Below, in pieces: positions 1 through 64,000 of a DNA stretch of 64,000 nucleotides (position 1 is the first letter of the stretch; each line of letters opens with the position of its first letter). The notes beneath the pieces are model-generated. The model was not told the DNA's origin, ran no database searches, and saw nothing but the letters and a program-made list of their open reading frames with translations. Source of the DNA: Neoconidiobolus thromboides FSU 785 (taxonomy: Eukaryota > Fungi > Entomophthoromycota). The stretch lies in assembly GCA_025603075.1 (NCBI GenBank), contig MU626303.1:59302-123301 (forward strand), in the 5' to 3' direction. The position numbers and the translations under genes were made by a program.

Positions 1-925
1 TGGGACTTTAGTAATTCAATGGTTATATCAATCAAGTAAGAAGTGTTTAAATGAAAATGGTAAGGTTTTATAATTAGTTTCTATTTATATAGTATATATT
101 TAATAATTATTATTCTTAGATAATCAACAAGAGCTATTTTTTTTAACATTATTTTCAGTTTTAATTAATGGGACATTAATTTCTATTATGCTCGAAAGTT
201 TTCATTGGAATTTAATAGGCTTTACAACAATTTATGTGACATTGTATTTAGTCAATTTGAGTATTTTGTTGCTATATATTTATATTGAAAATTATTTCAT
301 TTTAAAAAAAATCTTAGTGAATTATGAAGGTATCAAATCAATAATTAGTAGGAATAAGAGTGGTAATTTACTTTTTATTCAATAATAATGAATATTTATT
401 AATTTTGTTTATTAACAGTATTAATAGCTTCAATAAATAATTATTTAAATTATCTCATTATTAATAGTACATTAATAATAACAGAAACAATGAATCAAAA
501 TTTCAATTTATTACACCAATATTTAATTTTTACAATTTGGTTGAATGAAATAATGACAATTAAATATTCCGCTATTAAACATCAGTTAGTTTTATTTTAC
601 ATTTATTTTACAATAACAGTCACTTATTTTAATTTAAATTTAATTAATTATTTGATTTTTTTACCTTGGTTAATTACTTTAGTAAGTTAACTATTTATTT
701 AAGATAAAATAAAATTGATTTTTATATTAGTATTTCAATACCAAATCTATAACTGATATTAGTCTACCATGGTATTTTAAATTAAGCGAAACTTTATTAT
801 CCCTATTATTCCTTCTTTTTATAAATATTTCAATAATTTATTATTATCTAAGTCAAAATTTTATACTCATCTGGCTTTATCTAGGTTTTTATTCTATACT
901 CTACTATTTAATTAATAATGTTTAA
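1..925 (+). CDS. 3' part of an unidentified polytopic membrane protein (5' end outside the window)
   Basis: Three GT-AG introns (60-119, 363-418, about 681-730) join in consistent phase. They link ORFs 188..385 and 490..690 into one hydrophobic frame ending ...YSILYYLINNV* (TAA 923-925). No family recognised. Confidence 0.6.
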
Positions 926-1025
926 CATTAATGACAGTAAATAAAGAATAATTCTTTTGAATTTTTATTTTTTATTCATTTTTAACAATCATATATATTT
1001 AACTATTATCATTTTATATATTTTT

Positions 1026-2594
1026 TTAAAAATAAAGTTTAACTAACTCATCGGATACACCAGAAGGTGTTAATACACCTAAATCCGTCACTAATAAAGA
1101 TATGTATGATGGTGGTGTATAATCTAAACTTGGAGTTTTAACCTAAATAAATTTTATTAATAAATTTTAATTTAATAGTATTTTAAATAATAAATAGTTT
1201 ATATAAAGATAATTATTAATTTAAAATTCAAACTAGATAAACTAAATTACTCACCATAATCCCGGTAATATCTGTATGATCTATATGATCACTTTTAATA
1301 ATTTCAGAATAAGCTCGAATTTCAGGTAAATTTAATGGCACCTCCGATTGATTTAATGGAAATAATCGTACAAATTTAAAGCTAATTAATAATAATAAAA
1401 TTAATATAAAGTATCTAAAAATTCCTCTTGTCTTTTTCCATTATAAATTCAATTCACTTACCTTTCAGCCAAGCAGTAAAAAGGCACATTATTAGCTTTA
1501 GCAATAATGGATAATTGATATGTTCCTACCTAAATTAATTAAAAAAATATTAACTCTATTGAAACAAAACTTTATATCATGTTTTTTTTACTTGATTAAT
1601 TAACCCTCCATTTTCAACTACACCTTCCGCCCCAACTAATACTAAATCCACTTGATCCATAATGTATCCTACACCAACATCAAGTATTAATGTTGCATTG
1701 ATACCAGCTTCGGTCAATGCTTTAACAGCTGAATAGCTATCAATAAATAACAGAATAGGTTAAATAAAATTAACATATTATTCAAAAAAATTAAAACAAT
1801 ATTAAGAGTACTTACCCAGCGGAGGTGGGTCTCGATTCCGTGACATAAACTTTAAATCTTTTTTTCAAACTTAAAGCTAATTGTAAAGCGGACATAACCA
1901 CTCTTGAAAAGGAATGAATTAAGATAACCTATAATAATCAATTATGTTAATAAACTTAATCCTTCTATTTTTCTCTTCTATTTCCTTTCTTTCTTTCTTC
2001 ACTTTTGTTTCCTTTCAAAAAAAATAATTACTTTAAAATAAAATCAACTTACCGAATCATCTTTAATAAATTGAATGGCCAAATTAGCAATTCTATCTCT
2101 ACAAGTAGCTGCTTTATTACAAAATTGATTTCCTCTATTAATCAAATGCGCTTTAAATAAAGAAAACTCTGTAAATCCAGGTGAACTACGTGTAATAAAT
2201 CGTTGAAATAAATCACAGCCTGCAGAAACTGGGATAGTATTACAAAATGGTACCGTTTTGAGTTGGGAAATTACATTTTCAAGGGTGTTCATTAATTCAG
2301 ACATAGTGAGGGCTAAAAAAGTAAGTCAAAAAGTAAGTGGATAAGTTTTATGTGAATTACCTGTATCCTTTTCGATAACTTCGATCAACACTTTGATGGC
2401 CGCGACTGGGATAGCAAATTGCTATGGATAAAATTAGTATATTATTGAAGAATTGGGAATTCTATCTATTTTACTAATTCATTTTTTAGCAAATATTCAA
2501 ATCTCTCAATGAAATTGAAGGGGTTATCTAAGAAAAATCGGTTAGTTTATTGTGTTTATATTAATTAATATTAAGATTTACCTATAGTGGACAT
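1026..2594 (-). CDS. GCN3: Translation initiation factor eIF2B subunit alpha
   Basis: Spliced translation MSTIDNPFNF...[11 protein letters not shown]...[12 protein letters not shown]...HSFSRVV...VTESRP...[14 protein letters not shown]...[32 protein letters not shown]. These are typical eIF2B-alpha motifs. Confidence 0.95.
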
Positions 2595-2765
2595 CTTTTT
2601 TTAAATAATTTTACAATTTTATTTCTATTTTATTTTTTTAAAAAGCGATTCAGCTCAACTTTTTTGCAATTGGATTCAGCATGATGAATAAAAATTGCAA
2701 AGCTTAAAAAATAAGATGTGGAAAACGTAATTAAAAAATGAGCAAGGGAGATTTTTTTGTAAATT

Positions 2766-4256
2766 ATGGAAGCGTGGAATTTAATTGAAAGTGATCCAGG
2801 TGACTATTTGAAATAACAATAATGAAGAATAAACATAATATACTAAACTAATAATTATAAAAAGAGGTATTCACCAATTTAATCCATAAACTTGGAGTCA
2901 ATGGAGTGCAAGCAAAAGAGATTCATATAATGGACCAATTTTTAGAAGATGAAAAAAAGTAAACTTTAATATAAAGCTTCCCTTGAAAATAATTTTTATT
3001 AACTTTCACTAAAATAGTCAAGTCTATGGCTTAATATTTTGTTTTAAATGGGAAAATAGAAAAGATACACAACTTGAAGAGAACTATACCTCTGATCAAA
3101 ACATTTATTTTCCACAACAAGTAAGTTCCATTTGGGTCTATCTTCAACCATCAAAAATATTAGTTAGATTATTAATATAAATTTAGATCATCACTAATGC
3201 TTGTGCTACTCAAGCTATTTTATCCATCTTATTTAATAATAAAAAGATTGAACTTGGTGCTGACTTGACTCAATTTAAAGAATTCTCATTGGACTTTCCT
3301 GCTGATGTGAGACATAACAGCATTTCCTAAATTATAGGAAACTCACTAACTATCCCTCTTTTTTTTAGTTAAAAGGAGAAATGATTGGAAGTTCGGATTT
3401 AATTCGTAATACTCATAATTCGTTTTCAGGGTAAGAGATTAAATAGACAAAGTATATAAAAGAAAATTAATTAATAATATAGTTCGGATGATTTCATATC
3501 TCAATGGTATAAAGAACATCTAAATGAAGTATATAAAGATCGACCCAAAGAAGATGCATTTCATTTTTCCTCTTTCTTACCAATTAACAATCAATTATTT
3601 GAACTAGATGGTTTAAAAAGAGGACCTATAGAACATGGTAAGTTTTTAAAATGTTATTGAAACAGAATGAAAATGAGTTTTTTTAAATTGTTTTTACTAT
3701 TAGGTCCAATTAATAATGAAAATTGGGTAATTCAAGCATTTGATATTATTAGAAAAAAAATTGAAAGGTGATATGCTATGTTGATATTAACTATTATTGT
3801 ATGTTTGTTAACTTATTATAATAGCTATGGTGGTGCAGAATTAAGATTTAATTTAATGGCAATTACAGAAGATGAAATTGATATTTTAAAGAAAAAAATT
3901 CAATTATTAGAAAATCAATTAATGGAAAATGTAAGTTATTAATAAATTTTTAAAGGTAAATTAATTGATTGTTTTGTTATTATTATGATAGCCAAATGAG
4001 AGTGTATTACAGTATCAATTAATTGAATTAAAAGATCAATTGGAATACTCCGATAGATTAAGACAGAAATCAAAGGTAAAATAAGAGAATTATTTTTTTA
4101 TTTTTTTAGAATTATTTTTTATGTATATAATGTTTTTAGGTGAATTTAGATATCTCTTCTCATAATTTTATACCTTTTCTTTTTAATGTACTTGGTGAAG
4201 CAGCCAAAAACAATCGACTTGGGCCTATTTTAGAGAAATCAAATAAAAAAGAATAG
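2766..4256 (+). CDS. UCH37: Ubiquitin C-terminal hydrolase UCH37/UCHL5 (peptidase C12), multi-intron
   Basis: Spliced translation [15 protein letters not shown]...[15 protein letters not shown] (catalytic Cys)...EDAFHF (His)...[10 protein letters not shown], then a C-terminal ULD-like region ([11 protein letters not shown]). Divergent from GCN3, about 170 bp apart. Confidence 0.93.
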
Positions 4257-4489
4257 TTATAATGGAAGGTTTAAATAAAGAATTTGTAATAGTTATTGCA
4301 TAATAATAAGTTATGAACAAGTTTTTTTCATTTTTAAGGGATAGTATTTGTACTTTAATTTTATATAAATTGAACTTTTGAGTTTTTTGTTTATTCTTAA
4401 TATTAAAAGTTAATTGGTTAAAATAACAAATAGATAGATTAAATATTAAAAATACACAATAGAAATTGTTTTAAATAACATTAATAAAG

Positions 4490-5827
4490 ATGAGGACAAT
4501 ATTACGTACACCGATAGCATTAACATCTAAGATATTTAAACCAACTATAAAGTTTAACTTAACTTCAATCAATTATAAACTATATCAAAATAATCCATTA
4601 TTAATTACATTAACAAAACCCATAAACACTAAAGTAGAAGCCAATGAAACGTTACTTCCTAACAACAATCTCACCCCCACTCCTATTTCAAAACCATTTA
4701 CATTAAAGCCATATATGGAACTAGCACGTATGGATAAACCCATTGGTACCATGTTATTATTATGGCCATGTAGTAAGTAGCCATTATTAATTAAAAATTC
4801 TCCTTTAGTAATTGTTTGAAATATAGTTTGGAGTATTGGTATGGCTAGTTACCATCTTCAATCGGACCTCAGTACCATGCTTTACACTACTACTCTCTTT
4901 ACAACTGGTGCTTTTATCATGCGTGGTGCTGGTTGTACTATTAATGATTTATGGGATGTTAAATATGATAAAAAAATAGAAAGAACCAAGACACGACCAA
5001 TAGCAAGCGGAACACTAACTCGATATCAAGCGTTCAAATTTTTAGGAGTTCAATTATCCGCTGGTTTAGCTATTTTATTACAATTAAATAATTATTCTAT
5101 TGTATTAGGGGCATCATCTTTGGCTTTAGTTGTAATTTATCCATTGATGAAAAGGGTAACTTATTGGCCTCAGTTCACATTAGGTAAGTTAAGATATTAA
5201 AATTCTTATTTTAAAATGAAATAATTTAATTTCTAAATTAAACTTTTATAGGATTAGCTTTTAACTGGGGTGCTCTATTAGGTTGGTCTGCTATGGTAGG
5301 TCATTGCAATTGGAATATTGTATTACCATTATATTGTGCTGGTATATCTTGGACTTTAGTTTATGATACTATTTACGCTCATCAAGTAACCTTATTTAAC
5401 TAACCATTTATTTATCTTTAACCATGACCTTTTCCTTTTATTATAGGATAAACTTGATGACGTTAAAGTTGGAGTCAAATCTACTGCATTGTATATGGGT
5501 GATCAAACTAAATTCTATCTCTCTGGATTCAGTGCTATTACCCTATCTATGTTAACACTCTCTGGGTATTTAAATGGTCATGGAGTACCCTTCTTTTTAG
5601 GTACAATAATAGGTGGTGGTAGCCATTTATATTGGCAATTAAAAACAGTGGATTTAAATAATACCAAACAATGTTGGGAGAAATTTAAATCAAATAATAC
5701 ATTTGGGGCTATTATTGCAGCGGCCATTTTAGCCGATTTATTATGGTTGAAAATGGCCGAAGTTAAAGAAGAGAAAATGACCGAAGTTAAAGAAGAGAAA
5801 AGAATTAATAACGAATTAAAAGTTTAG
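4490..5827 (+). CDS. COQ2: 4-hydroxybenzoate polyprenyltransferase, mitochondrial (UbiA family)
   Basis: [67 protein letters not shown] and [12 protein letters not shown] motifs; basic N-terminal presequence; three introns. Confidence 0.97.
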
Positions 5828-6645
5828 CTATAAAATTAGATTTGTTTATTGTTTTATGTTTTTTAGTGCTACTTTTTAGTATGACGGTTTAAGGTACTTA
5901 TGAAGGGTTTTAATAAAGTTCATTTGATACTATAGGGTGAATATTTAATTAAATAGATTTGTATTATTATAATGAGATTTTAAAATTAAAAATTATACGT
6001 TTAATAAAATATCCATTACTATGATAAAAATATTAATGAATTACACTGTTAAAGTAATCATAAATCTTTTTGATAATAGAATTGATTAAACTAATACTCA
6101 TTATATTAAGTGTTAAATGCTTACTGTATCTTTTATCATTCATTATAGAAGTTTAAGCTTTGATACTTAATTAATAAGTTGAAATAAAATAATATACTAT
6201 TAATTTATATCATTATGCCTTTCTATACTTTAAATTATATATAAAGCTATGACAATATAAAAATAATGCTTTAAACATAAATTTCAAAATGCCAAACAAT
6301 TAAAATAAACATTAATCAGTATAATAGCTTTTTTGAAGAGAGTTCTATTAATATGTGTAAATATGATACAAACTGATAAATATTAATAGGTTGGATTTTT
6401 AAAAAATTAACAATATTGAACTAATAAGTTAAATACATTAAACTATGTTATTTTAAATTTTTTAGTCAGTCTTGTTATACATTAATCATCATATTTGTTA
6501 GCTAAATTATGAAAAAATAGGACGATTAATGTGAAATAGATTGAATAAACTAATAACGACACTTCTAATTTATTTCCTTAATTAGCTATCAAAGAATCCC
6601 AAAATTGGTCATCCAACTCCTTTTTAAATTGTTGAAATTAAATGT

Positions 6646-6742
6646 GGGAGTGTTTTTTGGTTTCATTACTTTTTCCATTTTTTGAGTGCTATTTAAGTGG
6701 AAAAATCGTTAGCAAAATTATTAAACAAAAAAATACATCCTC
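6646..6742 (+). mobile_element. MITE family copy 1, immediately upstream of ORC1
   Basis: GGGAGTGTTTTTTGGTTTCATTAC...AAAAAAATACATCCTC matches the ~100-bp consensus seen 14 times in the window. Confidence 0.85.
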
Positions 6743-6786
6743 ATACTAATTTATTATCAATTTCTAAAACTTAGATTGAATTTACT

Positions 6787-9700
6787 ATGAATCAAAATAA
6801 TAATTCAATCAACTTAGCTGTAGATAATGATATTAATACTCAACAAGAGCAAATCATGGATGGTGATCAACCTCAGCAACTTACAAAAAAGAAAGATGGA
6901 CCAAAGAAAGGTAGACCAAAGAAAGCGAATTTAAATGGAAATAAACAAAATGTCAATATTGACGGTAAAGATGTTTCAAATGGAGTAAATGAGCTTGAAA
7001 AGAATATTGGTAAAGATAATGAAGCAACCAAGGTTAATAATGCAATTAAGAAAAGAGGGAGACCAAAGAAAACGGTATTAAATGTAGATGAAAAAAATGA
7101 TGCTAAGAGTAAAGATAAAGGTATAATAAAAGAGAGTAGAGTAGTAGATGAAGAAGATAAAGTGGATAGTAACAAAGATAAAGTAGGATATAATAAAGAT
7201 GGAGTAGATGATAATGGAGATAATAAATTAACTAACAATAATACAGTTAATAAACGAGGTAGACCAAAGAAAGTAACTTTTGATATAGTTGATAATGAAA
7301 AAGAAACAAATGAAGATGGTATAAAAGGCAACAGTGAAAAGAAAAAACGAGGAAAAATCGCGAAGAGCGATTTAAAAGAAGTAAAAGATAATGAAGTAAA
7401 CGAAAACGTCATTAAAAATGATTCCAAAAAGAAGAAATTAGGTATAACAAAGAAAATTATTTTAGATAAAGTTAATGATAAAGAGAAGTTAAAAGAGAAT
7501 GTTATTAAAAATAACAATGAAGTTAAAAAAAAAGGTAGACCAAAGAAAACAAATTTGAGTGAAATAAAAGCTAATAAGGGTATTAGTATTGTTTTATTAG
7601 ATCAAACAGAAAACCCAATTTTACTAAATAAAAATCAAGACGAAGAAACTTTCAACATAATTCCAACTAGTGATAAAGATAAATCAATCGAGGTAAATAA
7701 AAAACATATAGAAAATACTCAATTGAGTGGCATTATTGAAAAAAAAGGACGAGGTAGACCAAAGAAAAATGAGATAAGTAAACTAATAATTGGTAGGAAC
7801 ATTATCATTATTTTTATTAAATTTAATCAAAGATTTAATTTTATTAGATAAAAGTAAAGATAATGAAGCTTTTAATGTAATTACGATTACTCACCCAGAG
7901 AACACAACTGAAGTAAATCATGAAAATATAGAGGATAACATATCAAATGAAACTATTGAAAAGAAAGGACGAGGTAGACCGAAATTAAATAAAGAATTGA
8001 TGCCACTTGCTAATATCAAAGATATTGGTTTACCAGCTATTATTGTAAAAAAGAGAGGACGACCATCATTAAAATCAAAACTTAATGCTATGCTTAATAC
8101 TAATGGTAAAAAGAAACGTGGAAGGCCAAAGCTTTTGGATCAAAATTCAATAGTAAATATTGCTAATTTGAAAAATCGACTTGGGTTGAGTGATAATATT
8201 GGAAATAATCCAGTTAAAAAAAGAGGTAGACCACGTAAAGATGAGGGTCTAGTTGAAACAACTGTTGATAATACAGAGAAATTAATTAATAGTAAGTTTT
8301 TAATTTTTAGTTTTAATTTGCTTATAAATTAATGATTTTTTAGCTATTCAAATAATTGAAGAATTAGAAAATCAAAGAGGGATTGAAAAGGATCAAAATG
8401 AAAATCAAGAGAAAGAAACTGAAAAAGAAGTTGAAAATACATCTTACATCAATCGTAGTATGGAAGACAGTATTCAATATCAAGAAATTCGTAAAAAATT
8501 ACATGTATCTAATATACCAGAAGAATTACCAGGTAGAGAAAAAGAGTATCAAGAAATATTAATTCATTTATCATCAGCTATTAAAGATAAGGTTTCATGT
8601 TGTTTATGTAATAAGATTTAACACAGTAATTTTGTATGAGCAATTATTGATGTCATTTTTTTAGATATTGCTGGTGTACCAGGTACAGGTAAAACAGTAA
8701 CAGTTAAAAAAGTGATTAATAAATTGGAACAATCAGCTAAATTAAAGGTATAGTAAATATGTATACTATCTAATAATAATAAGTTGTATTTAATTAAAAA
8801 AATATTACAGAAACTTGAAGCATTCAATTATTTAGAAATCAATGGAATGCAATTAAGTGAGCCCAATCAAATCTATTCTAAATTATGGCAAGCATTTACT
8901 GGGGATAAATTTTCAGATATGCATGCTTTAAATTGTTTAAATGAATATTTTGAAGATAAAAGAAAAATTCAAAATAATAAACTATGGTAAATAATAAATG
9001 ATAATAAATAACAAATAATAAATAACAATAAATAATAATTTAATAGGGTCATAGTTATTGATGAATTAGATTTATTAATGAATAAAAGTCAAAGTATATT
9101 ATATAATTTATTTGAATGGCCATTTAAAAAACATGGTAAAATGGTATTAATAACAATAGCAAATACAATGGATTTACCAGAAAGATTATTGGAAAATAAA
9201 GTAGCATCAAGATTAGGATTAACACGAGTATTATTTAATCCATATACATTTCAGCAATTACAAATTATTATCCAACATCGATTATCTCAATTTAATGTAT
9301 TTTATGATGATGGTAAATATTCAATTTTAATAGAATTAAAGTTAAAAATATTAATATTAATAAAACTTGTTTTTATTTATTTATTTTAGGTGGTATTGAA
9401 ATTTGTTCACGTAAAGTAGCCGCTATCTCTGGGGATGCTAGAAGAGTCTTAGATATTTGTAGGTAAAGCAAAGAAATTAGTTGGTATATTGTAATAATCC
9501 TGAATATTAACTTTTAAATAACATAGGAGAGCAGTTGAAATATTAGAAAATGATATTGAATTTCAATACAAAAACAAATTAAGTATTAAATTAATTAATA
9601 CAGTAATTAAAGAAATGTATCAAAGTCCAATAATTAAAGTCATACAAACAATTAATTTATATCAAAAATTAATATTAATTGCATTTAAAATATTAAATCA

Positions 9701-9956
9701 ACAAAATCAATTAATTGAATATGAAGTTAATGAATTATTATTATGTTTTTTAAATTTATCTTATTTTGTTAAAAAAAATCAAAAAGTCATTAAAGGGGAT
9801 TTTTTAAAGAATTTAGCTTTTCTTGTTGATTCAGGTTTAATTCATAATTCTACTCAACCTAAATTATCAATTCATTCCCTTATTTCGTTGAGTTTTAGAG
9901 TTGAGGATATTGCTATTGCACTTAAAAATAGTCCTGAATTAAGTATCTATTTTTAA
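6787..9956 (+). CDS. ORC1: Origin recognition complex subunit 1 with an N-terminal array of nine AT-hooks
   Basis: Phase-compatible introns (7778 or 7793 to 7847; 8292-8343; further introns downstream) join the GRP-repeat exons to LHVSNIPEELPGREKE, YIAGVPGTGKT (Walker A), EINGMQLSEPNQIYSKLW, IDELDLL (Walker B), YNLFEWP, ANTMDLPERLLENKVASRLGLTR and RKVAAISGDARRVLDICRRAVE, then a winged-helix-like C-terminus. These motifs fit ORC1 better than CDC6. Confidence 0.9.
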
Positions 9957-10000
9957 TAAATAAAATAAAGTAATAAAAAATGTTATTTATTTATTTATTT

Positions 10001-11100
10001 TTATTCATTTAACCAATTTGGATTGTTTAATATAAAATTTAAACATTGCTCTAAATTTAAATTCAATTTCAATAATAGCTTTCTTAGTTTGAAATCAACT
10101 ATTTCACTTTCATCTTTCTGTAACCCTAATATCCCTTTTAGCTCCAACACTAATTCATCTGGAATTAAAACTTCATCCCCTTCTTCACTCACTGCATAAA
10201 CTTCACAAAAATAGTTTACTTGTTTTTGGAATTGAGAATAATTTGTTAAATATAATTTAGCTACTTCAGCATCCTATAAATTCAAAAAAATAAAAATAAT
10301 TAATAAAATCCTTAAGGTTTAAGTTACAGGCTTAAATTAACTAGATAAAAAAAATTACCTGTGGATCACTTGGTTCTGGTGATTGTAGTAACACAATAAT
10401 AGATAATATTAATTTGTTCAAACTTAATATTGGTGACCAATTATTAGATAATAGATCAAGGCAAATATAACCCTAATTGAGTCCAAGAAATAATAATAAA
10501 ATTAGTATACTTCATTATTACATGGGGATGTATTTTTTTGCTTAACAATTTTACTAACAATCTTTCTACTCAAATACCGCTTAAAAAATGAAAGAAGCAA
10601 TGAAACCAAAAAAAACATCCCCCTATGTTATTGATAATAAATAGAAATAGAAATAGAAATAAAATGATTGAAAAAAATATTACCGTTTCTGAAGAGATAT
10701 TAGGATGTAGGATTTTAGTATCAAATTGAACTTTAGGCGCTGAAAAGGGATAATTTTTCTATTAATTTTAAAATGTTATTAAAATAAAATAAAATTTCCA
10801 TTAATTTTTTTACTTTGTATTTTTTTATTTAATACAAAAATAATAATAGAATACTTACCGATAGCTTAATGCTTAATTGAAAGATACCAGCTATTTTTAG
10901 AAATATTAATTATTTGAAATAATCTATTTATTTATTTTTTCAATTAAAAAAAATTTACGATAATAAATACTATCTTTAGGTGGTAAAAATCGAACTTGAA
11001 TTTCTTCAAATAAATCTTCTTTTCTTTTAACTATTACTCTAGGTTCTTTACTGATATCTTCCAAATCTTGAATTTCTTTAACAATTCTTTTAAAATCCAT
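10001..11100 (-). CDS. UBC1: Ubiquitin-conjugating enzyme E2, UBC1/UBE2K type, with a C-terminal UBA-like extension
   Basis: Spliced translation MDFKRIVKEIQ...[38 protein letters not shown]...PEPSDPQDAEVA, followed by a helical tail (ORF 10001..10192). Confidence 0.88.
10524..10622 (-). mobile_element. MITE family copy 2, inside a UBC1 intron
   Basis: GGGGATGTATTTTTTTG...AAAAAAAACATCCCC lies within the 211-nt intron 10473-10683. Confidence 0.88.
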
Positions 11101-11259
11101 TTCATAAAAATATTAAAAATAAAGAATAAAAAACTAGTCACAAATAATTTAAGTTAAAAAATTTCTATCACAATAAACTCAGTAATTAAAAAAATTCATA
11201 AAATTGTACCAATCAAATATAAATTTTTATTTCAGCCAATTAAATTCAACATCGAAATT

Positions 11260-14301
<3,042 letters not shown>

Positions 14302-14501
14302 CTTCTTTTTTTATTAAATTATTAAATCGGTTTTTAATTAAATGTCAATTTAAGATTTTTTCTCAATTTTTGTCAAAAATTGAGCCAATCTTTATTTAGA
14401 AAAAAAAATCAAAAAATTAAAACTACCAAAAAGAATCATTGTTTTAAGCATAATTCAATATTTTTATTTTAATTTTAAAATCAATTGCATTTAATTATCA
14501 T

Positions 14502-16183
14502 TTAAAGACGGGAATCAGCACTTGAAATAGTTAAAATATCATTATAGCAAAGAGAAGTTAAGAAATCAGCATAATCTTTACCAACAATTTGTTGCTTAAA
14601 GTATTCTTTAGCCTTTGGGAACTTACTTTGGAAAAATTTATCTCCCATTTGTTGATGTAATTTATTGACTTCTTCATCCAATATTTGTGTCAAATACTCT
14701 GGTGTTACTTTTTGACCTTCCGAAGTAACTACTTGATGATGAGCCCATTGCCAAAGTTGAGATCTAGATATTTCAGCTGTAGCTGCATCTTCCATTAAAT
14801 TATGAATTGGAACACAACCTACTCCACGCAACCAAGATTCAATATAAGCTAAACCAACAGAAATATTTGAACGTATACCGGTTTCAGTAATTCTACCACT
14901 AACTTTAGTATTTAATAAATCAGCAGCAGTGATTTCGACATCATCTCTAGAAATATAAAGTTGGTTAGGTCCATGCATATTTTGTTTAAAGATTTCTTGA
15001 GCAACGGATACTAAAGCTGGATGAGCTACCCAAGTACCATCATGACCTGCTTTAACTTCTCGAAGTTTGTCATTTTTAACTTTATCCATAGCAGCACGAT
15101 TAGCAGTTTCATCATTTTTAATTGGAATTTGAGCAGCCATACCACCCATAGCATGAACTCCTCTCTTATGACATGTTTTAATTAATAATCGTACATAAGC
15201 ATCCATAAAGGGACTGGTCATAGTCACATCAGAACGATCGGGTAATACAAAGGTAGGATCAAATCGGAATTTTTTAATAAATGAAAAGATATAATCCCAA
15301 CGACCACAATTTAAACCAGAAGAATGTTCTCTTAATTCATAAATAATTTCCTCCATTTCAAAACCAGCTAATATAGTTTCAATTAATACAGTACCACGGA
15401 TAGTACCTCTTTGCATACCAATGGTATCTTGAGCAAGGTTAAAGATATTGTTCCATAAACGAGCTTCTAAATAAGATTCCATTTTTGGAAGGTAAAAGTA
15501 AGGTCCTTGGTTTGCTTTTAAAGATGAAAAAGCATTATGGAAAAAGTATAATCCAAAATCAAAAATAGAACCAGAACAAGGTTCATCATCAATAAGTAAA
15601 TGTTTCTCTTCTAAATGCCATCCCCTTGGACGTACTAATAAAGTACAAATCTTACCATCCTTCTTTAATTCATAACGTTTTCCTTCTGGTGAAGTAAATG
15701 AAATGGTGCGTAAAAGGGCATCTCTCATATTTATTTGACCATTGAGACAATTATCCCAAGTTGGTGAAGTGGAATCTAAAACCAGCATTAATTATAATTA
15801 ATAAATCAAAATTAATAATTACCTTCAAAATCAGCCATAAAAGTATCAGCTCCGGAATTCAAAGCATTTATAACCATTTTACGATCAACAGGCCCAGTAA
15901 TTTCAACAGTACGATTAACGAGACCAGGGGCAGGAACAGCAGCCTTCCAAGTAGGATCATTACGAATATGTTCCGTTTCTTTTAAAAAGTTAGGTAATTC
16001 TCCATTACGAATGCGTACTTCTCTTTCTTCTCTTGCTTTTAATAATGCTTTACGGGTAGGGTTAAAAGTACGATGTAATACAGCTACGAATTGAATCGCT
16101 TCTGGTGTTAAAATAGTTTGCTGTTCAGCATTAACTTTACCCAATATTTTAACACCGGGTACATTGACTTGATAGTTACTCAT
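14502..16183 (-). CDS. MLS1: Malate synthase A (glyoxylate cycle) with a peroxisomal PTS1 (-SRL)
   Basis: [78 protein letters not shown]; ends in SRL; one intron near 15782-15821. Confidence 0.98.
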
Positions 16184-17123
16184 TGTTTATAAATTTATTT
16201 GTAGTTTTAATAATAGTTCAAAAGAAATAAAAAATAATTTTTTAAAGGCTTACTATGAGCTTTATATTTATATTATTAACTCTAATGTATAATTTTAATT
16301 AAGACGCTTACTATCGTTTTCATTGGTTAAATTGATAGGGATGTTTCAAAAAAAGTTAGAATGTTTCCAATCAAACTTTGACTTTCAAATGTCAAACAAG
16401 CTTTTGATTTCAACCATATTGAGTTTGAATTTTTAAGGTAAAGAATAGCCGTCACGCTTTAATTTATTTTAGCGCTCTTTTTTTTTTGATTTGATGGAAA
16501 ATGAACGAAAAATGACGTGAAAGTTATTCTTTTTTAATAGTTTAATTTTTTTCGATAGCTTAATGCTAGCTGAGGTACTAATTGTTGTTTTATTTAATAA
16601 AGTGCTATCAATTAAATGTTATTTACAGTAATAACAACTATAAATAAAACGGAGTTAGACTTTTAGTATGGATAGTTATTATAACACTTTGTAATATTAA
16701 AAATATACCAAATTTAAATAATAAGTGTTTGACTACTATTCAATCTGAAACAGATACCTAATTTATAGAATTCATACTTATATAGCATAGCGCATATAAT
16801 AAGTGATAAAAAAAGTAAATAACAACATGTAAAGATAATAATTAATATTATCTATAAATCATAAATAAACTTTTTGCTTTTGATATTTTAAGTCTTTTCA
16901 GTAGAATCATTAAAGGTAGTGTTTATAAAGTTAAGCTAATTCTACAAAGCTGAATGTGTGTTTTATAAACATTGTTTGAATTTATACCTTTATTAAAGAA
17001 AAATTATAAAGCTCAAAAGCCCATGGAGTTTATTCCTTGCATACTTTTGACAGTCTTTTTAATAAACCCTATAAATTTCTATAGTAAGAATTTATGATTT
17101 TTTTGACTTTTTATAAAATATAT

Positions 17124-17234
17124 GGGGATGTTTTTTTTGGCTTCATTACTTTTTCCATTTTTTAAGCGCTATTTGAGTGGAAAAATTGTTAATAAAATTG
17201 TTAATAAAATTGTTAAACATAAAAATACATCCCC
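17124..17234 (+). mobile_element. MITE family copy 3 (carries a 12-bp internal tandem duplication)
   Basis: ATAT-GGGGATG...CATCCCC-ATAT; AATAAAATTGTT is duplicated internally. Confidence 0.9.
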
Positions 17235-17379
17235 ATATATATATTTGTATTTTAAAAATATCCAAAAATTAAATTTCTACTAATTATAATTTAAGCATAT
17301 ACATATTATATGCTATAAGACTTTGATTTTTTTTAAAATTTCTACTTTTATAAAGTTGATTAAAAACTGGTAAAAATAT

Positions 17380-17478
17380 GAGAGTGTTTTTTTTGACTTC
17401 ATTATTTTTTCCATTTTTTAAGCGCTATTTAAGCGGAAAGTTTGTTAGTAAAATTCTTAAACACAAAAATACATCCCC
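17380..17478 (+). mobile_element. MITE family copy 4
   Basis: ATAT-GAGAGTG...CATCCCC-ATAT; near-identical to the reverse complement of copy 5. Confidence 0.9.
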
Positions 17479-17934
17479 ATATATTAATAATTTGTTATAA
17501 TTTATAATTTTATATAAAGAAATATAAAAAAGTATAAAGATAATTTTTAATAAAAATTTTGTAAACTCTATTTTTTTGCTAATAACTAATAATAATTTAT
17601 TTAAATAAATTTTGAAAGCAGCTTTGTTAGTTAATTTGAATTAGAATTACTGATTTGTTATTAAATAATTAATTAAATAATTTTAAATTGATTATTAAAA
17701 GTGTATTAAACTATTTTTAATATCATTTACTTAAATTTACCTGTAATTTTAAACTTATTGCTTTTAAATTATTATTATAATATATAATAATTTCTATAAA
17801 TTTTTTTTTTAAACTGTTATAAATTTGTAAACTTTGTTGATTTGATTTTTTTAAGTATACAATTAAAATTTTTATTTTAAACTTTAATCTATAAGCCTAA
17901 TATTTGTTCTTTATTTTTTCATTTTTTTATATAT

Positions 17935-18032
17935 GGGGATGTATTTTTGTGTTTAAGAATTTTACTAACAAACTTTCCGCTTAAATAGCGCTTAGAAAAT
18001 GAAAAAAGTAATGAAGTCAAAAAAACACTCTT
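17935..18032 (-). mobile_element. MITE family copy 5
   Basis: ATAT-GGGGATGTATTTTTGTG...CACTCTT-ATAT. Confidence 0.9.
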
Positions 18033-18576
18033 ATATTAATATTGCTATTGTGAAATCTGGTACTCAGTGATTGGAGTCAAAAACAGCTATTTCCTGGTTG
18101 ACTATACTGTAAGTCGAAAGGTCTTAGTTTATGTGACTAAGATAGACTTGAGTTATGAAGAATAACACCTAATAAGCTATGGACCATGTAAGATAGATAT
18201 AATAGATAATACTAATGTAAATCTACGTAAAATACTATTAAGAAAACTTAGTGGCTTTATTAAATGTTTGGGATATCAGGGAATAATTCAGCTAAAAAGA
18301 CTCAAGCTACTATACTCTGTAAACTCTCTTATACTCTGAAAAGTATAAATATCAAAATGAGAAGATAATATCCTTTGGGATGGAGCTAGAAATTCTCATA
18401 GCAAATCAAACTAAGAACGTGTGGGATTGATTTTCTCTGAACTCAAGAACACAACAGCTTAGGCGATTGTTATGCTATAATTAACCATGGGACTGACAAA
18501 GCGATATTTCGCACTATAAAAAAGAGCTAGAAATTTGAAAATTTATTGACAGAAATTATATCTAATTTTAATATAT

Positions 18577-18674
18577 GTGGATGTTTTTTTGTGTTCAAGA
18601 ATTTTACTAACAAATTTTTCGCTCAAATAGTACTTAAAAAATGGAAAAAGTAGTGAAGCCAGAAAAGCACCCCC
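18577..18674 (-). mobile_element. MITE family copy 6
   Basis: ATAT-GTGGATG...CACCCCC-ATAT with the conserved internal sequence. Confidence 0.85.
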
Positions 18675-18826
18675 ATATATTATAGACTTTCAAAATATCT
18701 TTTAAAAAATTCATGTTGCATAAAAAACAAAAAAATGAAATAGAAAATTTTATCTTGATTTTAACCACTTTAAATTTATATATATATCTGTACTAAAAAA
18801 CGAGTTTTTAGCTTGAAAACACTAAA

Positions 18827-18918
18827 GGGTGTCTTTTTCTTTGTTTAAGAGTTCTACTAACAACTTTATTTGATAGTACTTAATTAGAAAAATAGATAAA
18901 ACTAGTAATTACATCCTT
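18827..18918 (-). mobile_element. MITE family copy 7 (degenerate)
   Basis: GGGTGTCTTTTTCTTTGTTTAAGAGTTCTACTAACAA...ACATCC resembles the consensus, with deletions and substitutions. Confidence 0.55.
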
Positions 18919-19326
18919 GCTATAATGTTTGTGAAAGCCTTTTTTTTAAAATCAATCACTGCTAAAAAAAATACTAGTTATGAAATAAAAAGTGAAGGTT
19001 TTATAAAACTAAATAATTAGGAGATTTGATTAAATATAGAAAGTTATATTTAGACATATTATAAATTAAAAATACAAGGCATTTAGTTACCCTAAAAACA
19101 TTCCTATACTCAAAGATATTATTATTTTAATTAAATCTAATATATTTATAAATGGTTATTTATGACTAAAGCTTACTTTTGTAATAGCAATATTATTTAG
19201 CATAGGTAAAATAGCTTTAAAGTATTAAAAGATTAATTCTTCATATTATAAAACATAACTAATATCAAATCTGTATAAAGTGAAACATGGCTAATAATAA
19301 ATTTTAAAATGTAAAACATTATATAT

Positions 19327-19420
19327 AAGGGTGTTTTTTTGGCTTCATTACTTTTCATCTTTTAAGCACTATTTAAGCGGGAAATTTGTTAGTAAAATTC
19401 TTAAACAAGAATACATCCTC
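19327..19420 (+). mobile_element. MITE family copy 8
   Basis: AAGGGTGTTTTTTTGGCTTCATTAC...AATACATCCTC. Confidence 0.85.
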
Positions 19421-19990
19421 ATACATATTATTTTATAGTTAACTTCAGCTTCCAACTAAATCAATTAATGTTGATATTAAAGTGAAATGTTAAATTAAAA
19501 AACCAAATATAATACTTGAATTAAAAAATTAAGATTATTTTTTTTACCTATGTTAAATAATATCTAAAGGTATTTCAATTTGCAAAAATTGTAAGAATTG
19601 TTTAGGTTTTTGAAGGAAAGTTCGTCTTACTTCTCATGCTAATTCTGATAGAAAGAATTTCAATTATAAAACATCAAGCAACTATCATCCACATATTTTT
19701 TAGTAGTTCGAAGTCTATTTTCATATTTCTTAAGACAATAAATATTAAGTATATAGTAAATAAAAATTCACTAATATTCTTTTAGTAATCTACTCCAAAA
19801 TTAAAAATTCAATTTTTGATTTCTTTTAAAAATGACAACTTTCAATTGCCCCAAAAACCCGGTCGAAAAAGCGCTAGAATAATTCGTGCAATTGTCGCAG
19901 CTTAGTTGAATATTCAGCAAAAATTAAATCCACCACAACCACTTAACCAACTTCAAACTATACTACTTCTTTGTTCAAAGTAAGCTAAAG

Positions 19991-20293
19991 ATGTCCTTAT
20001 TCAAATCTCTTATCGCCACTTCTATGCGCTCTTATGCCACCAAGTCCCTTTTTGTAGGTAACATGCCATACAAAGCTACTGCTGAAGATTTATCTCAATT
20101 ATTTGAAAAATATGATGTATCTAGAGTCACTATACCAAATGATGAATTAGGTCGTGGACGTGGCTTTGCATTTGTTGAAATTGAAGAAGAATTCGTCGAT
20201 CAAGCTATTTCGGAAAATAATGAACAGGAGTTTCAAGGTCGTAGAATTCGTGTTTCTGAAGCAGCTAATAAACCTAGGTTTAGTAAACAATAA
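19991..20293 (+). CDS. Small single-RRM RNA-binding protein with a predicted mitochondrial presequence
   Basis: Intronless 100-aa ORF; RNP2 LFVGNMP, RNP1 RGFAFVEI; N-terminus MSLFKSLIATSMRSYA has an R-x-Y-A processing-like motif. Confidence 0.85.
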   Translation: MSLFKSLIATSMRSYATKSLFVGNMPYKATAEDLSQLFEKYDVSRVTIPNDELGRGRGFAFVEIEEEFVDQAISENNEQEFQGRRIRVSEAANKPRFSKQ

Positions 20294-21063
20294 AAGTATG
20301 AGGTACGGGTAGAATTATATTGAAAAAGGTGTAAGCTTAGAAATAAACACAAAATAGAGCTTTAGTATGAACTTCTTTAAACTATGTTTTCAAGGGTTAA
20401 GATTAAAAATGATGGTCAATCTTATACTTTTTTAATAAATTTTGAGTACCTTTAACATGATTTATGAATTTAGATAATAACTTGAGTTTTTTTATAAAAA
20501 GATCTGAGTCTTTTGGAGAAAAGTAAAAGGCATTGAAATCATTTTAAAATAATGACATTTTGTCCTTGATTTCATTAAACTTTAGTGCATATAAATAAAT
20601 TCAAAGATAAAACTTCACTTACTTTTATGAGACTAAGTAACCATTTATATACAGGATTGTTGCTGATATTGTTGCTGATATTGTTTTAAAAAACATCAGC
20701 CAATATTACAGTAAAAAAACGTCCCATTTATGCTTAGTAATTATTCTCCAAAAAAAGTTAATATTAGTTCGATTTCATAGAAGTTAAAGTGACAATATCA
20801 AATATTAGTAGAATGTATTTAGTAAACTTAGTGCTTGATTGTTGATAGATAATGAAGACGGTTACACTTAAGTTTCTAACTTTAAGACGTTAAACTAAAT
20901 CCTTTAAAGCCTGACAATAATAACAAAAAAGAGAAAGGAAGATATAGAATAAAGCCATTGGTATAAATTAATAAGTTTAATGTTTTTTTGTTGATAAAAA
21001 TAAAATAAAAGTTTGATATAAAAAATTAACAATTCTAAACTTGAGTATTCAACTCCAACCTGT

Positions 21064-21584
21064 TTACACCATAAAACTCTGTCCGCAACCACAAGCTTCC
21101 TTTATATTTGGATTATAAAATATAAATTGAGATGATAACTTATCATGAACGTAATCCATTTCAGAACCGATAATAGATAATAAAGCTTTCGAATCAACTA
21201 GCACTTTAATACCTATGGTCAAATTTAATAAGTAACCCACTCAAAAGAAAAAAGCTTTAATTTCACTTACCATCTTGTACCACTTCTTCATCAAATTTCT
21301 GTTTTTCAGTAACATAATCCAAATCATAAGATAAACCGGAGCAACCTTTTGTACGTACACCAATTTTTAGTACCTTACTTTCTTGTCCTTGATATAACTC
21401 TTTTAATCTTTCAATGGCTGCTGGCCTCTAAAAATTAAAAAAAGAAACATTTAATCAAACTAGTTAATAATTGTTAACTATATTTTCAACTTACCAACGT
21501 CAATGCTGCTTTTCTTAATCTTAGTTTAGAACTTGGTTTTCTTACTGCGGCCGCAAATGAATGGCTTACCCTTGTAGCAAACAT
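21064..21584 (-). CDS. ISA1: Iron-sulfur cluster assembly protein IscA/ISA1
   Basis: Three exons: MFATRVSH...RKAALTL/RPAAIERLK...GVRTKGCSGLSYDLDY...DSKALLSIIGSEMDY...NPNIKEACGCGQSFMV*. The conserved GC and CGCG.SF motifs are present. Confidence 0.96.
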
Positions 21585-22412
21585 ATCGATTGAGTTAGAA
21601 ATTAATATTTTAGTTAAAAAATGAGTTTCTATTTTTCGTTAGCTGAAAAAATTTCGTAGTTATACTAAAATTCCACGTGACTTTGATTGGCCATTGAAGA
21701 ATGTAATTTGCTTAGTTTTGATCTTATCTAAAATCTTTAATCTTGATCTAGTTTTGAAGATGGGCTGGTTATAGTAAATTAAGCTTATATTATAAAGGGG
21801 TTGGATGTATGAGGAGGTCCTGTCTTAGTGAGAAAGTTAGCCTTTTTAAGATTCGATTAGATTATAATTGTATAAATAAAATTTAAAATCATAAATTTAG
21901 GGTCAATTTTATTAGTGAATTAACAGTGCATAAGTTTTGATTTTTAGAATTCAATAGACTACATCTATCAGTAGGTTTTAGTGTCATAAAAGTAAGTGTA
22001 TATAAGGTACTATAAATTATAGAATTTATTCTTATAGGTGAAATGTATGGAATAAAACTAGGTCGGAAAATAGACATTGTAAGTTTTGTATTTTATTATT
22101 AAAAAGTGGTGTATATTATAGCTGCCATTATTACCATGTTTAAATTATTTCCAATATTCGTTAACATTTGCATTTCTACATTAGATTAAAGTTAATTGAA
22201 ATTTAACTCTAAGATTCAATTCATTATAATTAAACCTTTAAAGAATCTTATATAAAAAAAATCATAGATAAAATAAAGGACTATTATTCAATGTCATTTG
22301 TTGCTCAAAATTTAAAAAAAATGAAAAAATAAGCTAATTTGATCTATTTATTTTAAAACATAGTAAATAAATTATATTCAAATACCATTATACTATCCTA
22401 TAAATACTAAAT

Positions 22413-22769
22413 TTATTCTTCTTTATGTTCATTGTTAGCATTACTATCAGCTCTTGGAACATATTTTGGTTTTGGACTAGTAGCTTCTGAAATACGAATA
22501 GTACGTCCTTTAAAATCAGTGTTGTTTAAAGCGTTAATAGCTTCAACTGCTCCATCTTCATTGACTTCAACAAAAGCAAAACCTTTACTACGACCTAAAC
22601 CATCAATAGGTATACTTACTCCATAAACTTCGGAGTGACTGGAAAATAACTCAGTAAGTTCAGGTTTGGTAGTAGACCATGGAAGGTTACCGACATAGAT
22701 TGACTTGCTGGCGTAACTACGTACAAAGCTACGAGTGATTAATTTTTGAGTTAATTGTCTGGCAAACAT
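22413..22769 (-). CDS. Second small single-RRM protein with a predicted mitochondrial presequence
   Basis: Intronless 118-aa ORF; IYVGNLP and KGFAFVEV; presequence ends RSFVRSYA; paralog of 19991..20293. Confidence 0.87.
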   Translation of the reverse strand: MFARQLTQKLITRSFVRSYASKSIYVGNLPWSTTKPELTELFSSHSEVYGVSIPIDGLGRSKGFAFVEVNEDGAVEAINALNNTDFKGRTIRISEATSPKPKYVPRADSNANNEHKEE

Positions 22770-23016
22770 TCTTATTTTACTGAAACTTAATTATTTTGCT
22801 TAATTATTGATTTGACTTTTATTGAAGTTGAATTCTTAAATCGGGCTTGTTTTATGGGATTTCAAGCTAAAGCTTACTGCTTTAAACCCAACTTATTCTT
22901 AAACCTTAGAATAAAATCAAGTTATAAAAAAATTTAAAGGGCAAATCAAATAACATTTAATTATTCTATTGAATTTCTCTAATTTTTATTTAAATAATTT
23001 GTATAGCTCAATAACT

Positions 23017-24622
23017 TTAATTAATTCTTAATTTTGATAGTTCAACTTCTTTATACCAATCAATATTAGTTAATAATAAAACAGATATTATAGAAATAAA
23101 TATTGAGCCAATAACTAATCCCAACCATAAACCAACCAATTGTAATTCAAAATAAAAAGCTAACAAAATACTAAACGGAGTTGATATAAATAAAAACGAA
23201 AATAAATTCAATTTAGCACCGAATTCTTGTCTTCCCATACCACGAAATAGCCCACCACAAACACCGCCAATAGTATCAGTAAACTAAGTGATGTTATTAA
23301 TATAATTAAATACAATCAATATCTTATTAAACTTACTTGAAACAAGGCCAACACTGGCAATACATTTTGAAGGATTTTTACAAATTGAGGATCATTGTTA
23401 TTGAATTGTTTTAAATAATTGGATGTCAATAAAATAAATAAACAAGTTATTAAGCCATGAATACTACCTACAATAATACAATTCATTGATGTTTTTTTTG
23501 CTTTTTTAGCATCCCCTAATCCCAGTGTATTTCCAATTAATATACTAGCTACTGCTGATGTACCTATAGATATTTGAAAAAATAAAGTACCCAAATTACC
23601 TAAAGAGCCATGGGCTGCGAGTGATGTGGTATTGATATATGAAGCACAAAAGGCCAATATTTCATAAGTCCACCATTCAGAGCATAACATAATTACACCT
23701 GGAATACCTAATAAAAGTAGTACAAATTAATATATTCAATATTAATATTACTAATGTCACTACCTAACTTAATAATAATATTCCACTCTTTAAATGCATT
23801 TATAGTAAAACCGCCCCAAGCCTGTTTACCATCAATAAATAATACATAACAAATACTAAATAAAAAAGAAGACCAAGTAGATATTACTAATGATATTGGT
23901 GCACCTATAAATCCAATCGATAATGCTGGATGCCAAACTAGTATATAATTACACAATACACAAATGGGTAAACTTAATATTAAAATATAAGCCGAGGCAT
24001 TCATTATATCTAAATAAAGAGAAATATATATCAATAAAAGGGCGTATAAATAAAAGTAAAATATTAATTTACTTTGAGCTTGTAAATATTTTTTAATACA
24101 CTCAAAACCAATAAAAGGAGGTACTGCTAACAATAACCATTTTAAGTAGACTCCACAAAGTCGACTCAACTCTTCCTCTTGTCCAATCAGCAATAACAGT
24201 TCTTCCGCTTTCAACCAAATTGCTGAGATTGGAAGAAATAAAACTAAAGAAACAAAAAACCCTCTTTGAGCAAATAAGCCTACTAATTTGATATCTCGAC
24301 TACCAGTATATGCTTGGGAACACAAAGTTTCTAAACAGGATGTCATACCTAAGGCAAATGCAAATCCAGTCATGTTTGCAAACATAGTACTTAAGGCGGA
24401 GGAGGCTAACTCAGATTTTCCTAACCAACCAACGGAGTAATTGGTAATGAAAGGATTGAGGAATTCGATTAAATAGGAGAGGATGACTGGTAGTGACATG
24501 ATGGAAATCGAAGTACAATTGTTGGGCGCTGAAGCGTTTTTTTCGGGTAATAATAAGGCAATTTCATTTTTATTATTGAGTGGTGTAAGTTGATTTTTTA
24601 TTGTTGTAATTGAGGTTGTCAT
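23017..24622 (-). CDS. MATE-family efflux transporter (paralog A)
   Basis: ELASSALSTMFANMTG...LETLCSQAYTG, MLCSEWWTYE, FRGMGRQ..GAKLNL, GLWLG; three introns. Confidence 0.93.
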
Positions 24623-25218
24623 TTTTAGAAAAAAGTTTGATTTATGATTTTTGATTTTTTTGAATTTAAGTTTAGTCTAGATTTTTGATTTTTCATAAAA
24701 CTGGTATTTTGATGAATATTGATTGGCTTAAGGATATTTATAGTAAATTACTTGGTCTGTTTCATGTTAATTGTTCATATTTTTTCTACAATTCTAGTTA
24801 AGAAATATGACAATTAATGTGAGACAAATTGAATACTTTGAATAAAATATCAAATTTTATCTAATATTATTAGAATATATGATAATGTATAATGGTATAG
24901 AATTATGATAGTATTAAAGTACCCAATAACAGTTATAAAGTTTATACATAGTTTCTCTCTAGGCAAGATTAACTAATAATAATAATGATAATAAACTTCC
25001 AAATGACCAAATCTTATTTAATTGTATATTTTATAAAATCGAAACATAAATAGTGTGATTCAGAAATCAATAGCTATGATTCTAAATAGAAATTAAATAT
25101 AGATAAACAAATAGACTAGCTTTATAAGTCAATCAAAATAATGTTAATACTTGTCTTCTCTATTGAAGTAAAATTTATTATTTGAGCTAACTTTTAAATT
25201 ACTTTAGCACTTAATTAT

Positions 25219-26508
25219 TCAAATTCCACCAACTTTACCTAACTTAAATGGTCTGCCTCTTTTTTTCTTAACAGTTGTATCAGCTGATTTATTATTACCT
25301 ACATTACCCTTATTCACCTCATTTGGACTACCCTTATCAGTATTTATAGGCGTATTGGGATCCTCATTGCTTTGATCTTTACTTGATGAAATACCCTCAT
25401 TATCACCACTATCTTTTACGCCACCTAAATCTCCTTTCCTTGGTCTTCCTTTTTTCTTCTTTTCACCATCATTTTTAATAGCACTATCATTCAACTCATC
25501 ATTATTCATCTTATCCGAAACTTTTTTTTTTGGCCTTCCCCTTTTTTTTGTATTGTCACTTTTGATAGCACTTTCATTCAATTCTTCAGTAACTTTAGCT
25601 TCATTCAAACCGATTTTCTTTGGCCTTCCTCTTCCTTTCTTTTCAGTATCGTTTTTAATAATACCCTTATTTAATTCCTCAGTATTATTCTTAATAATTG
25701 TCTCATTTAATACTTCACTATGATTGATATCTTCAGGAGTGGTTCTCTTCGGTCTTCCTCTTCCTCTTTTTTCTGTATTAATAATAGCACTTTGATTTAA
25801 TTCTTCGGCACCATTGATATCTTTAAGAATGATCTTCTTTGGTCTTCCTCTTCCTTTCACTTCGTTATCATATTTAACAATAGTTCCATTTAATGCTTCA
25901 TTATTGTCTTTAATAATACCTTTATTTAATTTTCCAGTATCATCCGCCTTTTCTGAGACGACTCTCTTTGGCCTCCCTCTTCTTTTCTTTCCTGTAGTAA
26001 TACCAATAACATCTTCATTCAAAAATGCACTCTTATCCTTAACAATACTTACATTCAAAGCTTCTCTATCATATTTGATATCACTTTTATCTGATACTTC
26101 AATATTAGCCTCCTTTTGAGTAACGGCTTTCTTTGGTCTACCTCTTCGCTTCTTTTCTGTGTTAGTACTAATAGCACTTTTAATTAATTCTCCTTCATTA
26201 GTTTTACCTGAAGTGATTTTCTTTGGCCTGCCTCTTCCTTTCTTTTCGGCACTATCTTTAATAATACTTTCATCTGATTGTTCTCTATCATTAACAATAC
26301 TAAAAACGACTTTCTTTGGTCTTCCCCTTCCTTTCTTTTCAGTATCATTAACAATAGGGCTTTTATTTAATGCCTCACTATCACTCACATTTTTAGAAAC
26401 AATTTTCTTTGGTCTTCCCCTCTTTTTTATTGGCTCTTGAACTTGTTGATTATCGTCACCTTCATCTAGGTCTAGATCTGTTTTTGTTGAAACTTTACTT
26501 ATTCCCAT
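25219..26508 (-). CDS. Free-standing AT-hook array protein (11 GRP hooks, HMGA-like), paralogous to the ORC1 N-terminus
   Basis: Intronless 429-aa ORF with 11 (K/R)GRP(K/R/F) motifs separated by N/D/E/K/S-rich spacers; no other recognisable domain. Confidence 0.85.
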   Translation of the reverse strand: MGISKVSTKTDLDLDEGDDNQQVQEPIKKRGRPKKIVSKNVSDSEALNKSPIVNDTEKKGRGRPKKVVFSIVNDREQSDESIIKDSAEKKGRGRPKKITSGKTNEGELIKSAISTNTEKKRRGRPKKAVTQKEANIEVSDKSDIKYDREALNVSIVKDKSAFLNEDVIGITTGKKRRGRPKRVVSEKADDTGKLNKGIIKDNNEALNGTIVKYDNEVKGRGRPKKIILKDINGAEELNQSAIINTEKRGRGRPKRTTPEDINHSEVLNETIIKNNTEELNKGIIKNDTEKKGRGRPKKIGLNEAKVTEELNESAIKSDNTKKRGRPKKKVSDKMNNDELNDSAIKNDGEKKKKGRPRKGDLGGVKDSGDNEGISSSKDQSNEDPNTPINTDKGSPNEVNKGNVGNNKSADTTVKKKRGRPFKLGKVGGI

Positions 26509-27004
26509 GTTACTGATACTTTTACTAATAACTGGAATTTTTTCAACCTAAAAAATTGGAAAAAAGAATTTGGCTGGAGTTTTGGGATTCTTTTATAGTT
26601 GATTGAAATAAAATCAGGGATGCGTCATTTTTGATTAATTTAATACCAATTATGAAACCCAGTCTTTACATAAGATTTAATAATGTATAGTATAAATAAT
26701 AATGTATTACCACAATGAGGTTTTGAGTTCTCAATGGCAACTGTAACAACTTTATACGTAATATTTATTAAGATCAATTTTCGTTTATATGTGCAATTTT
26801 ATAACAACTAGGTTAAAAATTAACTGTATACTTTAAAACCAAAGCAAAAATAGTTTTTGATATTTAAAGCAATAATTGTTTTTAAATAATGAACTTAGTT
26901 TAAATTCTTCTTTATTTAAACAAATGTATATTATTTGAGACATGGTTTCAGTGAATTTTAAGGGTTATTTTAATAAGATCTCAGGATTTTATCTAAAGAT
27001 TATT

Positions 27005-27565
27005 TCAATTTGGTGATTTGTCTTTTTTGCTTCCAATTGGGTCCATTAATTGTATAAAACTAAGATTCATACTGTTTACTTCAGATAAAACATCTTTCTC
27101 ACTACATACAGTTGTATCAGTATCTTTATCACTTTAACTTTCACCTAATACAATATCACCATCATTTTTGTTTAATAAATTGATACTATTTTCTATCTCA
27201 TTCAAGTTGCTTTTCTCTGAATTTCCTATTTTGTTATTTTGAATATAGTTGTTAATAGCATTTCTATCCAATCCAACTAAAGCTACTTTTTTGGTAGGAT
27301 CAGTGCTATTACTTATTTCAGCACCTTCAGGAACATTTGCTATTTATTTATCATTACTATTAATGGCATTTTCGTTCTCTTGATTCAAAACCGCTTTCCT
27401 TCGTCCTCCGATCTTATTTGTAGGTCCTTAAGTTAGTTGACCATCTCTATTTTTTACTTGTTGATAATTGCTTTTACTTTCTGGATCAGAATCAGGACTT
27501 ATTGAGCTTCTGTTTTTCCTTATGTTAATCGCAATGTATGTATTTGAATTGAAAATTTTTGCTTG
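27005..27565 (-). pseudogene. Decayed reading frame resembling the start of the ORC1/AT-hook module
   Basis: One frame of about 185 codons is broken by two in-frame TAA (27428-27430, 27134-27136). NYQQVKNRDGQLT*GPTNKIGGRRKAVLN aligns by eye with ORC1 NTQQEQIMDGDQPQQLTKKKDGPKKGRPKKANLN. Confidence 0.5.
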
Positions 27566-28882
27566 CTGTAGTTAGAAAAATTATTTTAATTAGTCATTTT
27601 GAATTCTTTTATGGTAAACTAATTAATTTAGTAAATAATAAACATCATTATTAGCTAATTAAAATGTAACTATAATTTAAAAAATAACAATGTAAAGAAG
27701 AGTTTAAATATGTCTTTTTATACTCAATGACAGATAACATATAAGAGCAAAATTCCAAATATAATTATTTCATTAAAAAGCTACATTAATAGACAAAGCT
27801 GAGACTATATTTATTACTTTTTTAGTTATTATTAGTATTTTAATCAGCTATAAAGTAATAAGCATACACTCAGTTTTATCTACCACTATAGTTGAGTGTT
27901 TTATTTTCCAATATTAAGCAGCGATCTTTGTATTGAAGTAAGTTACCCTTTTAAAAGATGAATTAAGTTTCAAACAACAATAACTTTGTGAAAAAGTTCA
28001 ATATAAATTAAGTTTTTAATTTATAATGGTGTTTAATCTATTAATCTTTAAACAAGTAACATTATTATTTGCTATTTCAAGTAAAATATAATAAATAAAT
28101 CAAGAGTTCTTTATTATAGTACTAAGTTTTATATGCTATAAAATGTTTAATAATTTAGTAAATCAAGCTATAATTTTATACTTTACTGCCTTAAATCCAT
28201 AATATATAAATCAATATATAATATTTTAAACTTTTGTATGCCGTTTTTGAAGCTAATGAAATGACATTATTTAATTTGATAAAATTAATTTTATAAATAC
28301 TATAATAAACCACTTATTATGAGGGATTTAACTATAAACCCAGATGGTTCTATTACAGATCCTATATTGAATTAAATTATAATAGTTTATCATTAACAAT
28401 AGTTGATATCTTTAAATTCGCTAATCACTCAATTTAACAACTTGATCATATTAAACTGATTAGTGGTAAATATGTTCTATCATTAAAAATGTAAAATAAA
28501 ATTTCATTTACTAACTACTTGTTTAAGTTTATATTAAGCTGTTTTTGATATATCGACCAAATCAACAACAAAGGACGATTCTTACTAAACATAAAAGCAA
28601 TAATAAACCTACAATTTTGCTAATATATCGCAGCCTAGTTATATAAAAATCATAATAATAAAATTGAATACCATACAATCCTTTTCAATCACCATATGAT
28701 CAACTGTATCTAAAGTAATAAATAAACTAAACATTATGTAATCTTGATGATTGAAACAAATAATGGTAAATCTATCTAAAATGAATTATAATGGCAATAA
28801 AATCATCCTAAAGTAAGTGTTAGCTTAAGGTATATTTTATCAGTTTATAGACAATAGTTTTCTAACTTTAATTAAATTATAT

Positions 28883-29891
28883 TTAAGCAGTTTTTGGTTT
28901 AGCAAGTTCAACACCGTTAGTAGCACCGAGCATACGTTTAACATCACCGTAGATAGCGAATTGACCTGAAGTAAGGGCACCAACCATAACAATACGGGCA
29001 CCAAGACCGAGGAAGAGACCACGTGGACCAAGTTCTTTAGCCATAACAGCTAAACGAGAAACAATGGATCCTTCAGCACCCTTTTGTTTGTTAATTTTAG
29101 AGAGAAGGGTATCAGCTGGTTGAGAGATGATAGCGGCAGCAATACCAGCGATTAAACCAGCACCAAGATTGATATAAGTGTTAGTAGCTGGGGAGAGTTG
29201 TTCTTTTGGTTTACCAACAGAAGCGTAGATAGCTTCAGCGGCACGTTCGTAGACAACGAATTTAGCCATAGTATATGGAACTTGTTTGAAAAGAATTGGG
29301 AAGAAACCGGAGTAGAAACCACGGGCTACACCTTCTTCTTTAAGAATACGGGTGAAACCTGATACAAGGCCGGTAGCAAATTCAGGTTGAGAAACAAGAC
29401 GAATACGAGTGGCTTCAAGTGGGCAAAGGGCAATATCAGCGAAGAATTCAGCAATAGCTGAAGAAGCAAGATATACAGCAGTACGGTTGTTGGTGGCAGT
29501 TTCAACACCAACGGTTTCAATAATGGTCTTTTTCCAGAATTCATAACCTCCGAATTTAAGGGCACCTTGAATAAAGTAACCAGAAATGGTTGGGCCAAGA
29601 CCAGTAAGAAGGGCGCCAGCACCTTCGTTCTTGACTACTTGACGGAAAGAGCCAAGCATACCATCTTTGTAGACGGTTGGTTCAAGTTGCATACGAGTTT
29701 TAACCTAAAGGTTACTCAATATATTTCAATATAAATAGTCAAATAAAACAACTTACAACATCGACTGGGGTTAAAGCACCATGGGTGACAGCGCAGCAAA
29801 TGGCACCAGCAAAGGCAAAACGAGCATAAAGGGCAGCACCAGTTGGTGGAGCAGTTTCGCTTGGGTTACGAGCAATAAGTTGTGAGGCCAT
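28883..29891 (-). CDS. MIR1: Mitochondrial phosphate carrier
   Basis: [83 protein letters not shown]; one intron near 29705-29756. Confidence 0.97.
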
Positions 29892-31024
29892 AGTAATTGA
29901 TATCTAATAACTTCCAATAAGGAGAAGGTAAAATTAGATTCTAATTTTGATTTTGAAGCTTTTTATATTTCGCTCTTTGTTTGGGGTGTAATTTAAATTG
30001 AACCAATCATTTTCGGGGGCTAAATATTACCCTCTGGGACTTCATTGGCCCTTTAAATGGCCTAATTTATAATTTTGGGTTTTTGTGGAAATGATATCAG
30101 ATTAGAGAGAATATAAAAATATAAAAGTTGATATTCGATCTTCAATACTAACCCTTTGTTAACATTCCTTTACTTCGAATAAACTTCTTTTACTTTATTT
30201 CAAACAAAATTTACGAGGAGCGCAGCTGTAACAATTTAATCATAGCAGTTATTTTTAATTTATTGCTTATAAAAAGAATTTAATTTGTTAAAACGAGCTT
30301 TAAGTTTTCGGAACTAAATAAGCTGTTTAGCCGATTTCAATCAAAGTCCGATTCCTATTTATTCCTTTAGCTCCTCTTGAAGACAAAGTTTGATATCTAA
30401 GAAAGATAAACAATAGATAGCTAGCATTTTAATACGCTATAGTAAGCTAATTGATTTTTGCTTTTACAATAATATTTGAAAGCATTATAGTTAGCGCATG
30501 GCATTATGATTGGCTATAAAGCGTTAAAACCAGAACCATGTGAAAGTTGGAAATTTACAAATGGAAAAAATAATTAGCATTTTATACACTTACAGTAGTA
30601 AAGCAGTACTTCTATAATGGAATGTATATGTACTTATAATATAATTAAGCCTAATTGTTTATAAGATATTATAACTTCATATTTATTATTACTTTGAAAT
30701 TTATTACTGTGATCTCAAGTTTGCGTATTTTAACAAGCAACTTTATTTGAAAACAGCACATGACGTTATTAATTATGAATTGTAAAAAATAAGTGATGAG
30801 TTACCATTAGAAATAAATACTTAATTTACAATGGATGATCAAGTAGCCTAAAGTCATACCTGTTGATCACTAGAAATACCATATATCTTCCTATAAACGT
30901 AGTGAAACTGAGTCTATGGACTGACAAAGGACTTTATTGCTTTTCTTAAAATAATGAGAAGATAAATAAAAATTTCTTTTTAAAGAGCTAGTTTGAGCAA
31001 GTACGTATGATGGACTAAAATCTA

Positions 31025-32688
31025 CTATATATCCTCATCAAGTCGAGCTTTTGTATTTCGAACCTCTTGATCCCAATCAGCCATCATAGTTAGACCAACA
31101 GATATCAAGGCAATAAGGGCAGATCCAGAAGCAAAGCCAATCCAGAGCCCTTTTAACCCAAAATCAAAATGAAATGCTAATAGGATGCCAAATGGAATAG
31201 CTACAAAATAGAATACTGAAAAATTTAACTTTGCGCCTATATCTTGTCTTCCCATTCCTCTTAATATACCGTTTGCAACTCCAGCGGCAACATCGCCAAA
31301 CTATCGAAATAAAATTAATTACTATAAATGAACAAATAATAAATAATAAATATACCTGAAGTATAGCCAAAACAGGAAGCACATTAGCTACAATTTCTAC
31401 AATTTCTGGATCATCGTTATAAAAGCTCTTTAAGTAAGGTGACAAGATCAGGATCATAACGAAGGAAAATGACCCATAGATAACTCCAACGGCAAGACAA
31501 GAGAGTGATATACGTTTAGCTCTATTCGGATAACCCTTTCCAAGTATATTTCCTACTATATTACTAGATACTGTCCCTGCTCCAAAGGCCACTTGGTACA
31601 ATAACCCAGACATACCACTTAATGCCCCATGAGCTGCTAATGACCCAGTGCTGATATAGGAAGCAGAAAAAGCCATAATTTCATAAGCCCACCATTCTGA
31701 GCACACCATGATAACACCTGGAAGACCTAGATAGAGGATTGAAATTTTAAATTTGTAATATTTGAGATTAACAATATTCCTTACCTAGCTTAATAATTGG
31801 CTTCCATTCAGAAAAAGCTTTCCAAGTAAAGCCACCCCATGCCTTCCTCCCATCAATAAATACGACGTAAAGTACACCTAAAATAAATGAAGACCAACTT
31901 GTTATTGAAGAAGCAATCGGGGCGCCAATAAAACCCAACGAAGTACTTGGATGCCAAACTAATAAATAGTTTGAAATGGCACAAACTGGTAAATTTATAA
32001 TCAGGATATTTGCTGATGCGTTCATAATACCTTCATTCAATTATATAAAACAATATGCAAAGATTTAAAATTAGTTACCCTGAGCTTGTAAAAACTTTTT
32101 AACACATTCAAAACCAATAAAGGGAGGCACTGCAAACAACAACCATCTTAAATAAACTCCACATAACTCCGATAAAACTTCAGTTTGTCCAATGGCCAAA
32201 AGGATACTTTCAGCATGATACCAAGTTAAAGAGATGGGCAAAAACAGGCACATTGACGTCCAAAATCCTCTTTGAGCATAAACACCGACTTGTTTGATAT
32301 CGTTGGAACCAGTATATGCTTGAGAACATAAAGTATCTAAACAGGAGGTCATTCCTGTAGCAAAAGACCATCCAGTTATACTAGCAAACATTGCACTTAA
32401 AGCTGATGAAGCCAACTCTTCTTTTCCTAACCAACCAACAGAATAACTAGTTATAAATGGGTTTAAGAATTCTACTAAATAAGAGATTATCACAGGGATA
32501 CATATAATAAACGTAGAGGATATTTCTTTTAAAATTTCTTTTGCGTTGTATACTTCTACTGCTCTTATATCCCCTTTGGTATTTGTAATGGCATCCTCTT
32601 CTAACAATGTAACTGAAGAATAATTTTTATTTATGTCATTATGGTCAATCAACGTTGTCGTGCTGTCTTGCGGCTGTTCATAAGGCAT
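31025..32688 (-). CDS. MATE-family efflux transporter (paralog B)
   Basis: Same motifs and same three intron positions as 23017..24622 (ELASSALSAMFASITG, LDTLCSQAYTG, MVCSEWWAYE, LRGMGRQDIGAKLN). Confidence 0.93.
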
Positions 32689-32919
32689 TATTGCGATCTA
32701 ATTTTTTAATTATTGTTAACAAAGTGAGTTGATTTTCTATTCAATTTATTCTAAAAAAATAAACTAATTTTTAACTCTCACTTTTATTTAAACTGCGTAT
32801 ATATGAGGTTATCTTTTGTTTTAAAATTATAATCACAGACCAATTTAAATGCGAATGATCTTTTTAAATTTGTCATTGTATTCATTTAAAATTTTAATAA
32901 TCTAATTCTTTTAAAATAT

Positions 32920-33017
32920 GGGGATGTTTTTTTGATTTCATTACTTTTTCCATGTTTTAAGCACTATTTGAGTAGAATAATTGTTAGTAAAATTCTTAAA
33001 TAAAAAAATACATCCCC
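32920..33017 (+). mobile_element. MITE family copy 9
   Basis: ATAT-GGGGATG...CATCCCC-ATGT, upstream of MATE paralog B. Confidence 0.9.
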
Positions 33018-33356
33018 ATGTTTTTAAATCTTTTAAATAAAGTCCATGAAAATTTAAAAACTTTAAGTATATTTAAATTGAGATATGCGATGGGTTGCAT
33101 TTAATAAAAAATTATAATATAACAAATGTATAACTTAGATCAAAAAATAATATTTATATTTTATTTTATCCTTTGATCTAAATTTAATATTCTATATCTG
33201 TTCAAAATTATCAAAATACTTATAATATCATCCTATATTAAAAACATTATAAAAAAATAGAATTTATTAAAAGAATATATTAAGTTTAAGTTGATGAATC
33301 TCTACCAGCTGGAACGATTAAAGCTAAAATAAAGATTAATAAAAATTTACTATAAG

Positions 33357-34031
33357 TTAAATCATAAAATTACTTCTACAATCATCTCCTGTTAACCCTA
33401 ATTTACATTTACACCTACATTTACCATCAATTAAAACTGGAACACCTGAATTAAAGCAGCGAATTTGCGCATCACAAGCGGCATTAAAAGCGGATCCGTT
33501 TAAAGCAGAATCATTTAAGGCTTCTTTTGTACTAAGATTAGGATTATGAGAATGAGGTTGATTGATGGTAAAAACCAAAACCAAAGTTAAAGATGTAACA
33601 AGTATGGCCAACAGCACCAGAATTAGAACTAAACAACCAAAAGAAGGCTTTCCTCTTCGCCTATTTTTATAAGTTTGAGCTTCTTTTTTCCATATCTCCT
33701 GGTCATCGCCCCTCTTGGATGGAAATAAAGAGCGGCGTATACGTTCGCCAATACTTGATTTTTTATCTGAACTTGGTGTAGTTGGGAATTTTTGTCGGAA
33801 CTCGCTTAGTTCTTTTTCTAAATCAGTATTTAATTGATTTAATCGACTTTCTATCTTTTTTTCGGTTTCTAAATCTTTATGAGAATAGGGGACATCTACT
33901 AAAGTATACCCTTTCTCTTTTTCATAATCCATCAGTTGTTGAACCATCAAATTATCAGCTAGTAATCGATTTAGACTACTTCTAGTGTCTCTCTTCTCAT
34001 AAGTTGGTGGAGGGTATAATTGATTGCTCAT
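33357..34031 (-). CDS. Type II single-pass membrane protein with an N-terminal PPxY motif and a C-terminal EGF-like domain
   Basis: 224-aa intronless ORF: YPPPTY near the N-terminus, a basic KNRRRGK stretch, a hydrophobic TM (CLVLILVLLAILVTSLTLVLVFTI), and a Cys-rich C-terminus CDAQIRCFNSG...CRCKCKLGLTGDDC. Confidence 0.75.
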   Translation of the reverse strand: MSNQLYPPPTYEKRDTRSSLNRLLADNLMVQQLMDYEKEKGYTLVDVPYSHKDLETEKKIESRLNQLNTDLEKELSEFRQKFPTTPSSDKKSSIGERIRRSLFPSKRGDDQEIWKKEAQTYKNRRRGKPSFGCLVLILVLLAILVTSLTLVLVFTINQPHSHNPNLSTKEALNDSALNGSAFNAACDAQIRCFNSGVPVLIDGKCRCKCKLGLTGDDCRSNFMI

Positions 34032-34743
34032 GCTATGTTGAATTGGGCCGGCCTTAAAATTCAGTGAAAAAAATTAGTTAAAGTAAAGAATAAAAGGTAA
34101 AATGGAAGCATTATATGTGATGGTAAATTTATGGTCCTATACCCTTGCTTTTTATTCTTCATTGATTGTATTCATAAATAATAAAACCTCTCATTTTCAA
34201 CTTAAATAAAATGTTATTATAGGTTAATGCTGGTATTTGGTCTATTGTGTTGAAAACCTTAAGGTCCCCAACTCAATACTTTTATTTATTTAAACCCGTT
34301 CATTTCAAATATTAAGTTTTTTAAGCTATTTGTCAAACTTATACCTATTATTAATTTATTTCACTATTAAATAATCTTTATTTGAAGTTAAGACTAACAA
34401 TATATTATATTATATTATGGCATATATATATATATAACTATATGTTTTAAAGCAGTTGATCTCAATGTACACAAATTATTTTAATAAGTTCATTTCTAAT
34501 TAATTGTTCATTAATAGCTTCATTAATTATATTATATTGGAAGAGGGGTTCAATTTTGAATCATAACAATATCGATGTGCAAAAAATCAAATTTTATATT
34601 TCTAAATAAGAAAACTTAGATCAAATTTAATTTAATAAAAATCCAAATGACCCCGAAATAAACAAATTAATTGGCCAAAAACTCAACTTTTTATAATTGA
34701 CTAATCTCCCTTAATAAAGAATACGAATTTTTTATACTCAACA

Positions 34744-34968
34744 ATGTTAGGGCAAAAAGAACAAACGAATTATGATTTAAGAAACGAGTATATAAAACAA
34801 AGTGCCTTGGAAGTGCTCAATGATTACTCAATGTTAACCGCTCATGCTTATCATAAAAGAACTTCTATTTTAAAGACCGAATTGGAAATGGTTAGGGTTT
34901 TGATTGATTGCAAAGAACCTCAAAAGAAAATGAAGAATGTAATGAGAAATGTCAAGAGTTCAAGGTAA
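34744..34968 (+). CDS. Small hypothetical protein (74 aa)
   Basis: ATG-initiated ORF with coding-like composition in AT-rich surroundings, divergent from 33357..34031; no family recognised. Confidence 0.4.
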   Translation: MLGQKEQTNYDLRNEYIKQSALEVLNDYSMLTAHAYHKRTSILKTELEMVRVLIDCKEPQKKMKNVMRNVKSSR

Positions 34969-35329
34969 ACAGTAATGCTATTATAGTTTACCCTTTCGTT
35001 TTATTTTTTATAACACCACTTGTAAAAATTCAATAAATTTTTGCTATTGTTATGTCGATTATACTTTTTTAAAACGTTAAGCTTGTGAGGAAGTGATTTG
35101 GACTTAAATGAAGAAAGAATCTTAGCTTTTGGCAGCTTTTATTTTTATATTAGAAGTTTATAGATACACTATAAGTACAAATATGATAAGTATGCTAGAT
35201 ATTTCGAATAAAATATCTTAATTAAAATCTCTAGATCAATTGAACTCAAATTTAAATTTCAAATCTAAATTTCAAATCTAAATCTATTTCTCTTTTTTTT
35301 TCAGTTTGTACAGGAACCAACCACTATAT

Positions 35330-35423
35330 GGTGATGTTTTTTTGGCTTCATTACTTCATCTTTTAAGCACTACTTGAGTGGAAAATTTGTTAGTGGAATT
35401 CTTGAATACAAAAATACATCCCC
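35330..35423 (+). mobile_element. MITE family copy 10
   Basis: ATAT-GGTGATG...CATCCCC-ATAT. Confidence 0.88.
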
Positions 35424-35732
35424 ATATATTAAAGAAGAGCTTTAAATAATAGCGTTAAGGTGCTAAAATCATAGCTATTATAACTATAGGTAACCTTTAT
35501 AAGACAATTTTTAAAAACTAGGTTAAATGATAGCCTATAATATCATGATGAGTACCTAAAAATTGCTTGAGTTATAATAAGAGTTAATAGAAAACAACTT
35601 TGTAAAATAAGGAGGTAAAACAAACAAGTCTATAAACATAGTTTACATTAATTTTTTAATTTTATTAAAAACAAAAAAGTTGACTCAATCATAATAACTA
35701 TATAATTTAAAAGAGTTATGAATTAATTTACA

Positions 35733-36866
35733 TTATGTTTTAGAGAGATTAACTGGAGGTGTTAATCGTTTGATTTGAGAATTAAGCCAATCAATAGAAT
35801 CTACCAATACCGTATTAGAATTAAACATGTTGTGCTCAAGGTGCGGATAGATTCTTGTTAATTTATCAATAGTACCACTAAGGTCATAAATCATATTTGC
35901 TCCACGATAATCCAATACTTGATCATTACCACCTTGTTGAACAAAAAAAGGAGTTTGTAATCTTGGTAAATCGCCTACTAATTTCTTTGTTTCATTTAAG
36001 ATCATAATCATTGTTCCAATTCTGCAACTTTGTTGAAACATCAAAGGGTCACGCTTTACATAATCTTCATCATAAAAGGTACTATTACTTATTCTATTAT
36101 CTGCTGTTAACTTTGAAGCTTCATTTAATTCTAATTCTAATTCCTCCTCTTCATCATCATCGTTATCTGAAGACGGTATTGTTAACCTTGGAGTTAATTT
36201 TGCAACTAATTTACCAAAATTGATTAAAGCTGAATTGTTAACTAAAGAAGAATTAAGTTTAACGCAAGGTGATACTAAACTTAATCCTGAAACTGAATGT
36301 GGGTTATTTATACAATATCTTATACCAATTAATCCTCCTAATGAATAGCCCAATAAAAAAATAGGGCATCTACTATTATATTCTTTAACTCTTGTTATCA
36401 CTGTTTCTAAAGCATCTAACAATGGTTGCATTTCAGTCAAATCGACATGAATTCCATCACTCCTTCCATGACTTGGCAAATCTAAAATGTGTACTCTATA
36501 TCCTTCATAGCAATAATTCGGCACTAGTTTAGCAAGATAACCACCATAAGCAGCGATACCATGTAACATAATGATCTCAGCTTTAGGATTCTCCACATGA
36601 TTATGCAAACACCACGATTGCAAATATAATCTCCCAACTGGTCTTTTCTTTGTGTTCAAACATCCTTGGTTACTTTTTTCGGGTATTACTTGAATGTACT
36701 CTTCGTGCCACCAATATTCCTTACTTTCCCTTAAACTTATTTCAGATGGATGATATGGCATATTCCTCCTACCAAACGAAGGATCGGATACTTTTAAGCC
36801 CATGCTGCTACATATCCCATGTAAAAAAACTTGATAGAACTTGGATAAGTAAAAATCATTTAACAT
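35733..36866 (-). CDS. Alpha/beta hydrolase, monoacylglycerol lipase/lysophospholipase (Hydrolase_4) family
   Basis: MLHG oxyanion motif, DLPSHGRSDG, nucleophile GYSLG, QGGNDQV (Asp), LEHNM (His); intronless. Confidence 0.9.
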   Translation of the reverse strand: MLNDFYLSKFYQVFLHGICSSMGLKVSDPSFGRRNMPYHPSEISLRESKEYWWHEEYIQVIPEKSNQGCLNTKKRPVGRLYLQSWCLHNHVENPKAEIIMLHGIAAYGGYLAKLVPNYCYEGYRVHILDLPSHGRSDGIHVDLTEMQPLLDALETVITRVKEYNSRCPIFLLGYSLGGLIGIRYCINNPHSVSGLSLVSPCVKLNSSLVNNSALINFGKLVAKLTPRLTIPSSDNDDDEEEELELELNEASKLTADNRISNSTFYDEDYVKRDPLMFQQSCRIGTMIMILNETKKLVGDLPRLQTPFFVQQGGNDQVLDYRGANMIYDLSGTIDKLTRIYPHLEHNMFNSNTVLVDSIDWLNSQIKRLTPPVNLSKT

Positions 36867-37911
36867 TTTAGAATAAAAAATATTAATAAAATGATTAAAA
36901 TAAATAGAGAAATAAGATATAAAAAATAAAACTGTTGATTGAAGGGAAAATATTAAATTACTAATTTATGAGCTGAATTCAACTATTAAATTTACAAATA
37001 CCAATAAAATTCTTGTGTCAATGGTACAAAAAATCGTGATTATATTACTATTAATAAAGCTATAATTTTATACGAAATAAGCTGCCCAACTTTTGATTAA
37101 AGTTTATCCGCAATGCTTAAATTTTGTTGCAAGAACTGGCTTAAACTATAAAAGGGAAGACAATAGATTAAGTTCTAAATTAAGTAAATTTAACTTTGAT
37201 AAATTCTCTCCAATTACCCCTTAAAATCCAATTTAGATTGAAAAATTAAACTTATGCTTAAGGAAATAGAGAAGGTTTTTGGATAGATATTTATCTGGCA
37301 TTACCTAAAAATAGCAATTCGTTTAATAACGTTGAACAAAAACCTGAAACTTTATTGTGGTTATTGGTTGTAAAACTATTATTTTTGTTTAAGCCTCTCT
37401 TTATAGCTTTTATTTACTTAAAACTATAGTATTTATTAACATAATACTAGAACACTAGAATATTAGAAACTACTTAGTATTATGAATGGTAGTAATACTT
37501 ATGGTGTTCCAATTTTTATTCAAAATCCATAACATTTAAAACTAACTTATTTTTACAAATCAAGTTTTTTTACTAATCTGTATATTTTGATTTAGTAATA
37601 ATAAAATTGACATGAGTTGATAAAAATCCAAATAAAATCTTTAAATACCTTATTAATTTTACTTATGAAAGCATATTTAATACTGTATCACGTCTTACTA
37701 TAATTTGAAATAAGTTTGTTTTTTATTTACAATTTATAAGGTTTATTATTATTTACAAGTATACTTGGTTATTAATATTGACTTAAGTTTATATATTATT
37801 ATTTTATAATTGAAACAAACAATGTCTCCATTTTATAATATTAGTTTATAGAACTCAACTATAGCTAACAAAAAGATTATAAATGAATTAATAAAACTAA
37901 AAAATACAAAT

Positions 37912-38010
37912 GGGGATGTTTTTTTTGGTTTCATTACTTTTTCCATTTTTAAGCCCTATTTGAGCGGAAAAATCATTAGTCAAATTCTTAAAACACAAAA
38001 ATTCATCCCC
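37912..38010 (+). mobile_element. MITE family copy 11, with an AAAT/AAAT direct target-site duplication
   Basis: AAAT-GGGGATG...CATCCCC-AAAT; the flanks are a non-palindromic direct repeat. Confidence 0.92.
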
Positions 38011-38710
38011 AAATATAGAATATAAATAAATAAATCAAAATTGATAAATAGTAATACAAATTATATATAAATACATCAATCTTATACTTTTTGTTAATAA
38101 ACATAAAGATGATTAACTTGTGTAATAATTAAAAGTATTAAATTTTTTGGAACTACATTTAATATTAGTATATTAATATATGTATATTATCCTTTTCCTG
38201 AATTCCATATTAAATTAAATATTTTATTATAAATAGGTATTAAAGAATATAGCGATTTTTAATTTTACTGCAATCTTATTTTTACTTATTTGACATATGG
38301 TTTCAAAGTTATAAAGAACATTATAGTTTTATTTGTTTCAGTTTCTTTTGTTAAATAATAAAATTTATGTTATAGGGTTTAAGTTCCTATCCGTCGATTA
38401 ATAGTATAACAAAACTGTTATTCATTTTCAATAGTTGATATATATTTTTTATTGATAAAATAATTATAATAAAATGTTTAGAGGAAAAGGAAAGGTAAAT
38501 TAAATATTGACTTATCTTCATATATTAAACTATTTATTAAATTTTGTATTATTTTATTAACTATTGAGTTTTTTTTAATTTTCATAAAATATACCATTTT
38601 TATCTATGTCTCTTAAAAGGATTATATTTTTAACTTTTTATAAAATTATGAAACAAAATTACTAAACTAAAAAATTTAACATAATTTAATGACGAAATTA
38701 AAAATATCGT

Positions 38711-40765
<2,055 letters not shown>

Positions 40766-41292
40766 GGTTGAAGTTCTTGTTTAATTTAATTTGTAAAGTT
40801 TTTGTTTAATATAATTACTTTCGTTTCTTTATATACTTGTCATTGATAATCATCGTGGTTAATAGTATATACAAATGATATCATTCATTTAAGAGGAATA
40901 ATTTAAGTTAACTAAATCCTATTTTAGCGATAATAGATGGAGGCTTAAAATGGAGGCATAACAATAATGAAATTAATTTTCCTTTACTTTGACATAAAAC
41001 CCAACCTATGATTTAGTTATATCAGCTTAAATTGAATTTTATGTTTGTTTACTAGCATTTTCATATGTAAATTATTATCTAACCATTTATAACTTTTGTG
41101 AGGTTTTAACAAACATAGCCAATGATTTCATTTTATTGACATCATCAACTTTAAAAAAATTAAAATCACAAATTATAAAATAATCAAAATTTATTTTAAT
41201 AATATAATCAAAATTTATTTTAATAATATAATAATCAAATAATATAAGATTAAGTAAAATAATACAGCTAATGCACCTTCCATTCCATTAGT

Positions 41293-42525
41293 TTATGGTT
41301 GAATAAGTGGAGTACGTTCGTCATTGGAATGAGTTATAAGAAAAGAAGGTGGATGAACTACACCATTAAATAAAAAGGTACCATAAACAAGTAGTGAAAA
41401 CCCAACTACTTGAAGTAAACTAAATGTCTCCCAACCTAAAAACAAACTTACAAGCCAAATGAATAAGGTGCGTGATGTATCAATAGTTGAGCGAGAGGTA
41501 GCACTGATAGTTCTAGTTACGGATAATCCAAAAAAGTTAAAGAATGCAATTGAAAGTGCAATAAAGATAGCAGATATCCAAACGGTTGGATGATCGACTA
41601 TTTCATTCCAGCCATTTTGAATATCAAAATAGCCACCTGGATTACTTTGACCGAAGAAATAATTTAAAAATGGCATTGCTACTGTAATTGAAATGATGCC
41701 AAATAAACCTTCTAACCAAACACCATCGGCAGGGTATAAATGATATTGAGACATAATTTTTTCTTCCGTAACAAATTGGCTAGCTGAAAACATTTGTGCA
41801 AACAAAACTAATAAAACACCAACAAGGGAATTCTTGTTTTCAAGGCTAGCTACTACTATCTCATTAAGCAAATCATCAGCGGTATTTGGGATTTTTCTAT
41901 GAAAAAGACTACTAGCCCCAACCAAAGCAACGCCCAATACAATACTTAATAAGGCGGTCCATTGATATAGGAATAATTTCTTTTTTAAAAATAAAACAGA
42001 AAATAAACCAACAAATAACACGATGGAGCCTCTTAACATTTGATATACAGAAGCGGAGGTGTAAATAAGTCCGACATTCATCAATGTAGTACCACAAATA
42101 TCAAAAAGGCAAGGGATCCACATATAAAATATTTTATATCCACTCAAAGGTTCGGTAGGTAATGGGTTATTAAGAAAAATAGGGTTACCTTCTTCATCTT
42201 GATCTACTTTTGGTATACTATCTTCTTCTGGATGAGAATCAATAGTTACTGCACTCACTCCTAATAATTCATCAACACTGTCATCTACATCATTTTGAAA
42301 AATTCGCGCATATATATAAACGGCTATACAGGAAAATTCACCAATAAACATAATCAATGTTTGCCAAAGTGGTTGTTCAAAATACCTATGTTTATTTGGA
42401 TCTGGGTCATCACAGTTTCCTACACATTGACGATCTTGGTATTTATTTAAAATTGTGTTTGCTGTACCGGTAAACAACATACCAGCAACTAGCATTAAAG
42501 TATATCTTTGATTGATACCTGACAT
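41293..42525 (-). CDS. SLC35F6-like drug/metabolite (nucleotide-sugar transporter-like) membrane protein
   Basis: GMLFTGTANTILNKYQD, FEQPLWQTLIMFIGE, DICGTTLMNVGLIYTSASVYQMLRG, AFFNFFGLSVT...SATSRSTIDTSRT; intronless. Confidence 0.9.
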   Translation of the reverse strand: MSGINQRYTLMLVAGMLFTGTANTILNKYQDRQCVGNCDDPDPNKHRYFEQPLWQTLIMFIGEFSCIAVYIYARIFQNDVDDSVDELLGVSAVTIDSHPEEDSIPKVDQDEEGNPIFLNNPLPTEPLSGYKIFYMWIPCLFDICGTTLMNVGLIYTSASVYQMLRGSIVLFVGLFSVLFLKKKLFLYQWTALLSIVLGVALVGASSLFHRKIPNTADDLLNEIVVASLENKNSLVGVLLVLFAQMFSASQFVTEEKIMSQYHLYPADGVWLEGLFGIISITVAMPFLNYFFGQSNPGGYFDIQNGWNEIVDHPTVWISAIFIALSIAFFNFFGLSVTRTISATSRSTIDTSRTLFIWLVSLFLGWETFSLLQVVGFSLLVYGTFLFNGVVHPPSFLITHSNDERTPLIQP

Positions 42526-44286
42526 GAGAGTTGAGTTAAGTTACAAATTATAAGAGTAATAAATAAAAGATAAGGTATATAGATGAGTTAATTGATTTAA
42601 AAATATGATAATCTAAACTAAAGGATTAAAAAGAAAGTTTTAAAAAAAATTTAATTTATGTTTTAATTTATAATCCTTGAGTTGCTTTGTTTTTGACCGT
42701 TAACAATTATGTTATTTATTGCTTGACTCCATTTTATTTGAGTCATCTTTTGAATTCTCTAACCTCCACTTTGCCTAAATAGGGAAAACTAGTCATTTAT
42801 TGGTTGATTTTAATCTCAACTCTATTTGATTCGTATAAATTGAAAATAGGCTAAAAGAATAAATTGCCTAATATTCAGTGTGACTGTTGAAGTATTTGGT
42901 CATTCATTTCTTCAGCAATTAATTATGAATGAATGACTTAATATTAATAAAATATTAACCGCTATAGCTTTTAAAAAAGTGAAGGAAATGGAATATTGCT
43001 AGTAATTAATATTAAAAGCAACCTTGGACAATATTACTTTAAGTTGCAAATAGCAGCTGTTTAACGGACAATATTAATGTAATGAAAATAAAATAGTCAA
43101 ATCAAATCATTCAATTATGATAAATTTCGTCATTTTAACTTTAATTAGATTTTTAAGAATTTAATTTAAAATCAAACATTTTTGAAGTTTAAGTTTCTGA
43201 TATTATGTTTTACCTAATAAATTAAGTAAATTTAATAAAATGATTATTTTCATGTTATTCGATAAGAACATTCAACAAATAATCACCACTTCACTAAAAT
43301 TTTATTATAGAATTTGATGAAATTTATAATTCTCTGAATATATTAATAATTTACAAGGAAAATTAAATCATTATATAAATTTTTAGAATCTTCAAGAATA
43401 CAATTTTTCTATAGAAAAGCCAACTTGACTTTGTGGGTTAGTCTAAACCCTTAGGTTTAGTTTTTTCAGGTTTTAATTTCTTGAGATAAATATATATTAA
43501 ACATGATACTATCAATGTGTTATTTTATGTTACTTTAAATAGGCCTACTGTAATGTCTTTTACTTATTGTTTAATTTAGTATTTTGTTTCACTTTCTAAT
43601 GTATAAAATGAACAGGATAACAAAACATAGCAAGAAATTCATGTATCGATTCGAAAGTTATAAAGGATAGAGCACATTGGAGTTGGATATCTTTTGTCAT
43701 CTTTAATTTGTATCAATATTTCACAATATGAATTTGACTGCTATAAAGGTAATAAAGACTTCAAGTTGATAATATGATAAATTTACTACAAATTAAGAAT
43801 ACTAAGAACACTTAATTACAACATGTTTTATCATGACTCGTTCATTCAGTTCTTCCTTTGTATAGTGAAATTTATGCTATAAGTTTAGATAATAAAATTA
43901 TAGTCTATCTTTGTTTATCAATAGAACTATTATAATAGATAATATGATTTACCTTTAAAATACAATTTTATTGCTTACAATATTAAAATAATTTATTTTA
44001 TAAAACAAACTTTATAAACATTATGACCTATATTGATCAAAAATAAACTAAGATTAGAACAAACTATTTTTTAAAAATTATTAATGTCATGTTATTTTTT
44101 AAATTGTATATTATTGTGGACAAAACAGTATTATTGAATATTTACTTTGTGATATTTTTGTATTTTTCTAAAGTTTAAAGAAACTAGTATTCTCATAATC
44201 TAATCTCCAGTAAAATTTAAATTAATATCAAGTGTAAAATAATTCAAATTAGTTATTGAATGATTACCAGACATAACAAAGTATCT

Positions 44287-44381
44287 GGGGGATGTTTTTT
44301 GGTTTCATTATTTTTTCCATTTTTAAGCCCTATTTGAGCGAAAAATTGTTAGTAAAATTCTTAAACATAAAACACATTTCC
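44287..44381 (+). mobile_element. MITE family copy 12, with an ATCT/ATCT direct target-site duplication
   Basis: ATCT-GGGGGATG...CATTTCC-ATCT. Confidence 0.88.
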
Positions 44382-44659
44382 ATCTAATATTTCAAAATTA
44401 AAAATATTTTAAAATAAAGATTTGTTTTTATGATTTATTTAGATTATCCGTTTTTAAGTAAATATGTAGGGACTTTTATAGCTTTTCGAGATTTGTAGAA
44501 AAAAGCCAAATCATTAAAATGGAGCATACTTCAAAATATATTATAATATCAAAAGCTCAACTCTTATTTAAAAAACTATTATAATATAAAAAAATACAAT
44601 TTGCAAAAAATATCTAAATATCTAAAACTCATAAAAAGTTCTAATATAAAATTTAGTTT

Positions 44660-45059
44660 TTAATTTTCAGTATCTGGATTATAACTTAGTAAGTTTCTTA
44701 ACTCTTTTTCACGGTTGAAATCTTGCTTAATAACCCTATCGGTTAATAAAAACCTATTGTTAGCTTCTTGTGAACGAATAAGGGATCCGATAGCCATTAA
44801 TGAGCCGAAGAAAGTAGCTGATTGTAACATAGAACTACCAACTGACCTTAAATATCCTTTAGGTCCTGGACCATAACTATAGAAATTGAAAATTAAAATT
44901 AATTCAAAATAAAATTATCATAGATCAAGAGTGTGAATTAGCAATTACTTACACTAAAACTTGTACACCACCTAATAAAAATCCCATAGTAGCACCGACC
45001 GCTCCACCCATCATCAAGCCCATCTTCATTCGATCAAAATAACTTGGTTGTTGTGCCAT
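44660..45059 (-). CDS. MGR2: TIM23-associated gatekeeper Mgr2/Romo1
   Basis: Two exons: MAQQPSYFDRMKMGLMMGGAVGATMGFLLGG...YGPGPKGYLRSVGSSMLQSATFFGSLMAIGSLIR. Absent from the ORF track. Confidence 0.93.
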
Positions 45060-45346
45060 TGTAGTTAGTTGGAAAATAATTAAAACAAAATTTATTTAAC
45101 TTTTTTTTCATTGATTAAATTCAATTCTCAATTAAAAAGAACAAATGATAAAAAAGTGACGAAATTGAAAGATTATGGGATCCATAGTTTTATTTTAATA
45201 AAAATTCAAATGTATAGATTGAAATTGAGACATCAAAAGTACAAAGGTGTATTATATTTAAAAAAAACAATTTATTTTTTATTTTTGAGCTTTAATCAAT
45301 TCCTAGATAATAATGAATTAAAACAGATATTAAAAAATCAATAAAA

Positions 45347-46084
45347 TTAAAAATATACTTTTTGTGCATTATTAACTGCTTTCTTAAAATCTTCAACTTC
45401 TTTCCAACAATCTAAAGTTCTCTTATTATGATTACTAAAAATTTAAAATTTAAGGAATGATAATGGAATAGAAATAAATCAAGCTACTTACCGATAACAA
45501 GCGATTAAAGTTTCTTTAGCTTCCTCAATGACTTTATTTTGTTTAGGTTCATTTCTATAATAAAAATTAAAAATCAATCAAATTAAGTCTTTCATACCCT
45601 AATGATAATCCTATAAACTTACGTCAAATGCTTGCTATTTAATTCCTTTACATAATCCAAAAGATAATTACTGTCAGTTAACCTTTTATCCTTAACCGAA
45701 TTAAATAATAATTCCTGCTCTTTTTGAATTCTTTCAACTTCTTGTAATACTCTTTCGTCAACTATTCTTTCCATATTTTCAAACTCTAAATCTGCTTGTT
45801 TTTTAAAATCTTTCTATATTCCTAACGTTAATTTCATCAATTCTTCAAAATATAATTAAATTTACTTTAATCTCTTCCTTATTTGATGTGACAGTGTTGT
45901 TATTACTTGGTTGATTATTACGAACCCCAGTTAAATCTTGTAATAAATCTTGAGATATCTAAATTATGAGTTAATTTTTTATACTATAATTCTTATAAAT
46001 ATAAATTACAGATAACTTAGCTTGTGTTGGGGCATAAAAGACTAATGGTTCATCACTTGCTTGTTTGGAACTATTAGAGCCCAT
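45347..46084 (-). CDS. MIC19: MICOS complex subunit Mic19
   Basis: Myristoylation-like start MGSNSS, coiled-coil middle, C-terminal CYRNHNKRTLDCWKEVEDFKKAV; four introns. Absent from the ORF track. Confidence 0.85.
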
Positions 46085-46334
46085 TATGAAGTTGAGTATT
46101 TAATATCAATTAAAAATTGAAAACTTAACTAGAAATAGCACTATAATTTTATACAAGATAATGAGTGAAATTGATTGATCGAAATATAGCCAATAATACT
46201 TGACTAGAAATGAAATATTCATTCTTAATTAGTTGAAATTTTAACCAATAAATTCTAACTATGTCTTCAGTTTATAGTTTATTACGATTTAACTTTTAGT
46301 TCTTTTTATTAAAATTCTTTTCATAAAGCACATA

Positions 46335-46666
46335 ATGACAGTAATACTTATTATCAAACTAATAAACTAAATATTCACTAAAATCGTTAGCAAATTGATT
46401 ATTCTGCACCAATAGCCATTGAATTACTTCCAAGTTTATCGACTTTGTTTTTAACTTTAGGGTTATTATCCAGTGTTACTTATGGAATGTAAGTTTGTTT
46501 ATAACTTGTATTGATTCAAATAAGATAAGATGCTGATAATGTTTTCTTTTATTTAAATAGTACCAAAAATTCCATAGTAAATGAAGGTTTGACTGCTATA
46601 TTAGCTTCGAGTTTATTATCAGTAGGTTTATTGTTCTTTTTTACAATTGTTGGGTTGTCACCTTAA
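46335..46666 (+). CDS. OST5: Oligosaccharyltransferase subunit OST5/TMEM258
   Basis: Three exons give MTQIDYSAPIAIELLPSLSTLFLTLGLL...ITKNSIVNEGLTAILASSLLSVGLLFFFTIVGLSP*, a two-TM TMEM258-like pattern. Absent from the ORF track. Confidence 0.8.
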
Positions 46667-46792
46667 TTTATAACTATTTTTAATTTTAATTATTGAAATA
46701 AATTTTTTAATATAATGTAAAAATATAATAGTTAATATATGAAAATAATATAATAATATTAATAATAAATTCAGCTTTATTTTTTTTAAAAA

Positions 46793-48817
46793 TTATTTGC
46801 AGATAGGTGCATTATCATTTTGATTATTATTCCAATCCATTAGGGTTTGATAAGTGACATAAAACATCATCACAAAGCCAACTACAATAATTAATATATT
46901 TTTCATTTTAATTAAAGAAGTTTTAAATGAGTGATTGTTTTCATCATTTAATATTTTTAAATGGAATAAAGCAGGAAAGATAAAAGATAATGGAATACAA
47001 CAAAAGGAGCCAATTAAAGAAACAAAATGATTTAAAGAAGAGGAACCAACATAAGAGATATAACTGATTAATAATACAATTAAGATTCTTATTATGTTCT
47101 TATTCCATTTAACTATCATAGATCTTTTACCTGATTTTGAAAATAATAATTGCTCAATAATAGCAATGATTGGAAAGACTTGCAATGGGACTGATAGTAT
47201 AATAGCCACAGCATACATGGATTGAATTAATGAAGTATTAATATGATCTTTTGGTAAATTTAATAAAACCACCGTTTTTACTTGATCGCCAAAAGTTAAA
47301 TAAGATAAAGCACCGATAAATACAAACACAATTGTAATAAATAACATAGTGTAACTTAATATCTTTGGAAATTTTTCTGGTTCTTTCATTGATTGTAAAA
47401 TTGGAATAATTAAGCCAATACCTTCAAATGTAAAGATTGCAGTACCGATAAAAGTAGTAAAATTAGCCGAGTTAAAATATTGAATTTCAGCAAGTCCATT
47501 TTGATTGATATAATTGACATTAAAATAAACCAAATAAAATAAACCAATAACAATAAAAACATCTGCAATTAAAGCCATTAATGATAAGCTTTTGATTTTA
47601 CGTAACATTGCAATTGGTATATAAATTAATAATTGAATTAATATAAATGAATATTCTGGTATAATATATTGACATTGAGTAACATTATAAAACACTTGTT
47701 CCAAATTTTTAGCAATAAAAATAATATAAGTGCAAGAAAAACCAATTTGAGAAATCACAATTGAAAACAATATAATTTTTCTTGTCCATTTACCGAATAA
47801 AATCTCCCCCATATCACCAAAACTACCGCCAATTTTTAATTGAGCTTCGATTAAAAGTAACATTGTATGTAATCCCAATAAAGAAATCAATATTAAAAAC
47901 AAAAATGAAAATGCCATCCCACCATCATAAAAACTACGTGGTAAAAATAGAACTCCAGTACCAACGAAGGACTTGATTAGTAAAAATACTGCTTTACCAG
48001 CAGATCCTGTAGCGGGTGGTGGATTCATTTCAATATTCGACATTCTTCTAATCAATCGTGCTCTTTCATTTGTTTGTTGTCCAATTTCTTCTTCTTCAAG
48101 TTCATCTAAGATAGTTTCTTCATTATCATCTAATGGATAAATTTCACCTGCAAAATGACCATATAAAGCCAAAAAATCCAAAAAATTAGTAGTAATCAAA
48201 TTAGTATCTCTACCATCTCTTTCATTCTGAGTTAATATATGATGGCGACGAAAAGCCCCTGGTATTAATAGAGAGGAAGGTGTAGCTATCAAATTACCAT
48301 CTTCATCAATGGCATCTCTTAAGTAAGGCATTGAATTACTTCTTTTCATTCTAGTTTTACGATCCACTTCTTGTTGCCATTTGTAAATATCTCGAGTTAT
48401 ATCACCACTTTGTAATAAATGTGAATCTAATATTGGTTCTTCATTATTAAAATTATCGGCGTTGGAATGTAAGGAAGTAACATCTTCATTTTGATTTAAT
48501 AATGAATTAGAATAAGACTCGTTATCACTATTATTTCTTATATCTGAAAAGGTCACTAAATGTTTCTTAACTGCTGAAGAAATCTCACGTTCCATTTGAT
48601 CATTTAATGGGTTATAATCACCTCTGGGTGAATTGGACAATAAAAATTCACTATTACTTTTAATGGAACCATAGTTTGTATTAGTTGGGTTATTAATATC
48701 AATTTCTTCATTAAGTCGGGCATTTAATTGCTCTCGATTGAGTTCTAAATTACTTTCAGTATAACTATTACTTGGTAATTTATCCACAGTTGATGTTTCT
48801 TTTTTAATCGGTTTCAT
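46793..48817 (-). CDS. AVT3: Vacuolar amino acid transporter, AVT3/AVT4 family
   Basis: Long N-terminal region with GDITRDIYKW, PGAFRRHH and FLDFLALYGHFAGE; Aa_trans domain LLIKSFVGTGVLFLP...GTAIFTFEGIGL; intronless. Confidence 0.93.
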   Translation of the reverse strand: MKPIKKETSTVDKLPSNSYTESNLELNREQLNARLNEEIDINNPTNTNYGSIKSNSEFLLSNSPRGDYNPLNDQMEREISSAVKKHLVTFSDIRNNSDNESYSNSLLNQNEDVTSLHSNADNFNNEEPILDSHLLQSGDITRDIYKWQQEVDRKTRMKRSNSMPYLRDAIDEDGNLIATPSSLLIPGAFRRHHILTQNERDGRDTNLITTNFLDFLALYGHFAGEIYPLDDNEETILDELEEEEIGQQTNERARLIRRMSNIEMNPPPATGSAGKAVFLLIKSFVGTGVLFLPRSFYDGGMAFSFLFLILISLLGLHTMLLLIEAQLKIGGSFGDMGEILFGKWTRKIILFSIVISQIGFSCTYIIFIAKNLEQVFYNVTQCQYIIPEYSFILIQLLIYIPIAMLRKIKSLSLMALIADVFIVIGLFYLVYFNVNYINQNGLAEIQYFNSANFTTFIGTAIFTFEGIGLIIPILQSMKEPEKFPKILSYTMLFITIVFVFIGALSYLTFGDQVKTVVLLNLPKDHINTSLIQSMYAVAIILSVPLQVFPIIAIIEQLLFSKSGKRSMIVKWNKNIIRILIVLLISYISYVGSSSLNHFVSLIGSFCCIPLSFIFPALFHLKILNDENNHSFKTSLIKMKNILIIVVGFVMMFYVTYQTLMDWNNNQNDNAPICK

Positions 48818-49404
48818 TTCAAAGTGTTATATATTATGGAATATAAAGTTTATTGAGTTTCTGTTTTGGAATTTGTTAATTTTAAATGGATTACATCAAC
48901 CACACCTTTTTTTATTAACTGACAAAATTCAATTTAAGCCTTTGATATTTTTATTCTTTTGAAAAATTTCTTTTTCCATTTTTAGTAAGGAAGTAGTTAA
49001 ATTAACTCAAGTCAACTTTTGCAACAAAGTCTAAGAATCCTTCCGTGAAGGTAATGATAAACATGGGGTTTTTTTTTTAAATTTCTAACATTGGCAATTC
49101 ATCATAACCCTTCAAAGAAAGATGTTTAGATGAATTGATGCAGACATTTTTTAATAGTAAGTGATGCTGAGAGTGAAAAAAATACGAGTTACCATAAAAG
49201 AAACTATATTGAACTCAAATATAAAATTATAATCAAAATACAATTAAACTTTAATAAAAATTATTTTTAAAGTAACAGGCTAAATATTTAAAACACTGTA
49301 TTTTATAAGATCAGTATTTTTATATCTAAAATTAATACAATTGCTTTTATAATAATTTATATTTTGTTTACTTTTGGTTTCAATTGCTATCAAAGAAAAG
49401 ATAT

Positions 49405-49502
49405 GGGGATATATTTTTTATTTAAGAATTCTACTAACAGATTTTTCACTCAAGTAGCGCTTAAAAGATAGAAAAAGTAATGAAATAAAAAAAAACATAC
49501 CC
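49405..49502 (-). mobile_element. MITE family copy 13
   Basis: ATAT-GGGGATATATTTTTT...CATACCC-ATAT. Confidence 0.88.
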
Positions 49503-49678
49503 ATATATCCTTGCTCAATTATTTTCTTTAAATAGCTATAGTAGGCTGATGATTAATATTTTTTAAAATCAGAACAAGTCTCATTCTATAAGATAAATTT
49601 ATACAATTAATAAATAACTTTAATTCAAAAGTGGTAAATTATTCATTAATTCTACTAAGCTTACTATAAATACAATAT

Positions 49679-49776
49679 GGGGATGTATTTTTGTGTTTAA
49701 GAATTTTACTAATAATTTTTCTACTCAAATAGGGCTTAAAAAATAGAAAAAGTGATGAAGCCAAAAATACATCCCT
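49679..49776 (-). mobile_element. MITE family copy 14
   Basis: ATAT-GGGGATGTATTTTTGTG...CATCCCT-ATAT. Confidence 0.88.
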
Positions 49777-50453
49777 ATATCTTATAAATAAATAAATATT
49801 ATAAATATATATCAGATATAAATAAATAATATTATTAAATTATTAACTGAATTTGTTTTATTTAGTTTTCCTTTAATATTTAAAAGAACTAATCAATTAT
49901 ATTGATGAAATTAAAGTGTATATAAATATTGAGCTGTATTAAAAAATAATAGAAGCTGAAACAAAAGAAATATTTTGCATAAACAATAAATTTTTAATAC
50001 CAATAGCAGAAAAAGCAGTTATCCAACCAAATTATCTAAATTCAATTATGAATAAGTTATCTAAAAAAGGAATAAAACTATAATCTCAATTATAATAACA
50101 AGAGGGATATTATAAGTAATTATAACACCTCTAGCTGATAGTATAGTAGTAATGTGATTTTATGATCTTCAGTTTCTCTTTTTTATTAGTAATATTTTTT
50201 TTATTGATTATACAGAAGACTTTGAAATTTAAGAATATGTAGAATGAGATGGTAATGTAATATTGAAAGCATCTATTGTTCTTGGTATTGTTAGTGTTTG
50301 TGCATTATTTTTTAAATCCAAAAGAAACAATTTATAAATTTCATGTTCTTTCTTATATTACAAATAATAGCAATAATAAAATAAAAAATTAGATTGAAGT
50401 ATTAGTTAATTGATATGTTCATTTGACTTATTTTTATTATTAAAACAATTAGC

Positions 50454-50881
50454 TTAACTTTGTACTTCACTTTCTGTTTTTAGTTGCCATAAACCATATG
50501 GTTTACCTGGTTCATTCTATTAAAATTAATAACTTGTAAAAATGAATTAAAATTCAATTACCTGCCAAAGACGAATAGTACCATCCTCTACAATAAATAA
50601 ATAAATAAATAAATAAATAAAAATCTCAGTAAATTCTTATAACTCTATTTTTACCTGAACCTGAAGCATAAATTTCACCATCTGGTGAATAAGAAACAGA
50701 ATGAACAGGCCCATGATGACCTTTGTAAACTTCCAATTCCTCTCCAGTATTAAAATCAAAAGTATGTACCCAAAGATCAGATATGCCACCAACAATTAAT
50801 TTATCTTTCTTGTTTGGAGATATAGAAACAGATGATACATCAAATTTAAAATCCATTTCTTTAATTAACTCTAAACTATTA

Positions 50882-50935
<54 letters not shown>

Positions 50936-51765
50936 TTATTAATATCCCAAAATATGGCTTGTTTACCAGCACTACATTGTAATATACTTTCATCCATTGA
51001 AATGCCCATACTTGATATATTACTTTTAGTATCTAGTCTTTTAACTTCTGTCATTGTGCGAGGGTCCCAAACTCTAAAAAATACTCATCAATCAATCGAA
51101 GACCAATTCAAAAACTAATTTTTAAATTTACCTAATAAAACTTTCTTCCCCACTTGAAAATAATAAATTTTTTTGATTATCCCATTGTAGATATTTAATA
51201 TTCGTTTCCACTTTTGGAAATAATAAACCTTGTTTATCTCCATTTTTAATATCAAATAATCGAATTTGTTTCTCTTGTCCACCAGTAACTATCTTTTCCC
51301 CAAGACTATCAAAACAACAACTTCTTACAATATGTTGATGGGAATACGTCGATAACTCTTCCCCAGTTACTGCATTCCATAGCTTACTTTCTATTAATTA
51401 GTAACTTCTTTTTTAAATGTTTTAAAGTTTTGATTACGCTGTAAAATCCGCTGAGCCAGTGACAGCTAACTTAGCATCTTTAGATAAATTAGCACACCAA
51501 ACCGCTCCTTTATGACCTAAAAAAGTACCTAACCAATCCCCTGTTTTACCATCTCTTAAGATTGGTTTACCATCTTTTTATTGAATTAAAATTAGTTTGA
51601 TTGATTCTTAAATTTGAATTTAAATTAATTACCTTTACAAGCAGAGATCAAGTAATATTTTTCATTAATGATTGGTGAAAATTGAAGCTGTACCACTGGT
51701 CTTGTATGACCTGAACATGTCAATGGATTTTGTTTTAATTTTGTTTTATCTGTTGAAGTTTCCAT
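50454..51765 (-). CDS. STRAP: WD40 protein STRAP/UNRIP (serine-threonine kinase receptor-associated protein)
   Basis: [82 protein letters not shown]. Confidence 0.95.
50886..50933. repeat. (AAT)16 microsatellite forming most of a 60-nt STRAP intron
   Basis: On the minus strand the intron 50935-50876 reads GT(AAT)16AAATTAATAG. Confidence 0.9.
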
Positions 51766-51942
51766 ATTTTTTTATAGTTGAATCGTTAAAGTTAATAAAG
51801 AAAAATAAATAATAATTCTATTATAGTTAGAAATAAAAAAATTAATATAATTTTTAAGCTTAAATTTCAATAGTTAAATACATTAATTTAATTGGTTAAT
51901 ATTTGATGACTTCATAAAAAAAATTTAGTTCAAATTTCAAAT

Positions 51943-53860
<1,918 letters not shown>

Positions 53861-54370
53861 TTGTTTTAATATTGATTGATAAAAAAAATAAAACTACTTC
53901 ATAACTTTTTGATAAAGTATGAAGGTTACTCTAATTCATTCCATGATTTCACTATTTACCAATTAAATGAACTATTAGCTAACTATTTCATGGAACTATA
54001 TGAGTCTGTTTTTTTTGTTTAAGAAAATAAATTTTCGATTTAATTGGGATAAAAAAAACGGAAAAATTAGTCAAATTAAATAAGACAATTTTACATGTTA
54101 AAGTAATAAAATTGTAATAATTTGTCATTAAAAAACTTAGTGAGATATCAAATAAATTATAAACTATTAAAGTTTAAAGTATAAGGACCAAAATTTTTAA
54201 GACTATTTTATTTAAACAAATAAAAATTAATAAATCTTAAAAATAAAATTTAAGATCAAAAAATAGGTTTACATTTCTAAATTAAGGTTGACTACTTTTT
54301 TAACAAAGAATCTTTTTTAGGATTTTAAACAACTTAAACTTTTAAGCCAAACACCATATTTCTATTCAAA

Positions 54371-55164
54371 ATGGCAATAAAAAAACGAAGTGAAATAACT
54401 TCTAGTTCGAGTACTTCAAAGATGAATGGTAGTCAAAGTTTAGAATCTCAAAAAGCTGCTTTGCTCTCCAACCCAAGTCAACACTTTTCCATGGTACGTA
54501 ACTTTTACATAGCTGATTTTTTAACTCTATTAAACGGTGCTTGTGGTTCTGGTTCTGTATTAGCTTGTTTAAACTATTTGGTATCCAATAAGAAGGAGGA
54601 TTTATGGGTAGCTTTTATACTCATACCATTAGGTGTATTTTTTGATTTCTTGGATGGACGAGTAGCTCGTTGGCGTAATGAATCTTCAGTTTTAGGTCAA
54701 GAATTGGACTCGTTAGCAGATTTGGTAAGTTTACTATTATATTATTACTATTATTATTATTATCAAATCAGTTTTAATTTACTTACAATTTTATTTAGAT
54801 CTCTTTTGGATTAGCCCCAGCTTGTTTAGGCTATTGTATTGGGTTAAGAGGTTTTTTTGATCAAGCAATATTGGTTTATTTTGTATCTTGTGGAATTGCG
54901 AGATTGGCAAGATATAACGCAACAGTAGCTTTATTGCCTAAAGATGCTAAGGGTAAAATCACTTATTTTGAAGGTACCCCTATACCTACAAGTTTAGCTA
55001 TTGTGTTGTTTTTAGCTTATCATTTTTATTATGATAATATTTTAGATAACTTACCTCTTAGTTTTATTTCTATATTTAAGACCAAATTTCATCCCATTTC
55101 ACTGATCTATGCTGTCCTTGGCTCTTGTATGATCTCTAGATCTTTACGTATTCCTAAGCTTTAA
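54371..55164 (+). CDS. CHO1: CDP-diacylglycerol--serine O-phosphatidyltransferase (phosphatidylserine synthase)
   Basis: [40 protein letters not shown] (CDP-alcohol phosphotransferase motif), ARLARYN, FEGTPIP; one intron 54724-54798. Confidence 0.95.
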
Positions 55165-55451
55165 TATAAAATAACTTACTATATGTTAAAAAAACAATGA
55201 ATGTTAATAGTGAATTTAGAGCACATTGTTAAGTTATTTCATGAGTTTAAAATTTCGTTTTTATATTTTTAGTTATAAATAGGTATTAACAAATAAAAGG
55301 TTGATTAAAATAAACTATTTATTTATATCTAACATTAATAAACAAAAAAAAGAAACAAAGTTTGATGCACAAAGAAATAAAAAATAAATTAAAGATGAGC
55401 CGTTTCACTAGATATTGATTAAAATACAAAATAATAAATAGTGATAATAAA

Positions 55452-58626
<3,175 letters not shown>

Positions 58627-59174
58627 GTTTGTGGCTCTGATTTAAGTTAGCAAAGTTGCCTTTTTTAGCTTTGTGTGTAGTTTTATTGCTTATAAGCTTA
58701 GATGCGTTTTTTACTTCAATTTGCCTGAGTTTAATAGATTTTTGCAGAATGAATCTTATTAAAAATTTTTTTCTTTAATTGCAAAGTATCATGTACCTTG
58801 ACTTATAATTTTCATATATTGGTTAAGACGTTATAGGCACCATAGCCATTTATTATTAATTTTTATGTTATTTTTATTTTAAAATGTTTTCATTTAACAT
58901 CTTTGTTAATATTATTTTATTAGAGGGTGTTGAATAATTTGATAATAAGCATATTTTTAAACAGAAGTATTTTAATGCGAGAGCATTTAATCCTAATGTG
59001 ATATATACAATCTAATAAAACATATATAGTGAATTACAATTTAATGTAAGATTAGACATAAAATAAAAACAAAATAATTTAGAAATTACATACAATTCAG
59101 TTAAAAATAGAACAAAAATAATCTAATAAAGACAGTTTTATAGAAATATCGACAATTAAAGGTTAAGTTAGAAA

Positions 59175-60320
59175 TTAAAGGTTACCACGAGCATCTTGAT
59201 CTCTTTCAATAGACTCAAATAATGCTTTGAAGTTACCTGCCCCAAAACCTTCATGGTTATAACGTTGAATAACTTCTAAGAAAAAGGTTGGTCTATCTTG
59301 TAAAGGCTTAGTGAAAAGTTGGAGCAAATAACCATTCTCATCAAAATCAACTAAAATGTTAAGCTTTTGAATAACATCTAAGTCTTCTGCTACTTTTGTA
59401 CGTGATGTTTTAAGGCGTAATCTTAAATTATCATAATAAGTGACTGGAACGGATAAGAAATCGGAACCACGAGCTCTTAAAGAGGTGACAGCATTAATAA
59501 TATCGTTAGTATTTAAAGCAATATGTTGTACTCCAGAACCACCAAAATATTCAACATATTCTTGAATTTGACTCTTCTTTTTACCTTCGGCTGGTTCATT
59601 AATTGGCATCTTGACTCTTTCAGTTGAATCAGCCATGACAACGGAACGTAAAGCTGAGTATTCAGTATGGATTTGGGAATCATCAACTGACCAGAATCTA
59701 TGGAAACCTAAACATTTTTCATAATATTGACAAGCTGGTTCCATACCTTGGTCCGGTTGGTTACCTACACAATGGTCAATATAATTAAGCTTACAAGCTG
59801 GTAAAAGTTGTTCTAATGGATCGATAACAGTGGTTGCTTTATAATTTGGTAAAAAGGTTCCCTTATAGTTCTTACGTTCAACAAAGGTATGTTCAGTATC
59901 CCCATAGGTGGCTACAGTGGCCATAATTACAGTACCATCTTGATCAGTTTCTTCCCATGGAGCACGAATAGATTTGGCACCTCTCTTTACAGCGAGCTCA
60001 TAAACACTACGGGCATCATCAACAGTGAATGCAACATTCTTAGCATTATCACCATGTTGACCAAGTTCTTTGGTAAATTGTTGATTATCTGGGTTAAGAG
60101 CAGATTGGAAAGCAAAGATGATCTTATCTTGTTGAACAACATGAGTAACAACATCACGATGACCAGTTTCAAGACCACGGTAAGCAATGTGTTTAAAACC
60201 TAAACGGGTAATATAATAAGAAGCGGCTTGTTTAGCATTACCAACCATAAAAAGGATGTGGTCAAAACCATGGTAGTTTCCACCATGGGCTTCAATAGTA
60301 TTTGAATAGGTATTGGTCAT
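59175..60320 (-). CDS. HPD: 4-hydroxyphenylpyruvate dioxygenase
   Basis: [78 protein letters not shown]; intronless. Confidence 0.98.
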
Positions 60321-61453
60321 TTTTATTTATTGATTTAGATAAGTAAGTTAAAGATAATCAATCTTCATCTTTTATACTTTTGAGCTATTCTTAGCTTGAT
60401 CCATGTGATTTTTCCAACTAAATTTAGAGCTTCCTATTTGCTGTAACTCTAAAGAATATAAGCTGTTTTATTGGATATAGTCAGGGGCGACCTATCTATT
60501 GATGAGAATTTAATTTGACGCTAATTATTCAATTTAACTAAATCATTAGGATTGGTTAGATTTCAGAAATAAAAATTTTAAGCTTGAAAAATATTTCATC
60601 ATTTATTATGTAAAAGGGACTGTGGGAAAAAATACCGGTTTCGGAGATCAAATCAAGTAACTAAGAAATGAGGTTATCTCACATCCATGATACATATATA
60701 AGCTGTTGCTATTGTTATTTGTACTGATTATAATATATTGTTGATAGTGCCATAGGCTCTATCGGCTTAAGAATAGAATTTATGCTCTAATAGCTTTTAG
60801 CCACACTTTGATTTTTTACTGCTTCGATATTTCCTGATTGGGCATCATTGAATCTATCCCTGACTAAACTTTAAATTCATTTATTATCAAATTAATAACT
60901 AGTTAATGAAATCATTCAGCTTTTTTTGATCAGCTTTTAATTAGTGGAGTAAAATATCTTAAAGTCATTAAGAATAAATTTAAAGAATGCAAAATAGTCA
61001 GGATTGTTCAAATAGAATTGTAAAATAGTCAGGATCTCTTAGAAAATATTATCATAATGATTTTATCGTTATTTAAAAGGTCAATCTATATCCACTTTAT
61101 CTATTGGCTTTATTCTAATAATTTTAACTATAGTTGACACTTGTGTTTTTCCTGAATTAATATCAAACCTATTGTTAATGTGGCTTTTTTATTGAGATTT
61201 CATATAAAATCCACTTTTTAAAAAGAATAAGCATTTATAGAAATAAGCTACTTGTAAAAAGATTGATGGTAATAAGTAATAAATTTATTTAAAATGAAAA
61301 GGTGTTAGAAAGGCCTTTGATTTAAAACAAATGCAACATGTTATAAAGGGATTTATAATCACTCGAATGATACATTTTAATAAAATAAACTGTTTTTTAA
61401 TAATAGATTTAACTTTGAATGTCTATATTTCTGACATTCAAGTATATTGATAA

Positions 61454-61499
61454 TTCAAAATTCAAAATTCAAAATTCAAAATTCAAAATTCAAAATTCA
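61454..61499. repeat. (TTCAAAA)6.5 perfect tandem repeat
   Basis: Directly visible 7-mer array in an intergenic region. Confidence 0.9.
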
Positions 61500-62229
61500 T
61501 TCCACAGTCCAGTAAGGTTATTCATATTAATTTTCAACCCTACTGGGTTTTTACTATTGATATAATAATTAATTTTAGAAATTTCAGATGAAGCGTAAAC
61601 GTTTCTGTATGTAAAGAATTAGTTATTTTATTATAATACTTTAAATTTTATAATCACTATTAATTGCTATTTACTTATATTGAAATAGTAAGCCATTCAA
61701 TTTTACTGACTATGATAAACTAAATTCATTAAGTTTAATCGAAGCGATACAACTGAATTCAATGAGGATATGTAATAATGTTGATAAATTAATCATGATA
61801 CAATGAGGAGTATAATATTTTTTAATAAAAGGTAATAAGGTAGTAGTAACCAACAGTGAATTTAAAATCGAAACAGTCCAAGTATAACTAAGAATCCTTA
61901 GGAAACAGCACTAAGTCTTATATGTATAAATTGTTTGAGGTTAATATGAGAGTATTTTTTATCAATTGTCTATTTTTACTACTTTTTTAAAATCAAATAG
62001 CTAATACAGCTATTTAAGCTTGAATGTATGGTGACTAGTAATAACTTTCATAACAAATTATTCATACTATTATGTCGATCTGCAGCTTAGTAATTAGACT
62101 TTATTTTAAAATGAGCAATTGATCATCACACATTCAAGCTTCAACAACTGTATTAACTAATTGGTTTTAAAAAAAGTAGCAAAAATGGACAATTGTTAAA
62201 GAACACCACTGTATATTGTAGGCATACAG

Positions 62230-63170
62230 TAATCATCTGGGATTCATAGATTAATAAGATTTTCAACTATTTTGAGGAACATTCAGAGGATGCATCTTAT
62301 GTCTTATTATTTCATAGTTCCCATAAATAATAATGCTACATTATTTATCAAACTCAACATTAACTTCCAGAGTCCTGATATTCCTATAAATACTAAAGTG
62401 ATTTTTCGATAAAGAATATCATGTGATCATGTTTAATATCTCAGGGTATGACAAGATCAAAGTAGAAAATAAATTAAGAAATCATAGTTTCGAAATAGTG
62501 TTTAAGGATATCTATTGTGCTTTCACTGAAAACTTTAAGTAAAACAAAGCTCTTGTTATTAATAATTATTGGAATAGTTCTGTTAGTTAAGCATTGACTT
62601 ATTGCTACCCATAGAATAAAAGAGATGTACAAATTTAAATGTTCCTTATGCTCCTATCTTAGGCGAGCCAAAAACTGAAAGATAAAGGATAGAGAAAAAC
62701 CCAGCCTTCGGATATCAAGTAAGCTAGATGCTTTTTTAAAGTGACAGTGGTTGTAGTTATTGTCTTTTTTAAAGATTACATTGGATGAAGGCAATGTATG
62801 AGAGTTTGATAAAAATATATAAGAATTTATCAAATCTTTTTACTATATAAAATTTAACTCCGATTCCACAAACTATGGCCATGTGCTATTAAATATGACG
62901 TTGTTTAAGCAGTTCGATATATCTGATATCCCAAATTCATAACATATAAATGACAACCTAAGATCTATAAAGTTCAAAATGTATTATCCTAATTTACTTT
63001 TACGATATAGGATTAGTCAAAAGTTTTATAATAGTTTAATAACTCCTCAAGTATATAAAAGACTCTATAAATGTTAACTATGTAATAATTCCAATATTAT
63101 TATATCATATGATTAAATTTCATAAAGTTTTATATCATAAAGAGTTATCAAATTGTTAAAAAGAATTTTA
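62230..63170 (+). pseudogene. Epoxide hydrolase pseudogene, a tandem copy of the gene at 63659
   Basis: 62268-62476 aligns with the intact gene's exons 2-3 and keeps an intron-sized spacer between them. It continues KALVINNYWNSSVS*ALTYCYP* (decayed GHDWG nucleophile region) and PAFGYQ, with multiple stops. The 3' boundary is approximate. Confidence 0.75.
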
Positions 63171-63658
63171 GTCAAATCCTATATTAGGAATTTCCCTTTA
63201 ATTTATTGTATTAATCATATGAACACCTAGAACAAAAAGAAATTGATAAATTAAAAATCAATAATCCGAAATAAGAGTTGTTTAATTATTCCTAATTTCA
63301 TGATAACCGATACACAATTAAATATACTGAATACAAGTCATTGTATAACTATTATACTACCTCCCATGTATACATTTCTATTACTATTCAAAAAATATAT
63401 ATACTTCTTTCATTTCGATAATAAAGATATCTACAGATTAATAGTATTTTCCATTATTTTCTATTATATTTTCTATTTACCTTTTTATCACTTTAAACGT
63501 CATCCCTCATTGTATAAAGTCTAATATACTCATAAATTTATGGATAAAAGATATACGAAATTATTAATCCAGGATCAAAAATGCAACTATAAATAGCTCC
63601 AAAAATACAACTGAATTAGATAAAAAAAATATAAATTCAATATTACAATCAAATAAAA

Positions 63659-64000
63659 ATGGCTATTCAATACGATTTAGATAATCCAGAATCTTATAAC
63701 CATAAGACTGTTCAATTCAACAATAAAGTATATCGTATGTATATAAAATTCCTTAGGATTCATATATTGACAGTATTTTAGATTATGTCGAAGAAGGCGC
63801 AAACGACGCACCTTATGTCTTACTACTTCATGGTTTCCCAGAGGTAAAAATATCAAGCTATCATATCATCTATAATATTTATAATATGTAGTCATGGTAT
63901 TCATGGAAATATCAAATCGATTTTTTGGTAAAGAAGGGATATCATGTGGTTGCATTTGATATGCCAGGATATGGTGAAACCAAAGTAGAAGATAAACTAG
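63659..64000 (+). CDS. Soluble epoxide hydrolase-like alpha/beta hydrolase, 5' part (runs off the window)
   Basis: MAIQYDLDNPESYNHK...YVEEG...VLLLHGFPE/SWYSWKYQIDFLVKKGYHVVAFDMPGYGET; two introns. Confidence 0.88.

What the first reader, a model, noticed from the sequence alone, without database searches (positions are those of the whole stretch)
6787..9956. ORC1 carrying nine AT-hooks in place of a BAH domain: an Orc4-like DNA tether on a different ORC subunit
Seen: about 500 aa of low-complexity N-terminus with nine (K/R)GRP(K/R/S) motifs, five in exon 1 and four in exon 2, plus two decayed ones (KKKRGKIAK, KKKKLGITKK). Phase-compatible GT-AG introns (to 7847, and 8292-8343) join it directly to a complete ORC1 AAA+/winged-helix core. 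No BAH-like globular sequence is visible. Established: budding-yeast and metazoan Orc1 begin with a BAH domain, and S. pombe ORC binds AT-rich origins through nine AT-hooks on Orc4. Inference: this very AT-rich fungus may have independently evolved AT-hook origin selection by putting the array on Orc1 and dropping nucleosome reading by BAH. I cannot confirm that this is undescribed.
Basis: partly seen in the sequence, partly recalled or inferred. Interest (0 to 1): 0.82.

Follow-up and report, generated by a model that had tools for sequence, protein, structure and literature searches.

The report
Fungal ORC1 with nine AT-hooks
In this very AT-rich insect-pathogenic fungus, the largest subunit of the complex that marks DNA replication start sites has a long floppy head with nine small AT-DNA-gripping motifs and lacks the usual nucleosome-reading domain; this is real and missing from the public annotation, but the same idea has already been described for a sponge.

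Summary
An 8-exon gene (6787-9956, +) encodes a 913-aa protein. Residues 1-483 are a K/N/D/E-rich region, very probably disordered, with nine canonical GRP AT-hooks and two decayed ones. Residues 484-913 are a complete ORC1 AAA+/lid/winged-helix core.

One 2903-nt RNA contig with no mismatches spans the 5'UTR to the 3'UTR with all seven introns removed, so hooks and core lie on one mRNA. The core is ORC1, not CDC6. No BAH is found by Pfam or by a more sensitive ORC1-BAH profile, and there is no coding room upstream. GenBank holds only a 289-aa partial core; the hook exons are unannotated.

- BAH is also missing in every other Entomophthoromycotina ORC1 sampled (Massospora, a Logan transcript, Basidiobolus) and in Mucorales. 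The loss therefore probably predates the hook array.
- Basidiobolus ORC1 has three hooks and Massospora none, so nine is a local expansion.
- AT-hook arrays on Orc1 are already published: seven in a sponge, degenerate ones in an echinoderm and in S. pombe Orc1 (Adiji 2024).

The tether function is inferred, not tested, and Orc4 could not be examined. I rate it a new member of a known kind, of moderate interest.

The parts
6787..7792 (+). Exon 1 (aa 1-335): first part of the AT-hook N-terminal region. GRP cores at 6910-6918, 7057-7065, 7258-7266, 7534-7542 and 7753-7761. Decayed hooks at 7339-7365 (KKKRGKIAK) and 7426-7455 (KKKKLGITKK).
   Evidence: Pfam AT_hook E=2e-4. AF2 mean pLDDT 43 with no fold. 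An in-frame stop lies 15 nt upstream of the ATG and the transcript contig has no upstream ATG.
7793..7847 (+). Intron 1 (55 nt, GT..AG, phase 1)
   Evidence: The splice joint is seen in RNA contigs of runs X1, X2 and X5 (table 5).
7848..8291 (+). Exon 2 (aa 336-483): second part of the AT-hook region. GRP cores at 7973-7981, 8057-8065, 8120-8128 and 8225-8233.
   Evidence: Pfam AT_hook E=2.5e-8. In the divergent haplotype or species, the listed substitutions are 11 non-synonymous and 6 synonymous, and none falls in a hook.
8292..8343 (+). Intron 2 (52 nt, GT..AG, phase 1). It joins the AT-hook region to the ORC1 core.
   Evidence: The splice joint is seen in runs X1, X2, X5 and X6.
8344..8607 (+). 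Exon 3 (aa 484-571): acidic linker and start of the AAA+ domain (LHVSNIPEELPGRE...)
8665..8747 (+). Exon 4: Walker A, GVPGTGKT (8673-8696)
   Evidence: Pfam AAA; invariant columns in alignments A1 and A2.
8811..8986 (+). Exon 5: AAA+ middle part
   Evidence: It is contiguous in RNA contig X1 record 1 (table 8).
9047..9312 (+). Exon 6: Walker B DELD (9060-9071), sensor-1 region IANTMDLPER
   Evidence: Against the PDB by phmmer: human ORC1 105 bits, human CDC6 59 bits. Pfam AAA.
9390..9462 (+). Exon 7: AAA+ lid with SGDARR (sensor 2)
   Evidence: Pfam AAA_lid_10 E=2.5e-6.
9527..9956 (+). Exon 8: end of the lid plus the C-terminal winged-helix domain, and the stop codon
   Evidence: Colinear with the Cdc6_C region of P0018 and with ten fungal ORC1 C-termini. 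The AF2 model has pLDDT 83. The top PDB fold matches are Orc1 chains, and the human ORC1 winged-helix domain matches with TM 0.91 and rmsd 1.5 A.
6653..6745 (.). Copy of a ~93-nt dispersed repeat in the 5'UTR/promoter. The mRNA contig begins inside it, at 6662.
   Evidence: At least 10 copies in the window. RNA word depth there is in the thousands (table 2). The true 5' end of the mRNA is therefore undefined.

Best explanation
This is the ORC1 orthologue of Neoconidiobolus thromboides. Its ATPase/winged-helix core is complete and should take the usual Orc1 place in the ORC ring. In front of the core, where most ORC1s have a BAH domain plus a disordered linker, it has a ~480-aa basic, K/N-rich, apparently disordered region carrying nine canonical AT-hooks.

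Inferred mechanism: each hook lies in the minor groove of a short A/T tract. Nine hooks on one flexible chain give strong multivalent, ATP-independent binding to long AT-rich stretches. This tethers ORC to chromatin before the AAA+/WH ring encircles DNA. It is the two-step scheme shown for S. pombe Orc4 and for metazoan Orc1 IDRs. The region has no [ST]P site, so tethering is probably not switched off by CDK.

History: BAH was probably lost earlier in the lineage, and the hook array then expanded here by tandem duplication of a ~30-aa unit.

Shown here: gene model, single mRNA, orthology, absence of BAH, hook motifs, and distribution among relatives. Inferred: DNA binding, AT preference, and a role in ORC recruitment or origin choice.
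For: - Gene model and reading frame.
- One spliced 2903-nt RNA contig from 6662 to 9974 with 0 mismatches.
- ORC1 rather than CDC6: a 289-aa core piece scores 260/242/194 bits with human/fly/yeast ORC1 against 151/108/86 bits with their CDC6.
- Tree: the core groups with the Entomophthorales ORC1s (Massospora, P0018) at 100/99 support.
- Winged-helix fold.
- AT_hook above the Pfam threshold; 9 GRP against 0.047 expected.
- No BAH: Pfam at E<=1. An ORC1-BAH profile that does find the Pfam-negative BAH of Neocallimastigomycota (E 1e-7 to 1e-9) gives nothing for this N-terminus or for the six frames of 5800-8400. There is no ORF of 40 aa or more in 5828-6786.
- Disorder: only 4 aromatic residues in 483; pLDDT 43.
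- Hook cores are untouched and one hook codon changes synonymously in the divergent alleles, while the spacers change freely.
- Precedent for the mechanism: SpOrc4 hooks and the metazoan Orc1 IDR tether, including a seven-hook sponge Orc1 IDR (PMC11077064).
- Basidiobolus ORC1-A has three hooks and no BAH.
Against: - No binding or localisation data exist for this protein.
- The window is 26% GC. If the genome is similar, A/T tracts are almost everywhere, so hooks may add affinity rather than site choice.
- The closest relatives (Massospora, Logan P0018) manage with a ~100-aa N-terminus, no hooks and no BAH. The array is therefore not needed for ORC function in the order.
- Neocallimastigomycota ORC1s have no hooks.
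- The spacers evolve almost neutrally.
- The 5' end of the mRNA is not mapped, because the contig starts in a repeat.
- Contigs cannot exclude an additional shorter isoform.
- Orc4 of this fungus was not seen.
Confidence: 0.62

Rival explanations
1. The hook array is mostly a by-product of low-complexity expansion in an AT-rich genome. K, N and I codons are favoured and the repeat unit duplicates easily. On this view the array gives only generic nuclear or chromatin affinity (NLS-like, mitotic chromosome retention) and plays no part in choosing origins.
For: The composition is 18% K and 14.5% N. Two hooks have already decayed. Spacers show 11 non-synonymous against 6 synonymous changes between alleles. 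The nearest relatives have no hooks at all. A free-standing 11-hook gene with the same 30-31-aa period lies 18 kb away. Other AT-hook proteins have been noted in this genome.
Against: Nine intact canonical cores against 0.047 expected by chance. No listed allele difference touches a hook core, and one is a synonymous change inside a hook. Basidiobolus keeps three hooks at conserved positions in two species. Hook arrays on ORC subunits have been shown to work in S. pombe (PMC11077064).
Confidence: 0.25
2. The N-terminus serves a heterochromatin or silencing role, a task often carried by the Orc1 BAH or IDR, by targeting ORC1 to AT-rich satellite or repeat DNA. This would resemble Drosophila D1 rather than replication licensing.
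For: In fly cells the sponge Orc1 IDR with AT-hooks gave punctate chromosomal foci that the authors speculate are pericentromeric heterochromatin (PMC11077064). The window is rich in dispersed repeats and extreme A/T islands.
Against: Nothing in the sequence points to it: Pfam found no chromodomain-binding motif or silencing-partner domain in the N-terminal exons. It is also not exclusive of the tether model.
Confidence: 0.08
3. Artefact: two neighbouring genes (an AT-hook protein and an ORC1 core gene starting near Met 8460) wrongly joined, or the core is a CDC6.
For: The public annotation has only a 289-aa partial core model and nothing over the hook exons. A contig alone cannot prove that every transcript is full length.
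Against: One RNA contig with 0 mismatches crosses both junctions, with GT..AG introns removed in frame. The exon 2-exon 3 junction is also seen in three other runs. Exon 3 upstream of Met 8460 stays in frame. ORC1 scores exceed CDC6 scores by 100 bits or more in each of three species.
Confidence: 0.03

Closest known systems
Amphimedon queenslandica (sponge) Orc1 IDR with seven AT-hooks; degenerate hooks in echinoderm and S. pombe Orc1 (Adiji et al., NAR 2024, PMC11077064)
   Same: An array of canonical RGRP AT-hooks sits in the disordered region N-terminal to the Orc1 AAA+ domain. In the paper, DNA binding by the sponge IDR was not altered by CDK2/CycE phosphorylation; here the region has no [ST]P site at all.
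   Different: The sponge protein apparently keeps its BAH domain: the paper lists BAH loss only for tardigrades and flatworms. The protein here has nine hooks, no BAH, is fungal, and has no experimental data.
Schizosaccharomyces pombe Orc4 N-terminal domain with nine AT-hooks (Chuang and Kelly 1999; Lee et al. 2001; cited in PMC11077064 and PMC7560902)
   Same: Nine AT-hooks on a long N-terminal extension of an AAA+ ORC subunit, in a fungus whose intergenic DNA is AT-rich. The two-step tether-then-encircle model is the template for the mechanism proposed here.
   Different: A different subunit (Orc4 rather than Orc1), with no sequence relationship between the two extensions. SpOrc4 has been tested biochemically and genetically; this protein has not.
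Basidiobolus ranarum / B. meristosporus ORC1 copy A (KAK9768150.1; K493DRAFT_403449)
   Same: Same subphylum. No BAH. A ~310-aa basic N-terminal region with three canonical hooks at conserved positions.
   Different: Three hooks rather than nine. Many TP/SP sites lie next to the hooks, whereas this protein has none. The N-termini cannot be aligned. Basidiobolus also has a second, hook-less ORC1 copy.
Canonical fungal and metazoan ORC1 (BAH + IDR + AAA+ + WH), e.g. S. cerevisiae and human ORC1, Coemansia, Mortierella
   Same: AAA+/lid/WH core with Walker A/B and SGDARR. PDB ORC1 chains are the best sequence and fold matches.
   Different: No BAH, so none of the BAH-mediated nucleosome contact described for Orc1 is expected. 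The core sits on a very long branch (2.35) and has a skewed composition.

Membership tests
ORC1 (origin recognition complex subunit 1) | AAA+ ATPase module with Walker A (GxxGxGKT), Walker B (DExD), sensor motifs and lid | tested here: met
   GVPGTGKT, VIDELD, IANTMDLPER and SGDARR are present. Pfam AAA and AAA_lid_10 hit the exon pieces. These are invariant columns shared with fungal ORC1s.
ORC1 (origin recognition complex subunit 1) | C-terminal winged-helix domain of the Cdc6/Orc1 type | tested here: met
   Pfam and phmmer on the exon alone found nothing. However, the exon is colinear with ORC1 winged-helix domains, the AF2 model has pLDDT 83, and Orc1 chains top the PDB fold search, with TM 0.91 to the human ORC1 winged-helix domain.
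ORC1 (origin recognition complex subunit 1) | Closer to ORC1 than to its paralogue CDC6 | tested here: met
   260/242/194 bits to human/fly/yeast ORC1 against 151/108/86 bits to their CDC6. The core sits inside a clade of fungal ORC1s. No tree with CDC6 sequences could be built, because no CDC6 sequences were retrievable.
ORC1 (origin recognition complex subunit 1) | N-terminal BAH domain (typical of the family, not universal) | tested here: not met
   No Pfam BAH at E<=1. No hit with an ORC1-specific BAH profile at E<=10 in the N-terminus or in the six frames of 5800-8400. BAH is likewise absent in Basidiobolus, Massospora, P0018 and Mucorales, so it is not required for membership.
AT-hook motif (Pfam PF02178) | GRP core flanked by basic residues, scoring above the family threshold | tested here: met
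   Nine [KR]x0-1GRP[KRS] sites. Pfam gives 21.3 and 33.3 bits against a cut-off of 17.4.
AT-hook ORC tether (S. pombe Orc4 type; sponge Orc1 IDR type) | The hook array lies in a disordered extension of an ORC AAA+ subunit, on the same polypeptide | tested here: met
   A single spliced mRNA contig. Low-complexity composition and pLDDT 43.
AT-hook ORC tether (S. pombe Orc4 type; sponge Orc1 IDR type) | ATP-independent, AT-preferring DNA binding that is needed for chromatin association or origin use | not testable with these tools
   Needs EMSA or fluorescence polarisation, ChIP and genetics.

The most novel reading that the evidence does not exclude
After the ancestor of the Entomophthoromycotina lost the Orc1 BAH domain, N. 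thromboides built a nine-hook array on Orc1. It used the same 30-31-aa repeat unit found in a free-standing multi-AT-hook chromatin protein 18 kb away. Orc4 carries no hooks, so Orc1 alone directs ORC constitutively (no CDK sites in the region) to long A/T tracts. This would be a third, independent invention of AT-hook-based ORC targeting, after S. pombe Orc4 and sponge Orc1. It would also give a natural 0 / 3 / 9-hook series (Massospora, Basidiobolus, Neoconidiobolus) for asking how BAH-less ORCs find chromatin.
Probability: 0.25. Interest if true: 0.6.

Novelty: new member of a known kind. Interest (0 to 1): 0.42.

Why it matters
How ORC finds its sites without a DNA consensus is an open question. 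Disordered tethers, such as the S. pombe Orc4 hooks and metazoan Orc1 IDRs, are the current answer.

This gene adds a fungal Orc1 with as many hooks as SpOrc4 and with no BAH. The hook exons lie under no gene model in the public annotation, and no matching protein turned up in the database search. Its relatives show BAH-less Orc1s with zero, three and nine hooks. That pattern supports recurrent gain of AT-hook tethers on ORC, or their ancient presence as Adiji et al. speculated.

It also offers a defined 483-aa module that could be tested by domain swaps in S. pombe or Drosophila. It does not reveal a new principle.

Tried and rejected
- A whole-database protein search with exon 1 (335 aa) gave nothing at E<=1e-6. 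No orthologue of that length was found, and the free-standing paralogue was not recovered at database scale.
- Pfam and PDB phmmer on the last exon alone found no winged helix. This was resolved with an alignment, AF2 and Foldseek.
- The full 913-aa protein could not be given to any tool, because the spliced product has no single reference. Exon pieces and the public 289-aa fragment P0001 were used instead.
- An ORC1/CDC6 tree was not possible, and Orc4 of this fungus could not be examined.
- An upstream BAH exon was rejected: there is no ORF of 40 aa or more in 5828-6786, an in-frame stop lies 15 nt before the ATG, and the profile search was negative.
- Recent transfer of DNA between ORC1 exon 1 and the free-standing AT-hook gene was rejected: nucleotide identity is only 66-70% over 130-246 nt.
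- The poly(A)-like loose end at 7533 lies on an internal A10 run and was taken as an artefact.
- Literature searches for ORC with Entomophthoromycotina, Conidiobolus with AT-hook, and Orc1/BAH with early-diverging fungi found no prior description.
Full report
**Gene model.** The window is 26% GC. From the ATG at 6787 an open frame runs 335 codons. Seven short GT..AG introns (52-77 nt) then link eight exons: 6787-7792, 7848-8291, 8344-8607, 8665-8747, 8811-8986, 9047-9312, 9390-9462 and 9527-9956. Together they form a 2742-nt CDS encoding 913 aa.

The upstream gene is a UbiA/COQ2-type prenyltransferase that ends near 5827. No ORF of 40 aa or more lies between it and 6787 on either strand. Within the transcribed leader an in-frame stop lies 15 nt before the ATG, and there is no upstream ATG.

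**RNA support.** Eight RNA runs hold the stretch. In run X1 a single 2903-nt contig with no mismatches lies on 6662-7791, 7847-8291, 8344-8607, 8665-8745, 8809-8985, 9046-9311, 9389-9459 and 9524-9974, in unbroken record coordinates. That is the predicted mRNA with all seven introns removed (tables 5 and 8). Other runs show the same joints.

Two caveats apply:
- The contig starts inside a ~93-nt dispersed repeat (6653-6745, at least 10 copies in the window), so the true 5' end is unknown.
- Contigs cannot exclude a minor shorter isoform.

**N-terminus.** Residues 1-483 are 18% K, 14.5% N, 8% D and 8% E, with only four aromatic residues. Nine GRP cores flanked by K/R lie at aa 42, 91, 158, 250, 323, 378, 406, 427 and 462. 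Two decayed copies (KKKRGKIAK, KKKKLGITKK) lie at aa 185-193 and 214-223.
- Shuffling the 483 residues gives 0.047 GRP on average and never more than 2.
- Pfam AT_hook passes its gathering score in both exons.
- AF2 on exon 1, run on the single sequence, gives pLDDT 43 and no fold. This is consistent with disorder, though a single-sequence model is weak evidence by itself.
- There is no [ST]P site in the region.
- Hooks 3 and 4 and the two decayed hooks between them are spaced 31, 30 and 31 residues apart.
- The segments before hooks 5 and 6 are duplicates of each other across intron 1.

The array therefore grew by tandem duplication.

**No BAH.**
- Pfam finds none at E<=1.
- I built a profile from the N-termini of 25 BAH-bearing ORC1s. 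It detects the degenerate, Pfam-negative BAH of Neocallimastigomycota at E 1e-7 to 1e-9.
- The same profile gives no hit at E<=10 for this N-terminus or for any six-frame ORF in 5800-8400.

**Core.** The public 289-aa fragment P0001 is an exact piece of the protein. It scores 260, 242 and 194 bits with human, fly and yeast ORC1, against 151, 108 and 86 bits with their CDC6. Exon 6 alone gives the same order. Walker A, Walker B, the sensor-1 region and SGDARR are present.

The last exon is too diverged for Pfam. It nevertheless aligns end to end with ORC1 winged-helix domains. It folds with pLDDT 83 and matches Orc1 chains best in the PDB, with TM 0.91 and rmsd 1.5 A to the human ORC1 winged-helix domain.

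In a maximum-likelihood tree the core groups with Massospora cicadina ORC1 and a Logan transcript (P0018) at 100/99 support, on a very long and compositionally deviant branch.

**Public annotation.** The genome is Neoconidiobolus thromboides, GCA_025603075.1, contig MU626303.1. The only model here is KAI9296147.1, 'P-loop NTPase, partial', 289 aa. The 2.7 kb between the UbiA gene and that model, which holds the hook exons, carries no gene. A search with exon 1 found nothing.

**Relatives.**
- Closest cores: P0018 is 494 aa and its ORF is complete, with an in-frame stop upstream. Massospora ORC1 is 491 aa. Both have N-termini of about 100 aa with no hooks and no BAH.
- Basidiobolus: the ORC1-A copies of B. 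ranarum and B. meristosporus have a ~310-aa basic N-terminus with three canonical hooks at conserved positions, many TP/SP sites and no BAH. A second copy, B, has no hooks.
- BAH retained: Kickxellomycotina, Mortierellomycotina, Endogonales and some chytrids (Geranomyces, Borealophlyctis).
- BAH absent: Mucorales and Umbelopsis.
- Across 274 proteins retrieved in these searches (nearly all ORC1 homologues, from many eukaryotes), only five have two or more canonical hooks, and none has more than three: two Basidiobolus, the hemichordate Ptychodera, a mayfly and one Logan protein.

BAH loss therefore appears shared by the subphylum, while the nine-hook array is a local expansion.

**Allelic variation.** Runs of 'organism B' carry both the window's sequence and a haplotype about 10% different in exon 2. 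'Organism C' carries only the divergent form. Among the listed differences:
- Exon 2 has 11 non-synonymous and 6 synonymous changes. None lies in a hook core, and one is a synonymous change inside hook 9.
- The core has 3 non-synonymous and 18 synonymous changes.

Only 40 of 102 differences were listed, so this is indicative only.

**A possible source of the module.** A free-standing 429-aa protein (25219-26508, minus strand) has 11 hooks at a 30-31-aa period. Its spacer consensus, (E)LNxxxIKxDxEKKGRGRPKK, resembles the ORC1 unit. Pairwise BLASTP gives E 4e-14. DNA identity is only 66-70%. This could reflect an old shared origin or convergence of low-complexity repeats; I cannot decide between them.

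**Literature.** Adiji et al. (NAR 2024, PMC11077064) report the following:
- seven AT-hooks in the sponge Orc1 IDR;
- degenerate hooks in echinoderm and S. pombe Orc1;
- BAH loss in tardigrades and flatworms;
- a proposal that an AT-hook IDR may be ancestral to Orc1 IDRs;
- evidence that the metazoan Orc1 IDR is the functional analogue of the SpOrc4 hook domain in a two-step tether-then-encircle mechanism.

Hu et al. 2020 (PMC7560902) note Orc4 AT-hooks in many fungi. I found nothing on ORC in Entomophthoromycotina, or on AT-hook ORC1 in fungi beyond the single S. pombe motif.

**Verdict.** The most likely function is an ATP-independent, multivalent AT-DNA tether for ORC. This rests on analogy with tested systems, not on data for this protein.

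The claims of a BAH-for-hooks swap and of a new subunit location are weakened by two results: BAH is already missing in hook-less relatives, and the sponge Orc1 case is published. The AT-rich-genome rationale is also doubtful. Neocallimastigomycota ORC1s have no hooks, and I recall those genomes as extremely AT-rich, which I did not check here. In addition, in DNA as AT-rich as this window A/T tracts give little positional information.

This is a new fungal, BAH-less, nine-hook member of a known kind, and it is absent from the public annotation.

Noticed in passing
window 6653-6745 (copies e.g. at 17389-17481, 17133-17204, 32928-33015, 18024-17932, 10613-10526, 49767-49676): A ~93-nt dispersed repeat sits in the ORC1 leader/promoter. 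There are at least 10 copies at 83-89% identity in this window, and RNA word depth over it is in the thousands in all four runs. RNA contigs break at it.
   Followed up: partly
window 25219-26508 (- strand): An intronless 429-aa protein with 11 canonical AT-hooks at a regular 30-31-aa period. Its spacer consensus resembles ORC1 aa 150-260 (BLASTP E 4e-14), but DNA identity is only 66-70%. Whether it is transcribed, and whether it has relatives, was not checked.
   Followed up: partly
window about 8499-9686; GCA_025603075.1 contig MU626303.1: The public gene model for this locus (KAI9296147.1) is a 289-aa partial core. The 2.7 kb upstream that holds the AT-hook exons has no gene model.
   Followed up: yes
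window 7847-9940 (RNA runs X2, X5, X6): Runs of 'organism B' contain two ORC1 haplotypes about 10% apart in exon 2, one identical to the window. 'Organism C' has only the divergent one, with an in-frame 12-nt deletion at 8409. This could be strain mixture, heterozygosity or a sister species; it was not resolved.
   Followed up: partly
P0074/P0192 versus P0278/P0235 (Basidiobolus ranarum and B. meristosporus): Both Basidiobolus species have two ORC1 paralogues. Copy A has a 310-aa N-terminus with three AT-hooks; copy B is shorter and has none. The 1021-aa B. meristosporus model also carries PF12923 and PF17799, which are not ORC1 domains, so it looks like an annotation fusion with the next gene.
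   Followed up: partly
P0243, P0257, P0254, P0251 and about 40 other Mucorales/Umbelopsis ORC1s: ORC1 of Mucorales and Umbelopsis is 510-620 aa and has no BAH by Pfam or by the ORC1-BAH profile. Endogonales (Jimgerdemannia) and Mortierellomycotina keep it. I found no paper describing this loss.
   Followed up: partly
window 4490-5827 (+): The upstream neighbour is a multi-exon UbiA/COQ2-type 4-hydroxybenzoate polyprenyltransferase. The downstream neighbour, on the minus strand, is a ubiquitin-conjugating enzyme.
   Followed up: no
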